Shown: positions 1-64,000 of the stretch, one piece after another | How the letters are laid out: every line of letters begins with the position of its first letter | Numbering within the stretch: the first letter of the stretch is position 1 | Assembly: GCA_041478555.1 (NCBI GenBank) | Contig: JBGOWI010000009.1 | Span: 3,875 to 67,874, forward strand | Direction of reading: 5' to 3' | From: Phycisphaerae bacterium | GTDB taxonomy: Bacteria; Planctomycetota; Phycisphaerae; Sedimentisphaerales; UBA12454 | Length of the DNA stretch: 64,000 nucleotides | Notes under the pieces: model-generated | What the model was told of the DNA's origin: nothing | The model's input: only the letters and a program-made list of their open reading frames with translations | Databases searched by the model: none | Position numbers and translations under genes: made by a program

Positions 1-190
1 CTTTGATTATCTCTTCTGCATCTCTTTTGGCCTGTTCCCTCTGCAGGGCGAGTCTTTTATTAAGACTGCTCTGTTTTAAACCCCCAAAGACTTTACCTGC
101 CAACAACGCCAGTATCACCCCACCTGCAGCACCTATAATCGCCGCTATTATGGTAATCGTATGGCCGGAAAGCTGTGCTAATGTAATCAT
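1..190 (-). CDS. rny: Ribonuclease Y, N-terminal fragment (gene runs off the window start)
   Basis: Hand translation of the minus strand from the ATG (complement of 188-190) gives MITLAQLSGHTITIIAAIIGAAGGVILALLAGKVFGGLKQSSLNKRLALQREQAKRDAEEIIK. A single N-terminal TM helix followed by a charged coiled-coil segment is typical of the RNase Y N-terminus. An AGGAAAGG RBS-like motif lies upstream on the minus strand. It is absent from the ORF track because it is truncated. Confidence 0.45.
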   Translation of the reverse strand, partial: MITLAQLSGHTITIIAAIIGAAGGVILALLAGKVFGGLKQSSLNKRLALQREQAKRDAEEIIK

Positions 191-348
191 TTTTTACGCC
201 TTTCCTGTACGTTGTCCTGTTCGTATATCAATTGGAAAAGACGGATAACGCAGGCAGGGCAGCACAAGCTACAAAAGAGATGACAAGAGCTGAAATCCTT
301 TTCAGAAAATTTGGGTTTTGAATCGCCTTATTTAACAGGTTTTTTGCC

Positions 349-439
349 CGTTGCGACGCGGTCGCACTTGTCGTGGCGCTCGTCGCGGCGGAGGCCGCTG
401 CCGCAGCAGGAGAGCCCGCCGCAACCCGACCGCGGCGAA
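349..439. repeat. GC-rich repeat element (core CGTTGCGACGCGGTCGCAC ... ACCGCGGCGAA) inside a GC-rich island of about 311-500
   Basis: Both ends recur, reverse-complemented and joined together, at 9657-9684 (TTCGCCGCGGT + GCGACCGCGTCGCAACG). It contains the palindrome GCGAC-CGC-GTCGC. The composition is much more GC-rich than the flanking AT-rich intergenic DNA. Confidence 0.6.
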
Positions 440-877
440 CGAACCCTCAAAGGCAATCGTTTCTTTTCGCCCCCGCGAAGGCAGGGGTCGCCGAAGTCTG
501 AAAATTGCTGAAAGTCAATTTTCACTGTCGTACGAACCACGGTTTCTGAAAAATAGATTTCTTTTTCTCTTATTCACTGATTTGCCTGGCCGGTTCGACT
601 TGAGAATTTTTCTCTATCGCCGAATCGGCCTGCTCTCAGTGCTTTTGTAACTTTAAAACTCATCAATAGGGCGTTTGCCCTTACCTTTGCGATTATCCGC
701 TGCAAACTGCACAGTCTGCAAATCGCTTGGCACCTTTATAATACGTTACTTGGCCGGACAAATCAAGCCAAAATATCCAGCAGTTATTTGATTTTGTGTT
801 ATGAAGATAACGGCTGTTTTTTTATGAGAGAAAAGGCGAGGCAAATGGTGGAAAACCGCGTTTTTGCGATAATTTCA

Positions 878-907
878 TTGACTTTTATGGCCTGAAAGTG
901 GTATACT
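878..907 (+). promoter_or_regulatory. Sigma70-like promoter candidate for the PEP-CTERM peptidase gene
   Basis: TTGACT (878-883), 18 nt spacer, TATACT (902-907), about 60 nt upstream of the ORF at 967. This is a consensus match only. Confidence 0.35.
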
Positions 908-966
908 TTACCTAACTTGACATTTTTGTTTGGATAGGTCCCCAAGGCAGTGAATTTGGGGGAGAA

Positions 967-2040
967 GTGAGAAGAAGATATGGTAAGGAGAGAAGTTTGG
1001 GAGTCGTATTAAGGAGAAAGGTTACTTTTTGTATCCTTTTTGCGGCTGTATTTGTAAGCATATCTGGCGCATCTCCAGTGCCTGTTACGCTTTACTCATT
1101 AAACAGTGGTGTATCAACGGGGCAGATGGCTGAAGGCTCAACCCGCCCGGCTGTCGGTGATTTAATCGTTGATGGTGATGTCCCCAGCTACTACTGGTAC
1201 TATGGTTGTTCGCCTACCAGCGGCGCAATGTTAGTCGGCTATTGGGACAGCAAGCCGGGTTATCAGAATCTGTTTGCTAGCGACGCCTCGATGGAAAATG
1301 CCGCGACACGTGCTATGATTGCCAGCCAGGCGCATATTACCGCTGGAGCTGAACACGGTTATACCTATGGCGACTGGCACAATAGTCCTTCGTATCCAGA
1401 CCATGAAAACAATCCGGATTGTATAGCGGACTTTATGCATACCGTTAACATGGAGAGCCGTCAGGCCGATATCGCATCCGGTCTTAAAGCGTATGTTGAG
1501 TGGGACAATCCTGCTACTGCTGTCAATGAAAGTTACGAGGCGACAGCGGCCAATATTGACGACCCTTTCTTTGGAGGTTCATTTGCATATTCAAGCCTCA
1601 AGGCTGAAATCAACGCCGACAGACCGGTGCTGCTGGATGTATATACATATCATATCTCGCAGTGGTACGGTCATTCGATTGTCTGTTTCGGTTATCAGGA
1701 TTCTATGTTTACTGTGTATCCTGCCGGTGGTTCGAGCAATATAGTTGTGCCCGGCATTGCGGTTGAAGACACGTGGCAAAACGGTACAGGTATGAGCGAA
1801 TGGCTTATGGATACCAATGGAGACAATACTCCGGATTCGTATTATAACTCTTATATAGACCCCTCCGGCATCGAATGGTGGCCGTATTATACTTTTTCTG
1901 ATACGGCTGGTTTCACCTATACGTCCTATTGGGACTGGGCCTTTGGCGATGCGGTAACGCTTGATATAGCGGTTCCTGAACCAGCAACAATTCTGTTATT
2001 CTTTCTCGGCTCATTTACCCTGTTAAGAAAACGCCGATAA
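967..2040 (+). CDS. Secreted papain/C39-like cysteine peptidase domain protein with C-terminal PEP-CTERM sorting signal
   Basis: 357-aa ORF. Signal-like hydrophobic segment VTFCILFAAVFVSISGA. Cys and His motifs YYGCSPTSGAMLVGYWD and YGHSIVCFGYQD resemble Peptidase_C39_2-type folds. The C-terminus VPEPATILLFFLGSFTLLRKRR is a textbook PEP-CTERM motif plus TM plus basic tail. The start (GTG 967) is uncertain. Confidence 0.75.
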   Translation: MRRRYGKERSLGVVLRRKVTFCILFAAVFVSISGASPVPVTLYSLNSGVSTGQMAEGSTRPAVGDLIVDGDVPSYYWYYGCSPTSGAMLVGYWDSKPGYQNLFASDASMENAATRAMIASQAHITAGAEHGYTYGDWHNSPSYPDHENNPDCIADFMHTVNMESRQADIASGLKAYVEWDNPATAVNESYEATAANIDDPFFGGSFAYSSLKAEINADRPVLLDVYTYHISQWYGHSIVCFGYQDSMFTVYPAGGSSNIVVPGIAVEDTWQNGTGMSEWLMDTNGDNTPDSYYNSYIDPSGIEWWPYYTFSDTAGFTYTSYWDWAFGDAVTLDIAVPEPATILLFFLGSFTLLRKRR

Positions 2041-2043
2041 TTT

Positions 2044-2080
2044 CTCACCTGTTCTCCTGCTCAACTGTTCACCTGTTCTC
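2044..2080. repeat. Low-complexity direct repeats (TCACCTGTTCTC x2 around CAACTGTTCAC)
   Basis: CTCACCTGTTCTCCTGCTCAACTGTTCACCTGTTCTC. It is related in word content (CTGTTCAC / CTGTAAAC) to the repeats flanking the four-helix-bundle remnant at 16941-17180. Confidence 0.4.
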
Positions 2081-2263
2081 ATTCTGCCGGGCTGGTTTTG
2101 GTATTTACAAAGTAGATAAGGTTTTAATCGGGCTAACGTTCGTTAAAGTCGTTAAAGTTTGCGCAGATTAACAAATCGGTCGCTGGTATTTAGTTTTTTT
2201 GGGGTTTTTAAAGCCGCAAAGATACTTTGACAAAAAGATTAAAATTGTAGAAAATATACCAAT

Positions 2264-2659
2264 ATGGAAATAAAGAAGAAAATTAAATACTGGATGGATA
2301 CCGCTCATTATGATTTGGTCAGCGCAAAAGCAATGCTGGACAAAAAAAGATTTCTGTATGTTGGCTTTCTGTGCCATCAGGTAGCGGAAAAAACGCTCAA
2401 GGCGTATTTCTGGCACAGTCAGAGAAAGGAACCTCCTTATATTCATAACCTGCTTGTTCTTTCAGAAAAGAGCGGTTTTGACAAAAAAGCCGGTGAGAAT
2501 CATCTTTTACTTTTCAATGAGCTTATGCCGCTTAATATCCAGGCTCGTTATCCGGAAGATAAGGAGCTTTTGCTCAAATCACTCAGTAGTAAAAAATGCA
2601 CAGAGATTTATAAAAAAACAAGAGAGTTTTACGCGTGGATAAAAAAGTTATTGAAATAG
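2264..2659 (+). CDS. HEPN domain protein
   Basis: 131 aa. The N-terminal helix pattern KYWMDTAHYDLVSAKAMLDKKRFLYVGFLCHQVAEKTLKAYF and the C-terminal QARYPED motif are typical of PF05168-type HEPN proteins that pair with minimal nucleotidyltransferases. It overlaps the next gene by 25 nt. Confidence 0.8.
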   Translation: MEIKKKIKYWMDTAHYDLVSAKAMLDKKRFLYVGFLCHQVAEKTLKAYFWHSQRKEPPYIHNLLVLSEKSGFDKKAGENHLLLFNELMPLNIQARYPEDKELLLKSLSSKKCTEIYKKTREFYAWIKKLLK

Positions 2660-2940
2660 CCCGGCTTTATGCCAAAGAGGTCAGAAATTATCTGGCGGTC
2701 GATATGATTATCCTTTACGGCTCGCACGTCAGGGGCACTGCCACAAAATCAAGCGACATCGATATTGCCGTAGTAATAGATAAGCTCAGCGGAGACTATC
2801 TGAAAGTAAGTACGGATTTATTCGGGCTTGTTCGCAGTGTAGATAAACGGATAGAGCCTGTTTTGCTGTGTCGCTCAAATGACAGGAGTGGATTTCTCGA
2901 AAGCGTTATCGGGCACGGCAAAATAATTTATAAAGCCTAA
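2635..2940 (+). CDS. Minimal nucleotidyltransferase (MNT) domain protein
   Basis: 101 aa. The ILYGSHVRGTATKSSDIDIAVV motif (G-S-x(n)-D-x-D) is the polymerase-beta-type nucleotidyltransferase signature. GTG start overlaps the HEPN gene. Confidence 0.8.
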   Translation: MDKKVIEIARLYAKEVRNYLAVDMIILYGSHVRGTATKSSDIDIAVVIDKLSGDYLKVSTDLFGLVRSVDKRIEPVLLCRSNDRSGFLESVIGHGKIIYKA

Positions 2941-3005
2941 TAAAGGCAGCCTCTAAAAAATAGCATCCATATTAATATTATTTTAAATTGGGAAAGAGGT
3001 ATATT

Positions 3006-4229
3006 ATGGTAAAGCAATTTATCGCCGGCAGTTGCTATTCGTATATTCTAATCTCAAATAATGAAGCGCTAATTATCGACCCCCATATAAGTTTAGTAGA
3101 AGAATATAGAAAATATCTAACGAAAAATAAATTTACAGCAAAGTTCATAGTCGATACACATACGCATGCCGACCATTTTTCCGCTGCTGCGGTGTTAAAG
3201 AAACAGCTTAAAGCCCCGGTTCTGATGCACGAAAAAGCCATATCCGGCGTCGCAGACAAGCGGCTTAAAGATAATGACCGGATAGACGCAGGCACAAGCG
3301 GCATTAAGGTCATATATTCGCCGGGCCATACGGACGATGCTATAAGCTTATACGGAGAAGGCAGATTGTTTTCAGCCGATGTGCTCTTAATCGGCAGCGT
3401 CGGCAGAACAGATTTTCAAAATGGTTCGCCTGAATCGATGTTCGATACCCTGCAAAAATTAAAACGTCTGCCTGATGATACTATATTGTGCCCGGGACAC
3501 GATTATCACAGTCAGCGTTCATCAGCCATAGGCAGAGAGAAGAAAAATAATCCCTTCCTGAAGGAAGAAAATAAAGAAAATTTCGTGAAGAATATGCGGT
3601 CGAAAGTTATTCCCAAGCCCTTTAATATAGATAATATTATTCGGGTAAACCAGAAAGGCGAGGCAACATCGATAGAGATGATTTCGCCGTCCGATGCGGC
3701 ATCGGTTTTAAAACAAGACCAGCAAACGAAGATTCTGGATGTGCGCTCCGCTCTGGAGTTTAGTCAAATGCATATAGAAAATTCCATTAATATCCCCATA
3801 GATATGATTTCGGCAAAAATAGGCGAATTGAGTCGCTCGAAACAAAACTATCTGGTTCTCTGTCACAGCGGAACACGCGCCGCTATGGCGGCGGATATGC
3901 TGATGCAATCCGGGATTCATACGGCAAAGGTAATCCAGGGCGGCATCGCACGCTGGCAAAAAGAAAAACTGTCGGTTATTAAAGGCCAGGGCGGAATATC
4001 GCTGGAACGTCAGGTCCGGCTTGCGGCAGGGAGTCTTGTGCTTGCCGGAATAATAATGGGCTGGCTGCTGCACTGGACTTTTATATTTGTTTCGGTTTTT
4101 GTCGGCAGCGGTCTTGTTTTTTCAGGACTTTCCGATAGTTGCCTTATGGGAATGCTGCTGATGAAACTGCCGTATAATAAAAAACTTTATAAAAGCAAAT
4201 TGGGCGGAGGAACGTGCTCCATTAGTTAA
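3006..4229 (+). CDS. MBL-fold hydrolase (persulfide dioxygenase-like) fused to a rhodanese domain and a DUF2892-like membrane tail
   Basis: HTHADH metal motif and GHTDD. Rhodanese active-site loop LVLCHSGTRAAMAA. Hydrophobic C-terminal segment LAAGSLVLAGIIMGWLLHWTFIFVSVFVGSGLVFSGLSDSC (YgaP-like). ATG at 3006 is preceded by GGGAAAGAGG. The ORF track start (2988) is a TTG further upstream. Confidence 0.8.
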   Translation: MVKQFIAGSCYSYILISNNEALIIDPHISLVEEYRKYLTKNKFTAKFIVDTHTHADHFSAAAVLKKQLKAPVLMHEKAISGVADKRLKDNDRIDAGTSGIKVIYSPGHTDDAISLYGEGRLFSADVLLIGSVGRTDFQNGSPESMFDTLQKLKRLPDDTILCPGHDYHSQRSSAIGREKKNNPFLKEENKENFVKNMRSKVIPKPFNIDNIIRVNQKGEATSIEMISPSDAASVLKQDQQTKILDVRSALEFSQMHIENSINIPIDMISAKIGELSRSKQNYLVLCHSGTRAAMAADMLMQSGIHTAKVIQGGIARWQKEKLSVIKGQGGISLERQVRLAAGSLVLAGIIMGWLLHWTFIFVSVFVGSGLVFSGLSDSCLMGMLLMKLPYNKKLYKSKLGGGTCSIS

Positions 4230-4252
4230 AAACCGTACTTCTCAATTTTCCC

Positions 4253-4301
4253 TGCCCCGTGAGATGTTTACCCCGTGGGATGTGAAACTATCTCATCGGG
4301 G
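4253..4301 (+). repeat. REP-like bulged hairpin, copy 1 (left arm duplicated)
   Basis: TGCCCCGTGAGATGtttaCCCCGTGGGATGtgaaactATCTCATCGGGG. Same family as 4344-4377 and, reverse-complemented, 10654-10690. Confidence 0.7.
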
Positions 4302-4343
4302 TTAATCCGTGTCTAAAAAAATCTCTGTGTTCTCGGTGAACCT

Positions 4344-4377
4344 TGCCCCGTGAGATGCCGCTGCTATCTCATCGGGG
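4344..4377 (+). repeat. REP-like bulged hairpin, copy 2
   Basis: TGCCCCGTGAGATGccgctgctATCTCATCGGGG. The stems CCCCG/CGGGG and TGAGAT/ATCTCA are separated by one conserved bulged T in the 3' arm. Confidence 0.7.
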
Positions 4378-4664
4378 TCTGTGGCCAAAAATATACTTTT
4401 TATATCCTCTGTGGCTTCAATCTTTTTCAAAATGCGCATAAAAAAACATGCGCGTTTTGGAAAAAATAAAAAATTTTTCTCCATATCTGACAAGCACTTA
4501 CAAGATCGGGGTGATAAATTTTTGCTCAAAATTCGTCAAAAACGCGCAAGTTTTTGGGTAATACGGCAGGACTATATGTCCTCCAGGATACAAAAAAAAG
4601 AACCGCGGATTTCACTGATTTCGCTGATTTCAATTTTATCAAATCCGTTTAATCCGTGTAATCG

Positions 4665-5405
4665 GTGGTTAAAATTGTGCCAAAGACTTATTTACATATC
4701 CCTGTTCCTGACTCTATTGTACGCCTCGGCGTTGCCATTGTGCTGCGCCACAGGAAAAAACACTACGGCTGCGCATTCAGGCGCATTAAACTTACAAAAG
4801 GCCGATATGCCATTGTTGACCCTGAAGATTATCAGAAATTATCACAAGATGATTGGCAGCTTTTTGAGACTGAAAATAAGAAGTGTTACGCTGCCAGAAT
4901 CGAGGGAATAAAAATCGAATATATGCATAGGCAGATTATGAACGCCCCTAAAGGCTCTATCGTTGACCATAGAGACCACGAAGGGCTTAATAACACCAGG
5001 GATAATTTGCGATTCGCGACGCGTTCTCAAAACAGCTGTAATAGAAAGCGATTAAATTATGGCAGCTCGAAATACAGGGGCGTCTGCCGGGGAAATGAAT
5101 GCAATAAATGGCGAGCATATATTAGTTTTAACGGGCAGCGAAAATATTTAGGTTATTTCGAAAATGAGGAGGATGCCGCAAAAGCGTATGACGAAGCAGC
5201 GAAAATATACCACGGCGAGTTTGCTGTCTTGAATTTTGAATCCACAGAGCCTGGAGCGACAGCGACAGGAGAATTTAAAAGCGATAGCGCAGGGAGCAAA
5301 CAAAACCTCGGAAGCAGAATCAAATTACGCCTACTTGACGGTGCAATTCTGTGTTGTATAATTTTACTCTTATGTATTTTTGCGGGAAAACAAGCGGAGA
5401 CTGAT
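4665..5405 (+). CDS. HNH endonuclease + AP2 DNA-binding domain ORF (no stop codon of its own; reads in frame into the ABC ATPase gene)
   Basis: KGRYAIVDPEDYQKLSQDDWQL..., then the HNH_3-like region YMHRQIMNAPKGSIVDHRDHEGLNNTRDNLRFATRSQN, then the AP2-like region SKYRGVCRGNECNKWRAYISFNGQRKYLGYFENEEDAAKAYDEAAKIYHGEFAVLNF. The ORF track shows one uninterrupted frame 4665..6125. The start codon is uncertain. Confidence 0.7.
5335..5362 (+). promoter_or_regulatory. Sigma70-like promoter candidate for the ABC operon, inside the tail of the HNH/AP2 reading frame
   Basis: TTGACG (5335-5340), 16 nt spacer, TATAAT (5357-5362), 44 nt upstream of ATG 5406. Confidence 0.4.
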
Positions 5406-6125
5406 ATGATAAAAATAAATGAGTTGCGAAAGAGGTTCGGGCCGATTGTCGCTGTTGACGGCGTGTCATTCGAAGTAGAAAAAGGACAAGTACTCGGATT
5501 CCTCGGACCCAACGGGGCAGGCAAGAGCACCGTTATGAGAATGCTGGCGTGCTTCCTGCGGCCTGACAGCGGGACGGCACAAATCTGCGGATTCGATATT
5601 CTCAAAAATCCTGTTCAGGTCAGGCAAAATATAGGATACTTAGCTGAGAATGTGCCGGCCTACAACGAAATGACCGTAGGAGCATTTTTAGACTTTATCT
5701 GCGATGCAAGGGGACTTGACAGCAAAAAACGAAAAGAGTCGCTCGATAAAATCGTCTCAATGTGCCATATCGAATCGGTATTTCATCAGACAATAGAAAC
5801 GCTGTCCAAAGGCTACAAAAGAAGAGTCGGACTTGCTCAGGCACTTATACACGACCCGCCGGTGCTTATTCTCGATGAGCCGACAGATGGACTTGACCCG
5901 AACCAAAAACACGAAGTGCGCCAACTCATCAGCAAAATGGCAAAGGATAAATGCATCGTTGTATCCACACATATACTCGAAGAAGTCGAAGCGGTATGCA
6001 GCAGGGCAATAGTAATCGCACGCGGGAAAATTCTCGTGGATTCAACGCCCCAGGGGCTTAAAACCGAGTATAACTGCACGCTCGATGAGGTGTTCAGGAA
6101 AATAACTACAAGCAAAGTAGCGTAG
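5406..6125 (+). CDS. ABC transporter ATP-binding protein (ABC-2/GldA-like)
   Basis: MIKINELRKRFGPIVAVDGVSFEVEKGQVLGFLGPNGAGKST (Walker A), LSKGYKRRVGLAQAL (signature), LILDEPTDGLD (Walker B). The internal ATG at 5406 gives the canonical N-terminus. Confidence 0.9.
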   Translation: MIKINELRKRFGPIVAVDGVSFEVEKGQVLGFLGPNGAGKSTVMRMLACFLRPDSGTAQICGFDILKNPVQVRQNIGYLAENVPAYNEMTVGAFLDFICDARGLDSKKRKESLDKIVSMCHIESVFHQTIETLSKGYKRRVGLAQALIHDPPVLILDEPTDGLDPNQKHEVRQLISKMAKDKCIVVSTHILEEVEAVCSRAIVIARGKILVDSTPQGLKTEYNCTLDEVFRKITTSKVA

Positions 6126-6130
6126 AAGGG

Positions 6131-6205
6131 AAAAATCCGAAATCCGAACCCCGCCTTGGCGGGACAGGTATCGAAATCCGAAACAAATTCAAAATGCAAA
6201 AACCT
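6131..6205. repeat. Intergenic low-complexity repeat (AAATCCGAAATCCGAA ... CGAAATCCGAAAC) with a small CCCCGCC-ttg-GCGGG hairpin
   Basis: The word GAAATCCGAAAC recurs reverse-complemented at 26621-26646 (GAATTTCGTGTTTCGGATTTC). It sits between the ATPase and permease genes of one operon. Confidence 0.5.
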
Positions 6206-6248
6206 AAATTTTTAAAACGAATATCATAAAATAAAAGGGAAAAAGAAA

Positions 6249-6980
6249 ATGAAGGGTTTTTGGGCTGTTTTTAAAAGAGAGTTTAAATCGTACTTTACTA
6301 CGCCGCTGGCGTATGTGTTTCTTGTGGTGTTCCTGTTCTTCTCGGGGTATCTGACATTTAAGCAGGGATTCTTCGAGGCGAGGCAGGCGGATATGACGGC
6401 GTTCTTTGTGAATATGCCGCTGCTGTTTGTGTTCCTTGTGCCGGCGGCGGCGATGAGGCTCTGGGCTGAAGAGCGAAAAACAGGCTCAATCGAACTGTTG
6501 TTTACGCTGCCGATTACTGTAAAACAAGCGGTGCTGGGGAAATTTTTCGCTGCGTGGGTGTTTATCATCGTCGCAATGGCCCTGACATTTCCAATGGCAA
6601 TAACGGTCTGCTACTTAGGCAGGCCGGATGCGGGACTGATACTGGCAGGGTATCTGGCGAGCATTCTTATGGCAGGGGGGTTTCTTGCGGTCGGATGCTT
6701 CTTTTCGGCGATAAGCAATAATCAGGTTATCAGTTTTGTGCTGTCGGTCGTTGCGTGCGCGATACTTGTCTTTGCAGGGATGCCGACAACGATGAGCTAT
6801 CTGTCAACGTTTCTGCCGGCAGGACTTGTTGAGAGTATAAGCACGATGAGCTTTCAGGGACATTTCGAGTCGATGCAGAAAGGCGTGCTCGAACTGGCGG
6901 ATGTAACTTATTTTGTCATTCTTATTGCAGGATGGATTGCAGCGTGCGGAATAGTTCTTGATGAAAGGAAGGCAGGCTGA
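6249..6980 (+). CDS. ABC-2 type transporter permease (GldF-like)
   Basis: 243 aa with six predicted hydrophobic helices. The N-terminus MKGFWAVFKREFKSYFTTPLAYVFLVVF is typical of ABC-2/GldF permeases. Operon context supports the call. Confidence 0.85.
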   Translation: MKGFWAVFKREFKSYFTTPLAYVFLVVFLFFSGYLTFKQGFFEARQADMTAFFVNMPLLFVFLVPAAAMRLWAEERKTGSIELLFTLPITVKQAVLGKFFAAWVFIIVAMALTFPMAITVCYLGRPDAGLILAGYLASILMAGGFLAVGCFFSAISNNQVISFVLSVVACAILVFAGMPTTMSYLSTFLPAGLVESISTMSFQGHFESMQKGVLELADVTYFVILIAGWIAACGIVLDERKAG

Positions 6981-6981
6981 T

Positions 6982-7248
6982 GAATCCCGCACCTTCTAAA
7001 TATTCAATGTATCCCGCCTCAAAGCATTGGAGCGGGATGTATCACGTATATTTTTTGAAGAGTCGAAAGAGTAATAGCTTGTCGATTGGATATACCAAAG
7101 GTTTAAAAAAGATTGAACCCCGCACCTTTTGCACCGTACTAAAACCAAAAAAGAGTCGATTCAAAAGGCGCCTGACTCAAATGACTCTAATGCCGGATAA
7201 CACAGTACAAAAGGTGCGGGATGAACCGAAAGAAGGTGCGGGATGAAC
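6982..7248. mobile_element. Nested composite of CCCGCACC-family MITE-like elements filling the permease/GldG-like junction
   Basis: The outer copy (GAATCCCGCACCTTCT ... AGAAGGTGCGGGATGAAC) aligns with the 20476-20593 copy. The inner copy, 7119-7220 (102 bp), is bounded by CCCGCACCTTTT / AAAAGGTGCGGG. An extra hairpin, ATCCCGCCtcaaagcattggaGCGGGAT (about 7011-7038), is flanked by GTAT on both sides. Confidence 0.75.
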
Positions 7249-9222
7249 AGAACCTTCAGGATAATCGCAGGCGTGATATTCGTTTTGATTATCACTTTCA
7301 GCGTTATCAGCATAAGTCAGAATATCGGCAAAGGTTTGAAAATCGACGTAACCGAACAGAGACTTTATACGCTAAGCAGCGGCACAAAGGCAATTCTTGC
7401 CAAACTCAACCAGCCGATAACGATGAAACTTTACTATGCCAAGACGGCGGCGCTCAAGGGGCCGGACCAGATTCGATATTTTAATAATTATTATGAGTTT
7501 GTAAAATCGCTGCTCGAAGAATATGTCGCTGCCTCCGGCGGTATGGTTAAACTTGAAGTTATCGACCCGCGGCCTTATTCGGACGAGGAAGTTGCGGCCT
7601 TGAGATACGGGCTGAGACGATTTCCCATTACCGAAGAGGAAAATTTCTTCTTCGGACTCGTCGTGCAGACGCAGTTCGGGGTCGAAAAGACAATTCCGGT
7701 TTTTTCGCCAAATCGTCAAAACTTTGTCGAATATGACATAAGCTATCTGATTGATACGGCGATAACACGACAAAAGAAACGGGTAGGCATATTAAGTTCG
7801 CTGGATATGCTGGGCGATGAGGTAAGCCCCTATATGGCCAGACTGATGCAGCTACAGGGGCAGCAGCCTCGCCAGGCGTGGGCGTTTGTCGAGCACCTTA
7901 AACAGCAGTATGAAGTAAAAGGTATTCCAACAGATGTCAATAAAATAGAAGACGTGGATATTCTGCTGGTTATTCACCCGAAGGATTTTTCCGAGCAAAC
8001 GCTGTTTGCAATCGACCAGTTTGTTGTCAGCGGCGGCAGAACAATTGTCTGTATTGACCCGTACTGTATCAATGACCTGCCGCGGCAGCCGGCAATGCAG
8101 ATGCGGACCGAACATAATCCAAGCTCCGAACTGAACAGGCTGCTGGCCAACTGGGGACTGGAAATGCCGAAAGATACATTCGCAGGCGACAGGTCGCTTG
8201 CACTGGCCGCTGCACTCAGGGCAGATGAAAGGCCGCAGAAGATAATCGGTTTTTTAGGGCTGACGCCGGAATGCTTCAATCACGATAATGTCATAACAGC
8301 CGAGCTGAACCAGGTGAGCTTTCTGTTCAGCGGCGTTTTGCGCGAAGTTATGCTCGACGAGCAGGAGATTAAGGAAAGAAATATTCAGCGAACACCTCTT
8401 ATTATGACAACAACAAAAGGAAACAGCTGGACGGTCGATAATCAGGTCGAACTTATGGTGCTCGATACTGAAAGCCTTATGGAAAAGTTCACCGACGGCG
8501 CAGAGCCGGTTAAGATGGCCTATCTGGTTACCGGCAGATTCAAAAGCGATTTTCCGGAAGGCGTCGATATTGAAGTTGATGCGCCGGCAGATGCCAACGA
8601 ACCGAATGCACCGCCGAAAAAAATCAAAGAGCATATCGCAGGCCTGGCGGAGGCGAAGGATAATTGTGCCGTGGTTGTTTTTGCTGATGTTGACTTTTTA
8701 AGCGATATGATTGCTTACAGAAATACGTTTTTCGGCACACTCATCATCGGAGATAACAGCGCTCTGGCAATGAACGCTATCGACGAGCTGTGCGGGTCAA
8801 ACGAACTGATTTCAATAAGGTCCCGCGGCAATTTCAAAAGACCTTTTGAGGTTGTTGACAAAATCGAAGAGCAGGCAGAGGCCCAGACCGCCGACCAGGA
8901 GGCAAAAATCAACGCTGAAATCACGAGATTTGAGAATGAACTGCGGTCGATTCTTGCCTCGGCAAAACAGGGCGAAGAAGAGATTATCGGCAGCTCCATC
9001 CTGCAGAAGAAAAACGAGCTTGAACTGAAAATTCATCAGGCGAAAAAGCAGCTCCAGGAGATAAAAAAGACAAGACTCCAGCGAAAGGAAAACCTCGGGA
9101 ACAGCCTGCGGGATTTCAATATGCTGGCGGCACCGGCAGCAATTCTGGTTATCGCTATAATTCTCGGCGTCCATAGAAGCGTAAAGAAAAGACGATATAT
9201 CAGTCATGCGAGCGATGCGTAA
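7243..9222 (+). CDS. GldG-like auxiliary component of ABC-type transport system
   Basis: 659 aa with an N-terminal TM (IIAGVIFVLIITFSVISI) and a C-terminal TM (LAAPAAILVIAIILGV). The QRLYTLSSGTKAIL...PITMKLYY pattern matches GldG-family proteins. It follows the ABC-2 ATPase and permease. Confidence 0.8.
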   Translation: MNRTFRIIAGVIFVLIITFSVISISQNIGKGLKIDVTEQRLYTLSSGTKAILAKLNQPITMKLYYAKTAALKGPDQIRYFNNYYEFVKSLLEEYVAASGGMVKLEVIDPRPYSDEEVAALRYGLRRFPITEEENFFFGLVVQTQFGVEKTIPVFSPNRQNFVEYDISYLIDTAITRQKKRVGILSSLDMLGDEVSPYMARLMQLQGQQPRQAWAFVEHLKQQYEVKGIPTDVNKIEDVDILLVIHPKDFSEQTLFAIDQFVVSGGRTIVCIDPYCINDLPRQPAMQMRTEHNPSSELNRLLANWGLEMPKDTFAGDRSLALAAALRADERPQKIIGFLGLTPECFNHDNVITAELNQVSFLFSGVLREVMLDEQEIKERNIQRTPLIMTTTKGNSWTVDNQVELMVLDTESLMEKFTDGAEPVKMAYLVTGRFKSDFPEGVDIEVDAPADANEPNAPPKKIKEHIAGLAEAKDNCAVVVFADVDFLSDMIAYRNTFFGTLIIGDNSALAMNAIDELCGSNELISIRSRGNFKRPFEVVDKIEEQAEAQTADQEAKINAEITRFENELRSILASAKQGEEEIIGSSILQKKNELELKIHQAKKQLQEIKKTRLQRKENLGNSLRDFNMLAAPAAILVIAIILGVHRSVKKRRYISHASDA

Positions 9223-9267
9223 TAATTTAAAATTTAAAATTTAATATTTAAAATTTTTATGAGGCAA

Positions 9268-9400
9268 GGGTCAGGTAGTGGGTTAGGTATGGCGTAAGCC
9301 ATCCCCAAGGGAGTGGGGTTAAGCAGTGAGTCCCGATTTTATCGGGATGACCACACTACCCACAACTCACAACTTAACACACTACTTTACCCCATCCTCT
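9268..9400 (+). repeat. Long imperfect palindrome: GT-rich arm, perfect central hairpin, CA-rich arm
   Basis: The arm GGGTCAGGTAGTGGGTTAGG...GGAGTGGGGTTAAGCAGTGAG is followed by TCCCGAT-ttt-ATCGGGA (9331-9347) and then the arm CCACACTACCCACAACTCACAACTTAACACACTACTTTACCCCATCC. Complementary words include GGTAGTG/CACTACC and GTGAG/CTCAC. Confidence 0.5.
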
Positions 9401-9490
9401 CAACAAAACGGTACAGCATCGCAACCGATAAACGATATACAATGCTTAATCAAAACTTGCTTTAGTAGAAATAAATATTGGAGTTGCCAG

Positions 9491-10642
9491 ATGAGCGATA
9501 AAAAACTTTCGTTTTTAGGTATTCTTGCGATAGTGTCAGTTATTGCTGCTGTTTTTGTTTCGCAGTTTGCAAACAGGACAAAAACGACCTCGGCGGGGTC
9601 AGGTAATCTTATTCAGGGACTTGACCCGGCAGCTATTGCCGAAATTGTAATGGGCATTCGCCGCGGTGCGACCGCGTCGCAACGAGAAGGCAATGAACCC
9701 CGCCGCAACGAGCTGCGGGATGAACAGATAAATCTTGCGCGAAGAGGCGGCGGCTTTGTTGTTGCAAACAAAAGTTATTATCCTGCCTCAAACAGGGCGG
9801 TTAACGACCTGCTGGCTGCCTGTTTCGATATCAGGACCGTTGAGCTTTATACCGAAGATAAAGCCAATCATAAAGACCTCGGTGTTAGCGAAGAAGATGC
9901 AAGAGATATCGTTAAATTTCTTGATTCGAACGGAAAGGTCATCACAGCCGTTGTCATCGGAAATCTGCGCGAAGACGGCAGCATGGCTTACGCCAGACTC
10001 ATCAACGATGACAAGGTCTATATTATTTACAATACGCCGTGGATAAGACAATCGCCGCTCGATTATGTCGAACAAGAGCTTATATCGGTAGATAAGGCCA
10101 ATATAGACGCCGTAACCATTACATCGCCAAACGAGGTTTATACCCTGATTTCCGAAGCCAACGGCACCGAAGTTGTACTGCAACAACTGCCTGTCGGCAA
10201 AAAAGAGAAAAAAAATGATTGCGCCGCGGTTTTCGGCGCACTTACCAACCTGAGATTCGATGATGTGAATGCCGCGGCAGATGAATCAGGCTTGAATTTC
10301 GACCGAAAATATACCTGTCTGCTGAAGGATTCGACCTTGTATACCATCCAGATAGCACAAAGAGATTCAAAAACATTTATAAAATGCTCTGCTGAGTTTA
10401 CCGATAAGACGCCTGTGAAGAAAGAAGAAGCCGTAGAGTCGCAGGAAGAACTCAAAAAGAAGGAAGCCAAACTGCTGGCAAAAGAAAAGGCGAAAAAGTT
10501 TCAGGAAACCTGCGACGGCTGGGTTTACCAGATACCCGAATACAAGGCGAAAAATATGACGAGGCTGATGGCAGAACTGATTGAGGATATTCCGCCGCAA
10601 AAGCCAGCCGAGGCGAATGAACCAAAGGAAGTAAAGAAGTAA
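9491..10642 (+). CDS. DUF4340-like protein (fourth gene of the GldG-type ABC operon), N-terminal membrane anchor
   Basis: ATG 9491 gives MSDKKLSFLGILAIVSVIAAVFVSQF (basic n-region plus TM). The pattern ...FVVANKSYYPASNRAVNDLL... is typical of DUF4340 proteins found after GldG homologues. The ORF track extension to 9326 runs through a palindromic repeat and is unlikely to be coding. Confidence 0.7.
   Translation: MSDKKLSFLGILAIVSVIAAVFVSQFANRTKTTSAGSGNLIQGLDPAAIAEIVMGIRRGATASQREGNEPRRNELRDEQINLARRGGGFVVANKSYYPASNRAVNDLLAACFDIRTVELYTEDKANHKDLGVSEEDARDIVKFLDSNGKVITAVVIGNLREDGSMAYARLINDDKVYIIYNTPWIRQSPLDYVEQELISVDKANIDAVTITSPNEVYTLISEANGTEVVLQQLPVGKKEKKNDCAAVFGALTNLRFDDVNAAADESGLNFDRKYTCLLKDSTLYTIQIAQRDSKTFIKCSAEFTDKTPVKKEEAVESQEELKKKEAKLLAKEKAKKFQETCDGWVYQIPEYKAKNMTRLMAELIEDIPPQKPAEANEPKEVKK
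9655..9726. repeat. Composite GC-rich repeat inserted in frame in the DUF4340-like CDS
   Basis: TTCGCCGCGGTGCGACCGCGTCGCAACG equals the joined, reverse-complemented ends of the 349-439 element. It is followed by ATGAACCCCGCcgcaacgagctGCGGGATGAAC, a CCCGC-family hairpin flanked by direct ATGAAC. It is translated as IRRGATASQREGNEPRRNELRDE. Confidence 0.6.
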
Positions 10643-10653
10643 GGAACGTCGAA

Positions 10654-10690
10654 CCCCGATGAGATAGCCGAAACGTCATCTCACGGGGCA
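10654..10690 (-). repeat. REP-like bulged hairpin, copy 3 (inverted orientation)
   Basis: CCCCGATGAGATagccgaaacgtcATCTCACGGGGCA is the reverse complement of the TGCCCCGTGAGATG...ATCTCATCGGGG family seen at 4253-4377. A degenerate partial copy (GAACGTCCAATGATGAG) lies at about 10735-10751. Confidence 0.7.
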
Positions 10691-10831
10691 GGCATTGAAC
10701 CCATTCGACTGCGCTCAGGGCAGGCATCGAACGCTGAACGTCCAATGATGAGCGGCTGCGGCGGCGAGGCTCGTTACGTCTTACGTTATATGGTTACGCT
10801 CCTGCCAGAGGCGGCAGATAAAAAATAAGAA

Positions 10832-11233
10832 TTATGGATGCGGGGGAGCCTGGGCCAAGATAAAAGGCAAAGAGGCTTTCTGCTGGCCGTCAATTGCCAA
10901 ATCAATCCTGTATTTGCCGTAGTTTTGCAACTTGAGTCCCTGAAGATTAGCGACGACATTAACGACAGTTGAATCGGATTTGGCCGGGGCCCTTACCGAA
11001 ATTGTTCCCTCTAATTTAGGAAAAACTTCTGCACCATCTTCATCAATGACGCAAATTCTGAACGGGTGCTGACCTTCTTCAATTCTGGAGAACCTTATCC
11101 TGAGTGCAACGGCGCAGGCCGGATGCGTAGTAGGAACCTGCCTGGCAAGAATAGTGTCGAAAGCACCCAAAACATTTAATTTGCCGTTCTGGTCGGTCGC
11201 AGCATCGCATAATAAAAAAGCTTCAATATCCAT
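10832..11233 (-). CDS. Hypothetical protein (small beta-rich protein, no recognisable catalytic motif)
   Basis: 133-aa ORF with no competing ORF. It begins MDIEAFLLCDAATDQNGKLNVLGAFDTI. The composition is coding-like. Function is unknown. Confidence 0.6.
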   Translation of the reverse strand: MDIEAFLLCDAATDQNGKLNVLGAFDTILARQVPTTHPACAVALRIRFSRIEEGQHPFRICVIDEDGAEVFPKLEGTISVRAPAKSDSTVVNVVANLQGLKLQNYGKYRIDLAIDGQQKASLPFILAQAPPHP

Positions 11234-11260
11234 ATTCTTTCCTTTCTTGTTACTAAAATA

Positions 11261-11349
11261 TAGCCACTAAGGCGCAAAGGCACAAAGAATAAAAAGAATT
11301 CAGTATAAAAACCATAAAAATCCTGATATCTTGGTGCCCTCGTGGCTAA
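11261..11349. repeat. Inverted-repeat miniature element (TAGCCACtaaGGCGCAAAGGCACAAAG ... CTTGGTGCCCTCGTGGCTA)
   Basis: The left arm, TAGCCAC..GGC.C.AAG, and the reverse complement of the right arm (TAGCCACGAGGGCACCAAG) are similar. A solo arm, TAGCCACAAAGGCACAAAG, occurs at 18275-18293. Confidence 0.5.
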
Positions 11350-11367
11350 TGTGAGTTTTTCATTACG

Positions 11368-11943
11368 TTAGAGAGTTCTTGCCAATTCAGGATTATTTAA
11401 AGCTGTCGTCAGGTCGATATAGCGATAGGGGAAATTGAATTTTTCGCACAGTAACTTGAATTTTTCGACAGCTTCTTCGCTGAGTTTGTTTTGCAAATCT
11501 TTATCGGCTTTGCAGAAGAATATTCTGCAGCCTGCGAAACGATAATTTCTTACGCTGCATTTACCCCCACACCAATTTGCACCTCGATGAGGTGTTTTGA
11601 AAGCCAACCCAATTGGTTTTAAGTGTTCTTTTAAGCTTATCCGCCGCAATGTAAATTGGTGTGGGGGTGTACCATTTTCGAGATAAGGACAACAGGAGCC
11701 GGTCATTTTTCTTAATAGTTTAACATTTTCATAAAAGTATAACAGTTCTGGCGTTGTTGCAAAAAGTTTGTGGCCGAACGATTCAAAGCGGCAGCACTTT
11801 CCGCAGGCTGTACACTGATTGTTGAATGGTTCTATATTGGAGTCCAGCCAGTCGTATATTCGCTCAACTTCGCTGCATATCTGAAGGTTGTTTTGCATCA
11901 AGCCACCAGCGTTTTTGTTTTTTGATTTTCTGGATTTCATCAT
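11368..11943 (-). CDS. YkgJ-family Cys-cluster (zinc/iron-chelating, UPF0153) protein, copy 2, with in-frame repeat insertion
   Basis: CTACGKCCRFESFGHKLF (CxxCxxCC motif) and ...SCCPYLENG[insert]KCSVRNYRFAGCRIFFC. The start is uncertain (ATG 11943 or ATG 11898). Either start overlaps the upstream paralogue. Confidence 0.7.
   Translation of the reverse strand: MMKSRKSKNKNAGGLMQNNLQICSEVERIYDWLDSNIEPFNNQCTACGKCCRFESFGHKLFATTPELLYFYENVKLLRKMTGSCCPYLENGTPPHQFTLRRISLKEHLKPIGLAFKTPHRGANWCGGKCSVRNYRFAGCRIFFCKADKDLQNKLSEEAVEKFKLLCEKFNFPYRYIDLTTALNNPELARTL
11564..11667. mobile_element. CCCCACACCAATTT-family palindromic element inside YkgJ copy 2
   Basis: CCCCCACACCAATTTGCA ... TGTAAATTGGTGTGGGGG. 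It measures 102 bp between 4-C and 4-G runs and 104 bp with the 5-nt runs. The same TIRs occur at 15316-15417. Confidence 0.75.
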
Positions 11944-12445
11944 AAGTATAGAGCCTGCCTTTGTTTATACCGGGACATTTCATCGCAGCGGCATTCCAGT
12001 CATCCGGGTTGTTTAGATTGTTCGGCCAGAAAGGCCAGTTTCGGCACTGCATTGGACGAGCGTCATAAATCGCGCAGCCTTTAACCCCGCACCTATTGTT
12101 CTGTGTTTTAGCAAAATCAAAATCGCTTCGCTTGACATTTGTTGAATCGATTTTCTCTTGGTTTGGGTTTGGCACAATAGGTGCGGGATTTATATTCTTA
12201 AGAAAAACACAATCCTTAGAACAGGGATTTTCCCTTATCGAGAAGCTAAGCCTGAGTCTTTTAAGGAATTTTTTTCGCACATCGTTCGGGCTTTGGCTCA
12301 GATGCTTTGCAAGTATTTTGATTTCCTGTCTCGATATCCATATAACGCCCTCCTGCGGGCCGGAGCAGCAATTTCCGCACTGCTGGCAGGCAAAATGCAA
12401 ACCTCCAATGTACCAGGGCGTATTTGTTTTTTTGTCAACTACCAT
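11864..12445 (-). CDS. YkgJ-family Cys-cluster (UPF0153) protein, copy 1, with in-frame repeat insertion
   Basis: [24 protein letters not shown] (CxxCxxCC motif) and ...CVFLKNI[insert][20 protein letters not shown]. The start overlaps the ilvD stop by 7 nt. Confidence 0.75.
12086..12187. mobile_element. CCCGCACC-family palindromic element inside YkgJ copy 1
   Basis: CCCGCACCTATTG ... CAATAGGTGCGGG, 102 bp by hand count. It is translated (minus strand) as [34 protein letters not shown]. Confidence 0.75.
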
Positions 12446-14106
12446 TTCAATACTGCGCCTGTGTCTGCGCTGGTTGCCATTGAGGCATATTTTGCAAGGC
12501 AGCCTTTGGTAATCCTCGGCTGAGGCGGCACAAATTGTGCCTTCCTTTTCGCCAATTCATCGTCAGAGAGTCTGACACTGATTTTTTTGGCGGGGATATC
12601 GATTTCGATTATATCGCCGTTCTTGAGCAGACCAATCGGGCCGCCAACAGCAGCTTCGGGGCTTACGTGGCCGATGCATGCGCCGCGCGTTCCACCGCTG
12701 AACCTGCCGTCGGTTATCAGCGCGACCGATTCGCCGAGGCCTGCACCCATAATGAAACTGGTCGGCATAAGCATTTCCTGCATACCGGGACCGCCTTTGG
12801 GGCCTTCGTTTCTGATAACGACGACATCGCCAGCTTTTACCTTGCCGGCAAGGATGCCATCGCAGGCATCTTCCTGACTTTCAAAGATTACGGCAGGGCC
12901 GCTGTGCTTCATCATCTTCTCCGCGACGCCTGCGGTTTTGATTACGCAGGCGCTGGGAGCGAGATTGCCCCTGAGGATTGAAAGACCGCCGGTTTTGGAA
13001 TAAGCGTTTTCAATCGTATGTATGCAATCGGTATTTTTGATTTTTGCCCTTGCGATGTTTTTACCCAGCGTTTTTCCTGTGACAGTCGGGCAGTTGAGAT
13101 GGAGCAAACCTTTCATTCTGCTAATCTCCTTGAGGATTGCACTTATACCGCCGGCTTCGTCAACATCCTGAACGTGCCATTTACTCGAAGGCGAAACTTT
13201 GCAGATGTTGGGGCATTTTTCGCTGATTTTGTTTATTCTTTCAAGGTCGTATTTTATTTCTGCCTCGTTGGCGATTGCCAGGGCGTGCAGGACGGTGTTT
13301 GTCGAGCCGCCCATCGCCATATCGAGCATAAAGGCATTGTCAATCGATTCGGCGGTTATAATGTCGAGCGGTTTTAAATCCTTTTCAATAAGATTGATTA
13401 TCTGTTTGCCGGCGGCGGCATATAATTTGTTTCTTTTTGGGTTGATTGCCAGGATAGTGCCGTTGCCCGGCAGGGCTATTCCGATTGCCTCGCAGAGGCA
13501 GTTCATACTATTGGCTGTATACATTCCTGAGCAGCTTCCCTGCGAAGGACAGCTGGTGCATTCAAGCTCATAGAGTCTGGCCTCATCAATTTTGCCGACC
13601 TTGTAGGCTGCGACGCCTTCAAAAAGAGAGGACAGGTCAACGGTATTGCCCTTTGAGTCTTTGCCGGCTGCCATCGGGCCGCCTGAGACAAAAATTGTAG
13701 GTATATTGACCCGAACCGCAGCCATCAGCATCCCGGGTATTATTTTGTCGCAGTTGGGAATGCAGATGAGGCCGTCGAAGCAGTGGGCACGAACCATCGA
13801 TTCGACGGAGTCGGCGATTATCTCCCGCGAAGCGAGCGAATATTTCATTCCGGTATGCCCCATCGCGATGCCGTCACAAATTGCGATGGTGTTGAACTCA
13901 AACGGTATACCGCCGCCGGCACGAACGGCTTTTTTTACCTTCTCAGAGACCTTGTTCAGATGCATGTGACCCGGCACGATTTCACAAAAACTATTGGCTA
14001 TGCCGATGAACGGCTTGTTCAAATCCGCATTTTTGAGTCCGCAGGCCCGCAGTAATGCCCTGTGCGGAGTCCTTTGGACCCCCTTTTTGATAGTGTCGCT
14101 TCTCAT
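12439..14106 (-). CDS. ilvD: Dihydroxy-acid dehydratase
   Basis: 555 aa. The N-terminus [24 protein letters not shown], the [12 protein letters not shown] motif and full-length similarity to IlvD/Edd family signatures support the call. Confidence 0.95.
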
Positions 14107-14213
14107 ATATTTTCTCCTAAGTGGCTTTCAATTAAGAAATAAGGAATTATAAGCACAAGATTATAATAAATAAATCCTAAAAGCATAAAAAGCTGCAGAT
14201 GTCTATAAAAAAA

Positions 14214-14241
14214 TTGCTCATTAAGTTTTAGTTGTTATAAT
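14214..14241 (+). promoter_or_regulatory. Sigma70-like promoter candidate for the tandem lipoprotein genes
   Basis: TTGCTC (14214-14219), 16 nt spacer, TATAAT (14236-14241), about 55 nt upstream of ATG 14298. Confidence 0.35.
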
Positions 14242-14297
14242 CACGGTCTGTTTGTGACGGATTAAACATTGTAATTAAATGGTTTTAGGAGAAAATC

Positions 14298-15257
14298 ATG
14301 AAAGCGCAGAAGATGTTGTGGGTTGTATTTTTGGGAGTTATTTTGTCTGTTTTGGCGGGCTGTGTGCCGACCGCGGAGATGAAACTCAATCTGGCACCGC
14401 AGAGCGAAACGGTCTATAGGGTTGTTCTCGAAACCGGTAAGGATTACGCGTTTATTCAGCCATCAATCAATAAGACAAAGGAGCGTCATACAGTTGGGCG
14501 GGCAGAGCTGGTTTTTGCACAGAGGATTGAAAGCGTTGACCAGCAGGGCAATGCGACAGCAGATATTACGATAAAGGAACTTAAATATTTGTCCGAAGAC
14601 CCCCAAGGCAAGACGCTGGACTTCGACAGCACATTGGAGGGCAGTAAGTCCGACCCGCTTTTTGCTCTTATCGGTCAGAGCTATAAAATAAAGATAACGC
14701 CCAACGGCCGGGTTGAGGTTATTGACGCCCAAGCGGCACGCGAAGTTATAAAGGGAGAAAGTTCTGCCAAGAAATTCGCGGACAGATTTTTCAGTAATGA
14801 GGAAATCGAGAGATGCCATCAGGTTCTTGCCCTGATGGATACAAAAAAGACCCTTTGCAAGAAAGGCGATAAGTGGAGCACGGTTGCCGCCTCTCCTGGC
14901 GGTATGCTCACACCAAAATCGTTTGAAAAGATTTATACCCTGACGGATGTAAAGGAGCGGAAAGGTGAGAAGATTGCCATTGTAACTATGAACGCCGAGC
15001 CCAGCTCAAAACGTGCAGCCGATATGCCGGAAAAAGAGGCGGCGGCAAGCTTTTTTGCAAAAATGTTCGAGGAGAAGGACAATTACAGCGGTAAAATGGT
15101 TCTAAATCTGACTACCGGCGAAATTGACAGTTATCAGGAGCTTCTGAAGGCCGAATGGCTCGCCGCAGAATCGCCCCAAGAGCAGAAAAGCGATAAAGGC
15201 CCAGACCAGTTGACGATGGGCTTTTGGAGTCTTTACAGTATCGAAAAAGTTGAGTGA
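14298..15257 (+). CDS. Hypothetical lipoprotein (paralogue of the next gene)
   Basis: Signal peptide MKAQKMLWVVFLGVILSVLAGC with lipobox LAGC. It shares motifs with the next ORF, for example SYKIKITPNGRVEVID versus SFTLKITPTGKIIDYT. Confidence 0.75.
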   Translation: MKAQKMLWVVFLGVILSVLAGCVPTAEMKLNLAPQSETVYRVVLETGKDYAFIQPSINKTKERHTVGRAELVFAQRIESVDQQGNATADITIKELKYLSEDPQGKTLDFDSTLEGSKSDPLFALIGQSYKIKITPNGRVEVIDAQAAREVIKGESSAKKFADRFFSNEEIERCHQVLALMDTKKTLCKKGDKWSTVAASPGGMLTPKSFEKIYTLTDVKERKGEKIAIVTMNAEPSSKRAADMPEKEAAASFFAKMFEEKDNYSGKMVLNLTTGEIDSYQELLKAEWLAAESPQEQKSDKGPDQLTMGFWSLYSIEKVE

Positions 15258-15295
15258 TTAAATAATCAAGGGATTGATTTTAACGGCTAAATATT

Positions 15296-16399
15296 ATGAA
15301 AAACCGGATTTTTATCCCCACACCAATTTGCATTGACCAGGAGAATTTTAAATTCGCCAGCAAGGCTGTTTCTGCTCAGCCTTTATTTGCCCGACCACAG
15401 TACAAATTGGTGTGGGGATTTACGATTGCGTTTGTGCTTTTCTTTGTCGGCTGTCAGGGGCAGCAGAAGTCGGGTGGTTTTAAAGGCAATCTGCTTTTAA
15501 GCGTCGATTTTAAACCTGATGTGCCATTGAAGTATAATTTTGTCTGTGAGAGACAGATAGCCCTTGACCTTGACCCATCGCACAAATACTCGAAAGGAGA
15601 AAAAGGCAGAGGCGGCAGCCAGAATATGGCTGAAAAACTCGAGATGGAAATTGTCTATAAGCCTGTCGAGATTGACCCTTACGGCTATTCAACAATCGAG
15701 GCAACCTGCAATTCGGCCAAAGTTACGCGCACCGCGGTAAGCAGCAGAGGGCAGGCAAAAGGCGATGCGGTTGAGTCTGCTGTCGGCAAAAGCTTTACAC
15801 TCAAGATTACGCCGACAGGCAAAATCATCGATTATACATCTCTTGAAAGTCTGGTCAAGGAGCTCGGCAACAGGGCCTTTGCAGATTCAAGCAGAGGCAG
15901 AATCAAAGACTCCGATATGATTATGGATTTTCTTGCCACACAGTGGTATATCTGGGATTTAATATCGAGTATAAAAGAGCCATTGAAAGGTGTTAAGAAA
16001 GGCCAGAAATGGAGCTCGCAGCTTCTGGCGCCGATGCCTTTCGTCTCAAAGGTCGGCAGAGATGTGGAGTACGAATTTGCAGGTGTTATTGAAGAGGGCG
16101 GCGTTTCTCTTGCCGAGATAACAAGCAGTTATAAATTGAGTAAGTTGCTGCCGGCGGCGCCTCTTCCTTACAGCGGTTCGTTTCAGATGAGGGGCACATT
16201 CGGCTTTTTAAGAGGATATAAGGTGCTGAGCATCGAAGGCAGCGGACGAGAGCTTTATGATATAGAAAGAGGAATTATTAAAAGTGATATTCAGCAGTAT
16301 CAGGCCAAGGTCGGTGCCTCCATTTTCGGTCTCGGCAGCGATACAATTGAGCCGAATATAGAAATCAACCAGACTATAACAATGACTTTGGCTGAATAA
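15296..16399 (+). CDS. Hypothetical lipoprotein with a palindromic element inserted in the signal peptide region
   Basis: The frame is open from ATG 15296 (MKNRIFI...) through the 102-bp element to GFTIAFVLFFVGCQG (lipobox FVGC). It is a paralogue of 14298..15257. The true start is uncertain; internal TTG/GTG codons at 15407/15410 are possible. Confidence 0.7.
   Translation: MKNRIFIPTPICIDQENFKFASKAVSAQPLFARPQYKLVWGFTIAFVLFFVGCQGQQKSGGFKGNLLLSVDFKPDVPLKYNFVCERQIALDLDPSHKYSKGEKGRGGSQNMAEKLEMEIVYKPVEIDPYGYSTIEATCNSAKVTRTAVSSRGQAKGDAVESAVGKSFTLKITPTGKIIDYTSLESLVKELGNRAFADSSRGRIKDSDMIMDFLATQWYIWDLISSIKEPLKGVKKGQKWSSQLLAPMPFVSKVGRDVEYEFAGVIEEGGVSLAEITSSYKLSKLLPAAPLPYSGSFQMRGTFGFLRGYKVLSIEGSGRELYDIERGIIKSDIQQYQAKVGASIFGLGSDTIEPNIEINQTITMTLAE
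15316..15417. mobile_element. CCCCACACCAATTT-family palindromic element inside the lipoprotein signal-peptide coding region
   Basis: CCCCACACCAATTTGCATTG ... GTACAAATTGGTGTGGGG, exactly 102 bp by hand count. It has the same orientation relative to its host gene as the 11564-11667 copy. Confidence 0.75.
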
Positions 16400-16421
16400 G
16401 ATAATTTGTCGGGAGGCCGAA

Positions 16422-16931
16422 TTGAAAAGGAACAATCTCTGGGCGCCATGGAGGATTGGATATATTCAGGGCCTTGGCAAAAAACATGATTGTTTTATCT
16501 GCCATAATGTAAAGCATCCGCAGCAGGATGAGGAAAATTTCGTGCTGTGGCGCACGAAAAACTGCCTTGTCATGCTCAACAAGTTTCCATACAACAACGG
16601 CCATCTGCTTTTAGCCTCCATCAGGCATGTCGCCGGCCTCGATGAACTCGACGACGGTGAAATGCTGGAACTTGCAAAACTTATTATTGCCTCGCAGAAG
16701 GTTTTGACACTGGCGATAAAGCCGCACGGCTTTAATATCGGGACGAACTTCGGCAGATGTGCCGGGGCGGGCCTGCCCGACCATTTGCATATCCATATAG
16801 TGCCGCGATGGGACGGCGATACCAACTTTATGGATGTCTGCGCCGATACGGATGTTATAAGCCAGTCAATGAAAGATTTGTATAAACAGCTAAAGGCCGC
16901 AAGTGCTGAAAATAATCTGCCCGGTCTTTAG
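16422..16931 (+). CDS. HIT family protein (AP4A phosphorylase/ATP adenylyltransferase-like)
   Basis: LWAPWRIGYIQG N-terminus and histidine triad HLHIHIVPRW. TTG start. Confidence 0.85.
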   Translation: MKRNNLWAPWRIGYIQGLGKKHDCFICHNVKHPQQDEENFVLWRTKNCLVMLNKFPYNNGHLLLASIRHVAGLDELDDGEMLELAKLIIASQKVLTLAIKPHGFNIGTNFGRCAGAGLPDHLHIHIVPRWDGDTNFMDVCADTDVISQSMKDLYKQLKAASAENNLPGL

Positions 16932-16940
16932 TATAAAGTT

Positions 16941-17180
16941 AACAGTGAACAGTTTACAGTTTACAGAAAAATATGGAAGAGATGGATTTTAAATTTGATT
17001 TTGAGAAACTCAAGGTTTATCAGAAAGCGCTCGATTTTATCCACGAGATTTTTAAAATATATAAACGATTACCACGAGAGTATAAATATACCGTCGGCGG
17101 CAAAGAAATAACTAATATGTTTTTTGGATTGATAGAGTCGCTGGAATAATGCTGTAAACTGTACACTGTAAACAGTAAAC
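16941..17180. mobile_element. Inverted-repeat-flanked cassette carrying a truncated four-helix-bundle ORF
   Basis: The left flank is AACAGTGAACAGTTTACAGTTTACAG (16941-16966). The right flank is GCTGTAAACTGTACACTGTAAACAGTAAAC (17151-17180). The arms are reverse complements of each other (CAGTGAACAGTTTACAG versus CAGTGTACAGTTTACAG). Confidence 0.55.
16973..17149 (+). pseudogene. Truncated four-helix-bundle protein (23S rRNA intervening-sequence protein family) remnant, 58 codons
   Basis: Hand translation gives MEEMDFKFDFEKLKVYQKALDFIHEIFKIYKRLPREYKYTVGGKEITNMFFGLIESLE*. The N-terminal FEKLKVYQKAxDFxxEIxKIxKxxPxE pattern and the C-terminal xxMLxGLIxSL pattern match the family. The central ~60 residues of full-length members are missing. 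It falls below the ORF-track length cutoff. Confidence 0.55.
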
Positions 17181-17185
17181 TAAAA

Positions 17186-18277
17186 ATGACCGATTTTTTA
17201 CAATCTTTTGCAGTAACCGAATCAAACAGTAAGGGCAGAAGATTTAAAGAGCCCCGGCATGCTTACCGTTCCGCCTTCGAGCGCGACAGAGACCGAATAA
17301 TCCACACATCGGCATTTCGGAGACTTGAAGGCAAGACGCAGGTCTTTATGCCGCAGACAAACGACCACTACCGCACGAGACTGACCCACAGCATCGAAGT
17401 TGCACAAATCGGCAGAACGATTGCAGGGGCGCTGGCCGTCAACGAAGCCCTTACCGAAGCAGTATGCCTTGCCCACGACCTGGGGCACAGTCCCTTCGGC
17501 CACAGCGGCGAAGCAGCCCTTAATGAGCTTATGGAAAATTACGACGGATTCGAACATAATGTCCAAACGATTAGGATAGTCGACCTGCTCGAAAGGCCTT
17601 ATCCTGATTTTGTCGGCTTAAATCTTATGTACGAAACCAGACTTGCCCTGGCAAAACATAAAACTACTTTCGACAGTCCGCAGAAACAGGACTTTCCTGA
17701 AAAGAATTGTTCGCTCGAAGGTCAGATTGCGGACATTGCAGACAGAATCGCCTATAACTGCCACGACCTCGAGGACGGTCTGCGTGCAAAACTGCTGAAT
17801 TTTGAGATGATTATGAAAATTCAGCTCTGCGGTCAGGCTGCCGAAAGATGCGAAGCAGATAAAATCAGCGAGAGCCTCATTAAAAACACACGAATCGCAA
17901 AGACAATCATCGATATGCTCGTCGGCGACTGCATCGAAACAAGCAGAGGGGCAATAGCTTGCGAACACGTTGAAAATCTGCGGCAGGTCCTGGAAACAAG
18001 CGATAATTTTATAGCGTTGAGCGACGATGCCGAGACCGGCCTTATCCAGCTCGAAGAATTTCTGTGGGACAATATGTATGAGCATAAGGAGATAAAAGCC
18101 GTTTCTTCTCAGGCTGCAGGGTGGCTGGCGAAGGTTTTTGAAAAATTTCGCAGTAAGCCCGATTTAATGCCGGCCTATTATCAGAGCTTGATTAAAGAAT
18201 TCGGCCTTGAAAGAACCGTCTGCGATTATATCGCGGGTATGACAGACTGGTACTGCCTTGAGATGATAAAAGAGTAG
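17186..18277 (+). CDS. dgt: Deoxyguanosinetriphosphate triphosphohydrolase-like HD-domain protein
   Basis: RSAFERDRDRIIHTSAFRRLEGKTQVF, THSIEVAQIGR and AHDLGHSPFGHSGE motifs. Confidence 0.9.
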   Translation: MTDFLQSFAVTESNSKGRRFKEPRHAYRSAFERDRDRIIHTSAFRRLEGKTQVFMPQTNDHYRTRLTHSIEVAQIGRTIAGALAVNEALTEAVCLAHDLGHSPFGHSGEAALNELMENYDGFEHNVQTIRIVDLLERPYPDFVGLNLMYETRLALAKHKTTFDSPQKQDFPEKNCSLEGQIADIADRIAYNCHDLEDGLRAKLLNFEMIMKIQLCGQAAERCEADKISESLIKNTRIAKTIIDMLVGDCIETSRGAIACEHVENLRQVLETSDNFIALSDDAETGLIQLEEFLWDNMYEHKEIKAVSSQAAGWLAKVFEKFRSKPDLMPAYYQSLIKEFGLERTVCDYIAGMTDWYCLEMIKE

Positions 18278-18293
18278 CCACAAAGGCACAAAG
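18275..18293. repeat. Solo arm of the TAGCCAC...GGCAC...AAG repeat
   Basis: TAGCCACAAAGGCACAAAG. Its first three bases are the dgt stop codon. It matches the arms at 11261-11349. Confidence 0.4.
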
Positions 18294-18334
18294 GGAAGAG
18301 AATATCAAATATTGAATTATGAAGTAAAAAATGT

Positions 18335-18363
18335 CCCGCACCTAAAGTTATTTAGGGTGCGGG
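18335..18363. repeat. Minimal CCCGCACC-family hairpin
   Basis: CCCGCACCTAaagttatttAGGGTGCGGG, in the convergent gap between dgt and the MFS gene. Confidence 0.55.
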
Positions 18364-18502
18364 ATTCGACTCCTGTTAATTATCACTGCTGCCGTTCTTC
18401 AGGTTCGATTTTCAAATCGGCAAAATAAGTAACACTGTCGGCTTTTGTCCAGAAGCCGACATTTCCTTTCAAAAATATGGTTGACTTGGCGGCTGGCTGA
18501 AA

Positions 18503-19768
18503 TCAGGCCGGCCGGCTTTCCGCCGGCGGTCTGCTGGCAGCGAAACCGCGGTACAGCAACAGGTCATAAATAATCTTCAGGCCGCCACCGATGAAGAACG
18601 GCAGTGACATCAGCATGGAACCAAGCAGCATTGTCGAAATGCCGGGCGAAACAGCGGCGCCGATGCTCCGAGCAACAGCCGTAACGCCGGCCGCGGCCGA
18701 ACGTTCGTCCGGCTCGACCACTGCCATGACATAGGATTGTCTGGCAGGCACATCCATCTGGCTGATACTGAATCGCAGGAGCAGCATAAGAACGGCCAGA
18801 GGCATACTGGGCATAAGCGGCACGAGTATAAGCAATACGTTGGACGGCAGGTGTGTAAAGACCATTGTATTTATCAGGCCGATACGTGCGGCTAATGCCG
18901 CCGCCGTCAGGGCGGATACCGCTGCCAGAATATTTGCCCAGAAGAAAATCATACCAAGCGCCGCTGGCTGAACGCCGAAACGAATATGAAACCAATAAGC
19001 CACGATGCTCTGCATTATAAACCCGCCGGCAAAAGCGTCCAGAGAGAACAGAGCCGACAACTTAACTACAATACCTTTAGAACGATGAAGACCCAGAAAG
19101 ACGCGGGCCCCTGCCGTCTGCGGAGCGGTATTATCAGGCGGCAGTTCGACCTCGCCGGACAGGCACAAAGACAGCAGAGCCAGAATCGCACCGGCTCCGG
19201 CGTAACCAAAAATAACAACGCGATAGCTGTCCAGCGCCGACGCCCCGGCGTTTCGGATTGCCTGCACTACCGAACCGGAAACCAGAGCGCCAAAAGCGGT
19301 AGCAAGCGAACCGGTCAGATTGTACCAGCCGAAAACATTTGTGCGGCGGTTAAATGGAATTACCTGCGAAAGACCGGCCTGCTCGACGGAAAGGAACGGG
19401 CCGACTTCATTGCCGCTTGGACTTATGACGCCGATTGTGGCTGCCAGCAAAAGTACTGCGAAATTATTTGTCATGGCGAACACGATTCCCGCCATAGACA
19501 TAAGCAATGCGCCGATTGCCAGTGTGCGCCGCCGGCCAAAACGGCCGGCTGTGGTGGTTAGTAAAAGGGATACGGCGACATCGCCTGCCAGGGTAAGGGT
19601 CAGCAATAAACCGATTTTCGCCTCGGAAAGTTTTAGTTGAGCCAGATATAAAACTAACAGCACCGAAAGCGAGCCGTAGGCAAACATCCGCACAAAACGG
19701 GCCAGAAAAAACAGCCGTACATTCAATTTTAAAAACGGATTGTTTGTTGTGTCTGATTTGTCTTCCAT
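18503..19768 (-). CDS. MFS transporter
   Basis: About 12 hydrophobic helices with a basic inter-helix loop GRFGRRRTL (MFS motif A-like). The likely start is ATG 19768 (MEDKSDTT...). The ORF-track start 19813 is a TTG. Confidence 0.8.
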   Translation of the reverse strand: MEDKSDTTNNPFLKLNVRLFFLARFVRMFAYGSLSVLLVLYLAQLKLSEAKIGLLLTLTLAGDVAVSLLLTTTAGRFGRRRTLAIGALLMSMAGIVFAMTNNFAVLLLAATIGVISPSGNEVGPFLSVEQAGLSQVIPFNRRTNVFGWYNLTGSLATAFGALVSGSVVQAIRNAGASALDSYRVVIFGYAGAGAILALLSLCLSGEVELPPDNTAPQTAGARVFLGLHRSKGIVVKLSALFSLDAFAGGFIMQSIVAYWFHIRFGVQPAALGMIFFWANILAAVSALTAAALAARIGLINTMVFTHLPSNVLLILVPLMPSMPLAVLMLLLRFSISQMDVPARQSYVMAVVEPDERSAAAGVTAVARSIGAAVSPGISTMLLGSMLMSLPFFIGGGLKIIYDLLLYRGFAASRPPAESRPA

Positions 19769-19935
19769 GAGCCTTAGTTTATAATTGTAAATCAATATAG
19801 TCTTGTTCGGCAATCGGGATAATATAACATAAGTCCGGAACTATGGGTACAACGAATCGGCCGATAGATTCGACCCATCCGGGCAATTAAATCTTTTTGA
19901 TTTTTAATTCCCGCTCTGTATCATATTGTAATACT

Positions 19936-19976
19936 CCCGACCCCACCTACGGCGGGTAAACGCAGGGGTTGGGGCT
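19936..19976. repeat. Imperfect palindrome containing GCAGGGGTTGGGGCT (reverse complement AGCCCCAACCCCTGC)
   Basis: CCCGACCCCACCTACGGCGGGTAAACGCAGGGGTTGGGGCT. The reverse complement TTTAGCCCCAACCCCTGC nearly equals TTTAGCCCCACCCCTGC at 50363-50380. It lies immediately upstream of the pgpA start. Confidence 0.5.
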
Positions 19977-19983
19977 AAACGAT

Positions 19984-20469
19984 ATGAATATAAAAAAAAT
20001 AATACTTTCCTGTTTTGGTGTTGGTTTTTTGCCTCTTGCGCCCGGCACGTGGGGCAGTTTACTGGCGGTTGCGATATTTCTTGTCGTCCATTATTTTTGT
20101 CCTGCGTCGGTTATTTGCGGAACGGTTATTATCATCGCGATGATTGCGTCAAGCGTCTTTTGCCTGCTTTTTGCCGGCGAGGCCGAAAAACAGGAAAATA
20201 AAAAGGACCCGCAATGGATTGTCATCGATGAATTTGCAGGTCAAATGGTTGTCCTTTTACCTGTTGCCTTTGTGGAGGAAAGGGTTTTGATTGCTGCTGT
20301 AGCCGGCTTTGTGCTTTTCAGGATTTTTGATATTCTAAAGCCGCCGCCGGTACGCGAATCTGAGCTGCTCAAAGGCGGACTCGGCATCCTTGCCGACGAT
20401 ATAATCGCAGGCCTTATGGCGGCGGTAGCACTGTGGGTTGTTTTATACCTTTTTACATTCTTCCAATAA
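19984..20469 (+). CDS. pgpA: Phosphatidylglycerophosphatase A
   Basis: MNIKKIILSCFGVGFLPLAPGTWGSL and DEFAGQ, FRIFDILKPPP motifs characteristic of PgpA. Confidence 0.9.
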   Translation: MNIKKIILSCFGVGFLPLAPGTWGSLLAVAIFLVVHYFCPASVICGTVIIIAMIASSVFCLLFAGEAEKQENKKDPQWIVIDEFAGQMVVLLPVAFVEERVLIAAVAGFVLFRIFDILKPPPVRESELLKGGLGILADDIIAGLMAAVALWVVLYLFTFFQ

Positions 20470-20475
20470 GTGATT

Positions 20476-20593
20476 GAATCCCACACCTTCTAAATATTCA
20501 ATATATCACGTATATCTTTTGAAGAGTCGAAAGGATAATAGAATTATAACAGGTTTAAAGAAAATTGGACAGAAAAGAAGGTGCGGGATTGAA
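20476..20593. mobile_element. CCCGCACC-family MITE-like element (simple, un-nested copy)
   Basis: GAATCCCACACCTTCTAAATATTCAAT...TTTTGAAGAGTCGAAAGGATAATAG...AGAAGGTGCGGGATTGAA. It measures 108 bp from CCCACACC to GGTGCGGG and is flanked on both sides by ATTGAA. It is collinear with the outer copy at 6982-7248. Confidence 0.75.
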
Positions 20594-20648
20594 AATTCGC
20601 CTCTTACAAAGTATCATTTCATAAATTTTTAAACTATCAAGGGATTTT

Positions 20649-23114
20649 ATGGCCTTGGGATATTGCGTAGAATTTTGCAAGAATCTGCAGAATATTTTTG
20701 AGCAATTGGGGCTTTTTCGACCTGCTCGCATCAGCCGATATGAGCCGCAGACGGAGCTTGTTTACGATTTTGAGCCTGTAGGCAGTGGCGAAAAGGCCAA
20801 AGTAAAACTGGTTATCGAAAATTTTATCGGCGGCGGTTTTGCAGGGCAGGTTTATAAGGTAAAAATTCTCGAAGTTGACAGGCCGAAGCTTTGCCCGGAT
20901 TTGGCGAGCGGCAAAATCTGCGCAATGAAGATTCTCGTTCCGCCGAGCGGTTTTGCAAAACTATTTCGCAATCTTCTTTACTGGACAGGTTTTGCTGCAC
21001 CGTTTCAGCTTCAGGTAAACCCTGCAGCGGCAAAGGCAGGAGCGCTGTGGCAGAAATTCATTCGCAGAGCCGCGAAAATAAAATTCGGCGATGAAAAAAG
21101 CGTTGTCGATATTTTCGGAACGTTTGTTGACGAGGGTATGGGCAGTTGCGGGGAACTGAGCGAATGGATAGAAGGCAGAACCTGGTGGCTGGAAGTTGAT
21201 GAATATGTCGATTTGCTGAAGAAATGGCGAGAGAACAAAAAAGTCAATTATCAAAAGCTCGGTTCGCCTGAGTACCGCGCTAAATATACTTTTATGCACG
21301 AATTTGTAGAGCTGCTGCACGAGATGGGGGCCTATGAATTTGCCCGCCAGTATGAATGGACAACACTCAAGAGTCAGCCTAACTGCCTCAAGCGTCTTGA
21401 TACGCGGTCCGAGCCGGATAAGAGTCTTGTAGCGGTTGATTTTAGGCCGGGCCTGGCGCTTCTGCCATTTTTGCCAATGAGTCCGGGCGATATAAAGTTA
21501 ATTTTTCAGGGCATAAGACGCGGTTCATTGGTGCAGTTTGACAGGGGCAATTTGAATAAACTGAAAAATTTCATCGACAACCATAAAGAACATTTCGGCG
21601 ATATGCAGAGGCTGTTTGATAAACTCGTCCAGACTGAAGATATTTATAGAAATTCTATGCCGGATATTACACATAACCACATTCGCCTTTTATACAGCGG
21701 TAAACTATGGACGACTATATTTGATAGTGCTGTTGTCGGCTGGAAGGTGAGAGATATCATTGACGAAAATAGTTTTGAGAAATTACAGCAGAGCAGATTT
21801 AAAACATTTATTTTCTTTTTGATTGGTTTATTACCGATTTTGGGCGGTGTTTTGCGGAAGTTCTGGTGTCATAATAACTGGCGAAAGCATTATATCAGTA
21901 TTTTAACAAGTGCGGGATATTTCAAGAAGGCTCTCAAAGGCAAAGTCATTGAATTACTTACATCCTGGCACAGGGGCGGCAGAATTTCGCAGACTAAAGC
22001 TGAAAGGTTTTTACAGCAGCCCTGGCGGATTTTGTATCATCTGCCGTTTCTGCTTTTGATTTCGGCGAGACTGCACAGGTTTTTAACCGATTGGCAATTT
22101 GCCCGCGAAAAAATTTATTTAATAACAGTCAGGCCGGTTATGCTCTATTTTAATGCCAAACTTCGACGAGAATGGCTTTTTGAAATGGTAAATCAGGGCC
22201 AGAAAAAACATATTCTCACCGATGAAGATGCACAGACGATTTTATCGCAGGTTGATGAGCCTTTTATTCAGAAATATTTAGTCAGCCTGGTGGTTCATCT
22301 AATGACGATGTTTGTTTCCGAAATTACATGGCTGTTGGTGATGGGATATTATCTGCTGACCCATCCCGATGTTCCTGCATTAGAACGGGCTGAAATGGTA
22401 GGTGCGATTTTATTGGCATTTCATGTTCTGCCTATTTCGCCGGGTTCGCTGGTGCGAGGCATTTATACGGTATCACTGGCAGTCCGGGAAAGAAATTTTA
22501 AAGATTATAATATAGCCTTGTTTGTAAGTTTTTTTAAGATTATCGGCTATTTGGCGTTCCCTATTCAGATGACGTATCGGTACCCGGTGCTTGCAAGATT
22601 TATGGCGGCACACTGGGCGACCGATGCCGTCCATATTGTGCCGGTCTTCGGTGAAAGAGGCGCACTGTTTGAACATTGGGTTTTCTGCATTTTTTACAAT
22701 TGGCCTTTGACGATTCGCCGCAGGATGCGGGCAAGAGCGGCTTTGCGTGAAAAATTAAGCCCACGCTACTGGCATATCATCCTGATAGCGGTTTTGGCTT
22801 CAGCAATCCTGATGTTTTTTGGCAGATGGCGTTTGGGAATAGCCGGCGTTTTGATTTGTTTGGTTTGCGGAATACTTACAACAATATATTGCGGCAGGGC
22901 ATCGCTTCTGAAGAGATTTGTCTGGTCGGCTGCCAGCGGATTTTTAACGGCTGTTTTTTATATAATCTGGATGGTTTTTCTGCCTAACTGTGTGCCTGTG
23001 TCAATAGTAGTGGGACCTGCGCTGTGGCTGTGTTTCAGTTCTACACTATTGTCGGTAATTGGGGCAATTTTGACGGAATTGTCGCTTCCAGATGTCGGAA
23101 ACCAAGCGAGTTGA
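20649..23114 (+). CDS. Large polytopic membrane protein with N-terminal protein-kinase-like (UbiB/ABC1-like, possibly degenerate) domain
   Basis: 821 aa. Gly-rich loop IGGGFAGQVYKVK, Lys motif KICAMKIL, hinge-like ELSEWIEG, DFG-like LVAVDFRPG. No clear HxD catalytic loop was seen. The C-terminal half has many hydrophobic helices. Confidence 0.7.
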   Translation: MALGYCVEFCKNLQNIFEQLGLFRPARISRYEPQTELVYDFEPVGSGEKAKVKLVIENFIGGGFAGQVYKVKILEVDRPKLCPDLASGKICAMKILVPPSGFAKLFRNLLYWTGFAAPFQLQVNPAAAKAGALWQKFIRRAAKIKFGDEKSVVDIFGTFVDEGMGSCGELSEWIEGRTWWLEVDEYVDLLKKWRENKKVNYQKLGSPEYRAKYTFMHEFVELLHEMGAYEFARQYEWTTLKSQPNCLKRLDTRSEPDKSLVAVDFRPGLALLPFLPMSPGDIKLIFQGIRRGSLVQFDRGNLNKLKNFIDNHKEHFGDMQRLFDKLVQTEDIYRNSMPDITHNHIRLLYSGKLWTTIFDSAVVGWKVRDIIDENSFEKLQQSRFKTFIFFLIGLLPILGGVLRKFWCHNNWRKHYISILTSAGYFKKALKGKVIELLTSWHRGGRISQTKAERFLQQPWRILYHLPFLLLISARLHRFLTDWQFAREKIYLITVRPVMLYFNAKLRREWLFEMVNQGQKKHILTDEDAQTILSQVDEPFIQKYLVSLVVHLMTMFVSEITWLLVMGYYLLTHPDVPALERAEMVGAILLAFHVLPISPGSLVRGIYTVSLAVRERNFKDYNIALFVSFFKIIGYLAFPIQMTYRYPVLARFMAAHWATDAVHIVPVFGERGALFEHWVFCIFYNWPLTIRRRMRARAALREKLSPRYWHIILIAVLASAILMFFGRWRLGIAGVLICLVCGILTTIYCGRASLLKRFVWSAASGFLTAVFYIIWMVFLPNCVPVSIVVGPALWLCFSSTLLSVIGAILTELSLPDVGNQAS

Positions 23115-23169
23115 TTTTAATACTTGTTTTTGCCGGTGTTTTATGGGAGAATAAGGCTGTACCGATTTT

Positions 23170-23937
23170 ATGGAGCGAGGCTTTATGTCGATTAGTTACA
23201 GTTCGTTGTGTGATGATTTTTACATCGATATGTATATAAATACCCGTTTCGACCTGCCGAGCGAAAGGGAGACTCTGCTTACGTTTTTTGAAAGAATAAC
23301 CAGGCAGTTTCCTTCGATGAAGGCTCTAACGCGGGATAGCGGTGCCGGCTATTGTCTTGAAGAGGATGCGCAATCCGGCCGGAACCGCTGGGTGAGCATC
23401 GATGTCGACAGGGTGGGAGCAGGTTTTGTGAATCCTGAAAGCTTCGAGCAGGCCTTTGAGCTGCCGAAGGCGATAATTGACCTTGTGCCATATATGCTGG
23501 GAGTGCGGGGTCTGGATGTTGACAGTGTCGATTTGACCTTCGGGATGGATTTTGATTATGCAGGCAATCATAACGAGATTATAGCCGACGCCTTGTTCAG
23601 CGGTTCGGCCTTTGCTCAGATTTTCGATTGTGCCGGAGCCGGGCCGCTCAACCTTTCTCCTGCGGTAATAATTGCACTCGACGATGATTGCACGACCCGC
23701 GCCAGACTGACGGTGGATTCTAAAACAGACGAATCCGAAATTCGCGGCAAGAGATTCGACCAGGATAAACCCATAAGTCTGTATCTTACGGTAAGGCAGT
23801 ATCCGCATCCCGGCAGGGATTTTGACCTTAAAGCCGCTTTTGACAGGCTCTGCCGGCAAGCGGTTGATTTTATGGACGAAAAAGTTGTGCCGAATTTTGT
23901 GATGCCTCTGACCAATGCCATAGCGCACAGGAGATAA
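23170..23937 (+). CDS. Hypothetical protein
   Basis: 255-aa ORF with coding-like composition. An alternative start at ATG 23185 gives MSISYSSLCDDFYIDMY. No motif was recognised. Confidence 0.6.
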   Translation: MERGFMSISYSSLCDDFYIDMYINTRFDLPSERETLLTFFERITRQFPSMKALTRDSGAGYCLEEDAQSGRNRWVSIDVDRVGAGFVNPESFEQAFELPKAIIDLVPYMLGVRGLDVDSVDLTFGMDFDYAGNHNEIIADALFSGSAFAQIFDCAGAGPLNLSPAVIIALDDDCTTRARLTVDSKTDESEIRGKRFDQDKPISLYLTVRQYPHPGRDFDLKAAFDRLCRQAVDFMDEKVVPNFVMPLTNAIAHRR

Positions 23938-23972
23938 CGAGAGAACAGAAAGGGATTTTTTTGGAGGTTAAA

Positions 23973-32879: not shown

Positions 32880-34355
32880 ATGAGTAAAAATATTCTAAAA
32901 CTTACATGCAGAGGCCTGCGGGATTCAATTGCTAAAGGCGAAGTAAAAAGCAGCGATGCCGTCTCGGCAGTATTCGAACAGATAGAAAAACACGATGCCA
33001 AAATCGGGGCGTTTCTAAGTACTTTCAAACAGGATGCCCTGAAAAAAGCAAATGAAGTTGACGAAAAGATCGGTAAAGGTAAACCTGTTGGCGCGCTTGC
33101 TGGTGTGCCGATAACCGTTAAAGACAATATGTGCACAACTTTCGGCACAACCACCTGCGCATCAAAAATACTTCAAAATTTCCGCTCGCCGTATAATGCA
33201 ACGGTAATTGAAAAATTACTCGCTGCTGATGCTGTCATAATCGGCAAGACAAATCTCGATGAATTTGCGATGGGTTCGAGCACTGAAAATTCCGGCCTTA
33301 AAAAAACGGTCAATCCATGGGATTATTCGCGTGTTCCCGGCGGAAGCAGCGGCGGCTCGGCAGCGGCCGTGGCGGCGCAGATGTGCTTTGCGGCGCTGGG
33401 TTCAGATACCGGCGGTTCTATCAGACAGCCGGCAAGCTTTTGCGGAATTGCAGGTCTTAAACCCACATACGGCAGAGTCTCGCGATACGGACTTGTTGCC
33501 TACGGCTCAAGTCTCGACCAGATTGGGCCGCTGGCGAGAAATACTGTTGACTGCGCTCTATTGCTGAATGTTATCGCAGGGCACGATGAGAAAGACAGTA
33601 CCAGCGTCGATGAAAAAACCGCACCGCTTTGTGACTGGCTTGAAAAAATCGAACAGCCTGTGGCTGAATTAAAAATTGCTGTTGTGCCTCAGTTATTCAA
33701 AGGCGCCGACGGCGAGGTTGTCAATGCTATTAAAGGCGCAATCGAAGTTTATAAAAAACTCGGTGCTGAAATTGTCGAAATAAATATGCCGCACTTTGAA
33801 TATGCTATAGCTGCGTATTATTTAATCGCTACAGCTGAAGCATCGAGCAATCTTGCCCGCTACGACGGTGTGCATTATGGATACAGGACTGCAAAACCGG
33901 CGGACTATATCGAGGTTTATACGAAGTCACGCAACGAGGCGCTCGGGCAGGAAGTCAAAAGACGGATTATGCTCGGAACATACGCGCTTTCAAGCGGATA
34001 TTATGATGCATATTACCTCAAGGCACTGAAGGTGCGGAGTCTTATCCGAAGCGATTTTACCGCTGCGTTTGAAAAGGCCGACTGTATCATAATGCCGACA
34101 AGTCCGACAACAGCTTTTAAGATCGGCGAAAAAACAAACGACCCGTTGCAGATGTATCTGTCGGATGTTTATACCATTGCGGTTAACCTGGCAGGTGTGC
34201 CGGCCATCAGTATTCCCTGCGGATTTGATAAAAATAGTCTGCCGATAGGAATGCAGATAATTGCTCCGGCCTTTGCAGAGGGGAAACTTCTGCAAGTAGC
34301 CGGTATGTTTGAAAACGAGACAGACTTTCATACAAAAAGTCCTGTTATTAAATAA
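32880..34355 (+). CDS. gatA: Glutamyl-tRNA(Gln) amidotransferase subunit A
   Basis: Amidase signature GGSSGGSAAAVAA...GSDTGGSIRQPA. Confidence 0.95.
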   Translation: MSKNILKLTCRGLRDSIAKGEVKSSDAVSAVFEQIEKHDAKIGAFLSTFKQDALKKANEVDEKIGKGKPVGALAGVPITVKDNMCTTFGTTTCASKILQNFRSPYNATVIEKLLAADAVIIGKTNLDEFAMGSSTENSGLKKTVNPWDYSRVPGGSSGGSAAAVAAQMCFAALGSDTGGSIRQPASFCGIAGLKPTYGRVSRYGLVAYGSSLDQIGPLARNTVDCALLLNVIAGHDEKDSTSVDEKTAPLCDWLEKIEQPVAELKIAVVPQLFKGADGEVVNAIKGAIEVYKKLGAEIVEINMPHFEYAIAAYYLIATAEASSNLARYDGVHYGYRTAKPADYIEVYTKSRNEALGQEVKRRIMLGTYALSSGYYDAYYLKALKVRSLIRSDFTAAFEKADCIIMPTSPTTAFKIGEKTNDPLQMYLSDVYTIAVNLAGVPAISIPCGFDKNSLPIGMQIIAPAFAEGKLLQVAGMFENETDFHTKSPVIK

Positions 34356-34357
34356 TT

Positions 34358-35824
34358 ATGACTGATATAGATTATAAAATTGTTGTTGGTCTCGAAATTC
34401 ATGTGCAGTTGTGCACAAGGACAAAGATGTTTTGTGGCTGCGAGCTTATCTTTGCAGCAGAACCAAACAGCAGGGTTTGTCCGGTCTGTTTGGGTCTGCC
34501 GGGGGCGCTGCCGGTGATGAACAAGCAGGCGGTCGAATTTGCGATTCTTACCGCTGCCGCTCTTAGCTGCAAAATCGCGGGGCTTACCAAATGGGACAGA
34601 AAGAGTTATTACTATCCGGATTTGCCGAAAAACTATCAGATTAGCCAGTATGATTTGCCAATCGGCTCAAACGGGTTTATAGAAATTCCGCTGGCAGACG
34701 AAAAAACGAAAAAAGTCAGAATCAGAAGGGTCCATCTCGAAGAAGACGCAGGAAAAAATCTTCATACCGCAGAGAATTTTTCTCAGGTTGACCTTAACAG
34801 GGCCGGTACGCCATTGCTTGAGATTGTAACCGAGCCTGATGTAAACAGCGATGAGGAGGTAAGACTGCTTGCTGTTGAGCTGCAAAGAATTGTGCGGTTC
34901 CTCGGCGTCTCCGAAGCGGATATGCAAAAAGGACATATGCGGTTTGAGCCGAATGTTAATCTCGTAATAAAGAAAGACAACGCTGAATACAAAACGCCGA
35001 TAACAGAAATTAAAAATCTCAACAGTTTCAAGGCTCTGGAAAAAAGTGTTGCATTCGAGACCCAAAGACAGCTTGATAAATTTCTCGAAAGCGGCACTTG
35101 TTTGCAAAGCGGCAACAAACAGACCTTCGGCTGGGATGATATACGAGAAGTAACCGTTCTGCAGAGGGAAAAGGAAGAGGCGCATGATTACAGATATTTT
35201 CCCGACCCGGATTTAGTGCCGGTTGTGGTAAATGAAAAATGGCTGGCTGAAATTAAAACTAAACTCTGTGGATTGCCGCTGAAGATGCAAAATCGCTTCG
35301 TCAGCGAATATGGCCTGAGCGATTATGATTCGGCTGTATTGACAGCGGACAGAACAACGGCAGAATTCTTCGACAGCTCTGTAAAGGCGGGTGGAGATGC
35401 AAAGAGACTTTGTAATCTTATCACGCAGACAGGCTTAAAAATCGCAAACGAGAAGGGCTGCAAGGTATCAGAACTTGGAATAAGCCCGCAAAAGCTCGCT
35501 GAGCTTGCCGGGATGGTTGAGGCCGGGCAGATAAGCGCTACTGCTTCGGTTACAATATTTGAGGAAATGATACAAAGCAAAAGTTCTCCCGCACAAATTG
35601 CAGAAAGTCTCAATCTCCTGCAGAAAAGCGATGCAGGCGAACTTGAAGAAATAGTCGATGAAGTAATAGCAGCAAATCCAAAGGCAGTTGAGGATATAAG
35701 AAGCGGCGATAAAAAAAGCAAAAAGGCGCATGGCTTTTTGATGGGGCAGGTAATGCAAAAGACCAAAGGCGCGGCAAATCCGCAGGTAGTTGCAAAAATT
35801 CTAAATTCGAAATTAAATAGTTAG
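34358..35824 (+). CDS. gatB: Asp-tRNA(Asn)/Glu-tRNA(Gln) amidotransferase subunit B
   Basis: VGLEIHVQL, CPVCLGLPGALPV, HLEEDAGK, and a C-terminal GatB/YqeY tail. Confidence 0.95.
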   Translation: MTDIDYKIVVGLEIHVQLCTRTKMFCGCELIFAAEPNSRVCPVCLGLPGALPVMNKQAVEFAILTAAALSCKIAGLTKWDRKSYYYPDLPKNYQISQYDLPIGSNGFIEIPLADEKTKKVRIRRVHLEEDAGKNLHTAENFSQVDLNRAGTPLLEIVTEPDVNSDEEVRLLAVELQRIVRFLGVSEADMQKGHMRFEPNVNLVIKKDNAEYKTPITEIKNLNSFKALEKSVAFETQRQLDKFLESGTCLQSGNKQTFGWDDIREVTVLQREKEEAHDYRYFPDPDLVPVVVNEKWLAEIKTKLCGLPLKMQNRFVSEYGLSDYDSAVLTADRTTAEFFDSSVKAGGDAKRLCNLITQTGLKIANEKGCKVSELGISPQKLAELAGMVEAGQISATASVTIFEEMIQSKSSPAQIAESLNLLQKSDAGELEEIVDEVIAANPKAVEDIRSGDKKSKKAHGFLMGQVMQKTKGAANPQVVAKILNSKLNS

Positions 35825-35846
35825 TAATTTTCAAGAGATTGACTGC

Positions 35847-36494
35847 ATGGCACAACAAGAACAGGTACTGGTTATCGAACGGAAAGTTCTCGAGGATGTC
35901 GGGATATTTCAGGGCCTGCAATTTGATGTAAGTAGATATATCCGAAAGTTCTTTGTCGCCGGCGTTCCGCACTTTATGCCGAGGTCGAAGGTAGAAAAAG
36001 ACCCATCCTTCAAGCAGCTTATTCCTTATGTAATTATGAGCCATAACGGCAGATACCTCACTTATATCAGGGGCACCAGGGCCGGCGAATCACGGCTTGT
36101 TGGGAACAGGTCCATCGGAATAGGCGGACATATAAATCCCACAGACGATATGCCGTTATTCAATGCCAATTTTTACGAGACTTATCTTGCCGCTGTTGAG
36201 CGCGAAGTGGCAGAGGAGGTATCCGTTGAAGCGAGCCATACTGATTGCATAGTTGCACTTCTCAATGATGAATCCAACGAAGTGGGGAGCGTGCACCTCG
36301 GAATAGTCCACTTTTGGACTCTGGCTGAACCGAAGGTTGCCAGACGTGAGCAGATGGTTACACAAATGGCTTTTATGACGCCGGCAGAATTGCAGCAGGT
36401 CCGCGACACAATGGAAACATGGTCGAATCTGTGCCTGGGCGGCCTTGACGAAATGGCAAAACGAAGAAAATCAGCCGGAGAAAATTTCGTCTGA
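35847..36494 (+). CDS. Nudix-like phosphoesterase (COG4112-type)
   Basis: GIGGHINPTDD...AVEREVAEEVSVE resembles a Nudix box (GX5EX7REUXEEXGU, imperfect). 215 aa. The 3' end overlaps the convergent anti-sigma gene by 24 nt. Confidence 0.65.
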   Translation: MAQQEQVLVIERKVLEDVGIFQGLQFDVSRYIRKFFVAGVPHFMPRSKVEKDPSFKQLIPYVIMSHNGRYLTYIRGTRAGESRLVGNRSIGIGGHINPTDDMPLFNANFYETYLAAVEREVAEEVSVEASHTDCIVALLNDESNEVGSVHLGIVHFWTLAEPKVARREQMVTQMAFMTPAELQQVRDTMETWSNLCLGGLDEMAKRRKSAGENFV

Positions 36495-36962
36495 GAGTTC
36501 CTGACCTACCTGCTTTTCATAATAATGCTCAATCGCCTTTTGGCTGTCGGCCTGAAATTTCTCCATTGAGGAAAATATCCCCGTCTTTGCAAAAAACAGA
36601 ATCGCAATACAGGCTGCCGTATTGGCAAGCGAGCCTTTAAGTGGCGATAATCTCTCAATCAGTTTCGGCTCAGGCTGGGCAATTCTGAGCTTATCGGCTT
36701 TAGCTGTACTGCGAACAGAATGAGCAAGCGTATTTATGGTCTGAATATTCGCCTGCTTTAATAAATCAAGCTGATGCGGCCTGGATTTGAGAAGCGACAT
36801 CGCCAGATACACTCTGCCGACAGAAGAAAGCCTGCGCTGACATTTAGGACAATTGACGATATGGTTCTGAACCCATGCTGCGTCAAAACTTAGGAAGCTC
36901 GCGATTATTTTATTCAGCCGGCCCCTTGTTTCCTTACAGTTTGTTGTTTCTTTATTTTTCAT
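36471..36962 (-). CDS. Anti-sigma factor (zf-HC2-like) with one TM segment
   Basis: The N-terminal C...H...C..C motif (CKETRGRL...HIVNCPKCQRRL) lies immediately downstream of an ECF sigma gene (1-nt gap). The TM segment is AACIAILFFAKTGIF. Confidence 0.7.
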   Translation of the reverse strand: MKNKETTNCKETRGRLNKIIASFLSFDAAWVQNHIVNCPKCQRRLSSVGRVYLAMSLLKSRPHQLDLLKQANIQTINTLAHSVRSTAKADKLRIAQPEPKLIERLSPLKGSLANTAACIAILFFAKTGIFSSMEKFQADSQKAIEHYYEKQVGQELSDEIFSG

Positions 36963-36963
36963 T

Positions 36964-37521
36964 TTAGTATTCTTCTTTATTCATCCATACGGCCAATAAT
37001 TGTATTGCCTTGTGTCTGTAAACTCTTGCACTGGTTTCGGTTATTCCGAGTATCTTTGCCGCCTGTGCATACGGAAATTCAGCCAAATCATGCAGGGTAA
37101 TGACATCCCGCAAATATTCCGGCAATCGAGCAATGTTGTATCGAAGCTGCTGTTGTAAATGGCTCGAATCCAAATCATTCGCTGTCGGTTCGATTCTCTG
37201 AACGGCGGCAATTTCAGGCAGATTCTTTCGTTCGATAATCCTGCGCCTTAAAATTGAGATTGCCGTGTTGCTTGCTGAACGGAAAAGATATGCCCTGGTA
37301 TTGCGTACTTTGCAGCCGTTGTCGCAATGAGCAAGATGTAAAAAGGTGTCCTGATACGCATCGCAGACGTCTTGCTCGTTGCCGAGTATCCGCCATAACA
37401 TCGTAATCAGCTCAGGGCCGTAAGACTGCATCGTACCCAGAACCCATTTCTGAGACGCAGTCAGCGACTCCGGCAGGGCAAAATCCCATAATAGTTTGCA
37501 GCTTTCCGCCTTGCTTATCAT
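36964..37521 (-). CDS. RNA polymerase ECF-type sigma factor
   Basis: Region 2 (DVCDAYQDTFLHLA...AYLFRSASNTAISILRRR) and region 4 HTH (LRDVITLHDLAEFPYAQAAKILGITETSARVYRHKAIQLL). The start is uncertain (ATG 37521 or TTG 37587). Confidence 0.8.
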   Translation of the reverse strand: MISKAESCKLLWDFALPESLTASQKWVLGTMQSYGPELITMLWRILGNEQDVCDAYQDTFLHLAHCDNGCKVRNTRAYLFRSASNTAISILRRRIIERKNLPEIAAVQRIEPTANDLDSSHLQQQLRYNIARLPEYLRDVITLHDLAEFPYAQAAKILGITETSARVYRHKAIQLLAVWMNKEEY

Positions 37522-37672
37522 CAATATTCTCAATAAAAGAGACGTGCAGGATACCTTTATGTTATCCAAAATCTTAAGAAAATTCAAAAAAATTCGATTT
37601 CCCAGCTAACATTTTGAGTAAATACGCGTCTATCCTGTAGAGAACTCTATAATTGCGGAAAATTACAAAATA

Positions 37673-38854
37673 ATGAATACCGAAAATATAAATAAAGACC
37701 CTAAAAATCCCAAAAACAAGGCTCAGGATGTTGTAGCTTTGGTTGACAACCTTCTTGAAGGAGCAATGAATGCAGGGGCTAGTGATATTCATTTTGAGCC
37801 GACGGGGGCCGAGCTTGTTGTCAAATATCGGCTTGATGGCGTTCTCGAAACGGTGGAAAAACTGCCAAAGTTTCTGTCGGAAAATATTATCGCAAGATTA
37901 AAAGTGCTGGGCGGGCTTTTGACTTATCGAAACGACATACCGCAGGAAGGCCGAATCGAAATAACCGGGCATAACAGCCAGGGTGTCCTCGATGAAAGAC
38001 TCGCCGTCTTTCCCACGATACACGGCCAGAGGGCTGTTGTAAGGATTTTTTACCAGCACAGAAATCTGACGGAACTTCAGCAGTTAGGTTTTTCAGAAGC
38101 GGTATATAAAACACTCAAAAGTGTTGCCTTTAAAAATCAGGGATTGCTTTTGCTGACCGGCCCTGCAGGCAGCGGCAAAAGCACAACGCTGGCGGCTATG
38201 TTGCGATTTATCCTCAGGAATTTCCCCGGCAAGAGCATTGTAACACTCGAAGACCCGGTGGAAATAAGGGTCGAAGGCGTTACACAGGTTCAGATTACAC
38301 CTTTCGGAGAAATGACTTTCCCCACGGCGTTGAGGTCTCTTTTGAGACAGGACCCGCAGGTATTGATGATTGGCGAAATACGCGACGCAGAAACTGCAAA
38401 GATTGCAATTGAAGCTGCGCTTACGGGACACTTCTTGATGAGTACCATGCACAGCGGTATGCCTGCAGCAGGATTCCTCAGACTGCTCGAAATGGGTATT
38501 GAACCCTATCAGGTAACATCGAGCGTTTGTGCAATTTTAAACCAGAGACTTGTGAGAAAACTCTGTGATAAATGCAAAAAGAAAAATGAAAAAACCGCGA
38601 CCTTTGAGATTGTTGGCTGTAAAGATTGTCTGAATGCCGGCTACAAAGGCAGAGTATTGATTTCGGAAATTGTCGAGCTTAACAGCGAGCTTAGAAAGGC
38701 AATCGTCCAAAAAACCGACCTCGAAAAACTCGAGACACTGCTTAAAAATCAGGGACATACAAATATGCTTGCCGACGGCAAAAGACTTATCAGAGAAGGT
38801 GTTACTACTGTCGATGAGTTGAACAGAGTTTGCGGCATGTTAGAATCTGAATGA
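37673..38854 (+). CDS. GspE/PilB-family secretion ATPase (short form)
   Basis: ASDIHFEP, Walker A GPAGSGKST, LMIGEIRD, His box GHFLMSTMH, tetracysteine CDKCKKK...GCKDCLNAGYKGR. Confidence 0.9.
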   Translation: MNTENINKDPKNPKNKAQDVVALVDNLLEGAMNAGASDIHFEPTGAELVVKYRLDGVLETVEKLPKFLSENIIARLKVLGGLLTYRNDIPQEGRIEITGHNSQGVLDERLAVFPTIHGQRAVVRIFYQHRNLTELQQLGFSEAVYKTLKSVAFKNQGLLLLTGPAGSGKSTTLAAMLRFILRNFPGKSIVTLEDPVEIRVEGVTQVQITPFGEMTFPTALRSLLRQDPQVLMIGEIRDAETAKIAIEAALTGHFLMSTMHSGMPAAGFLRLLEMGIEPYQVTSSVCAILNQRLVRKLCDKCKKKNEKTATFEIVGCKDCLNAGYKGRVLISEIVELNSELRKAIVQKTDLEKLETLLKNQGHTNMLADGKRLIREGVTTVDELNRVCGMLESE

Positions 38855-38872
38855 ATGGTTGGGAGATAAAAA

Positions 38873-40066
38873 ATGGCAATGTTTGAATATAGTGCACTTA
38901 CATCAGCAGACAGATTGATGAGAGGAACTGTCGAAGCGGCTTCACCCCAGGAAGCTGCCGAGCTGCTTAAGGAGATGAAGCTTGTTGTCAATTCACTCGA
39001 AAAGGCCAGGCCTGAAAAAATAAAAACAGCTATCGGAAGAAATGAATTTCTGCTTTTCAATCAGCAGCTTGCGTCAATCACAAAGGCTGGCATTCCTCTG
39101 GAAAGAGGCCTTCGCGAACTTGCGGCAGATATCGGCTCAAAAAAGATGCGAAAACTTGTTACCGATATTGCAGACGACCTCGAAGGCGGCCAGAGTATCG
39201 AAAAGGCATTTGAGAAAAGGCAAAAACATTTTCCGCCGCTTTACGGCAGAATCTTAAAGGCCGGCGTTGAGACCGGCAGGTTAAGCCAGATGCTTACAAA
39301 CCTTAACAGGCATATCGAAATGTCAAATCAGACCAGAAAAATCATCTTCGAGGCTACGGCCTATCCGGCTGTTGTGCTGACGATGGCTGCTGTCGTAATC
39401 AGCTTTGTGTATATAATGATTGTTCCGCAGTTTATAACTGCACTTAAGGAAATGACAGGCGGCGACCTTCCGGCTTTAACACTGCTTATCTTCAGTATGG
39501 CAAAAAACATTATACCATTCTGGGTTAGCATTGCTGCTCTGGTCAGCGGTGTAGTTATTTTAAATATTCTTCTGTCGGCAACATCTGCCGGCAGGAGGGT
39601 CAAAGAATCGTTTTTGCTGAGTATCCCGATAATCGGCAGATTGTATCACAGCAGTTTTTTAGCCAAAATGGCTGAATCAATGGCGGTAATGATTGCGACA
39701 GGCAGCGATATGCCGAACTGCCTGAGGTTAAGTGCCGAAGCAAGCGGCAGTGAAAAACTTATTTATGAAACCGCCTTTCTCGCCGAACAGATAGAAAAGG
39801 GGACTAATATTATGCAGGCAGGGCAGTTCTGCAGGATAATACCAAAACTTTTCCTCTATTCTGTTCAGTTAGGCTCACAGCGAAACGAACTGGAAGATAA
39901 TCTTCATAGCCTGTCAGAGATGTATGTCGAACAGGTAAGATGCCGCCAGGCAAGACTGCAGGCAATTCTTTTGCCTGTGATGCTGATTTTCGTAGGCGGA
40001 TTCATGGGCATAACGATACTGAGCCTTTTCCTGCCGATGATAAAGATTGTTACGTCTCTGATGTGA
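38873..40066 (+). CDS. GspF/PilC-family inner-membrane platform protein
   Basis: Two T2SSF repeats (FNQQLASITKAGIPLERGL...; FLAKMAESMAVMIATGSDMPNCL...) with three TM segments. Confidence 0.88.
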   Translation: MAMFEYSALTSADRLMRGTVEAASPQEAAELLKEMKLVVNSLEKARPEKIKTAIGRNEFLLFNQQLASITKAGIPLERGLRELAADIGSKKMRKLVTDIADDLEGGQSIEKAFEKRQKHFPPLYGRILKAGVETGRLSQMLTNLNRHIEMSNQTRKIIFEATAYPAVVLTMAAVVISFVYIMIVPQFITALKEMTGGDLPALTLLIFSMAKNIIPFWVSIAALVSGVVILNILLSATSAGRRVKESFLLSIPIIGRLYHSSFLAKMAESMAVMIATGSDMPNCLRLSAEASGSEKLIYETAFLAEQIEKGTNIMQAGQFCRIIPKLFLYSVQLGSQRNELEDNLHSLSEMYVEQVRCRQARLQAILLPVMLIFVGGFMGITILSLFLPMIKIVTSLM

Positions 40067-40076
40067 GATAAAAAAG

Positions 40077-41516
40077 ATGCTGCTGGCTATAACAATATTT
40101 GTTCTGGTTTTGTATATCTTTCTGGGATTCAAAACACCCAGGTTTGCTATCATTGCTCTGCCTGTTGTCGGGTCGATTCTGCTTATATTGGCTGTGAACA
40201 ACGAGTTGTTTGCACCGGCAATAGTGGCGTTATGTATTTTTCCTGCTACCCTCATTTCAATACTCTTCATGCGGCATGAAGCTGACGTTGTTCCCTGGCC
40301 GAAAAGATGGGCAAAAAGAATAATAATAACCTTTCTGGCCATAATTTTGCTGATTGGATTTTTCGCAATATCATCTCCTTTAGGCGGCGCCGCTATTGGA
40401 TTTCTGGGGCTTTTGTTTAGCTATTGTTTAGGAGTTGCCGTTACGCAGCGTAATACCACTGTTGCTTTTGTTATCTCAACCATCGGAGCAAGTATCAGAC
40501 AGAATCTGCCTCTGCCGATGGCCCTGCAGTCGGCTGTGGAAAATATCAAATATAAACACTCACAAATTTTACGGCAGATATCCAAATGGCTGGTTCAGGG
40601 ATATTCACTGAGCGAGTCAATTAAGAGAGGCTTTCGCAGATGTCCTGCAAGAATAACCGCCCTGATAGTCGCGGGCGAAAAAATAGGACAAGTGCCACAG
40701 GTCATCGGGAGCATTGAAAAAGACCTGCTCCAAAAAGCCGACGACAGCAAAAGAGTTAAACCGGTGTATCCTGCCGCCTATTTTATTGTGGTGTTAGTCA
40801 TTATGTCGTTAATCACAACAGGGATTATGATAGCTATAATGCCCAAATTTAGTGAAGTTATACACGAAATTGCAGGCGGTGTTCTGCCAATATCCACACA
40901 GATTCTTATGGCTATTGCTGATTATATTTGTTTCAGATATGGCTGGCTGGTAGTTTTTGGAATTGTCTTTTTAATATCTGTTATTTACATTATTGTCAGA
41001 TTCCGGCCGCGACGGCCTGAAAAGCCGCTGCTGATTTCGCGAATTGGAGATTTTATTAAATGGCATCTGCCGATTCTTCATTGGTTTGAAAATAATTATT
41101 CTACCCTGCAGCTTGTTGAGGTATTAAGAATATCTCTCAATGCTGGCTGTACCGTCAACAATGCTGTCGCCAATGCAATCAATCTTGATGTCAATTACTA
41201 CTTTAGAAAAAGACTTGAAAAATGGCTCAGGCAAATTGAAGCAGGCGATAACATTGCCGACGCCGCAAGACAATGCGGACTGGCAAATTCGCTTTCCTGG
41301 GCTTTCCAGCAGCAGGAAAATCCGGAAAATACTCTGCCTGTGCTGGAAATGCTCGAATCAGTCTATCGTTCGAATTACAGCTACAGGGTCAATCTTGCAA
41401 GATTTATAATACTGCCCTCGACAACAATCTGTCTGGGGGCAATGGTTGGTTTTGTTGCTTACTCAATTTTTTCTGCTGTAGTGGCGATTATTGTTCAATA
41501 TGCGGACATCGTATGA
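40077..41516 (+). CDS. Second GspF-like platform protein with an extra N-terminal membrane domain
   Basis: About 130 aa of additional N-terminal helices precede two T2SSF-like repeats (ISTIGASIRQNLPLPMALQSAV...; LVEVLRISLNAGCTVNNAV...). Confidence 0.75.
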   Translation: MLLAITIFVLVLYIFLGFKTPRFAIIALPVVGSILLILAVNNELFAPAIVALCIFPATLISILFMRHEADVVPWPKRWAKRIIITFLAIILLIGFFAISSPLGGAAIGFLGLLFSYCLGVAVTQRNTTVAFVISTIGASIRQNLPLPMALQSAVENIKYKHSQILRQISKWLVQGYSLSESIKRGFRRCPARITALIVAGEKIGQVPQVIGSIEKDLLQKADDSKRVKPVYPAAYFIVVLVIMSLITTGIMIAIMPKFSEVIHEIAGGVLPISTQILMAIADYICFRYGWLVVFGIVFLISVIYIIVRFRPRRPEKPLLISRIGDFIKWHLPILHWFENNYSTLQLVEVLRISLNAGCTVNNAVANAINLDVNYYFRKRLEKWLRQIEAGDNIADAARQCGLANSLSWAFQQQENPENTLPVLEMLESVYRSNYSYRVNLARFIILPSTTICLGAMVGFVAYSIFSAVVAIIVQYADIV

Positions 41517-41896
41517 GCAAAGGTATCAGACATAACGGTTATCTGCTGACGGAGTTAATGGTTGCCATGGCCATTCTGGTGGTTATTCTGGCCTGTATGG
41601 CAATGGCTTTGAAGACCTTCAAAAAAATCAATGATTGTCAATTAACCAGACAGCAGTGCATTGCCGCGGCGCAAGCCCAGCTTGATTGTATTGCTGTTAC
41701 AGGTGAGCCGATTAGCGAAAAAGATTTTAAAAGATTATGGCCCAAGATTAACTTTCAAATTGAACAATCCAATGGGGCCGGGCAGTGGCAGGGCATGAAA
41801 CTTGTTAAAGTAAATGCAACAGCAAAAGCTGATAACAAAGATGTTTCGGTCGAACTGGCCAGATTTCTTGCACCAGAAAGAGAAAACCGGCAATGA
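41513..41896 (+). CDS. Pseudopilin (prepilin-type N-terminal cleavage/methylation motif)
   Basis: MSKGIRHNG|YLLTELMVAMAILVVIL, with G at -1 and E at +5. ATGA start/stop overlap with the preceding gene. The ORF-track start 41273 is inside the preceding gene. Confidence 0.8.
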   Translation: MSKGIRHNGYLLTELMVAMAILVVILACMAMALKTFKKINDCQLTRQQCIAAAQAQLDCIAVTGEPISEKDFKRLWPKINFQIEQSNGAGQWQGMKLVKVNATAKADNKDVSVELARFLAPERENRQ

Positions 41897-42408
41897 AAAA
41901 GGGTTTTTCAATAGTAGAAGTTATCACAGTTCTGGCGGTTATTGCAGTTATATCCATACCCCTTGCAAGACTGTCGAAATTTATGATGTATGATATTCCA
42001 AAATCAGACAAAATCATCGAAACCAATACCAGTATCCTCGATGCACTGAAATATATAAAAAAAGACATCAACTCGGCAATAGGGTTCCCCAAATCGTTTC
42101 GTATATATTCAACAAGCGAAAAATGTCTTCTCATTGAGCAAAAAAATAATTTAGTCTGTTATCTTTTGCAGGATGGAAGAATATCAAGATTGATAATATC
42201 CGGCAACGGTTCTGGAGATACGGGGGGAAACATATCATGGCAGATTCCGGACGGAAAAATCGAATGGCAGGTATGGCGAAAGAACGGCATCGGCTACGCA
42301 GTGGAAATAAAAAAGTATGTAGAACTGAAAAGCTACAACCGTGTGGATAAGAAAATGCCCAATTCCCATGTGTATTTTGCAGGTGCTTATCAGGAGGCAG
42401 TAAATTGA
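41893..42408 (+). CDS. Pseudopilin (prepilin-type N-terminal domain)
   Basis: MKKG|FSIVEVITVLAVIAVISIPLA, with E at +5. 4-nt overlap with the upstream gene. Confidence 0.8.
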   Translation: MKKGFSIVEVITVLAVIAVISIPLARLSKFMMYDIPKSDKIIETNTSILDALKYIKKDINSAIGFPKSFRIYSTSEKCLLIEQKNNLVCYLLQDGRISRLIISGNGSGDTGGNISWQIPDGKIEWQVWRKNGIGYAVEIKKYVELKSYNRVDKKMPNSHVYFAGAYQEAVN

Positions 42409-42782
42409 AAAAGGGTTTTGTCTTATTGATTGTTATTATGATAATCGGCCTGATGGGAGCGGAATTGTTTGTCCTGACCGGCAGCTCGAATAAAATTATA
42501 TTTCAAACCAACCGGGTTTTTCTCGAGGCGGTCCAGCAAAATCTGATTTCGAGCGCCTTGATTTGGGCAAAATATAATACTGAAAAGGGAAATATAAAAA
42601 AGATGGGGGAGGAAATTCAACTTGATATCGCTGGCATAGATGCACGAAACACACGATTAAGCGTTACGATAGAAAGCAGCCGGAATAAACAAGCCCAGGT
42701 TGTTATAAGTACATCCTGCAGCCGCGGCAGAGAAAGCCTTAAACACAACAAAAAATACCAGATTGCTTTGGGGTACCGGTGA
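42405..42782 (+). CDS. Minor pseudopilin-like protein lacking Glu+5 (GspK-like feature)
   Basis: MKKG|FVLLIVIMIIGLMGAELFVL. 4-nt overlap with the upstream gene. Confidence 0.65.
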   Translation: MKKGFVLLIVIMIIGLMGAELFVLTGSSNKIIFQTNRVFLEAVQQNLISSALIWAKYNTEKGNIKKMGEEIQLDIAGIDARNTRLSVTIESSRNKQAQVVISTSCSRGRESLKHNKKYQIALGYR

Positions 42783-42835
42783 TTTAATATAACCTGCTTA
42801 AAGGCAGGCACTTATAGGCATTTTAATTTTTAACC

Positions 42836-42863
42836 TTGCAAAGTCCCATCAAATCCTTATACT
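42836..42863 (+). promoter_or_regulatory. Sigma70-like promoter candidate for rpmB
   Basis: TTGCAA (42836-42841), 16 nt spacer, TATACT (42858-42863). Confidence 0.4.
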
Positions 42864-42915
42864 TGTGAGATTCTAAAGGTTTTAACAAAGCTTAACTAAA
42901 ACGGAGCGCTAAATT

Positions 42916-43170
42916 ATGGCACGTGTTTGTCATTTTTTAGGTAAAAAGACGGTCAGCGGTAATTCTATTGCCCGCCGCGGCAAGGCAAAATATCTTGGCG
43001 GTGTCGGTGTGAAAACCACCGGCGTAACAAGACGAAAATTCAAGCCGAACATCCAGAAAGTTCGTGCCGTCATCGATGGCAAGGTCTGCAAAATAAGAGT
43101 CTCAGCAAAGGCTATTCGAATGGGACTGGTGCAAAAACCATTGAAAAGAAACTATAAGCCGCAGGCATAG
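42916..43170 (+). CDS. rpmB: 50S ribosomal protein L28
   Basis: MARVCHFLGKKTVSGNSIARRGKAKYLGGVGVKTTGVTRRKFKPNIQKVRA is the typical L28 pattern. Confidence 0.93.
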   Translation: MARVCHFLGKKTVSGNSIARRGKAKYLGGVGVKTTGVTRRKFKPNIQKVRAVIDGKVCKIRVSAKAIRMGLVQKPLKRNYKPQA

Positions 43171-43190
43171 TTTTGAAGATTAAAAACTCA

Positions 43191-43220
43191 AAGGCGAGAT
43201 TCAGAAATCTCGCCTTTTTT
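43191..43220. terminator. Bidirectional intrinsic terminator between rpmB and the convergent pseudouridine synthase gene
   Basis: The 9-bp stem GGCGAGATT / AATCTCGCC has a 4-nt loop and is followed by TTTTTT. The complementary strand is also followed by a T-rich tract. Confidence 0.8.
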
Positions 43221-43233
43221 ATTCTCCAAAAAG

Positions 43234-43944
43234 TCAAATCCCTCTAAGGCAATCCATCTCGGAGTTTGTAAGCTCTCTGTAGCAGCCAACGCCGAGGCGA
43301 TGTAAAGAAATTCTGCCTATCTGTGTTCTCTTCAGTGCAGTTACCTTATAGCCGACTTTGGCCAGTATCCTTCGAATCTGCCTGTTAAGACTCTGAGTGA
43401 TTTTTATCTCGAGCAGACTTTGAGTATGGTGAGCTTTTAAGATTTTTACCTTTGCAGGAAACGTTTTGCCCTCTGAAAGCCAGATGCCCTTTTTCAATTT
43501 TTCAACCACCTCAGATGTAATTTTACCTTGTATACCAACAACGTATGTCTTAACAAGATGGTATCTGGGATGCGTCAGTTTGTCGCAAAGAGAAGTATCG
43601 TTGGTTAAAATTATCGCTCCGGTCGTATCTGCATCGAGTCTGCCGACGCAGAAAATCCGCTGTCTGCAGTTAATTAAGTCTATTGCCTTGCGTCTGCCGC
43701 CGGGGTCGTAGTTGGTGCATATAATGCCTTTGGGCTTGTTCAAAAGATAGTAAACTTTTTTCTCCGGCTTAAGCCTTTGGCCGTCAACCATAATAATATC
43801 AGTTTCTATATCAGCAAAGGCAGGCAGCGTATCGACAATCCTGCCGTTGACCCTGACAAGACCATCGAGAATAAGCTGCTCACACTTTCGGCGGGAATCA
43901 ACGCCTGCAGCGGCAAGAATCTTGTGCAGTCTTTCTGTGGCCAT
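43234..43944 (-). CDS. Pseudouridine synthase, RsuA/RluB family
   Basis: S4 domain (RLHKILAAAGVDSRRKCEQLILDGLVRVNG) and catalytic motif VGRLDADTTGAIILTND. The likely start is ATG 43944. Confidence 0.9.
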   Translation of the reverse strand: MATERLHKILAAAGVDSRRKCEQLILDGLVRVNGRIVDTLPAFADIETDIIMVDGQRLKPEKKVYYLLNKPKGIICTNYDPGGRRKAIDLINCRQRIFCVGRLDADTTGAIILTNDTSLCDKLTHPRYHLVKTYVVGIQGKITSEVVEKLKKGIWLSEGKTFPAKVKILKAHHTQSLLEIKITQSLNRQIRRILAKVGYKVTALKRTQIGRISLHRLGVGCYRELTNSEMDCLRGI

Positions 43945-44129
43945 AATCAAACTCTCAAAAGGATTTAATCTGAATATACAATTCAAAAGCTACTTATGCC
44001 ACAAAGACTTTGAGAATTTGGGCAAGTTTTTAGTTGACTAAACACCGATTTTGGCCGATAATTATGAAACGCCTTTGGTGCATAAGTGTCGAAATTAACT
44101 GATTTAATATCCGTTTCAGGAGATCGCAG

Positions 44130-45584
44130 ATGGCTATCGTTCGTCAGGCTCAAAGCAACACGATGCTTTATACCGTTATCACGTTTGTTGCCCTGTTTAT
44201 TGTTGCTGCGATTCTTGCAGTTATATTCTACCTGAAGTCGGAGGACTGGCGGAATCAATACCTGACCAGCCAGCAGGAGACCTCTGAACTTGCCTCGCAA
44301 AGTCAGGTGCGGAATATCGGTTCGCTTGTCGGACAAAAAGACCGAAATCAGAGCAGGCTCGGCCAGCTTCTCGGATATATCGACCAGTTGTATGTTATGT
44401 TTATCGGCATTCAGCCTCAGGAGACAAGCGCAGAAGTAAAAATGGCTGAAATGCAGACAAAATACAAGAACGTTCTGGCAAAACTGCCGCAGGAAATGAT
44501 ATTTTCTGCCGATGCTAACGATGCCAACGGATGGGGTGCCATCAGCATAATCGAAAGTTGCGACAACAAGCTGAAACAAAAACAGGAACTTACCGAACAG
44601 CTGACTTCGCAGCTCAGTGACCTTAACAATGAATACGACCTTGCAAAACAGGGAGCGGCGCAAAGAGAAAAAGAACTGAGAACTCAAATCCGCACCGAGC
44701 AGGAAAAGGCCGACAGCGTCCAGCAGAGCTACAACCAGCTTCGCGAAATTATGGACAAAAAAACCACCGAGCAGGTACAGATGCTTTCGCAGCAGAGAGA
44801 TGAGGCCGTAGAGGAGAAAAACAAAACCAGACAGGAGCTGCTGACAACCTTGAGCAAACTCAGCATCATACAAAACAGACTCGAAGATGCTCTGAGCAGG
44901 CTTGATGTATTAAAACCGCGACCCAAAGAAGATATCGCCGCTTATCAGCCGGATGGACATATTATTACCGTCGATACCTCCACAAACATAGTATTCATCG
45001 ATATCGGAAGCGAAGATAAGGTTTATCCCGGCCTGACTTTCTCCGTCTATGACAGAAACGCCCCTGTTCCCGCCGACGGTTCAGGCAAGGCTGAAATCGA
45101 AGTCTTCAACGTTGATAAAAATACCGCTACCGCAAGAATAAACAAATCGACCAAAAACAATCCTGTTGCCGAAGGTGATGTAATTATAAACCTTATCTGG
45201 GACAGCAAGGCTACCAACAGGTTCGTTGTTGCAGGAGAGTTTGATTTCGACGGCGATGGATCAATCGACTCAGACGGCGCTGCAAAAATCAAACAGCTTG
45301 TTGAAAACTGGGGCGGAAAAGTTGAAGATGTCGTAACAATAGATACAGATTTTGTCGTGCTCGGCGCTCCACCACAAGTAAAGAAAAAACCAACGCTCGA
45401 TGAAATAGAAGCAGACCCTATGGCTACGGATAGATATGAAGCATCAATCAAGGCTTCAGAAAACTATCAGGAAGTCAAAAACCAGGCAAAGGACCTCTTC
45501 ATCCCCGTTTTTGGCGTAAAAAGATTTCTAAACTTCATTGGTTATGAGAGCCTGGCCTCCGGCACAAAAGCAAAGACATATTAA
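44130..45584 (+). CDS. Membrane-anchored coiled-coil protein with BRCT-like C-terminal domain
   Basis: N-terminal TM (LYTVITFVALFIVAAILAVIFYL), a long Q/E/K-rich coiled-coil region, and a C-terminal region NRFVVAGEF...AAKIKQLVENWGGKVEDVVTIDTDFVVLGAPP that resembles a BRCT pattern. Confidence 0.7.
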   Translation: MAIVRQAQSNTMLYTVITFVALFIVAAILAVIFYLKSEDWRNQYLTSQQETSELASQSQVRNIGSLVGQKDRNQSRLGQLLGYIDQLYVMFIGIQPQETSAEVKMAEMQTKYKNVLAKLPQEMIFSADANDANGWGAISIIESCDNKLKQKQELTEQLTSQLSDLNNEYDLAKQGAAQREKELRTQIRTEQEKADSVQQSYNQLREIMDKKTTEQVQMLSQQRDEAVEEKNKTRQELLTTLSKLSIIQNRLEDALSRLDVLKPRPKEDIAAYQPDGHIITVDTSTNIVFIDIGSEDKVYPGLTFSVYDRNAPVPADGSGKAEIEVFNVDKNTATARINKSTKNNPVAEGDVIINLIWDSKATNRFVVAGEFDFDGDGSIDSDGAAKIKQLVENWGGKVEDVVTIDTDFVVLGAPPQVKKKPTLDEIEADPMATDRYEASIKASENYQEVKNQAKDLFIPVFGVKRFLNFIGYESLASGTKAKTY

Positions 45585-45613
45585 AAGAATTAAGAATTAA
45601 AAATTGAGGAATT

Positions 45614-46339
45614 TCATTTCTTTTTCCATTTTAAATTTTTCATTTTAAATTCTTGCGGTTCGATGCCGATTGAGGCGATGTAAACTTCACCTGTATATTC
45701 CGCTGATGCAGGACTTATGAAACCTTTCTTTGCCGCTGCAAATGTAACCGTTACTGCTGCTCTTATCGCTGTACCAAGTGCGAGTCCTGTATCACAATCC
45801 AGGCCGGATGGGATATCAACAGCTATAATCCGTTTGTTGAGAGAATTTACCGCATCGACAAGTCTGTCGAATCCGCCGCTAAGTTCGCCCGAAAAACCTG
45901 TGCCGAAAATCGCATCCACAATTAAATCGCAGTCACCTGCAAAAGTTTCAACGGCCTTTTCAATATCTGCCGAAGAAAGGTTAAGCCCCTTAATCAAAAT
46001 GCCCATTCTGCAAATGATTTTGTAATTTATTTCGGCGTCGCTTTTTATCTTCGAGGCCGGACCGCAAAGGGCATTTTTCACTTCAAAGGCTGCATTTTTC
46101 AGGTGCCTTGCGATTACAAAACCATCGCCGCCGTTATTGCCCGTGCCGCAAAAGATACAAACCTTTCTGCCTCCGAGTTTTTTCAGTTCGCTAACAACAA
46201 CTTCTGCACAGCCCCTGCCGGCATTTTCCATAAGGATTATGCCGGGCACATGGGCGGTATTTATCGCCCATGCGTCAAAGTCACGCATCTGCTGCCTTGT
46301 TAAAACCAAATCGTTCTTTCGGTCAAATTTTCTTATCAT
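45614..46339 (-). CDS. nnrE: NAD(P)H-hydrate epimerase (YjeF N-terminal domain only)
   Basis: LMENAGRGCAEVV and CGTGNNGGDGFVIARHL motifs. 241 aa, with no C-terminal dehydratase domain. Confidence 0.85.
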   Translation of the reverse strand: MIRKFDRKNDLVLTRQQMRDFDAWAINTAHVPGIILMENAGRGCAEVVVSELKKLGGRKVCIFCGTGNNGGDGFVIARHLKNAAFEVKNALCGPASKIKSDAEINYKIICRMGILIKGLNLSSADIEKAVETFAGDCDLIVDAIFGTGFSGELSGGFDRLVDAVNSLNKRIIAVDIPSGLDCDTGLALGTAIRAAVTVTFAAAKKGFISPASAEYTGEVYIASIGIEPQEFKMKNLKWKKK

Positions 46340-46431
46340 GTTTTCGATTATACTCTCAACTCAGAGACCGTCAATAAATTGTATTAACTATTGATTATTG
46401 CAGGCTATCAGGTACTATATTCATTGAGAGT

Positions 46432-47175
46432 ATGAATATCCTCCTGACAAATGACGATGGAATTTTTGCCCCGGGTATAGCTGCAGCTTACAGAGAGCTG
46501 ACTAAGCTCGGTGATATAACTGTTGTGGCGCCGGCCGACAGAATGAGCGGTGCAGGGCACAGTATCACTGTTTTTGAGCCGCTGGTCTGCGAAAAGGTCG
46601 AGATAGAAGACCGATTTGGCGGTTACAGCGTCAGCGGTTCGCCCGCGGACTGTGTCAAACTTGCAATTATGGAACTGTGTCCAAAAAAGCCGGACCTTGT
46701 CATTAGCGGTATTAACAACGGTGCAAATGTCGGCATCAACGTATATTATTCCGGCACAGTCGCTGCAGCCATGGAGGCGGTGTTCTACCGCATACCGGCG
46801 ATTGCGGTAAGCTGTGCCCACGAAGAGCAGATGGACTTTAAGACCGCTGCAAAATATGCCTTCGAGGTCATAAGCAAAATACCGGCTGTAAATTTGTTGG
46901 GCGTCATAAACATCAATATCCCCAGACTTTCGAAAGGGCAGCCAAAGGGAGTCAGGGTTGTGCCGCAGTCAACAATGGGTTTTGAAGAACATTTTATAAA
47001 AAAACAAAGCGATACAGGACAAGTGCTCTATCAGCTCGCAGGCGGAGGACATCTGGATACGCACATTCCTTCGGATACGCTTGCTCTGACTGACGGCTTT
47101 ATCACTGTTACCGCCCTGGGGTTCGATATGACAGATTATAAAAATATGGAAAAATTGCATCAGATAAAATGGTGA
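46432..47175 (+). CDS. surE: 5'/3'-nucleotidase SurE
   Basis: MNILLTNDDGIFAPGI, GINNGANVG and YSGTVAAAMEA motifs. Confidence 0.93.
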   Translation: MNILLTNDDGIFAPGIAAAYRELTKLGDITVVAPADRMSGAGHSITVFEPLVCEKVEIEDRFGGYSVSGSPADCVKLAIMELCPKKPDLVISGINNGANVGINVYYSGTVAAAMEAVFYRIPAIAVSCAHEEQMDFKTAAKYAFEVISKIPAVNLLGVININIPRLSKGQPKGVRVVPQSTMGFEEHFIKKQSDTGQVLYQLAGGGHLDTHIPSDTLALTDGFITVTALGFDMTDYKNMEKLHQIKW

Positions 47176-47224
47176 TTTAAGGAAGAATTTTATGGCTGCC
47201 AAAAAATAATCGCAAATTTGTATT

Positions 47225-47482
47225 ATGACCGTTACCGGCAAGGACCGTGTTGGCATCATTGCAAAACTTGCAGGTGCGATGGCGAAAGCCAATATCAACA
47301 TCGTTGATGTCAACCAGAAAATTATGGAAAAGTACTTCGTCATGACTATGGCGGTTGACATCGCAAAGGCGAAAATCAGCATCCCGCAGATTCACAAACG
47401 CCTCGACAAAATAGCAGACCAGATGAAGCTGAAAATCACCTTCCAGGACGAAACAATCTTTAAAATGATGCACCGTGTCTGA
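47225..47482 (+). CDS. ACT domain protein (UPF0237 family)
   Basis: MTVTGKDRVGIIAKLAGAMAKANINIVDVNQKIMEKYFVMTMAVD is the typical small ACT protein pattern. Confidence 0.8.
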   Translation: MTVTGKDRVGIIAKLAGAMAKANINIVDVNQKIMEKYFVMTMAVDIAKAKISIPQIHKRLDKIADQMKLKITFQDETIFKMMHRV

Positions 47483-47585
47483 AAAACCGCAGAGAAAATA
47501 AAGGCAAAAAAACTTAAAAATATTGTGTGCTTTTTATGGTTTTTTGACTTATTATTTAGGCAGGTGAAAACTGGAGATAAAGGAT

Positions 47586-47795
47586 ATGTGCGATAACATT
47601 GAAAAAGAGGATAAGGATTTTAAAACAGGTCGGCCCCAACAGCAGCCGGCGGCGGAAAACAACAGGGATAAACCTGAAAAAAAGCCTGGCGAAAGACGCG
47701 GTGGAAAAGACCGAAGAAAATTTTCATACGGCTATCAGGGCCACGAGCGCCGGCGCTGCTTTGACAGAAGAAAACGAAATGGCCCGCCGGACTAA
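47586..47795 (+). CDS. Small Arg/Lys-rich hypothetical protein
   Basis: 69-aa ORF preceded by GGAGATAAAGGAT (good RBS spacing). A TTGACT -35-like hexamer lies upstream, with no convincing -10 hexamer. It has repeated (D/E)RR(K/R) motifs and a low-complexity composition, so coding status is uncertain. Confidence 0.4.
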   Translation: MCDNIEKEDKDFKTGRPQQQPAAENNRDKPEKKPGERRGGKDRRKFSYGYQGHERRRCFDRRKRNGPPD

Positions 47796-47828
47796 ATAAC
47801 CCTTGGGCGAAGCAGAAGCTTAAACACA

Positions 47829-48599
47829 TCAGCCCCTGAATTCTGCGACTACAAAAGTATGGTCGCTGGGTTTTGCAAACGCCCTCGGTTTTTTGTCAAT
47901 GAAACAATTTGTACATTTTTTTGCCATCGGCTCTGTAGTCATTATGTGGTCGAGCCGCCAGCCGAGGTTTCTTTTAAAACCATTCGGTTCCCGATAATCC
48001 CAGAAAGTGAACTGCCCTGAACTGGTGCAGTGCTTTCTGAAAAGGTCGACAAAGCCCCAGTCAATAAATTTTTTCAGGTTTTTGCTAAGCTGCCGGTTAA
48101 AACAGACTGTTCCGTCAAGCACAATAGGGTCGTAAACATCCTTTGCCTCAAACGCGATATTAAAATCGCCCGTCCATAACAATTTGTCCGTCGGCTTAAA
48201 ATGTTTTTTGAAGTACCGTAGAAGCCTTTTAAGCCAGTCGAGCTTGTATTGATATTTTTCAGAATCAATCTCGTAGCCCTGCGGGATGTAGGTATTGACA
48301 ATCGTGATTCCTGCGGTCTTTGCCTTTATCATTCTGGCCTCGTCTTTCGGCTCGCTGTCAAGGCCGAATTCAACTTTGGTAAGTTTGCTCCTGCTGAAAA
48401 TCGCAACGCCGTTATAACTCTTTTCGCCCTTGAACACAAACTTATAGCCGGTCTTGGCAAAAACATCGGCCGGGAAATCCTTGTCCTGAACCTTGGTCTC
48501 CTGCACACACAGAACGTCCGGCTTTTTTTCAGCCAGCCAGTTGATGATTATTTCTGTTCTGGCTCTTATTGAGTTGGCATTGAATGTAGCAATTTTCAT
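47829..48599 (-). CDS. xth: Exodeoxyribonuclease III
   Basis: MKIATFNANSIRAR, CVQETK, WRLDHI and SDHTFVVAEF motifs. Confidence 0.93.
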   Translation of the reverse strand: MKIATFNANSIRARTEIIINWLAEKKPDVLCVQETKVQDKDFPADVFAKTGYKFVFKGEKSYNGVAIFSRSKLTKVEFGLDSEPKDEARMIKAKTAGITIVNTYIPQGYEIDSEKYQYKLDWLKRLLRYFKKHFKPTDKLLWTGDFNIAFEAKDVYDPIVLDGTVCFNRQLSKNLKKFIDWGFVDLFRKHCTSSGQFTFWDYREPNGFKRNLGWRLDHIMTTEPMAKKCTNCFIDKKPRAFAKPSDHTFVVAEFRG

Positions 48600-48616
48600 T
48601 TATGTCTTAAACTAAT

Positions 48617-49684
48617 TTAAGATATTTCTTCCATTTGTAACAGTGCCAGCAGAAAACTTATAATACTTTCAGCGCCTTGGTTGATATTTACGCCGCCTTC
48701 GCCAAGTCCGTCGCAGCAGCCCTTGGTCTGAAAATCATAGACCGGCATGTGAAGGTCGTTTTCGCCCAGAAACCAATCGAAAGCCTTTCTCTGAAGTTTG
48801 AGGTATTCCTGCTTCATAGTCGCTTCGTAAGCACTTCTTAACATTATCACGGTACTGGCTGCCTCTATCGGCTGCTGGTCGAACTGGGCACGTTTTTTCC
48901 CTTTTGGATACCAGCCGTTTGAGCCTATAAAGCTGAAGTGTTTTCTATTAAATGTATTTCCAAGCAGAAATGAGCAGGTTTTTTCTGCAACGTTCAGGTA
49001 TTTATCTTCGCCGAGTATCTTTGCAGCGACATACAGAGCTACAGGCATAATTGCATTTTCGTATGCGAGGATATCTTCAAACCAATTCCAGTTTTCACAG
49101 GAGTATTTAACGTAATTTTTGACAAGAATGTCGGCGCCGGTGGTTAATAGTGTGATTGTCTGATTGTCGTTTGGGAATTTTTTAAGAAATTCGGATAAAC
49201 CGAGAATTGAGTATGCTATGCCTCTTGGCGGCATTGACGGAATGTGTTGTGAGGCATCGTAAAAAAATTCCCTGATAACAGGAATGTAATCATCGTTAGG
49301 TGGCGAGGCAATCACAGAGCCGAATGCCCAGATTGTTCTTCCCAGCGCATCGTGCGCAGATTCACCTGTCCGCCAGTTCCTGTTGTAGTTCATAAAATTA
49401 TAAACCGTTTTGTCCGGTTTGAGGGCTTGGTAGAGAAAAGCCAGATATATATCGAAAAGTTTTTTGGTCTGCGAGTCGGTATATTTTTTTAGATACTTGG
49501 TCAGAACGATAAGAGCCCTTGCGTTGTCATCGGTGCAGTAGCCGTTCTGGTGGTCGGGTATTATATATTTGGCATGCTGCAATATGCCTGTATCGTCGGT
49601 AAGCCTTTGAAGATGCTCTATGGATGGCTTGGGCAGTTTATAAGAGGATATCTTAGCTATCTTTTTGGGCAAGCCTTTTGGCAT
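48617..49684 (-). CDS. Conserved hypothetical protein (possibly alpha/alpha-toroid, glycosidase-like fold)
   Basis: 355-aa ORF with coding-like composition and an 18-nt gap to xth. The motif GILQHAKYIIPDHQNGYCTDDNARALIV is noted. The function call is weak. Confidence 0.6.
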   Translation of the reverse strand: MPKGLPKKIAKISSYKLPKPSIEHLQRLTDDTGILQHAKYIIPDHQNGYCTDDNARALIVLTKYLKKYTDSQTKKLFDIYLAFLYQALKPDKTVYNFMNYNRNWRTGESAHDALGRTIWAFGSVIASPPNDDYIPVIREFFYDASQHIPSMPPRGIAYSILGLSEFLKKFPNDNQTITLLTTGADILVKNYVKYSCENWNWFEDILAYENAIMPVALYVAAKILGEDKYLNVAEKTCSFLLGNTFNRKHFSFIGSNGWYPKGKKRAQFDQQPIEAASTVIMLRSAYEATMKQEYLKLQRKAFDWFLGENDLHMPVYDFQTKGCCDGLGEGGVNINQGAESIISFLLALLQMEEIS

Positions 49685-49850
49685 TCGAAAAACCCCTATA
49701 ATCTAATAAAAACAGGTTTATCCGCCTATGACGGATTTATCTTAAATTTGATGCGATTTACTGTCAAGAGATAAAAACCGGACCAAATAAGTATTAAATA
49801 GCTCAAGTTATTATTATTTTCCTCTTTCTTTGGCATTTTTACGCACAAGA

Positions 49851-49879
49851 TTGACAATAGTTCGTAGAATGTATAAAAT
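49851..49879 (+). promoter_or_regulatory. Sigma70-like promoter candidate for the Rrf2/cys/nif block
   Basis: TTGACA (49851-49856), 17 nt spacer, TAAAAT (49874-49879), 36 nt upstream of ATG 49915. The AT-rich sequence ATACTACTAAAACCATAGGAATATAGG between the promoter and the start is a candidate operator. Confidence 0.45.
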
Positions 49880-49914
49880 ACTACTAAAACCATAGGAATA
49901 TAGGAGAAACTTTT

Positions 49915-50346
49915 ATGAAGATTTCTACCAGAACAAGATATGGCATGCGAGCTATTCTCGAAATCGCTCTTGCATATAAAGCAGGTCCATTGCAGATTAA
50001 GGTGATTGCAGAGAGGCAGAACATATCCAACAAATATCTTGAGCAGCTTATTGCGATAATAAAGTCCGCCGGGCTTGTAAGGAGCATGAGAGGCCCTCAT
50101 GGTGGTTATGTGCTTGCAAAATCGCCTGAAGATATAAAATTAAGTGAAATTTTCAGGGTTCTTGAAGGCCCGGTGTTTACGGTTGAGTGTGTCGAAAATA
50201 AAGAAGCCTGTGCCAGCTTTGCAGACTGTATTACAAGACGGCTGTGGATTGAGGTAAATGATGCGATATTAAATGTGCTGACGAACAAGACGCTTCAGGA
50301 CCTGGTCGAGATGGCAGAAAAAGAAAAGCTCAACTATCAGATTTAA
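49915..50346 (+). CDS. Rrf2 family transcriptional regulator (IscR/CymR-like)
   Basis: [18 protein letters not shown] wHTH N-terminus. Cys residues (C...C....C: [16 protein letters not shown]) are compatible with Fe-S ligation. Confidence 0.88.
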
Positions 50347-50364
50347 TATATGGATTTCGAGGTT

Positions 50365-50388
50365 TAGCCCCACCCCTGCAGTGGGGGG
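50365..50388. repeat. AGCCCCACCCCTGC hairpin between the Rrf2 regulator gene and cysK
   Basis: TAGCCCCACCCCTGCAGTGGGGGG. The stem is CCCCAC/GTGGGG. It is related to 19936-19976. Confidence 0.5.
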
Positions 50389-50410
50389 TATTAAAATTTT
50401 GGAGATACCT

Positions 50411-51331
50411 ATGGCGAAGATATATAACAATCTGGCAGAAACAATCGGCAACACGCCGCTGGTAAGGATAAATTCTCTTGGTCCGGCCGGTGTGCAGATA
50501 CTTGCGAAAATGGAATTTTTCAATCCTTGCGGCAGTGTTAAGGACAGAATTGGCCTTGCAATGATTGAGGCAGCCGAAAAGCAGGGCAGGATTAACAAGC
50601 ATACAACTCTTGTTGAGCCGACAAGCGGCAATACCGGCATAGGTCTGGCCTTTGTCTGCGCGGTAAGAGGCTATAAACTCATACTGGTTATGCCGGAATC
50701 GATGAGTATTGAAAGGAGGAAGCTGTTTAAAATTTTCGGTGCAGAACTTGTTCTGACGCCTGCCGCCGAGGGTATGAAAGGAGCGGTGGCTCATGCACAG
50801 AGGATTGTCAGCAATACCGGCAATATGATTATGCTGCAGCAGTTTGAAAATCCTGCCAATCCTGAAATACACCGCCGAACCACAGCAGAAGAAATCTGGG
50901 CCGATACGGACGGCAGTGTCGATATATTGGTTGCCGGTGTCGGCACAGGTGGTACAATTACAGGCTGCGGACAGGTGTTCAAAAAATATAAGCCGACAGT
51001 TAAAGTCGTTGCGGTTGAGCCTGCCGATTCGCCGGTGCTTTCCGGCGGAAATCCGGGACCGCACAAGATTCAGGGCATCGGTGCAGGTTTTGTTCCGAAG
51101 GTGCTCGACACAACCGTTTTCGATGAGATTATCTGCGTCAGTAATGAAGATGCAATCAGAACAGCCCGGCTGCTTGCGGAAAAGGAAGGGATACTTGCAG
51201 GCATTAGTTCTGGTGCCAACGTCTTTGCTTCGCTGCAGGTTGCAAAAAGAAGTGAAAATAAAGGAAAAGTTATCGTAACGATTATCTGTGATACCGGCGA
51301 AAGATATATCTCAACCGAACTTTTTCAGTAA
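50411..51331 (+). CDS. cysK: Cysteine synthase A (O-acetylserine sulfhydrylase)
   Basis: [19 protein letters not shown] (PLP lysine), [23 protein letters not shown] 50411 is preceded by GGAGAT. Confidence 0.93.
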
Positions 51332-51342
51332 GAGGCTCGAAG

Positions 51343-52242
51343 ATGAAAAACGATAATGTTAAAAATATTGTCAAGGCGATTGTTGACACTTATCAGGACG
51401 AGTCGGGCATAAATTTTATCGACACGACGAATCTGCCTTTGCGGGACAGAATACTCCAGGTGCTCAATTTGCTTATGGAAGTGATTTTCCCGGGTTATAC
51501 TGGTGCAAGAGATGTTACCAGTTCCAACATCAGTTTTGTCGTAGGTGATATTTTGTGCCAGATTCAGAGTCAGCTTGCCGAGCAGATAGAAAGAGCGCTT
51601 CTCCATCAATGCAGATTGAAGCAGAGTGATTGCACCGGCTGCCGTACTATGGCCCGGGAGGTTACAGAACACCTTTTGGCTCAGCTTCCAAAGATTCGCA
51701 GATTGCTCAAGACCGATATCCAGGCAGCTTTTGACGGCGACCCTGCGGCCAGCAGTTTCGAGGAAATAGTCTTAAGTTACCCGGGCCTTAGGGCAATAAC
51801 AACCCATAGGATAGCACATGAGCTTTATCTGAAAAATGTACCGCTGATTCCAAGAATCATGAGCGAGCGGGCGCACCATGAAACGGGCATTGACATTCAT
51901 CCCGGTGCGACAATCGGCGAAAGATTTTTCATTGACCACGGCACGGGCGTTGTCATCGGCGAAACCGCCATTATCGGCAACAACGTAAAAATATATCAGG
52001 GCGTAACGCTCGGCGCTCTTGCCCCTGCAAAAGGCCAGAGCCTGCGAGGCGTAAAGAGACATCCGATTATCGAAGACAACGTAACAATTTATGCCGCCGC
52101 CACAATACTCGGCAATGTAACTATCGGCAAAGGTACAATAATCGGCGGAAACGTATGGATTAAAGAATCTGTGCCGGCAGGCGTTACGGTTTCCATGGCA
52201 AGACCCGAACTTGTTTACATTCAGAAGAAATCGAAAAAATAA
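51343..52242 (+). CDS. cysE: Serine O-acetyltransferase (long form)
   Basis: Hexapeptide-repeat region [43 protein letters not shown], with the N-terminal helical SATase domain. Confidence 0.88.
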
Positions 52243-52252
52243 AGGCTGCATA

Positions 52253-54456
<2,204 letters not shown>

Positions 54457-54467
54457 GGACTAAAAAT

Positions 54468-55316
54468 ATGTGGGACTATAATCCGAAAGTTATGGAGTAT
54501 TTCCTTCATCCGAAAAATGCCGGCGAGATAGAAAACCCCGACGGTGTCGGCGAGGAAGGTTCTCTTGCCTGTGGCGACGCACTGAAGCTGACGTTCAAAC
54601 TTGACAAAAACGGCAGGATAGCAGATGCGAAATTTAAGACCTTCGGCTGCGCAAGTGCAATTGCCTCAGCTTCGATAATGACTGAAATGATAAAAGGTCT
54701 GACAATCGAAGAAGCCGAAAAGATTACAAATAAGGACATAGTCGACAAGCTCGGCGGACTGCCGGAACAGAAAATGCACTGCTCGGTTATGGGTATGGAG
54801 GCCCTGCAGACCGCGATTGCGAACTACCGCAGCGGCAGGGGAAAAACTCAGAAAAAAATCGAGGGCAAAATCGTCTGCACCTGTTTCGGCGTAACTGACA
54901 GGGAAATTGAAAAGGTAATTATTGAAAATGACCTTGATACGGTCGAGCAGGTTACAAATTACTGCAAGGCCGGCGGCGGCTGCGGCTCCTGCCGCGGCGA
55001 AATTGAACGAATAATCGAAAAAATTCGCGGCAAAAAGGCCGGCAAAGACGAAACCGCGGCTAAACCGAAAAAACTTACCAACCTGCAGAAGATTCAGCTT
55101 ATTCAGCGGACGATAAGCGAACAGATTCGGCCGCTGCTCAAGGCTGATGGCGGCGATATCGACCTTATTGACGTCGAAGGCAGCAAGGTTATTGTTGCCT
55201 TTCGCGGTATGTGTTCAAAGTGCCCTACGGCCGAATTTACCCTGAAAGATGTTGTCGAAGCGAGACTGAAGGAATTTGTCAGCAGCGATATCGTGGTTGA
55301 AGAGCAGAGTGGGTAA
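54468..55316 (+). CDS. nifU: Fe-S cluster assembly scaffold NifU (IscU-like N-domain, BFD-like 2Fe-2S domain, NifU C-domain)
   Basis: HPKNAGEIENPDGVGEEGSLACGDALKL, FGCASAIASAS, central CTCFGV...CGSCRG, C-terminal CSKCP. Confidence 0.92.
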   Translation: MWDYNPKVMEYFLHPKNAGEIENPDGVGEEGSLACGDALKLTFKLDKNGRIADAKFKTFGCASAIASASIMTEMIKGLTIEEAEKITNKDIVDKLGGLPEQKMHCSVMGMEALQTAIANYRSGRGKTQKKIEGKIVCTCFGVTDREIEKVIIENDLDTVEQVTNYCKAGGGCGSCRGEIERIIEKIRGKKAGKDETAAKPKKLTNLQKIQLIQRTISEQIRPLLKADGGDIDLIDVEGSKVIVAFRGMCSKCPTAEFTLKDVVEARLKEFVSSDIVVEEQSG

Positions 55317-55330
55317 CAGAGGATAAACAA

Positions 55331-56488
55331 ATGACGAAAACAATATATTTCGATAATAACGCTACGACAAGAATTGCCAATGAAGTTTTTGAAGCGATGA
55401 AACCGTTTCTGACTGACCTTTACGGCAACCCTTCAAGTATGCACACATTTGGCGGCCAGGTCGAAAAATATATCAGACACAGCAGAGAGCAAATCGCTCG
55501 GTTGCTCGGCTGCGACAGCTCGGAAATAATTTTCACCAGTGGCGGAACTGAAAGTGACAATGCTGCAATAAAGGGTGTGCTTACCGCTCTGCCGGAAAAG
55601 AGGAAGATTATTACCACGCGGGTCGAACATCCTGCAGTTCTTGCAACCTGCAGAGAAATGCAGGCGGCAGGCTATAAACTTATTGAGCTTGGCGTCGATA
55701 GAGAAGGGCAAATTAGCCTTGACGAGCTTGAAGCTGAAGTTGATGACGATACCGCGATTGTTACTATAATGTATGCCAATAACGAAACCGGCGTGATTTT
55801 TCCGATTGAAAAAATCGCTGAAATTGTCAAGGCCAAAGGCGCTGTCTTTCATACCGATGCCGTTCAGGCGGTCGGCAAAATCCCGTTGAATCTTGATAAA
55901 AGCAATATTGATTTATTAAGTCTAAGTGGCCACAAACTCCACGCCCCCAAAGGCATTGGCGCTCTTTACATAAAAAAGGGTACGAGGATTTCGCCTTTTA
56001 TTGTCGGCGGCCATCAGGAAAAGAACAGACGGGCCGGCACGGAGAACGTTGCCGGCATAGTCGCGCTCGGCAAGGCGACTGAGCTTGCAGAAAGAACGAT
56101 GGAGCAGGAGAATACGAAGGTTAAAAAACTTCGCGACAAGCTCGAAAACGCGATTCTGAAAACCTGTAAGGGAGCGACGCTCAACGGCGATAAGAACAAT
56201 CGTCTGCCGAACACCTGCAATATCAGTTTTGAGTATATCGAAGGCGAAGCAATTTTGCTTTTGCTCGACCAGTTCGGAATCTGTGCCAGCAGCGGTTCTG
56301 CCTGCACCAGCGGCTCGCTTGAGCCGAGCCACGTCCTGCGTGCGATGGGCGTGCCTTTTACCGCGGCTCACGGCTCGATAAGGTTCAGCCTGAGCAGATA
56401 CAATACAGAAGAGGAAGTGGATTTTGTGATTGAAAAAATGCCTGCGGTAGTCAATCGTTTAAGAGAACTCAGTCCGTTTGTAAAGTAG
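55331..56488 (+). CDS. nifS: Cysteine desulfurase
   Basis: SGGTESDN, SLSGHKLHAPKGIGALY (PLP lysine), and the active-site loop SSGSACTSG. Confidence 0.93.
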   Translation: MTKTIYFDNNATTRIANEVFEAMKPFLTDLYGNPSSMHTFGGQVEKYIRHSREQIARLLGCDSSEIIFTSGGTESDNAAIKGVLTALPEKRKIITTRVEHPAVLATCREMQAAGYKLIELGVDREGQISLDELEAEVDDDTAIVTIMYANNETGVIFPIEKIAEIVKAKGAVFHTDAVQAVGKIPLNLDKSNIDLLSLSGHKLHAPKGIGALYIKKGTRISPFIVGGHQEKNRRAGTENVAGIVALGKATELAERTMEQENTKVKKLRDKLENAILKTCKGATLNGDKNNRLPNTCNISFEYIEGEAILLLLDQFGICASSGSACTSGSLEPSHVLRAMGVPFTAAHGSIRFSLSRYNTEEEVDFVIEKMPAVVNRLRELSPFVK

Positions 56489-56513
56489 AGTATAATAATT
56501 CAGAGGACGCTAA

Positions 56514-57899
56514 ATGAAATTCGTCTCCATAATTATCATTATAATATCGGTGTTTTTTATTACAGGTAGTTTAAGTTGTTTGCAGGCCGCAGAAAAAACT
56601 GATGGCAGGCAGTATGAAATTGTCTCGCATACCTTGTCAAACGGGCTGAAAGTTTTAATCCTGGAAAAACACACGATGCCCGTCGTAGCTGTTCAGGTAT
56701 GGTATAACGTTGGAAGCGTTGATGAGCCGAACGGCCTTAAAGGCATAGCTCATCTTTTTGAGCATATGATGTTTAGGGGCTCTAAAAATTTCGGACCCGA
56801 GGAGCATTCCCGCCTGATTAGAGCAGCAGGGGGGGAATGTAACGGCGGTACGTCGGATGAAACCACCGTTTACTGGGAGAGGGTTCCTGTCGACAAACTT
56901 GGAATGGTTTTAAAGCTGGAAGCAGACCGGATGGCCTGGCTTAAACTGGACCAGAGCATTCTCGATACCGAATGTCAGGTTGTAATGGAAGAATATCGGC
57001 TGAGGGTAGATAACAACCCGATTGGTTCTATGGATAAAAAAGTAAGACAGTTTTTGTTTCCGGGGCATCCTTATGAATTCGGGCCTATGGGCAAAATGGA
57101 AGATATTGCAAAGTTCAGCGTTGAGGATTGCCAGAAGTTTTTTAGCACTTTCTATGCGCCGAATAATGCGGTACTGATTATTGTCGGCGATGTCCAGGCT
57201 GGACAGGTTATTAAGATGGTCGAGGCCGAATTCGGCTTTATGAAGTCCGCCAAAGTTCCTGACCGGCCCGAATTAGTCCTTCAAACAGATAAGGTCTCTG
57301 CGAGGAATAGTGCCCAGACCGAGCTGCCGATTCCTGTTACGATTCTTGCATTTTATACTGCTGGCGCACGTGATAAAGACATGGCCGCCCTTGAGCTGCT
57401 GTTCAATTGCTTGGCCGAGGGCAGAAGTTCACGTTTATGGAAAGTGCTGGTTAAGGACAGGAAAATTGCAGAACGATTTGTTGCCGATAGGATACAGGAA
57501 CGCAATAATGGGCTTATCTTTTTTGCGGCGGCGCATCTGCCTTATCTGTCCGGCAAAGTTGAGAAAAGTATTTTGCAGCAGCTTGAAAAAATCAAGACCG
57601 GCGGACTGGAGGAAAATGAATTTATAAAGGCCAGGACTCAATTGCATTCAAAAAAAGTATTTGAAAGGTATTATGCGGATGAACTTGCCTCAAGCATTGG
57701 TTACTCAGAGGTAGTCAGAGGCGATTATAAGTTTTTTTATAAGATTGACGAAGAAATTGAAAGCGTGACGCAGGCCGATATTATTCGTGTCGCCAACAGA
57801 TATTTTAATAAAGACAATATGAAAGTAGTTTATTTTGAGCCTAAGGAAAAGAAGTTTCTTGCCGGCCTTGCAGGGTTTATTAAGTCGATTTTTAATTAG
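56514..57899 (+). CDS. M16 family zinc peptidase (catalytic subunit-like), secreted
   Basis: Signal-like N-terminus. Inverted zinc motif HLFEHMMFRGS (HxxEH). Confidence 0.88.
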   Translation: MKFVSIIIIIISVFFITGSLSCLQAAEKTDGRQYEIVSHTLSNGLKVLILEKHTMPVVAVQVWYNVGSVDEPNGLKGIAHLFEHMMFRGSKNFGPEEHSRLIRAAGGECNGGTSDETTVYWERVPVDKLGMVLKLEADRMAWLKLDQSILDTECQVVMEEYRLRVDNNPIGSMDKKVRQFLFPGHPYEFGPMGKMEDIAKFSVEDCQKFFSTFYAPNNAVLIIVGDVQAGQVIKMVEAEFGFMKSAKVPDRPELVLQTDKVSARNSAQTELPIPVTILAFYTAGARDKDMAALELLFNCLAEGRSSRLWKVLVKDRKIAERFVADRIQERNNGLIFFAAAHLPYLSGKVEKSILQQLEKIKTGGLEENEFIKARTQLHSKKVFERYYADELASSIGYSEVVRGDYKFFYKIDEEIESVTQADIIRVANRYFNKDNMKVVYFEPKEKKFLAGLAGFIKSIFN

Positions 57900-57907
57900 G
57901 GTGATTT

Positions 57908-59305
57908 GTGGATTATATTAAATACGGTTTTCTGGTAGTTTCACTGCTCGTTGCAGGATATGCTGGTGCTGAGTCTGCAAAAGAGCTGATAAATTATCCC
58001 CCGGTAAATGATATTACGCTGGCAAATGGCCTGCGGCTAATGCTGATAGAACATCATGAACAGCCCACAGTTTCTTACAGGGTTGTGGTCAAATCGGGAA
58101 GGATTGATGGGCCGCTCGGCAAAGAGGGCCTGGCGGATTTGACGGCCCGGCTCTTGCAGGAAGGTACCTTGTCAAAGACCTCCGACCAGATTGCTGACAA
58201 AATTGCCGAGATTGGCGGCAAATTAAATATATCTTCGCAGTCAAACTACACTACTTTTGGTTTGGATGTGCTTAGTCAGTATTCCAGCGCCGGCTTTGAC
58301 ATTTTGGCGGATATTATATTGAATCCGGCTTTCCCGTCGCAGGGAATTAAGCGGGTTAAAAAAGAACTTGTCAGCGATGTGGATTTGGAACTTACCGATA
58401 ATTATAAAATCGCGTCTAATCACAGCCGGCTTTTGCTGTTTGGTGCTGAGCATCCTTTAGGACGTGCGAACACAAAAAAGAGCCTGGAGGGAATCAACCT
58501 CAGCGATATTCGGGATTTTTATCAAATGTATTTTTGTCCGAACAATTCTATGGTGCTTGTTATCGGAGATTTTTCAAAAGAGCGGATGCTGGCTCAGGTA
58601 ACAGAAAAATTCGGCTCCTGGAAACAGGCAAAAGTTAAACAGCGGGTGCAAACCAGGCCGGACTTTGCGAAAAAAGGAAAATTCAGGGTTGTAGATAAGC
58701 CGGATATGACGCAGGCCGTAATTTATTTGAATCAATGGGCCATTAGCAGCAGGTCTAAGGATTATTATGAATATCTGCTTGCCAATTATGTTCTGGGCGG
58801 CAGCGGTTCCTCATCAAGGCTGGTGAAGGCCGTAAGAGCCGAAGGAGGCAAGACTTATGGAATTGGAAGCCGTTACGATATGAATTTTGACTATGGAATT
58901 TTGGGCATAAGCACCTCGACACGTAATCAGGAAATGCTTAATACTTATCAGTTGATACAGACCGAACTAAAAAAACTTGTTGATAAAGGGATAACCGAAG
59001 AGGAATTGGTTAAAGCCAAGACTTATATGGCCGGTGCAATTCCGATGCAATTGGAAACCCCCGCTTCGGTAGCAGATAAAATACTCAAAGCAGTTATGAG
59101 GGGATTTACTATTGATGATTTGTCAAAAGAGGTAATTTATTATAATAACGTTACGGCGGACAATGTTAATCATGTTATTAAAGAATATATAAAGCCTGAA
59201 AATCTGAATGTTGTTATTGTCGGGGACGTAAGGAAAATTGAAAAACAGTTGACTCAAATCGGTGTTTACGAAAAGGTTTATTATAAGGACCCTCTGGTTA
59301 AATAG
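57908..59305 (+). CDS. M16 family peptidase, non-catalytic partner (HxxEH absent)
   Basis: It has the same fold pattern as the upstream gene, but the equivalent position reads GLADLTARLLQEGT. Signal-like N-terminus. GTG start. Confidence 0.85.
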   Translation: MDYIKYGFLVVSLLVAGYAGAESAKELINYPPVNDITLANGLRLMLIEHHEQPTVSYRVVVKSGRIDGPLGKEGLADLTARLLQEGTLSKTSDQIADKIAEIGGKLNISSQSNYTTFGLDVLSQYSSAGFDILADIILNPAFPSQGIKRVKKELVSDVDLELTDNYKIASNHSRLLLFGAEHPLGRANTKKSLEGINLSDIRDFYQMYFCPNNSMVLVIGDFSKERMLAQVTEKFGSWKQAKVKQRVQTRPDFAKKGKFRVVDKPDMTQAVIYLNQWAISSRSKDYYEYLLANYVLGGSGSSSRLVKAVRAEGGKTYGIGSRYDMNFDYGILGISTSTRNQEMLNTYQLIQTELKKLVDKGITEEELVKAKTYMAGAIPMQLETPASVADKILKAVMRGFTIDDLSKEVIYYNNVTADNVNHVIKEYIKPENLNVVIVGDVRKIEKQLTQIGVYEKVYYKDPLVK

Positions 59306-59327
59306 CCGTTATTATGACAATTCTTTT

Positions 59328-60149
59328 ATGAAATCAGGTATAACAATTTCTCTTGTCAAATCTTTAAAGGGACCTTGGGTCTTTCAGGATGACCTTTCGG
59401 TGAGCATTCCGAAAGCGAAAAAAATCGGCTTTGACGGCGTTGAGCTTTTTATAGCTTCTGCGGATGATATTAACGGCAAATTTTTACAACAGCTTCTCGA
59501 AGATAATCAGATAAACCTTTCGGCAGTCGCAACAGGTGCTGGAAAAATACTGCATAACCTTACTTTGACAAGCCCTGATAGGACTGTTCGCGTAAAGGCG
59601 ATTGATTTTGTGAAAAAAATAATTGATTTCGCAGCACCTTTCAAGGCTCCTTCGATAATAGGTTCAATGCAGGGTAATGTCGGCAATGGCAGCAGAGATA
59701 CCGCTTTGTCAAGGCTTGCTGAAAGTCTGAATGAACTTGGCGGATATTGCAGGCAGAGAAATATTGAGCTTCTTTTTGAACCTTTGAATCGCGATGAAAC
59801 TGATATGGCGAATACACTTGCGGACGGCATTGAGATTATAGAAAAAGCCGGCACAGGCAATATAAAGCTTCTTGCCGATTTTTTTCATATGGATATTGAG
59901 GAGACAGACATTGCCGAAAGCATAAAACAGGCCGGCAGATTTATCGGCTATGTCCATTTTGTTGACAGCGACCGCAAACCGGCAGGAATGGGGCATATTG
60001 ATTTAAAATCTGCTGTCGATGCTCTCAAGTATATCAGCTATAAAGGTTATCTTTCTGCTGAGGCCCTGCCCTGGCCTGATTCACGAAGCGCCGCCGAGCA
60101 GACGATTAAAAGTTTCAAACTTTTATGTATGCAGTCGGATTGCGATTAA
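59328..60149 (+). CDS. Sugar phosphate isomerase/epimerase (xylose isomerase-like TIM barrel)
   Basis: GFDGVELF...LLFEPLNRDET...HFVDSDRKPAGMGHID pattern. The likely start is ATG 59328. The stop overlaps the convergent GH31-like stop by 4 nt. Confidence 0.8.
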   Translation: MKSGITISLVKSLKGPWVFQDDLSVSIPKAKKIGFDGVELFIASADDINGKFLQQLLEDNQINLSAVATGAGKILHNLTLTSPDRTVRVKAIDFVKKIIDFAAPFKAPSIIGSMQGNVGNGSRDTALSRLAESLNELGGYCRQRNIELLFEPLNRDETDMANTLADGIEIIEKAGTGNIKLLADFFHMDIEETDIAESIKQAGRFIGYVHFVDSDRKPAGMGHIDLKSAVDALKYISYKGYLSAEALPWPDSRSAAEQTIKSFKLLCMQSDCD

Positions 60150-62245
60150 TCCGGCTGCTTTTGTGGAAATTCGAGTTTTTGGATTTTATCAATGTCAGGT
60201 TTCTGAGCAGCAATCTTGAGCGACTCATCATAAAGAGCATTAAGGTCGCCGAGGTCTATTGCACAGCCCTGGCGTATAAATATCGGTATCTTGTGAAGAG
60301 GAATATCCACAGTGATATTCTGACCGCCGGTATAGATTTTCTCTTTATCCCAGGCATCAACCCATTTTTCGCCGCCAGGCAGATATAGAGTATGTTGAGT
60401 TTTTCCTTTTTGCCAGACAGCGGATACAAGAATATCCGGCCCGTACATATATGTCTGCCAGTCGCTCCATGCCTGCTGCTGGTCGGGATAATTAAGGAAA
60501 AGCGGCCTTGCGATTGGCATACCTGTTTTTGAAGCCTGTTTTGCAAGCTCAAATGAATAGTCAGAAAGCTTTTCGTGGATTTTTGAATAAAGCCTCCAGA
60601 TAGCGATAAGCTGCATATCATAGTTTGGTTGTTCTTTAAGGTGCCACAGCCCCCGGTCCTCTGTCGGCCCTACCTCCATTATTGGGCAAAAGCAGCTGAA
60701 TGCCAGCCATCTGGCGGTAACTTCGTGGTCGGTCAGTTCGATATATCCGCCTGTATCGGAGCCCCATATCGGAAATCCGATTATAGAAGACCTTAGCAAA
60801 GCTATGATTGCAGCTCTAAGTGCTTCCGGTCTGACTTTTTCGTTTCCGCCGATATCGCCGATATCGCCGCCCCAGAACACGGCGTAACGCGAGCTGTTTG
60901 TATAACCCGCTCGAGGCATTAGAACGAAGTCATCGCCGCGAATCTTTTTACAGATATCATAAGCAGCCTTTGCATACATAACCGGGTATTGATTGTGATA
61001 TTCTCGCCAGACTCTTGTGTCAAAGGCCTTATTCTCATAATCATTCGGCACAATCTCTTCAGAGCGGTCCATCTTGAATCCGCAAACCCCCTGATTAAGA
61101 ACTTTTGCAATGCCTTTATTTTGCCACCATTCCACAGCCGCCGGATTCGTAAAATCGATAAGGACGCGAAAAAGTTTGTCCGGTGATTCGAGTTGTCCTT
61201 TAACGTTATAACCATTTTCAACAGCCTCCTTTGCCATATCTCCCATAACCCAGGGAGCAATCCATAAAAAGAAGCGGATATTTTTATTGTTCACCCAGCT
61301 AATCATTTGCGTCGCGTTTGGAAACCGATTCGGGTCCCATTCGAAATCATCGTATCCGTTTGGCCCGATAGCCCAGGGCCTGTCGACCCAGTAGATGCTC
61401 AGCGGAATATCAAAAGCCTTCATCATAAGTATATCCTCTACCAGTTCGCTGTTATAAGGAGCGGTAACGACAGTGCCGTCATAGTAATTTTTTCTGTTGG
61501 TATGATTATTTCTCCATCTCCACGGGCCAAAGGCGTATTTTGGCGGGACTATCGTAGGCCCTACATTTAGCGAGTGTGCTTTTACCAGTTCAGCAGGCCC
61601 GTTAGCGGTATTAAGAATCATCGAAACAGTCGGCCCTTCAAAAGTAATCTTAACAAGGTTAGGCTCTGATTTGCAGAAATCATAAGAGCCGGGCCATGTC
61701 CCCTCGACAAAGAGACTGTAATTTCGTGATGATATATAAAATGGGCAGTAAAGGGAAACACTTGGTTTAACAATCATTGTGACAGTCTGACCTCGCAGGT
61801 TCATAGCGTTTTTTTGCCCCGGCTCCCAGGAAAGTTTCTGTTCGCCGTCGACGGTGCGTTCCATAAGGCCGGTAAAATATTCATCGCCGCTGGCTCCCAG
61901 TGAAAAACCCCATTGGAGTATATCATTACAGTCGGCTGCCTTGAAATCGATATGGTATGAATCTTTATCTTTGATGAAACTAACCGTTACTTTTTTTTCT
62001 CCATCGAATGACCAGACTGCGCTGAAATTGTTCTCGGAGATGGATATATTCAATGGCGCATCTTTCAGATAGAATTTTCCCTGACGAGTTTCCAGGAATA
62101 TTGGTGATTTTTCAGAGCCTATCGACAGAGGTTGTTTTAAATGTGATGAGGTTACAATAAACGAGCAGTTTTTATATACGACATTTCCGGACAGAATACT
62201 TGTAAAAAGTATGATTATACTGAGAAAAAGTATGATTCGTTTCAT
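60146..62245 (-). CDS. Glycoside hydrolase, GH31-like, secreted
   Basis: Signal peptide MKRIILFLSIIILFTSILSG. The nucleophile-region-like motif GVCGFKMDRSEE (compare GFWxDMNE) and FWGGDIGD (compare WxGDN) are noted. The family assignment is moderate. Confidence 0.7.
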   Translation of the reverse strand: MKRIILFLSIIILFTSILSGNVVYKNCSFIVTSSHLKQPLSIGSEKSPIFLETRQGKFYLKDAPLNISISENNFSAVWSFDGEKKVTVSFIKDKDSYHIDFKAADCNDILQWGFSLGASGDEYFTGLMERTVDGEQKLSWEPGQKNAMNLRGQTVTMIVKPSVSLYCPFYISSRNYSLFVEGTWPGSYDFCKSEPNLVKITFEGPTVSMILNTANGPAELVKAHSLNVGPTIVPPKYAFGPWRWRNNHTNRKNYYDGTVVTAPYNSELVEDILMMKAFDIPLSIYWVDRPWAIGPNGYDDFEWDPNRFPNATQMISWVNNKNIRFFLWIAPWVMGDMAKEAVENGYNVKGQLESPDKLFRVLIDFTNPAAVEWWQNKGIAKVLNQGVCGFKMDRSEEIVPNDYENKAFDTRVWREYHNQYPVMYAKAAYDICKKIRGDDFVLMPRAGYTNSSRYAVFWGGDIGDIGGNEKVRPEALRAAIIALLRSSIIGFPIWGSDTGGYIELTDHEVTARWLAFSCFCPIMEVGPTEDRGLWHLKEQPNYDMQLIAIWRLYSKIHEKLSDYSFELAKQASKTGMPIARPLFLNYPDQQQAWSDWQTYMYGPDILVSAVWQKGKTQHTLYLPGGEKWVDAWDKEKIYTGGQNITVDIPLHKIPIFIRQGCAIDLGDLNALYDESLKIAAQKPDIDKIQKLEFPQKQPD

Positions 62246-62405
62246 TCTTTACTCCTTTCAAACTTGTCCGCCATAGCTTTCTTGTCCTCCATAGTTCTTA
62301 CGAAGGAGGAAGCGAAGGCGGATTGGCCATTAAGTCTTTTTAATATAGACTTGGGAATTTGTAAAGGAAAATAGGTGGGAAAGGAAGCGGAGGATTTGCT
62401 TTATG

Positions 62406-63860
62406 TTATTTCAGCCAGTTCTCCGCCATCATCGCAAAGTCATAAAAATCTACGTTGTGGTTGCCGTCGAAATCAGCCCCGTTGCAGGTTCCGCAGCCGG
62501 TATTCAGCCAGTTATCTGCCAGGCATTTCAGGTCGAGTAAATCAACATCCCCGTCGGGCTGGCAGTCGCCGTCTATATGTTCGAAGGCTCCTAAATCAGG
62601 CGCATCCCCGTAAAAAGGCTCGTTGACGTCAATCCCTGCGTCTATCAGCGCACTTGTATTGGCAAGGCGGAGAAACCTCATCTTGGGCAGTTCGCCATTC
62701 GGCCCTCGCGGCCCATCAAATCCATTAGGGTCAAGACTTGCGAAATCCGCATCGGTAACCGTAAAACCATTCCAGGAATTATAGGTATTGTCAATCAGAG
62801 TACCAATTGTTACCGAACCTAAATGCGAAAGATTATTGCGCAATACATGAATCGTACCGGCAGGGGGATTAGAGAATTTAAAATTCTTATCCTGATTACT
62901 CACGCCGGTACAATTATAAACGGTAACTCCGTTTGGTTCTGTGTCACCATGAGACCGGTTTAGGTCGAATCCGCTGAGCCGATTGTAATAAGCCATACAA
63001 CGAATTATTTTATGTGCGCCGGGGCCCTGTCCCAGTTTAATCCCCACTCCGTTTCCCTGCCAAGGACCCGGATCGCCCCAGATATTATTACCGTTGCGGA
63101 AGGCCCAGCAATTCTCAATCCTGACGCTCTTGCCTGCCCACCACAAATCGAAACCGTCATCGGAGTTGTCCCATGCCCTGCAGCCGTGAAATTCATTGCC
63201 GACGCCAAGACAGGTTGTGCAGCTGGTAGGGCCTTTCGCTCCAAAACCATCGGCATTGCTGCCATGATTTTGCGGGTCGTAATTTAAATAGGAATCGCAA
63301 TTTATCACCTGATTATAAGAAGCGCCCGTGTACAAATTAATCCCGGTATCCTGGTTCCCATACGCAATCAGTTGTTCAAAAGTATTATATGAGCCGTTAA
63401 CATACAACCCGTTATCCCCGGCATTGCGAAGGGTAAAACCCTTAAAGTGCCAGTAATTGCCTGTCAGGCTGATTCCTCTGACAGTGCCTCCTCTTGTCTG
63501 ATGTGAGAAATCCAGAATGACAGTCTCATTCTGGTAATTCTGTAATGTTATGGGGCTTACTGATGTACCGCTTTTTGAAATCGAGATTTTGTTGGCATCG
63601 GTATAAAAGCCATGTGTGCCGCCTCGCAGATAAATAGTGTCGCCCGCCGCAACCGCTGTTACTGCTCTGGGAATCGTCTTAAATGGATGGTTGATATCGC
63701 CGATATTGGTGTCATTTCCGTCTGTGGCTACAAAATAAGTGCTGCAATATGCAGGACAGGCCGCCAAAAATATGCACAAAATCAGCGCAAAAAGGAAGTG
63801 TTTCCGTCTTTGTAAAGCCGGTATCCCTACCCCAGATTTAAATGTTTTAAAAATCACCAT
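62406..63860 (-). CDS. Right-handed beta-helix (pectate-lyase-like) protein with C-terminal dockerin-like module, secreted
   Basis: Signal/lipobox-like N-terminus (LFALILCIFLAACPAYC). Beta-helix repeats with NADGFGAKG and DDGFDLW motifs. The C-terminal duplicated Ca-loop-like segments are DGDVDLLDLKCLADNWL and DFDGNHNVDFYDFAMMAENWL. Confidence 0.75.
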   Translation of the reverse strand: MVIFKTFKSGVGIPALQRRKHFLFALILCIFLAACPAYCSTYFVATDGNDTNIGDINHPFKTIPRAVTAVAAGDTIYLRGGTHGFYTDANKISISKSGTSVSPITLQNYQNETVILDFSHQTRGGTVRGISLTGNYWHFKGFTLRNAGDNGLYVNGSYNTFEQLIAYGNQDTGINLYTGASYNQVINCDSYLNYDPQNHGSNADGFGAKGPTSCTTCLGVGNEFHGCRAWDNSDDGFDLWWAGKSVRIENCWAFRNGNNIWGDPGPWQGNGVGIKLGQGPGAHKIIRCMAYYNRLSGFDLNRSHGDTEPNGVTVYNCTGVSNQDKNFKFSNPPAGTIHVLRNNLSHLGSVTIGTLIDNTYNSWNGFTVTDADFASLDPNGFDGPRGPNGELPKMRFLRLANTSALIDAGIDVNEPFYGDAPDLGAFEHIDGDCQPDGDVDLLDLKCLADNWLNTGCGTCNGADFDGNHNVDFYDFAMMAENWLK

Positions 63861-64000
63861 CCACCAGTTCCTATTATATCAAAAGCGTTTAATAATAGCA
63901 AGGCTTTTCTGGTCTTATAAAAATCACGAAAAACGGATTATTCCTTGACTTTACTTAAGATTCACAAGAAGTGTCTTTTTGAAAAAGCCCGGCTCGAGCC

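Follow-up and report, generated by a model that had tools for sequence, protein, structure and literature searches.

The arrangement analysed here is closely paralleled by the free-standing seg (GIY-YIG) and mob (HNH) genes of T4-like phages, which, like the present family, are selfish nucleases lodged between conserved co-directional genes. Several of these homing genes overlap the upstream ORF, and the AUG of mobE overlaps the stop of nrdA as UAAUGA, which has been read as translational coupling (PMC2988022). The seg genes share the GIY-YIG catalytic fold with our family; Seg proteins, however, carry DNA-binding domains, whereas the family proteins consist of a bare domain of about 85-100 aa. 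Moreover, seg genes spread by double-strand-break repair between homologous genomes, without terminal inverted repeats (TIRs) or target duplication, whereas the present elements have 13-bp TIRs and a 4-nt TGAA duplication, occupy unrelated bacterial chromosomal loci and have non-autonomous hairpin derivatives. Insertion between host genes is thus shared with homing endonucleases, but Pfam searches found no extra DNA-binding domain, and the presence of TIRs and a 4-nt duplication at every insertion examined is contrary to homing by homologous repair.

Rickettsia palindromic elements (RPEs) are small palindromic repeats whose insertion keeps the frame and which are translated (PMC10969869). In contrast to the insert described here, which lies between two genes, has its own ORF with overlaps at both ends and derives from a nuclease gene, RPEs lie within host genes, whose proteins incorporate them. 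To the miniature inverted-repeat elements (MITEs) Chunjie, Correia/NEMIS and ERIC the same review attributes TIRs, a short target-site duplication (TSD), lengths below 300 bp, deletion series and co-transcribed hairpins in operons (PMC10969869). Classical MITEs are, however, non-coding and derive from DDE-transposase insertion sequences, whereas the present element is coding and GIY-YIG-derived; effects of the former have been described for transcription, RNase III or IHF, and a full-text literature search found no paper joining miniature inverted-repeat elements with translational coupling.

REP/REPIN-RAYT systems resemble our family in having a single-copy-type nuclease gene flanked by inverted palindromes, many short hairpins with shared termini, and different subfamilies with different palindromes. 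RAYTs are HUH Y1 enzymes, and REPINs are extragenic and, to our knowledge, make no target duplication, whereas the present family has a GIY-YIG enzyme, a 4-nt duplication and coding repeats, and so lies outside the REP/RAYT class. Readings of the locus as REP/RAYT, IS200/IS605-like or integron attC DNA were dropped given the target duplications and the GIY-YIG ORF. The closest relatives in sequence and structure are instead the Slx1-like and UPF0213 (YhbQ-type) proteins, which are stand-alone minimal GIY-YIG domains. In prokaryotes these are mostly inherited vertically and have a predicted role in repair (PMC1564403). TIRs, target duplications and insertion at start codons are unreported for them, whereas the present family has all three, and a TIR-bounded GIY-YIG element at host starts has apparently no prior description. 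We know of no prokaryotic transposase class that has a GIY-YIG mechanism with TIRs and a 4-nt duplication.

If this architecture holds, a selfish element could persist within operons nearly cost-free, by borrowing the host start for its own translation and returning one that overlaps its stop. It would explain the short 'hypothetical' ORFs between coupled genes in metagenome-assembled genomes of Planctomycetota and Omnitrophota, as well as insertion hot spots at coupled junctions, and would raise the possibility that a GIY-YIG enzyme drives a form of transposition or homing that involves TIRs and a 4-nt duplication.

A nested insert at a coupled permease/GldG-like junction

The window, which is the whole 64,000-nt stretch of Phycisphaerae DNA analysed, contains at this junction the following features.

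6249..6980, + strand: ABC-2 family permease gene, 243 aa, stop TGA 6978-6980 (Pfam ABC2_membrane_2/4/5)
6980..7246, + strand: bridging ORF, 88 codons, remnant of a GIY-YIG ORF with two in-frame nested inserts
6981..6984, + strand: left TSD, TGAA; empty sites in L165 and L087, same duplication in full-length copies
6985..7243, + strand: outer element, 259 nt, GIY-YIG mini-element with a TIR at each end and an internal deletion; L002, L003 and L164 have orthologous copies
6985..6997, + strand: left TIR, TCCCGCACCTTCT, reverse complement of 7231-7243; encodes (N)PAPS
7012..7037, + strand: mini hairpin, 26 nt, TCCCGCC...GGAGCGGGA; TSD TGTA at 7008-7011 and 7038-7041
7118..7221, + strand: inner element, 104 nt, CCCCGCACC...GGTGCGGGA; TSD TGAA at 7114-7117 and 7222-7225
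7231..7243, + strand: right TIR, AGAAGGTGCGGGA; encodes KEGAG and contains the SD-like AGAAGG
7244..7247, + strand: right TSD, TGAA; gives the bridging stop TGA and the TG of the GldG-like start
7243..9222, + strand: GldG-like gene, 659 aa (Pfam DUF7088 and ABC_transp_aux)

Both host genes have conserved ends at the junction, the permease C-terminus (...ERKAG*) being kept among orthologues and the GldG-like N-terminus (MNRT...) beginning at ATG 7243 in every close orthologue. A sequence-only reading of this DNA had proposed that the ancestral junction was TGATGAAC, with a coupled stop and start, and that relatives should be searched for an empty site. The proposed junction is the commonest state, a 1-nt overlap being present in 91 of 162 orthologous junctions, and the search was successful, since the close relatives L165 and L087 read GGCTGATGAAC, in which the site is GGCTGA/TGAA/CAG. 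Insertion into GGCTGATGAAC gives the left boundary GGCTGA/TGAA/T exactly. The junction GCGGGATGAAC of L001 and L084 was rejected as the target, since its TGAA cannot yield that boundary. Import of the occupied allele by recombination was likewise rejected, the flanks being 97-100% identical to those of L084 and L001 up to the junction. An exact look-up of the GldG-like protein found no entry for it, and the species of the window has no counterpart among GTDB representatives, the best match being 87%.

The three levels of nesting described in the sequence-only reading are real, as each level has an empty-site counterpart elsewhere, although the exact bounds had to be shifted to those listed above. 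The TSDs were confirmed against empty sites in L165 and L087 for the junction TGAA, in L164 for the inner TGAA (GATTGAACAGAAAG), and in L002, L003 and L164 for the TGTA of the mini hairpin. The duplication previously read as ATGAA is consequently a duplication of TGAA accompanied by an A, which at the left ends the permease stop and at the right ends the outer element. The left TSD thus supplies the TG that, with the A of the permease stop, makes the ATG of the bridging ORF, while the last A of the right TIR is the A of the GldG-like ATG. The GTAT sequences noticed on both sides of the hairpin are indeed there, but belong to ATGTAT, the TSD being TGTA. The 13-bp TIRs (6985-6997 and 7231-7243) are perfect, and their termini are common to the inner and mini elements.

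Both nested elements are in frame with the outer one. The mini hairpin contributes 30 nt (PASKHWSGMY) and is missing from the L002, L003 and L164 alleles and from a second copy at 20479 of the window, while the inner element contributes 108 nt. The site of the latter is occupied in L002 and L003 by a 41-nt element, and in L166 the same position holds a near-identical inner element that is one base shorter and breaks the frame.

The ORF at 6980..7246 (+ strand, ATG, 88 aa) was found as predicted, with stop/start overlaps at both ends. The permease stop shares base 6980 with the bridging ATG at 6980-6982 (TGATG, 6978-6982), and the bridging stop TGA at 7244-7246 overlaps the GldG-like ATG at 7243-7245 (ATGA, 7243-7246), an arrangement also present in L002, L003 and L164. 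The bridging frame has no internal stop, whereas the other five frames have 2-7 each. In a shuffle test of the 87 interior codons (20,000 trials) an open frame arose in 0.29% of mononucleotide and 0.47% of dinucleotide shuffles, against an analytical value of 0.39%, which bears out the earlier view that such openness is unlikely by chance; the DNA is, however, only mildly AT-rich, with a G+C of 42% in the region against 45.5% in the window.

Full-length relatives encode a minimal GIY-YIG protein

The 88-aa peptide matched the full-length GIY-YIG proteins P0121 and P0125 in homology searches, and tblastn of P0121 against the 88-codon ORF gave 75% identity over 44 aa (E=6e-17). The identity of the peptide comes from homology search alone, as Pfam and NCBIfam searches of the 88-aa ORF gave no significant match, including to GIY-YIG. 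The full-length proteins themselves match Pfam GIY-YIG (PF01541) clearly, with E=1.3e-15 for P0121 and E=1.3e-14 for P0125 (55-58 bits against a cut-off of 22.6), and the bridging ORF of L003 still matches the GIY-YIG N-terminal motif (E=0.0014). An intact catalytic domain is absent from the window ORF. Alignment A2 showed that the R...EHN...E core is deleted and that the first ~30 residues (MNPAPS, YHVY.LKS, IGYT) and the tail survive, so that the outer element is a GIY-YIG N-terminal motif fused to the C-terminal tail.

Full-length relatives are about 100 aa long (range 85-110), and the catalytic GIY-YIG is their single Pfam domain. Their nearest solved structures are 1ZG2 (E=1e-7) and 1YWL (E=4e-7), both minimal GIY-YIG proteins of UPF0213, followed by SLX1. 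Longer copies that share the TIRs and TSD encode a GIY-YIG protein alone, with the layout MNPAPS...core...KEGAG* (alignment A2), in which both ends are encoded by the TIRs; among 92 family proteins the C-terminus is (E/K)GAG in 48 and the N-terminus xNPAPS in 35. Four independent full-length copies were found between co-directional operon genes, in the following contexts.

gcvPA and gcvPB
ABC ATPase and ABC-2 permease
RND adaptor and RND pump
dCMP deaminase and NrdR

All four have the TSD TGAA and the TIRs CCCCGCACCTTCT/AGAAGGTGCGGGG, and a 4-nt overlap (ATGA or GTGA) is seen with the downstream gene in every case and with the upstream gene in three. In L167, where the genes of the host junction overlap as ATGA, the full-length copy begins on the ATG of that overlap, and the host ATG is re-created downstream of it. 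The apparent preference for start codons is partly an ascertainment effect, since proteins beginning with MNPAPS have by definition an ATG there.

These relatives alter how the open frame is to be read. The insert had been taken as AT-rich repeat DNA whose openness needed an explanation of its own. This view is not supported, as the outer element is the remnant of a GIY-YIG gene, and full-length members of the family are built to end in ATGA on the start codon of a host gene. To a large extent the open frame is thus a legacy of the former gene and was not created or kept by selection.

Alleles of the junction and apparent maintenance of the frame

An open frame with both overlaps is not peculiar to the window, and three further alleles of 47, 57 and 67 codons were found. 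The ATG-to-ATG distances of the four alleles are 140, 170, 200 and 263 nt, all 2 mod 3. The six or seven indels separating them are all multiples of 3 (15, 45, 3, 27, 30 and 63) and added no stop, about 60 inserted codons being stop-free across the alleles; the probability that all would be multiples of 3 is (1/3)^6 = 0.0014. The substitution count of 60 in alignment A1 is inflated by non-homologous inner segments aligned to each other, for which reason only its stop-creating fraction of point changes was used. In two other decayed copies the frame is broken. One of these, in L166, lies at an ATGA-coupled junction, where the ORF ends 59 nt short of the host ATG and the insert has a length of 1 mod 3, and the other (L003 20101-20205) lies at a gene start and contains three stops. 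Hosts thus tolerate a broken bridge, perhaps because the right TIR offers AGAAGG 6 nt upstream of the start. The four alleles suggest that the through-frame is still maintained, with some uncertainty given the two broken copies.

At the RNA level, a fold of -102 kcal/mol (z = -6.0) is predicted for 6960-7275, in which the SD-like AGAAGG and the first two bases (AU) of the GldG AUG are paired within a 14-bp outer stem. Promoter and terminator consensus scans of 6700-7500 found none, with no T-run terminator, and Rfam gave no match at E<=1 within 6700-7500.

We consider it likely that the 263-bp insert is the internally deleted remnant of a GIY-YIG mini-element that inserts at start codons, and that the 88-codon ORF still acts as a bridge for ribosomes. 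The ancestor would have been a mobile element of roughly 300 bp with a single GIY-YIG nuclease ORF and 13-bp inverted repeats inside the coding sequence, the left one read as NPAPS and the right one as KEGAG. In this family the element sits at the TGAA of a host start codon (A/TGAA), which is present in duplicate. For its own ORF the left TGAA, with the A before it, preserves both the host ATG and the context for ribosome binding, while the right TGAA supplies the TGA stop of that ORF and, with the last base of the element (A or G), rebuilds the host start as ATGA or GTGA. With its start borrowed and the host start rebuilt, the selfish ORF would, we propose, be coupled to the upstream gene and pass ribosomes downstream. 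At the permease/GldG-like locus the element would have entered the coupled junction GGCTGA/TGAA/CAG, after which the catalytic core was probably lost by an in-frame deletion, while the L164 lineage underwent a separate in-frame deletion. The 26-nt hairpin and the 104-nt element, smaller non-autonomous relatives that share the termini of the outer element, would have nested later, both in frame. At present, ribosomes leaving the permease would terminate at the UGA and restart on the overlapping AUG, melt the three nested hairpins, including the 14-bp outer stem, as they translate the insert, and then stop at the second UGA and re-initiate on the overlapping GldG-like AUG. In this way the bridge may preserve coupling at the locus, as the comparative finding that all indels are multiples of 3 would suggest. 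What the sequences show directly is the architecture of the insert, its homology to GIY-YIG, target duplications with matching empty sites, the same layout at other operon junctions and a frame kept in four alleles; translation with re-initiation, selection for the bridge and mobilisation by the GIY-YIG protein are inferred from these.

The main competitor to a working bridge, which we regard as unlikely yet worth serious weight, is that the open frame is historical and now neutral, a leftover of the GIY-YIG gene whose in-frame indels arose by chance or through microhomology between repeats at the codon level, and that translation of the GldG-like gene begins independently at the SD-like AGAAGG of the right TIR. 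In a variant of this account, ribosomes terminating on the permease would sit on the left arm of the outer stem and so release the right one, and the bridge would not need to be translated. The tolerance of broken bridges in L166 and L003 20101-20205 is in its favour, as is the AGAAGG itself, which lies 6 nt before the ATG, resembles the native GGAAGG of empty sites and may make coupling inessential. In-frame internal deletions also occur elsewhere, in the copy at 20474-20632 and in proteins P0207 and P0215, and the full-length protein P0121 also carries the mini insert in frame (PDPKHWNGMY), so that its frame compatibility could have been filtered there and not at the junction. A neutral frame would, however, have had to change length independently six or seven times in four lineages, each time by a multiple of 3 (P about 0.001), and to take up its inserted codons without a stop, and without passing ribosomes the SD-like sequence and the AUG would be sequestered in the 14-bp stem. 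In addition, an unrelated sister element in L008 (TIR CCCGTTAGACC) occupies the same TGAA and also bridges the site, with 35 codons from ATG to ATGA.

Two further explanations are very improbable. A functional, domesticated small protein as the 88-aa product would fit the annotation of the 47-, 57- and 67-aa versions as genes by gene callers and the pN/pS point estimates below 1. The latter (0.2-0.6 on the remnant) are uninformative, however, as they come from only 2-5 changes per class and fewer than 10 in all. Such a protein would also have lost its catalytic core and its recognisable Pfam domain, its alleles have unrelated insertions of 9-36 residues and different deletion end points, and two near-identical strains do wholly without the element, having lost it by a GCGGG-mediated deletion, with GldG-like proteins 97-98% identical to that of the window and flanks 97-100% identical. 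Equally improbable is an ordinary non-coding cluster of MITE/REP-like palindromes acting through RNA, as a stabiliser, attenuator or RNase site, with a coincidental ORF. The strong RNA structure (z = -6) and the short hairpin-only family members in intergenic regions would fit it, but it is contradicted by the homology to GIY-YIG proteins, which extends in a single frame between the two TIRs, and in addition the frame is kept in four alleles with a shuffled probability of opening of 0.3-0.5%, and neither a T-run terminator nor an Rfam match was found in 6700-7500. RNA-level effects on transcript stability could nevertheless coexist with the bridge. On the preferred reading, the 0-, 47-, 57-, 67- and 88-codon bridge alleles would constitute a natural termination-reinitiation system in near-isogenic backgrounds.

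Possible mobilisation and other family copies

A more tentative proposal, plausible although we lean slightly against it, is that the minimal GIY-YIG protein itself mobilises a previously unrecognised class of element, of which the hairpin MITEs and decayed bridge ORFs would be non-autonomous offspring. At about 300 bp such elements would be among the smallest autonomous ones, with TIRs that are the coding ends of their only gene. They would integrate at TGAA and take the start codon and ribosome-binding site from the host and the stop from the 4-nt duplication; since that duplication would yield both the stop and the rebuilt host start, we propose that the element can sit in operons without polarity. 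There would be subfamilies with co-evolving TIRs, NPAPS/EGAG with CCCGCACC and NPVR/LTG with CCCGTTAG. No genome was seen to carry several identical full-length copies, and any recent autonomous mobility is hypothetical. Phage genomes gave only distant core-domain matches, of 42% identity or less. Other GIY-YIG genes (L002 7343-7657, L063, L097 and L109) were set aside as different subfamilies without these TIRs.

Within the window, CCCGCACC occurs 12 times against 1.5 expected, and the following further family members were identified.

12085..12188, + strand: non-coding family member, 104 nt, same termini
18334..18364, + strand: hairpin with family termini, 31 nt, no clear TSD
20474..20632, + strand: second decayed copy, element about 20479-20588 flanked by TTGAA, open 52-codon TTG ORF
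32436..32484, + strand: family member, 49 nt, TSD TCAA

The second decayed copy lies between co-directional ORFs of 166 and 821 aa. The collinearity of the outer element with this region, earlier placed at 20476-20593, was recovered at 20475-20589, with 90-92% identity in matching blocks. A single deletion join for the junction, 20479 and L003 20101 copies was rejected, as the join is KDN/RIT in the 20479 and 20101 copies and GYT/TGLKK at the junction; given these separate joins, no claim is made that a junction-type derivative has transposed. The sites that non-coding family members occupy are TCAA, TTTA or TGTA and do not coincide with start codons. The insertion at 12085..12188 is polymorphic, being present in L003 and L002 and absent from L084, L165 and L087, and the TGAA at the start of a HIT gene is occupied in L003 and empty in the window.

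The insert and its GIY-YIG origin

The operon runs from ABC ATPase through permease and GldG-like gene to DUF4340. Between permease and GldG-like gene, the sequence-only reading had described a nested MITE composite forming an 88-codon open frame with stop/start overlaps at both ends, and this frame is present as claimed. Base 6980 belongs both to its ATG and to the stop TGA (6978-6980) of the ABC-2 permease gene, and its own stop, TGA 7244-7246, overlaps the GldG-like ATG. No internal stops occur in the bridging frame, against 2-7 in each of the other five, and shuffling of the 87 interior codons left it open in just 0.3-0.5% of shuffles, as its supposed improbability by chance had implied. 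The features are as follows.

6980..7246, forward strand: bridging ORF, ATG start, 88 aa
ATG at 7243, forward strand: GldG-like gene, domains DUF7088 and ABC_transp_aux
6985-7243: outer element, perfect 13-bp inverted repeats TCCCGCACCTTCT / AGAAGGTGCGGGA, TGAA on either side
7118-7221: inner element, 104 nt, TGAA on either side
7012-7037: mini hairpin, 26 nt, TGTA on either side

The three nested levels proposed earlier were recovered with adjusted limits, the inner copy having been placed at 7119-7220 (102 bp) and the CCCGCC hairpin taken as ~30 bp with GTAT flanks. Collinearity of the outer copy with a second window copy held (20475-20589), and the window has 12 occurrences of CCCGCACC vs 1.5 expected.

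The 88-aa peptide, used as a search query, retrieved full-length proteins of 105-106 aa (P0125 and P0121) that match Pfam GIY-YIG at E about 1e-15. Among solved structures, 1ZG2 and 1YWL, both minimal UPF0213 proteins, come nearest to them, then SLX1. P0125 begins MNPAPSKYSMYHVYLLKSRKNSSLYIGYTKDMNHRLKEHN; P0121 has an identical N-terminus and carries the "mini hairpin" in frame. What survives in the window ORF is the first ~30 residues plus the tail, the catalytic core being deleted. The relative L164 retains 5 extra codons (DMKPRLEE), so the deletion end points differ from those of the window; its deletion is also in frame. These matches identify the outer "MITE" as what is left of a GIY-YIG gene after gutting.

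Family design and history of the junction

Most of 32 aligned full-length members read MNPAPS...core...KEGAG*, and among 92 family proteins a C-terminal (E/K)GAG is found in 48 and an N-terminal xNPAPS in 35. At the DNA level the left inverted repeat encodes NPAPS and the right one KEGAG, with the family ATG located in the left-hand TGAA region and the right TGAA copy serving as the TGA. Within operons, four independent full-length copies are flanked by co-directional genes: between gcvPA and gcvPB, between an ABC ATPase and an ABC-2 permease, between an RND adaptor and an RND pump, and between dCMP deaminase and NrdR. All four have TGAA duplications, the terminal repeats CCCCGCACCTTCT/AGAAGGTGCGGGG and a host start rebuilt as GTG using the element's last G, with a 4-nt overlap downstream in 4/4 and upstream in 3/4. 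In L167 an element occupies an ATGA junction of the host and restores the host ATG there, and at L003 another decayed copy lies exactly on a HIT-family gene start (target-site duplication TGAA), the window site being empty. An ATG-to-ATGA bridge is the canonical design of this mini GIY-YIG family, which is built to sit on a host start codon, its open frames running from the duplicated target's ATG through to its TGA; the window insert is a decayed member. The GIY-YIG protein may be the family's mobilising enzyme. In P0223 (268 aa), a GIY-YIG domain ending ...KNGAG continues in frame into a prepilin-like N-terminus (FTLIETIVV...), which looks like an element on a pilin-type gene start with its stop lost.

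The window comes from a Sedimentisphaerales/Phycisphaerae planctomycete. Orthologous permease/GldG junctions were assembled (n=162), and 91 show the 1-nt overlap GGCT(G/A)ATGAAC, the TGATGAAC that had been proposed, correctly, as the ancestral coupled junction. Empty sites of this type include L165 and L087 (84% relatives), and an element placed at the TGAA of a TGATGAAC-type site reproduces both window boundaries exactly. Every nested level has its empty counterpart elsewhere: the inner element is absent in L164, which reads GATTGAACAGAAAG, and the mini hairpin from L002, L003, L164 and the 20479 copy, the window's second decayed outer element. A family member at 12085-12188 of the window is without counterpart in L084, L165 and L087.

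The same outer element occupies the same site in L002, L003 and L164 (GldG identity 88%, 87% and, for L164, 84% by BLASTP or 79% over the tblastn segment), where bridging ORFs of 57, 67 and 47 codons, respectively, start on the permease stop and finish in ATGA. Allele lengths differ by 15 nt (amount of original gene left), 45 nt (nested insertion), 3 nt (indel), 27 nt (mini hairpin, L003), 30 nt (mini hairpin, window) and 63 nt (inner element); all six differences are divisible by 3 ((1/3)^6 = 0.0014) and none introduces a stop.

L001 and L084, with GldG 97-98% identical to the window and flanks 97-100% identical right to the junction, are without the insert and read AAGGCGGGATGAAC, a 4-nt ATGA overlap. 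Both are nested within the occupied clade of a neighbour-joining tree, and a deletion joining the permease-end GCGGG (as in L002) to the right-repeat GCGGG gives exactly AAGGCGGGATGAAC. Both have lost the insert secondarily. As original target AAGGCGGGATGAAC was rejected, since insertion there cannot produce the window's left boundary. Two further lineages (L004/L094 and L085/L086) share the GCGGGATGAAC junction, which in them may be either the footprint of earlier occupancy or a plain 3-nt deletion.

Proposed translation across the insert

The RNA folds strongly over 6960-7275 (-102 kcal/mol, z = -6.0), and in the fold a 14-bp outer stem pairs bridge codons 2-6 with AGAAGG and the AU of the GldG AUG. 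Promoter consensus, terminator consensus and Rfam families gave no match across the insert region (6700-7500 scanned). The simplest reading is a ribosome relay, in which ribosomes would terminate on the permease UGA and restart at the overlapping AUG, translate the bridge through its hairpins, then, having stopped at the bridge UGA, begin again at the GldG AUG that overlaps it; the earlier idea of preserved coupling appears to point in the right direction. The main rival takes the frame for a neutral leftover and has GldG initiate independently from the SD-like AGAAGG. Two copies speak for the rival: in L166, likewise at an ATGA junction, the inner element is shorter by one base and the bridge ends 59 nt early, and the L003 copy at the HIT start contains three stops. 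In-frame deletions are also found in the window's second copy (20474-20632) and in proteins P0207 and P0215, so the "multiple of 3" signal may partly be a general family property rather than selection at the junction.

Among known systems, the seg and mob genes of T4-like phages come closest, free-standing homing endonuclease genes located between conserved genes and in some cases overlapping the upstream stop codon (PMC2988022); these have DNA-binding domains and lack inverted repeats or duplications, whereas the mini GIY-YIG elements have both repeats and duplications. In-frame translation is also possible for RPEs and other MITEs, but within host genes (PMC10969869), and a 2006 survey of the GIY-YIG superfamily treated minimal bacterial Slx1-like proteins as repair enzymes, largely vertically inherited (PMC1564403). 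Full-text literature outside subscription journals yielded neither a bacterial GIY-YIG element described as having inverted repeats and target duplication nor any paper that connects MITEs with translational coupling.

Further elements at the junction and in the surrounding DNA

At L008 an element of a sister subfamily, with terminal repeats CCCGTTAGACC/GGTCTAACGGG, at the same junction TGAA forms an ATG-to-ATGA bridge as well (35 codons), and CCCGTTAGA-type remnants lie at the permease/GldG junction in about 13 more distant relatives, P0346 (MNPVRD...GIY-YIG...RLRRFLSLTG*) being the full-length form. Between the P0346/L008 and NPAPS types both terminal peptides therefore vary in step with the inverted repeat, a covariation to be expected of repeats that form a functional part of each subfamily. 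Some of the remnants share the GldG frame; others supply an internal AAGGAG and ATG that now seems to act as GldG start. Many (L051, L040, L053, L107, L116, L117 and others) contain ...TAAGGAG...ATGGCACAAAAGCGNCGAATTTCTAACGGG followed directly by GTGAAC, with AAGGAG preceding an internal GldG-frame ATG, and seem to have been co-opted to give GldG a new ribosome-binding site along with a 10-residue N-terminal extension (MAQKRRISNG). Junction inserts of 65-71 nt in L097, L108, L110, L025, L113, L122 and L033 are stop-free multiples of 3, therefore the ATG on the permease stop reads directly into GldG, which gains a ~22-residue N-terminal extension with no separate bridge ORF. A single permease-GldG ORF of about 875-910 aa, with no junction stop, occurs in several relatives (L010, L011, L012, L090; proteins P0027, P0029, P0030, P0034, P0038, P0041 and P0043).

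Upstream, window 4665-6125 is a single 486-aa ORF (GTG) that passes without a stop from an HNH and AP2-domain region, typical of homing-endonuclease-like proteins, into the ABC ATPase in one frame. The HNH and AP2 region may be a further selfish gene placed where an operon gene starts; gene calls in L003 show this fusion too (493 aa; HNH_3, AP2, ABC_tran), and the AP2 gene is separate in L002. Relatives' operons carry other selfish cargo (L002 5466-9207, L164 4134-7349, L003 8572-8979): restriction-modification-type genes (HinfI, NmeDI_C domains) plus a distinct GIY-YIG gene between GldG and DUF4340 in L002, an MmeI-like N6_Mtase fusion in L164, and a PDDEXK_3 gene between ATPase and permease in L003.

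The GldG/DUF4340 spacer is ~268 nt in the window (9223-9490) vs ~20 nt in L084, the extra DNA holding short repeats of AAAATTT type along with small hairpins (ggtatggcgtaagccatcc; gtcccgattttatcgggat). A related 106-nt palindromic family bounded by ATCCCCACACCAATTTG.../...CAAATTGGTGTGGGGAT and a further hairpin, CCCCGATGAGAT...ATCTCACGGGG (window 15314-15419, 11630-11676, also 10650-10690), suggest additional subfamilies of the same kind of element. An unrelated ~110-nt repeat (CGTTTATCGGTTGCG...CGCAACCG...TTTAACG/TTTGACG) occurs twice in L084 (10290-10470, 10960-11080), with none at the window counterparts, and again at the L135 permease/GldG junction. Window 16927-17184 holds an inverted-repeat pair of 30-33 nt (TTTAGTATAAAGTTAACAGTGAACAGTTTACAG and its reverse complement), 85% complementary and 192 nt apart.

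Follow-up and report, generated by a model that had tools for sequence, protein, structure and literature searches.

Probable Rickettsia-palindromic-element-like miniature transposons within the reading frames of two ykgJ genes of a Planctomycetota bacterium

Introduction

Rickettsia palindromic elements (RPEs; Ogata et al. 2000 and 2002) are described in PMC10969869 as palindromes of ~100–150 bp that reside in frame in unrelated coding genes, that fall into several subfamilies, and that are read through as added peptides thought to be tolerated at surface positions. Intragenic MITEs have also been reported, including ERIC/IRU in enterobacteria, QMITE1 in Coxiella burnetii and MITEb/MITEe in Anabaena PCC 7120 (PMC10969869; PMC5896051). 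These resemble the elements analyzed here as non-autonomous inverted-repeat elements whose open frames are inserted in, or fused with, host ORFs without a frameshift, but they have other termini, duplications and hosts, and the literature that we searched holds no report of ERIC/IRU, QMITE1 or MITEb/MITEe in Planctomycetota or Patescibacteria.

A further likeness is to the Correia elements of Neisseria, which measure ~100–150 bp, have terminal inverted repeats and a short duplication, occur in hundreds of copies and form RNA hairpins. Correia elements duplicate TA and act as intergenic regulators, and are not known to reside in frame. Members of the IS1380/piggyBac group have ends that start with CC(C) and an A/T-rich duplication of 4–5 bp, with piggyBac using TTAA and excising seamlessly. 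The present elements are similar in their CC(C) ends, 4-bp A/T-rich duplication and seamless empty sites, but differ in having a T-N-N-A target instead of a strict TTAA. PMC10813416 takes IS1380 as its prokaryotic outgroup for piggyBac. Finally, in PMC3733652 REP sequences are described as 20–40 bp, extragenic, marked by a GTAG/CGTC tag and lacking a target duplication. The present elements share with RAYT-mobilised REP/BIME sequences the character of abundant short palindromic repeats in bacterial genomes, whereas they differ in being 104 bp long, in having a 4-bp duplication and in lying inside genes.

Here we analyze a 64-kb stretch of DNA (the window) from a Phycisphaerae/Sedimentisphaerales-like member of the Planctomycetota. 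Like RPEs, the elements that it contains are palindromic, in frame and read through, with family-specific peptides (A and B) and with other hosts such as GcvT and archease. Unlike RPEs, they reside in another phylum, have sharp CCCC[G/A]CACC termini with a clear 4-bp target duplication, have a length (104+4) that is itself a multiple of three, and have filled the same two sites repeatedly across many lineages. We treat them as an analogue of RPEs and not as a member, the likeness being one of description. The phenomenon of in-frame palindromic elements in genes is already known, the kind being documented in PMC10969869, and the case described here is a new example of it.

Results

Both ykgJ genes remain open through their elements

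The two ykgJ genes (Table 1) overlap by 80 nt in the +1 frame. The original prediction had placed a palindromic element of 102 bp in each of them, with no stop codon introduced. The elements are indeed where they had been placed, with palindromic termini that are perfect over 13–14 nt at 12086–12098 (CCCGCACCTATTG) and 12175–12187 (CAATAGGTGCGGG) for element A, and at 11565–11578 (CCCCACACCAATTT) and 11653–11666 (AAATTGGTGTGGGG) for element B. Both ORFs (193 and 191 aa) stay open through them, with element A reading as (N) plus 35 residues and element B as (T)PPHQFTLRRISLKEHLKPIGLAFKTPHRGANWCGG. The length of 102 bp holds when measured from repeat to repeat, but not for the true unit, which filled and empty sites show to be 104 bp plus a 4-bp TAAA. 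Both genes are also intact, in keeping with the view that they are not pseudogenes: the filled proteins have all of the conserved cysteines and retain full length, and the filled alleles are found alike in independent NCBI, JGI, ENA and Logan assemblies.

Copy 1 passes the 23-bit gathering cut-off of PF03692, with a score of 32.8 bits that rises to 42 bits when the insert is removed. Copy 2 has no match to PF03692 with its insert and scores 17.6 bits without it, which is below the cut-off; some of its homologues have an NCBI annotation of YkgJ. Profile-profile comparison aligned the two paralogues with a probability of 70% and E 4e-5 (hhalign, using cleaned alignments, fused homologues having confounded the comparison). 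In this alignment C-x-[FY]-L and the following Cys bound a short loop that holds both insertion points, 1–3 residues apart, in agreement with the equivalent loop that had been claimed. Most of the homologues of copy 1 (n=184) and of copy 2 (n=207) are 140–160 aa and have no insert, and the segments of 34–36 residues are missing from most orthologues. The insert frames end with ...RCGV or ...WCGG immediately before K(G)C. Predicted structures of the two proteins, made from alignments of 18–19 sequences, have mean pLDDT values of 42 and 52 that are too low for showing an extruded loop, and a PDB sequence search gave no solved relative.

Table 1. Coordinates of the ykgJ genes, of their elements and of the other superfamily copies in the window.
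Feature	Position	Strand	Evidence or detail
ykgJ copy 1, YkgJ/CxxCxxCC (PF03692), 193 aa, intact, with element A	11864..12445	-	ORF and Pfam
ykgJ copy 2, distant YkgJ-like paralogue, 191 aa, intact, with element B	11368..11943	-	ORF and hhalign
Element A, 104 bp	12085..12188	-	termini CCCCGCACCTATTGT / ACAATAGGTGCGGGG; filled/empty alignment
Element A, surviving TAAA duplication copy	12189..12192	-	TTTA on + strand
Element B, 104 bp	11564..11667	-	termini CCCCCACACCAATTT / AAATTGGTGTGGGGG; filled/empty alignment
Element B, downstream TAAA duplication copy	11560..11563	-	L118: GGTAAA, element, TAAATGC
Second B-type copy, 104 bp	15315..15418	+	perfect TTTA duplication at 15311-15314 and 15419-15422
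Composite C-type element, terminus TCCCGCACCTTCT	6985..7243	+	TGAA duplication at 6981-6984 and 7244-7247
A'-type copy, 104 bp, nested in composite element	7118..7221	+	perfect TGAA duplication, 7114-7117 and 7222-7225
C-type copy, intergenic, CCCACACCTTCTAAAT ... AGAAGGTGCGGG	20480..20587	.	
Mini-element, termini only, CCCGCACC...GGTGCGGG	18335..18363	.	between convergent ORFs
Mini-element, 51 bp, ACCCCGCACCTTC ... GAAGGTGCGGGGT, intergenic	32435..32485	.	

Elements A and B belong to one superfamily with a unit of 36 codons

The unit length is defined by the comparison of filled with empty sites, where the difference is exactly the element plus TAAA. The whole unit is thus 104 bp, counted from C-run to G-run, plus the 4-bp TAAA target duplication, or 108 bp (36 codons). 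At the element A site of copy 1, the empty sequence in L119 and L120 is AATA-TAAA-CGGC and the filled sequence in L118 is TAAA, element, TAAA. In the window a 9-bp in-frame deletion beside element A, which came after the insertion, removed the other TAAA copy, and the net gain in copy 1 is 99 bp (33 aa). The outermost C of element A (the first C in coding orientation) is mutated to T. The empty site of element B in L130 is GAT AAA TGC, and the upstream duplication copy of element B at 11668–11671 is mutated from TAAA to TACA.

Elements A and B have in common the CCCC[G/A]CACC terminus (CCCC[G/A]CACC...GGTG[C/T]GGGG for the superfamily as a whole), the 104-bp length and the TAAA duplication. 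By these shared features they are subfamilies of one superfamily, and the earlier view of two unrelated terminal-inverted-repeat families does not hold. The arms of the 104-bp element span 17–19 nt and are 94–95% complementary; folded as RNA, element A has a 17-bp terminal stem at -37.8 kcal/mol (z -7.0) and element B folds at -42.2 kcal/mol (z -5.3). With its terminal inverted repeats the element lies within the size range of MITEs (<~300–500 bp), and the filled/empty comparison shows the TAAA target-site duplication expected of one. Note that 104 bp is too short to hold a gene.

Codon phase determines which subfamily leaves the frame open

Every insertion keeps the reading frame because 104 + 4 bp makes 36 codons, while freedom from stops is set by the orientation of the insertion and by the codon phase of the target. 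Specifically, subfamily A on a TAAA target is stop-free in one of the six phase/orientation combinations, with T at codon position 2, and subfamily B in two of the six, both with T at codon position 3. The target phase in the loop of copy 1 is ATA AAC, and that in the equivalent loop of copy 2 is GGT/GAT AAA. Copy 1 would thus carry A and copy 2 B because the codon phase of each TAAA suits the stop-free frames of one subfamily. There are only three in-phase TAAA sites per gene, which makes the hitting of the equivalent loop a coincidence of about 1 in 3. In regards to the choice originally offered between selection for tolerated in-frame insertions and a target in the loop, both appear to contribute, through a plain TAAA in both loops and through a translational filter.

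Superfamily copies are dispersed in the window and in other genomes

Further occurrences of the terminal repeats are found in the window as well as in other genomes. Seven elements of the superfamily lie within the window, and the core CCCRCACCWWTT that is common to A and B occurs eight times there versus 0.03 times expected from shuffles. The second B-type copy is in frame at the 5' end of a DUF6263 lipoprotein ORF, where MKNRIF is followed by 34 aa and then by GFTIAFVLFFVGC. The composite element interrupts a junction that in L119 is an overlapping stop/start (GGATGAAC), and the downstream ATG at 7243 consists of the last base of the composite element plus the duplication, so that the start is rebuilt.

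A pattern scan of a collection holding one genome per species found at least 117 further loci in Planctomycetota, Patescibacteria, Omnitrophota and other phyla. A perfect 4-nt direct repeat abuts 33 of 125 elements, where permuted partners give an expectation of 3.3 and offset controls give 2, and the flank consensus is T-N-N-A, an A/T-rich target that is TAAA at the ykgJ sites. Copies of A type outside ykgJ are mostly intergenic; further in-frame hosts are GcvT, archease, a GATase1-like protein and the lipoprotein gene. When the A and B peptides were used as queries nearly all matches were YkgJ proteins, in a search that missed its positive control, the GcvT of L034, and a second search against one representative per 50% cluster was again almost confined to YkgJ. 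This near-confinement is more site-specific than random insertion plus a filter predicts. The suggestion of mobile palindromic repeats that are read in frame in the manner of RPEs is borne out. The superfamily seems to be undescribed, as literature searches with sequence strings, on MITEs in Planctomycetota and Patescibacteria, and on tRNA-in-tRNA insertions found no account of a CCCC[G/A]CACC family.

No transposase with CCCC[G/A]CACC-type termini was found in ~1 Mb of retrieved loci, nor were there pairs of termini 0.5–4 kb apart enclosing an ORF, and all-against-all clustering of the 635 ORFs of these loci gave no transposase-like cluster. The viral contigs searched had no match to the elements, and BLAST of two elements against plasmids returned chance matches only. 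Rfam 15 over 139 kb detected only tRNAs, leaving the elements with no match at gathering score, and had no match with E < 5 at 11400–12300, so the reading of the A and B interiors as degenerate tRNAs has no support from Rfam.

Several other identities were rejected. Inteins begin with Cys or Ser, end with His-Asn followed by Cys, Ser or Thr and are at least ~130 aa, whereas the insert is 36 aa and has N/T-P at its start and G-V or G-G at its end. A REP/RAYT identity is at odds with the 104-bp length, the CCCC ends and the 4-bp duplication, and an intrinsic terminator with the order of the arms, which is wrong; an integron attC site was likewise rejected. The C-type terminus presumably resembles an IS5 end (GAAGGTGCG), but this link was set aside given that the likeness is inverted in orientation relative to the element end.

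Inserts are polymorphic among close relatives and less diverged than their flanks

Close relatives with 94–98% nt identity are polymorphic for the inserts. For example, L119 lacks element A in copy 1, the B-type copy of the lipoprotein gene and the composite element, and has element B in copy 2 as the window does, such that three of the four elements compared in the region syntenic with L119 (approximately 4.7–20.4 kb of the window) are polymorphic. The seven copies in the window and this comparison together give the dispersal and insertion polymorphism that characterize a MITE. Filled alleles are polyphyletic in the trees of both genes and lie next to empty sisters that are ~90% identical, with at least seven such cases for A and at least four for B.

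The dS of the inserts is 0.14–0.38 versus 0.8–2.1 for the flanks, that is 3–10 times lower, and this lesser divergence at synonymous sites indicates repeated acquisition. In addition, other genomes have site-2 copies that are nearer to the site-1 A copy of the window than is the site-1 copy of L118. The insert dN/dS exceeds the host-gene value ~2–4-fold in three of four pairs (0.27–0.51) and is 1.6 in the L129–window pair. The same two sites were filled many times across lineages, suggesting either a hot spot or filled alleles that spread laterally. The mutated TACA copy of the duplication is common to the window, L119 and the distant L129, which speaks for a single filled allele that was inherited or transferred and against independent transpositions.

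Discussion

Overall, we consider it probable that the inserts are RPE-like miniature transposons that reside in frame and belong to a superfamily seemingly not yet described. Selection would purge insertions that bring stops or that miss a tolerant surface loop, and genes would retain the open-frame subset; two different subfamilies would occupy the 'same' loop with the TAAA phase of each loop admitting one of them. Judging from the intact frames, the inserts would be translated as mostly unconstrained loop peptides, and the peptide ends PAP.../...RCGV and PPHQ.../...WCGG may be nothing more than what the terminal repeats encode in that frame. It appears that the elements were active recently and that different lineages acquired them repeatedly at both sites, through de novo transposition to a preferred site or through recombination that brings in a filled allele. 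Mobilisation would occur in trans by a putative transposase, possibly of the IS1380/piggyBac type, an assignment that we take from the end sequence and the duplication length.

The route of repeated acquisition bears on two other histories. Filled alleles may have spread laterally by homologous recombination or gene conversion over a short tract (the element plus tens of bases) instead of by repeated transposition, a process similar to homing without an endonuclease, and we regard this as possible if somewhat doubtful. The shared TACA copy fits such a spread, as does the observation that the A copies resident in ykgJ are 84–89% identical to each other and at most 78% identical to any other A-like copy seen. 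In a region that is otherwise mosaic, mismatches of the window with L119 and L120 also cluster no more than ~45 nt from the A insert, and the flank residues of the window (KGC) are those of filled alleles where the closest empty relatives have SRTC. However, mismatch clusters are also present away from the insert, and flanks of distant lineages are still 21–30% diverged near it, with recombination between ~75% identical sequences expected to be inefficient. Alternatively, each gene could have received one ancient insertion followed by many precise, piggyBac-style seamless excisions that left the scattered empty alleles as revertants. piggyBac does excise precisely, the 4-bp duplication and CCC...GGG ends look piggyBac-like, and a clean TAAA or TAGA site is seen in an empty sister of every filled allele. 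At the ABC-permease junction, moreover, the filled haplotype (GGCAGGCTGATGAA...) is common to the window and the distant L118, and in the near-identical L119 this junction is empty and seamless. Such a history is nonetheless improbable. An ancient insert is expected to be at least as diverged as its flanks because it is weakly constrained (dN/dS 0.27–1.6), which is the reverse of the 3–10-fold lower dS observed, and likeness among element copies does not track site orthology.

Explanations that place the segments in the service of the protein, or in its native structure, fare less well. It is quite unlikely that the extra loop was exapted, that is kept for a benefit to YkgJ function by adding a Cys 3–5 residues before the conserved cluster cysteine. 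Inserts are kept in at least ten lineages, some pairs have an insert dN/dS as low as 0.27–0.38, and in both frames the Cys-containing ends stand right before K(G)C; but this Cys comes from the terminal repeat read in frame and not from protein-level selection, the nearest relatives manage without an insert, and the elevated dN/dS of the inserts relative to the host gene in three of four pairs, and the value of 1.6 in the fourth, also argue against a benefit. That the segments are native lineage-specific YkgJ loops, or the genes pseudogenes or assembly artefacts, could draw on copy 2 falling below the Pfam threshold, yet it is hardly credible and already contradicted by the present data: the segments are palindromic at the DNA level and have a target duplication, copies also lie in intergenic regions and in unrelated genes, most orthologues have no insert, the independent assemblies contain identical filled alleles, and the conserved cysteines and full length are all preserved.

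Returning to in-frame miniature transposons as the favoured explanation, we would only tentatively extend it to a cross-phylum, ~104-bp cut-and-paste superfamily that enters and exits genes reversibly, returns repeatedly to YkgJ loops and, in Patescibacteria, carries tRNA genes into others that have the same anticodon. The CCCC[G/A]CACC ends, the 4-bp T-N-N-A duplication and the seamless empty sites would then be piggyBac/IS1380-like hallmarks, and entry into and exit from coding genes would be reversible because 104+4 is a multiple of three. In the Patescibacteria, a whole tRNA gene carried in might replace the same-anticodon tRNA gene that it destroys.

In-frame 'selfish' palindromes have so far counted as a curiosity, known from Rickettsia and a small number of other lineages. 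The present analysis offers a mechanical account of them, in which a 108-bp unit is divisible by three and the codon phase of TAAA picks the surviving subfamily at each site. With filled and empty alleles present in near-identical relatives, gain, loss and fitness cost would be measurable directly in metagenomes. The elements also point to a putative transposase, and their cross-phylum termini concern phyla that are known mostly from metagenome-assembled genomes. If the cross-phylum spread holds, such elements would be a widespread source of protein loop variation, of gene-call artefacts and of assembly breaks.

Two tandem ykgJ genes with in-frame inserts

The original prediction placed an in-frame palindrome in each of the two tandem ykgJ genes, and both palindromes proved to be real, as their facing termini could be located and both open reading frames are free of stops (see the table below). 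Extension with the repeat finder gave arms of 17 nt (94%) for element A in copy 1 and of 19 nt (95%) for element B in copy 2. We then compared the window with syntenic loci from other genomes, specifically L119 (94-98% nucleotide identity to the window), L120 (~92-94%) and L118 (75-87%). In copy 1, the site is empty in L119 and L120 (AATA/TAAA/CGGC), whereas L118 has TAAA, a 104-bp element (CCCCGCACC...GGTGCGGGG) and a second TAAA. The site in copy 2 is filled in L118 (GGTAAA/CCCCCACACC...GGTGTGGGGG/TAAATGC) and empty in a further locus, L130 (GAT AAA TGC). Filled and empty sites thus differ by 104 bp plus TAAA, which indicates that the insertion unit is the element together with a 4-bp duplication, or 108 bp, equal to 36 codons. 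The predicted length of 102 bp holds as a repeat-to-repeat distance and falls short of this full unit. In the window, a later deletion removed 9 bp (TAAATGGCT) from copy 1 next to element A, the outermost C of which is mutated, leaving a net gain of 99 bp, and the upstream duplication copy in copy 2 reads TACA.

Copy 1 matches Pfam PF03692 (CxxCxxCC, YkgJ family) with 32.8 bits in two pieces, rising to 42 bits in one piece when the insert is removed, and copy 2 has no Pfam match with its insert and 17.6 bits without it (cut-off 23). As anticipated, the insert segments are missing from most homologues (n = 184 for copy 1 and n = 207 for copy 2, with a typical length of 140-160 aa), which come from MAGs of Phycisphaerae, Sedimentisphaerales and other Planctomycetota. 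A profile-profile alignment of the two genes, built from homologues without the insert, has 70% probability (E 4e-5) and puts the two insertion points 1-3 residues apart, in the short loop that separates C-x-[FY]-L from the following cysteine. This suggests that the two copies are distant paralogues and gives reasonable support to the claim that the same loop was hit in both. A structure-database search found no solved structure related to either YkgJ protein, and their AlphaFold models (pLDDT 42 and 52) are too poor to judge the loop.

The two genes overlap by 80 nt in the window (11864-11943, copy 2 in the +1 frame) and by 32 nt in L118, are separate in L119 and L120, and form one fused ORF in many homologues (283-331 aa). 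Their junction is one mismatch cluster between the window and L119. L118 has a nucleotidyltransferase/HEPN pair, of a kind usual in toxin-antitoxin modules, between ilvD and ykgJ1 (9198-10004) that is lacking from the window, L119 and L120. In L120, ykgJ2 is followed by a gene for an MFS transporter.

Host genes and palindromic elements in the window, and in-frame host genes in other genomes
Feature	Source	Position	Strand	Details
ykgJ copy 1	window	11864-12445	minus	ORF, 193 aa, no stop across element A
ykgJ copy 2	window	11368-11943	minus	ORF, 191 aa, no stop across element B
Element A termini	window	12086-12098 and 12175-12187	read on +	CCCGCACCTATTG opposite CAATAGGTGCGGG
Element B termini	window	11565-11578 and 11653-11666	read on +	CCCCACACCAATTT opposite AAATTGGTGTGGGG
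B copy	window	15315-15418		perfect TTTA duplication
A' copy	window	7118-7221		perfect TGAA duplication; nested in composite element
Composite C-type element	window	6985-7243		TGAA on both flanks
C-type copy	window	20480-20587		
Termini-only mini	window	18335-18363		
Termini-only mini	window	32435-32485		
DUF6263 lipoprotein gene	window			N-terminus MKNRIF[34 aa]GFTIAFVLFFVGC
Lipoprotein orthologue	L118			11-codon mini-element
GcvT	L034			36 aa between its two domains
Archease	P0226			Pfam match spans insert
GATase1-like protein	L073			876 aa

One superfamily across many genomes

The inserts had been assigned to two unrelated TIR families, which is wrong, as A and B are both 104 bp long, both duplicate TAAA and both have the terminus CCCC[G/A]CACC with A/T-rich bases after it. 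The window contains 8 copies of their shared core, CCCRCACCWWTT, as compared to 0.03 expected from dinucleotide shuffles. The terminal repeats do recur elsewhere as predicted, with seven such elements in the window, including the two in ykgJ, and at least 117 loci (L001-L117) in a scan of one genome per species for CCCCRCACCWWTT-N60-90-AAWWGGTGYGGG, a pattern for which its information content leads us to expect, as a rough estimate, only a handful of chance matches. The matches listed carry the labels Planctomycetota, many Patescibacteria/CPR, Bdellovibrionales, Gammaproteobacteria, Omnitrophota, Elusimicrobia, Nitrospinota, WOR-3 and others; the first 80 loci include ~28 Planctomycetota, 26 Patescibacteria, 8 Bdellovibrionales, 4 Gammaproteobacteria and 3 Omnitrophota. 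Among these matches, 80-115-bp elements with the CCCC[G/A]CACC terminus and a T-N-N-A duplication are found in MAGs assigned by label to more than 10 phyla, where the labels of some third-party assemblies may mislead (L118 is labelled 'Planctomycetaceae' yet is syntenic with Phycisphaerae-like loci). A perfect 4-nt direct repeat abuts 33 of 125 elements, as compared to 3.3 with permuted partners and 2 in offset controls, and the flank consensus is T-N-N-A. Together these repeats and flanks are the signature of a cut-and-paste MITE.

In the fetched loci we found no termini pair of element size that encloses a transposase, and clustering of their ORFs gave no transposase-like cluster; viral contigs and plasmids contained no matches to the elements. 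We take the CC(C)-starting ends and the 4-5-bp A/T-rich duplication to fit the IS1380 family, and the elements may have an IS1380/piggyBac link. The IS1380 family is the prokaryotic relative of piggyBac (PMC10813416).

Several other arrangements were observed. At the junction of an ABC-2 permease gene with the DUF7088/ABC_transp_aux gene downstream of it, at least three elements are nested into a composite in the window (6981-7247), with the same junction located at L119:12820-12890 and L118:15240-15510. Stop and start overlap at this junction in L119 (GGATGAAC), the ATG at 7243 in the window is rebuilt from the TGAA duplication and the element's last base, and in L118 other mini-elements are nested at this TGAA, with TGAA again after each. 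A subfamily in MAGs of Saccharibacteria/Patescibacteria, 'Bdellovibrionales' and Gammaproteobacteria (L005:3552-3660, L022:1001-1109, L035:2362-2470 and ~17 more) combines arms that vary with a conserved motif at the centre, AGGCG[A/T]AGCCGCCT[A/T]YCGGCT, which contains a GCGAAGC-type mini-hairpin; an alignment of ~20 copies exhibits little covariation outside the terminal stem. Two inverted repeats in the window have other termini and may be other repeat families, one at 4442-4555 (AAAAACATGCGCGTTTTGGA/..., 74 nt between arms) and one at 16927-17184 (ACAGT-rich arms of 33 nt, separated by 192 nt).

Recent and repeated filling of the sites

L119, which is near-identical to the window, is without A in copy 1, without B in the lipoprotein gene and without the composite at the permease junction, and shares B in copy 2. 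Neighbour-joining trees of insert-stripped proteins have filled alleles scattered throughout, and at least 7 A-filled and at least 4 B-filled alleles each have a ~90%-identical empty sister. Two further A copies, in P0003 and P0009, occupy a second TAAA of copy 1 (CPGI/NKG). Between the window and L118, insert dS is 0.23 for B relative to 1.6-2.1 in the flanks, and for A it is 0.38 at site 1 and 0.24 at site 2 relative to 1.24-1.42; for B in L129 and the window it is 0.14 (dN 0.22) relative to 0.8-1.5. Insert dN/dS is 0.27-1.6, well above the host value of 0.11-0.15 (~2-4x host in three of four pairs and 1.6 in the fourth), indicating that the insert peptides are weakly constrained at best. 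A weakly constrained ancient insert should have diverged at least as much as its flanks, yet the dS of the inserts is far lower. It is thus well supported by these comparisons that the inserts are not native, are younger than the host lineages, and that the sites were filled repeatedly.

Independent fillings of two sites exceed the expectation for random insertion, given our own estimate of tens of thousands of TAAA/TTTA sites in a genome of this size, and recurrent acquisition may have gone by a preferred site or by lateral spread. Nested insertions at TGAA beside existing termini suggest that there is some attraction to sequence resembling element ends, as a preferred site would have it, but the flank logo has no motif besides T-N-N-A. 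Lateral spread of filled alleles by recombination is consistent with the ykgJ-resident A copies, which are 84-89% identical to each other and at most 78% identical to any other A-like copy, and with the mutated duplication copy TACA that is common to the window, L119 and the distant L129. The mismatches that separate the window from L119/L120 also bunch within ~45 nt of element A, although this region is mosaic farther from the insert as well. The third reading, that empty alleles arise by seamless excision, would account for the permease-junction composite, which together with its own flank haplotype is present in the window and the distant L118 and is cleanly absent from L119. Excision contributes, but it cannot account for everything, given the low insert dS relative to the flanks.

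Probable sorting of the subfamilies by codon phase

When intact A and B copies were placed in silico into TAAA in three codon phases and two orientations, phase 1 gave a TAA stop every time. Of the six combinations, element A stays open in one (T at codon position 2, single orientation), and B stays open solely with T at codon position 3, in both orientations. The loop target is ATA/AAC (position 2) in copy 1 and GGT/AAA (position 3) in copy 2, so the presence of two subfamilies in equivalent loops is mostly explained by a plain target plus a translational filter. Since only three TAAA sites per gene are in the phase needed by its own subfamily, landing in the equivalent loop is a ~1-in-3 coincidence; two of the three in copy 1 are occupied somewhere among the homologues. 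The choice originally posed between selection and a target in the loop therefore gives way to target, phase and selection acting together, which explain most of the coincidence. In-frame reading of the terminal repeats gives the peptide ends PAP.../...RCGV and PPHQ.../...WCGG, with the extra Cys as a by-product.

Other hosts and tRNA-bearing elements

Peptide searches with A and B returned almost only YkgJ proteins, plus one archease; GcvT of L034, a positive control, was missed by the first search, and the second covers cluster representatives only. A crude stop-to-stop criterion places 18 of 112 elements in long ORFs, and in metagenomes most A-type copies with perfect termini are found between genes. 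In the window, a B-type copy lies between the ATG and the lipobox of the lipoprotein ORF (15296-15422), giving either 34 extra signal-peptide residues or a TTG/GTG start within the right arm of the element. The orthologue in L119 has an N-terminus of unrelated sequence.

Certain members of the superfamily (L004:6018-6120, L060:2797-2902, L037:4276-4389, L032:1415-1511, L111:657-761, L011:76-185) enclose an entire tRNA gene between the two arms and themselves interrupt another tRNA gene, in its T-loop or anticodon loop. Deleting the element and ~4 nt in silico restored a junction-spanning tRNA in six of seven cases. Inner and outer tRNAs have the same anticodon in three Patescibacteria genomes (Arg-tct, Arg-tct and Lys-ctt), and in L004, the one pair compared by eye, they differ in sequence. 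It looks as if a tRNA-bearing element replaces the gene destroyed by its own insertion. The interrupted outer tRNA of L011 (1-215) also has a ~31-nt D-loop insertion with two small hairpins that is unrelated to the CCCCGCACC element.

Relation to known systems

MITEs that insert in frame are known, including Rickettsia palindromic elements (RPEs), intragenic ERIC, QMITE1 of Coxiella and MITEb/MITEe of Anabaena (PMC10969869). The ykgJ inserts work like RPEs, and membership in the RPE sequence families is unlikely because of the host. REP elements are ruled out by length, ends and duplication, an intein is rejected for the inserts, and so is a known RNA family, as Rfam contains no match for the elements. 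The literature searched gave no description of the CCCC[G/A]CACC terminus or of MITEs from these phyla. Overall, the original interpretation was largely right in kind, apart from the unrelated families. What goes beyond another RPE-like case is the 108-bp arithmetic, the sorting of subfamilies by codon phase, the filling of the same loops again and again, the filled/empty polymorphism among near-identical genomes, and the apparent breadth of the superfamily, including tRNA-carrying copies inside other tRNA genes.

Follow-up and report, generated by a model that had tools for sequence, protein, structure and literature searches.

The window, by which we mean the whole 64,000-nucleotide stretch of DNA that was analysed, contains a forward-strand gene for a 367-residue putative lipoprotein, described as DUF6263-like on the strength of its ORF, a weak PF19777 match and its homologues. 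Codons 7-42 of this gene belong to a palindromic element, and directly upstream lies a paralogue, identified by ORF and domain search, that has no such element. Four relatives of the element occur elsewhere in the window. The features are as follows.

7118-7221, no strand assigned: intergenic relative of the element, termini CCCCGCACCTTTTG, duplication TGAA/TGAA, 22 bp upstream of the gene at 7243
11564-11667, no strand assigned: second copy with the same termini, read as PPHQF..NWCGG, flanks TTTA / TGTA, in frame in the CxxCxxCC-type ORF 11368-11943 (minus strand)
12084-12188, no strand assigned: third in-frame copy, variant termini CCCCGCACCTATTGT, read as NPAPIV..NNRCGV, inside ORF 11864-12445 (minus strand)
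14298-15257, plus strand: upstream paralogue, DUF6263, MKAQKMLWVVFLGVILSVLAGC, without the element
15296-16399, plus strand: host gene of the element
15296-15314, plus strand: ancestral start codon and n-region MKNRIF, ending in the left target-site copy
15311-15314, no strand assigned: left target-site duplication, TTTA, read from the sequence
15314-15335, no strand assigned: left terminal inverted repeat (repeat I1)
15315-15418, no strand assigned: palindromic element (MITE), recognised by its terminal inverted repeats and fold
15398-15419, no strand assigned: right terminal inverted repeat, encoding (Y)KLVWG in the frame of the gene
15404-15454, plus strand: putative rebuilt signal core, comprising K, LVWGFTIAFVLFF and the lipobox F-V-G-C, with the Cys codon at 15452-15454 (residue 53)
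15407-15412, plus strand: in-frame TTG GTG in the right arm, the only candidate internal starts
15419-15422, no strand assigned: right target-site duplication, TTTA, read from the sequence
32435-32485, no strand assigned: short intergenic relative of 51 bp, with 13-nt perfect arms ACCCCGCACCTTC and 25 nt between them

The ORF at 15296-16399 translates as MKNRIFI-PTPICIDQENFKFASKAVSAQPLFARPQYKLVWG-FTIAFVLFFVGCQG, exactly as it was read in a preliminary description of this DNA. The palindrome reported there is likewise borne out: CCCCACACCAATTTG at 15316-15330 is matched on the opposite strand at 15403-15417 in all 15 positions. Such matches number four in the window against 0.15 expected, a count that none of 100 shuffles reached. 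The inverted repeat reaches 22 nt at 91% identity (15314-15335 and 15398-15419), and the palindromic element as a whole comprises 104 bp (15315-15418, T-CCCC...GGGG-A), of which 15316-15417 are the core. Direct TTTA flanks mark a 4-bp target-site duplication, and the total insertion is the 104 bp plus this duplication, that is, 108 bp or 36 codons. The earlier proposal of an in-frame insertion thus holds, but its size of 102 bp does not. Excising 15316-15417 does yield MKNRIFIFTIAFVLFFVGCQG, as had been proposed; the pre-insertion peptide inferred from removing 108 bp is MKNRIFTIAFVLFFVGCQG, which places the insertion point at the TTTA of ATT-TTT-ACG (Ile-Phe-Thr), codons 5-7.

The search for homologues of the host protein found 263, and among those that lack the element the nearest measure 333-358 amino acids. 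In three related contigs (L046, L047, L048) the gene neighbourhood, the ATG and the region upstream of it are shared and the element is absent. Two more distant orthologues (P0003, P0006) also have the same neighbourhood, the same ATG, an MKKxIFI N-terminus and no element. The closest repeat-free orthologues begin MKKLIFIV.. or MKKRIFIV..AGC/VGCQ. Because orthologues without the repeat begin in this way, MKNRIF is ancestral, as the preliminary description had supposed. Among the strains compared, the site is occupied in only two, which are 98% identical; the sister strain (L045/P0001, an independent assembly) carries an identical element with 0 differences. The empty sites in orthologues, together with the identity of the element in the sister strain, therefore indicate that the insertion is recent. 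The empty site of L048 contains ATAGTACAAATGGCTGTG, which is like the right subterminal sequence of the element. We considered and rejected the idea that it is a remnant, since the match is mostly to the usual family subterminal motif, and the resemblance is treated as chance or microhomology.

The criteria for a lipoprotein signal are a basic n-region, an uncharged h-region and a lipobox ending in Cys, with that Cys at roughly residues 15-35. When the 108 bp are taken out, the signal reads MKNRIFTIAFVLFFVG-C, with the Cys at residue 17 and all features of a signal peptidase II lipoprotein present. Orthologue signals end in a comparable manner (..FFVGC, ..LLAGC or ..LFAGC). With the insert, the Cys is residue 53 and the positional rule fails; residue 53 falls outside the standard lipoprotein range of PROSITE PS51257. 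K37, LVWGFTIAFVLFF and FVGC nevertheless compose a complete local n/h/c unit. Judged from its sequence, the element has entered a putative lipoprotein-type signal in frame, at the point where the n-region gives way to the h-region.

We believe that the observed anatomy, target-site duplication, empty orthologous sites, multi-copy family and in-frame bias are best explained by a non-autonomous MITE that was recently inserted in frame, is translated through, and is tolerated because signal peptidase removes the leader (probability about 0.72). We infer the read-through translation, the continued export and the near-neutrality of the insertion. According to this explanation, a 104-bp cut-and-paste MITE with termini (C)CCCCACACCAATTTG, duplicating a 4-bp TWWA target, would have entered the lipoprotein gene. 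The start would stay at the ancestral ATG and the ribosome would pass through the element, giving a 52-residue signal peptide that includes the element-encoded PTPICIDQENFK... and whose export is plausible. The 36 added residues would form a net-positive N-terminal cytoplasmic extension, and the K-LVWG of the right end would restore a basic n-region and the start of the h-region just before FTIAFVLFFVGC. Signal peptidase II would then cleave ahead of Cys53. The insertion would be close to neutral because such a cut leaves the mature protein unchanged. The same logic of removal could account for the accumulation of relatives in prepilin leader peptides, as described below.

With the host-gene element, the window has five superfamily copies, and two of the four relatives lie in frame inside CxxCxxCC genes. 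The L021 and L044 orthologues have the insertion at 11564-11667 in frame as well, and L110, with TTTA/TGTA flanks and an open frame of similar length, likely carries a further orthologue of this insertion. L046 lacks it and shows a gap of exactly 36 amino acids in its place; removing the copy from ORF 11368-11943 restores a weak PF03692 match. The copy at 12084-12188 lowers the PF03692 score of its ORF to 32.8 bits, from 42.8 bits without it; its site is empty in L046, which has the same subfamily elsewhere in the same gene, and L044 has both. Occupancy of the element sites is thus patchy among the window, L044 and L046.

Beyond the window, public MAGs and metagenomes yielded 114 distinct copies with identical 15-bp termini. 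Their hosts are Planctomycetota, Omnitrophota, Patescibacteria and Bdellovibrionales, at least four phyla that share sediment and groundwater habitats. At the 92 ends of the first 46 copies, the base just outside the searched pattern is always C (92/92), and the next is C in 73. Lengths range over 87-119 bp with modes at 104-105, and the element is too small to encode a transposase. Exact direct 4-mers flank 33 of the 114 copies, as against 5 with inverted-only 4-mers, and they include the non-consensus CCAG, CTGG and CGAG; the flanks follow a T-W-W-A consensus, for the most part TAAA/TTTA, and other 4-mers occur occasionally; variant copies have the duplications TGAA/TGAA and TTTA/TTTA. On the strength of the terminal inverted repeats, the duplication and the presence/absence polymorphism, the family is one of non-autonomous DNA transposons (MITEs). 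The identical 15-bp termini in four phyla point to a putative transposase that has been transferred broadly. A search of 0.9 Mb of loci around the copies for arms 0.25-6 kb apart enclosing a transposase, which would mark an autonomous partner, found none; the candidates at this spacing all proved to be separate MITEs that flank ordinary genes, such as proC and ftsA (L098). There were no matches to the element in viral contigs, and plasmids gave only one chance match of 32 nt.

The copies also bear a signature of translation. Across all 114, the length plus 4 leaves a remainder of 0, 1 or 2 on division by 3 in 45, 37 and 32 cases, respectively, giving a background of 39% for 0. Long ORFs run open through 17 copies, and in 16 of these the added length is a multiple of 3 without a stop, with the proviso that two of the 17 are not protein insertions: L024, with remainder 1, looks like a spurious ORF, and L012 is a tRNA nest. 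The arms of the family are free of stops in all six frames. The rate of open frames is 0.18-0.24 per frame compared to 0.13-0.15 after shuffling, an enrichment that is suggestive only, given a mononucleotide-shuffle null and copies that are related to one another. Hosts of in-frame copies that bear recognisable domains include prepilins, UvrA, UDG, MTHFS and the CxxCxxCC proteins, with UvrA and UDG being conserved.

Seven prepilin-leader copies, representing six independent events, are situated exactly before G|FTL.E, and they regenerate the G|FT cleavage site. Each lengthens its gene by 105 or 108 bp, has no stop codon when read from a plausible ATG ahead of it, and is read in the PTPI..KLVWG frame, as in the lipoprotein gene. 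In these prepilin-type proteins, TIGR02532 and PF07963 start at the first residue past the element, and the prepilin motifs begin 44-51 residues in. Wherever copies were found in N-terminal leaders, all of them keep the frame of the upstream ATG and contain no stop.

This pattern bears on where translation of the host gene begins. An alternative to read-through, which we regard as unlikely, is that the start codon has been displaced to the in-frame TTG (15407) or GTG (15410), such that the protein begins M-V-W-G-FTIAFVLFFVGC, has no basic n-region, and leaves the upstream 37 codons untranslated or as a decoy leader. The two codons are in frame and in the right place. Further, the glycosyltransferase gene downstream in L001 appears to start at an ATG inside an element, and the MTHFS domain at L092 begins directly after one. 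A search of protein databases found no called protein with a prepilin leader plus element; this would fit gene callers picking downstream starts, but the search is a weak test whose outcome probably reflects such downstream-called starts or unindexed contigs. However, displacement of the start would not require that seven prepilin-leader copies and the lipoprotein copy all be in frame and stop-free, the chance of which is approximately 0.39 x 0.24 per copy. No Shine-Dalgarno-like motif precedes the TTG or GTG, both the ancestral ATG and the sequence ahead of it have been conserved intact, and a signal without positive charge would be atypical. Of the two starts contemplated in the preliminary description, read-through with a longer n-region thus gains support from the leader copies, and a restart at TTG or GTG is disfavoured. 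As for its further claim that the element alters the targeting or expression of the protein, the family pattern suggests tolerance instead, with the leader cleaved and the n/h boundary rebuilt by the right arm.

It could also be argued that the insertion is a recent and mildly or strongly deleterious one: the 52-residue leader would go unrecognised or unprocessed, the protein would be mislocalised or lost, and the gene would be a pseudogene in the making, buffered by its paralogue. We consider this improbable, to much the same degree as a displaced start. The insertion is very young, being confined to the two 98%-identical strains, and because of this youth and the 0 differences between their elements, selection has had little time to purge a harmful allele. 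The intact paralogue is immediately upstream, and the position of the Cys breaks the standard lipoprotein rules. Since the split from the sister strain, pN/pS in the host gene has been 0.43, higher than the 0.11-0.27 of neighbouring genes. This value does not look neutral, but it is based on only 14 changes, too few to decide, and is not significantly below 1. Against such a view, the ORF is intact in both strains, and relatives occupy equivalent leader positions in many independent genes. The CxxCxxCC-gene insertion has stayed in frame across diverged genomes, with interiors diverged to 50-76%, and the K-LVWG of the right arm restores the n/h boundary in the host gene.

Another possibility is that the principal effect of the element is exerted on the RNA. 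As RNA, the element has a strong and non-random predicted fold of -45.7 kcal/mol (z = -6.1), with a perfect stem of 17-22 bp that starts 19 nt past the AUG and leaves the AUG unpaired. Such a stem could reduce translation as a roadblock or attract RNase III, lowering expression in the manner of Correia elements. This effect is compatible with the other explanations, and as the main one we judge it slightly less probable than either a displaced start or a deleterious insertion. The 104-bp element has no terminator-like tail and no promoter or terminator consensus, and the frame bias of the family implies that ribosomes must cross stems of this kind in many genes.

The frame would be irrelevant if the element were removed from RNA like an intron, an idea prompted by copies in tRNA anticodon loops. 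In L012 and L041, an arm-tRNA-arm unit splits a second tRNA-Glu copy at its anticodon loop, and the outer halves of that copy are perfectly conserved between both genomes. The junctions of the outer tRNA differ, however (TTCA in L012 vs TTTA in L041), and cannot rebuild an anticodon loop, and ARAGORN with introns allowed found no outer or intron-containing tRNA at the nests. An Rfam scan of 11000-16000 with permissive E-values returned nothing relevant. Two long ORFs that had seemed to be interrupted (L001, L032) are really pairs of neighbouring genes, and the element lies either in their spacer or at a stop codon. Moreover, intragenic copies are nearly all stop-free multiples of 3, a signature of translation and not of splicing. 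Intron-like removal, whether self-splicing or protein-dependent, is accordingly rejected as highly improbable.

Among known systems, the closest parallel to a MITE that is translated through is provided by RPE-1 to RPE-10 of Rickettsia, palindromes of ~100-150 bp that occur in intergenic regions or in frame inside unrelated genes, adding a peptide with the ORF preserved (PMC10969869). Like them, the present family is found in frame in a lipoprotein, CxxCxxCC proteins, prepilins, UvrA and UDG. Unlike them, it has a clear 4-bp duplication, sharply conserved termini and an unrelated interior; it inhabits free-living or episymbiotic members of Planctomycetota, Omnitrophota, Patescibacteria and Bdellovibrionales rather than one genus; and its surviving copies strongly favour cleavable N-terminal leaders. 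NCBIfam includes RPE domain models. No homology to RPEs emerged from NCBIfam for the host protein, from Pfam (only DUF6263 for the host, nothing for three insert peptides) or from Rfam for the DNA. Full-text literature searches with the arm sequence returned only chance primer matches, and no paper describing elements of this kind was found for Planctomycetes, CPR or Omnitrophota. The family is a new MITE family of an in-frame type akin to the Rickettsia palindromic elements.

Correia elements (NEMIS) of Neisseria have a TA duplication, 26-bp terminal inverted repeats, IHF sites and promoters; nothing of the IHF-site or promoter kind was detected in the 104-bp element. The present family resembles these elements and QMITE1/2 as MITEs in the 100-400-bp class with terminal inverted repeats and short duplications, co-transcribed, forming long RNA hairpins and sometimes extending or interrupting ORFs in frame. 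QMITE1/2 of Coxiella are restricted to one species (PMC5896051). The REP/REPIN sequences mobilised by RAYTs share with the family hairpins of ~100 bp, conserved arms with a more variable middle, and many copies per genome. REPs are extragenic and without target duplication (PMC3733652). They are marked by GTAG or CGTC tags and have arms that are each a small palindrome, features that the family lacks; its arms start with CCCC and are not self-complementary, and its 4-bp duplication also argues against REP/REPIN identity.

The 4-bp, TTAA-like T-W-W-A duplication and termini beginning CCC are reminiscent of piggyBac and IS1380. Variants of piggyBac use TAAA, TCAA and CTAA targets (PMC10813416), and the clean empty orthologous sites are, as with piggyBac, compatible with seamless excision. 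Unlike in these systems, a transposase adjoins no copy in the searched loci. The possible affinity to piggyBac/IS1380, drawn from end and target features only, is a lead and not a classification. We also entertain, as a tentative and rather doubtful extension, that the family is a piggyBac/IS1380-like MITE lineage spanning several phyla, with ends made for residence in coding sequence, beyond what a filter on neutral insertions would leave. The terminal GGGG plus the duplicated TTTA would recreate Gly-Phe-Thr, and the lineage would colonise, and perhaps seamlessly leave, prepilin leaders and those of other exported proteins with no harm to these proteins; it would also carry tRNA genes, placed between its arms, into tRNA anticodon loops (L012/L041, L129).

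Extensions of 25-40 residues ahead of an otherwise normal signal, as in the extended signal peptide regions of autotransporters and in type IVb prepilin leaders, can be compatible with export and cleavage. Those extensions are conserved and evolved, whereas the one described here is a recent transposon insertion. The naturally extended 52-residue lipoprotein signal and the ~45-50-residue prepilin leaders are directly measurable for export and cleavage. A practical consequence is that gene callers and predictors of signal peptides or lipoproteins will misjudge the starts and localisation of insert-bearing genes, in which the Cys is at residue 53 or the prepilin motif is 44-51 residues in.

The family constitutes a second, independent and much wider example of the Rickettsia type of selfish DNA inside proteins, and it offers an unusually clear rule of tolerance for such elements: they persist in leaders that are cut off and in surface turns. 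If it is indeed a specialised lineage, cleavable signal peptides would be the niche of this transposon, and it would contribute variation in leader length to the pilin-like genes of Planctomycetota, whose families are very large.

The putative lipoprotein gene (DUF6263-like) is an ORF of 367 codons at 15296-16399 on the plus strand, and residues 1-55 of its product read MKNRIFI PTPICIDQENFKFASKAVSAQPLFARPQYKLVWG FTIAFVLFFVGCQG. A 15-mer, CCCCACACCAATTTG, at 15316-15330 has a perfect opposite-strand match at 15403-15417; it has four matches in the window against 0.15 expected, a number that 0 of 100 dinucleotide-preserving shuffles reached. At 91% identity the inverted repeat reaches 22 nt (15314-15335 and 15398-15419), and its predicted RNA fold has -45.7 kcal/mol (z = -6.1). 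The palindrome that the preliminary description saw in the MKNRIFI leader is real, and deleting 102 bp in silico yields the peptide predicted there. Its palindromic core stands, but the proposed size of 102 bp does not. Complementarity of the ends continues one base past the CCCC/GGGG core (T...A), and TTTA is repeated directly outside them (15311-15314 and 15419-15422). Together with the flanks of the family, these features define a mobile unit of 104 bp (15315-15418) with a 4-bp TTTA target-site duplication, a total insertion of 108 bp or 36 codons. The sequence before insertion would have been ATG AAA AAC CGG ATT TTT ACG ATT GCG..., translated MKNRIFTIAFVLFFVGCQG.

A protein search with the window lipoprotein returned 263 homologues. 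Only P0001 (98% identical) covers 100% of the query, and it carries the same 34 residues; all the others, ~330-358 aa long, are without those residues, and their N-termini resemble that of the window protein (P0003, MKKLIFIVKLFAIASVFFFVGCQEQQ; P0006, MKKRIFIVQMAVIASVFLLAGCQEQQ; P0007, MKKRILFAIAVCFLFAGCEEQQ). Contig L046 has the window's gene order (DUF4340, DUF6941, CxxCxxCC, ilvD, DUF6263, lipoprotein gene, HIT, HD), and the shorter contig L048 shares DUF6263, the lipoprotein gene, HIT and HD. Both have the window's ATG, near-identical upstream sequence and the leader ATGAAAAAAC[TG]GATTTTTATAGTA..., from which the element is absent. The unrelated orthologue N-termini that had been named as evidence against an ancestral MKNRIF were not seen; MKK-type starts occur in P0003 and P0006, and the same ATG in L046 and L048. 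The comparison indicates that MKNRIF is the ancestral N-terminus and that the element is a later and recent insertion, and the empty-site orthologues bear out its original reading as an in-frame insertion in a signal peptide. In L045, a 98%-identical sister strain, the element shows 0 differences over 104 bp. Its presence in two independent assemblies rules out an assembly artefact.

Several observations concern the same locus in relatives. The empty site of L048 reads ATAGTACAAATGGCTGTG at 1865-1885, as compared with the element's right subterminal CAGTACAAATTGGTGTG at window 15396-15414; most of what matches is the subterminal motif usual in the family, and the likeness is therefore probably due to chance or microhomology. 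Other orthologues of the window lipoprotein (L044 at ~300-350, minus strand; P0002, P0004 and P0005) have a collapsed element of ~30 bp, TAAA-CCCCCACATCAAT-AC-ATTGGTGTGAGGGG-TAAA, directly past the lipobox and translated KPPHQYIGVRGK. This form is an independent hit on that gene family, in which only the two arms (the conserved inverted ends) are left and the frame is kept. Between HIT and HD, L046 (7615-8052) and L047 have a 23S_rRNA_IVP (four-helix-bundle) gene of 122-145 aa, and the window (16973-17149) has only a 58-aa ORF, possibly its truncated remnant.

From the ancestral ATG, the leader would be 52 residues long. The 36 added residues include K19, K23, R33 and K37 versus D14 and E16. 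Because they end in K-L-V-W-G, K37, LVWGFTIAFVLFF and F-V-G-C53 would form a complete local n/h/lipobox unit behind a basic cytoplasmic extension. Cys53 is rejected by standard positional rules (PROSITE PS51257), and export in other systems is compatible with long N-terminal extensions. SPase II would cleave ahead of Cys53, and the mature protein should thus be identical with or without the element. We infer that the element-bearing leader is read through, exported and neutral. No consensus for a promoter or a terminator was found in the element. The predicted fold leaves the AUG unpaired, and since the stem starts 19 nt past it, the rate of translation or the sensitivity to RNase III may conceivably be affected. 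In the comparison of window and sister strain, pN/pS is 0.43 for the lipoprotein gene, a value that comes from only 14 changes and is not decisive, and 0.11-0.27 for its neighbours.

Other copies of the family in the window
11564-11667, in an ORF on the minus strand: second copy with the same termini, flanks TTTA/TGTA, interior unrelated to that of the 15315-15418 copy
7118-7221, intergenic: relative with variant termini, duplication TGAA/TGAA
12084-12188: relative with variant termini, within ORF 11864-12445 and in its frame, translated as a 36-letter peptide
32435-32485, intergenic: relative with variant termini, short form of 51 bp

The three relatives with variant termini, CCCCGCACC[TA]TTTG/TATTGT, came from an inverted-repeat scan of the window. 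The 11564-11667 copy lies in frame in ORF 11368-11943 (minus strand) and is read in another frame, as PPHQFTLRRISLKEHLKPIGLAFKTPHRGANWCGG. Orthologous genes on L021 and L044 have the same insertion, in frame and open, and L110 is probably a further case, judged by its TTTA/TGTA flanks and ORF lengths only; L046 is without it, with an alignment gap of exactly 36 residues. The 12084 copy is also absent in L046, where the same subfamily occupies another position of the same gene (36 aa between KCPGI and NKGRLY) that is cleanly empty in the window. L044 has both of these and the 11564-type copy, or three in-frame elements in one gene pair. When the inserts are removed, one PF03692 match goes from 32.8 bits, split over two stretches, to 42.8 bits in a single stretch, and the other CxxCxxCC ORF, otherwise without a PF03692 hit, gains one of 15.9 bits. 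Occupancy of the three sites is +,-,+ in the window, +,+,+ in L044 (4173-5376) and -,+,- in L046. Since the empty sites are clean, this patchiness suggests recurrent insertion or seamless excision.

The window's two CxxCxxCC ORFs (11368-12445, minus strand; 191 and 193 aa) are in different frames and overlap by 80 nt; their counterpart in L046 (1963-3120) is one fused gene of 385 aa, the linker of which holds APTPVVGV, possibly another arm remnant. An unrelated 114-bp palindrome at window 4442-4555 (arms AAAAACATGCGCGTTTTGGA and TCAAAAACGCGCAAGTTTTT, 20 nt at 90%, 74 nt apart) may represent another small repeat family.

A scan for exact arms (13 nt + 59-89 nt + 13 nt) in a collection of one genome per species found 44 loci, in MAGs labelled Phycisphaerae/Planctomycetota, Omnitrophota, Patescibacteria (Zambryski-, Moran-, Staskawicz- and Saccharibacteria) and Bdellovibrionales. 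Mis-binning is unlikely, as several of the loci are on 100-400 kb contigs. A metagenome collection gave 82 additional loci, and the same search of viral contigs gave no family copy. Interiors are mostly unalignable from copy to copy; length is tightly held, with modes of 104-105 bp. The flank consensus is T-W-W-A right outside (C)C-CCCACACCAATTT (92 aligned ends, first 46 related copies). Flanking 4-mers are identical in direct orientation in 33 of 114 distinct copies, including the pairs CCAG/CCAG, CTGG/CTGG and CGAG/CGAG, and inverted only in 5. Omnitrophota copies (L003, L014, L015, L019, L022, L027, L029, L033, L035, L037, L038) are embedded in a longer palindrome, ..CGAATT[TG]AA-element-T[TC]AAATTCG..; either that subfamily has a longer TIR, or its preferred target is itself a palindromic repeat.

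Three copies (L012, L041 and L129) have a complete tRNA gene as their interior. In the orthologous Patescibacteria loci L012 (6140-6330) and L041 (120-320), a second tRNA-Glu copy holds arm-tRNA-Glu(ttc)-arm in its anticodon loop. The two halves of this outer copy are 100% identical between the loci, and linkers and flanks differ; the inner T-loop is non-canonical (TCCGACT versus TTCGACT in the outer copy). In a second, independent case (L129, 2300-2480, minus strand), the arms enclose a complete tRNA-Thr(tgt) ending in CCA. A tRNA 3' half (variable loop, T-arm, acceptor), starting inside its anticodon loop, follows right after the right arm; no matching 5' half was found. No target duplication was seen at the junctions of the three nests.

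Over the 114 distinct copies, length plus 4 modulo 3 is 0 in 45, 1 in 37 and 2 in 32. Seventeen of them are open in a frame that joins up with long ORFs to one side or both. Sixteen of these are modulo 0, a count that includes the tRNA nest of L012, which is not a protein insertion; the exception, L024, looks like a spurious ORF. Hosts with recognisable domains include UvrA (L115, residues 504-537) and uracil-DNA glycosylase (L025), and in L092 the element extends 5-formyl-THF cyclo-ligase at its N-terminus. Translation through the element would predict this pattern, and RNA-level removal the opposite. The arms are stop-free in all six frames, and over 113 copies the fraction of stop-free frames per element is 0.18-0.24 versus 0.13-0.15 for mononucleotide-shuffled interiors, which hints at a general bias to coding compatibility under a crude null model and among related copies. 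L001 and L032 were rejected as genes interrupted by a stop-containing element, as each has two adjacent genes with the element between. In L032 (6746-6859) the insertion is at the upstream gene's stop codon, and the ORF now continues for 7 codons of the element; a stop codon is part of the TAAA target. In L001 (4303-4404) the downstream glycosyltransferase seems to begin at an element-internal ATG and to run through the right arm (..NKNWCGVKYSVVVPLYNE).

A scan of all copies for leaders (right arm as KLVWG, then [FILMVY]T[LIVM]xE) found seven, or six independent events, as L072 and L124 are orthologues. All seven have a short plausible leader ahead of the element (MKNSGF, MKTDRFRGF, MPSKIYSFKKGF, MTRNGQYDLPAF, MKTCKLKSAF, MEKHNLISQGGKAF), add 105 or 108 bp, are stop-free, and continue downstream as G-FTL[VIL]E.... 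TIGR02532 (NCBIfam, IV_pilin_GFxxxE) and PF07963 (Pfam, N_methyl) begin at residue 1 past the element in the 5/5 run (L018, L031, L059, L072, L113). Gly↓Phe-Thr is the prepilin peptidase site in class III signal peptides, and its codons, GGN-TTT-ACN, include the preferred target TTTA. On insertion there, the right end (...TGG GGN) and the TTT A of the duplication together restore the site, and these two features account for the leader position of the copies. The window copy has the same phase (ATT TTT A/.../TGG GGA TTT ACG) and PTPI..KLVWG frame, but a lipoprotein signal. With the window gene counted, leaders that are cleaved off host 7 of ~12 independent in-frame events, although they make up only a tiny part of coding DNA.

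The perfect TIRs, 4-bp duplication, dispersed copies and presence/absence at orthologous sites make the element a MITE. Its CCC termini, TWWA (TTAA-like) target and clean empty sites resemble those of piggyBac and its prokaryotic relatives, IS1380 (PMC10813416); these end and target features make kinship only a lead. A search of 0.9 Mb of fetched loci, of viral contigs and of plasmids found no transposase with the element's ends. Closest in behaviour are the Rickettsia palindromic elements (RPEs), with in-frame insertions in many genes that are unrelated to each other (PMC10969869); they have no sequence homology to the element. Coxiella, too, has in-frame MITEs (PMC5896051). Rfam, Pfam and NCBIfam have no entry for the element or its peptides, a literature search found no description of it, and the family is apparently undescribed. 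As an object the element is unexceptional, an in-frame MITE that resembles the RPEs. What is uncommon is a family with identical termini in at least four phyla, recurrent use of cleavable leader peptides with the cleavage site regenerated, and several in-frame copies inside 4 kb of the window.
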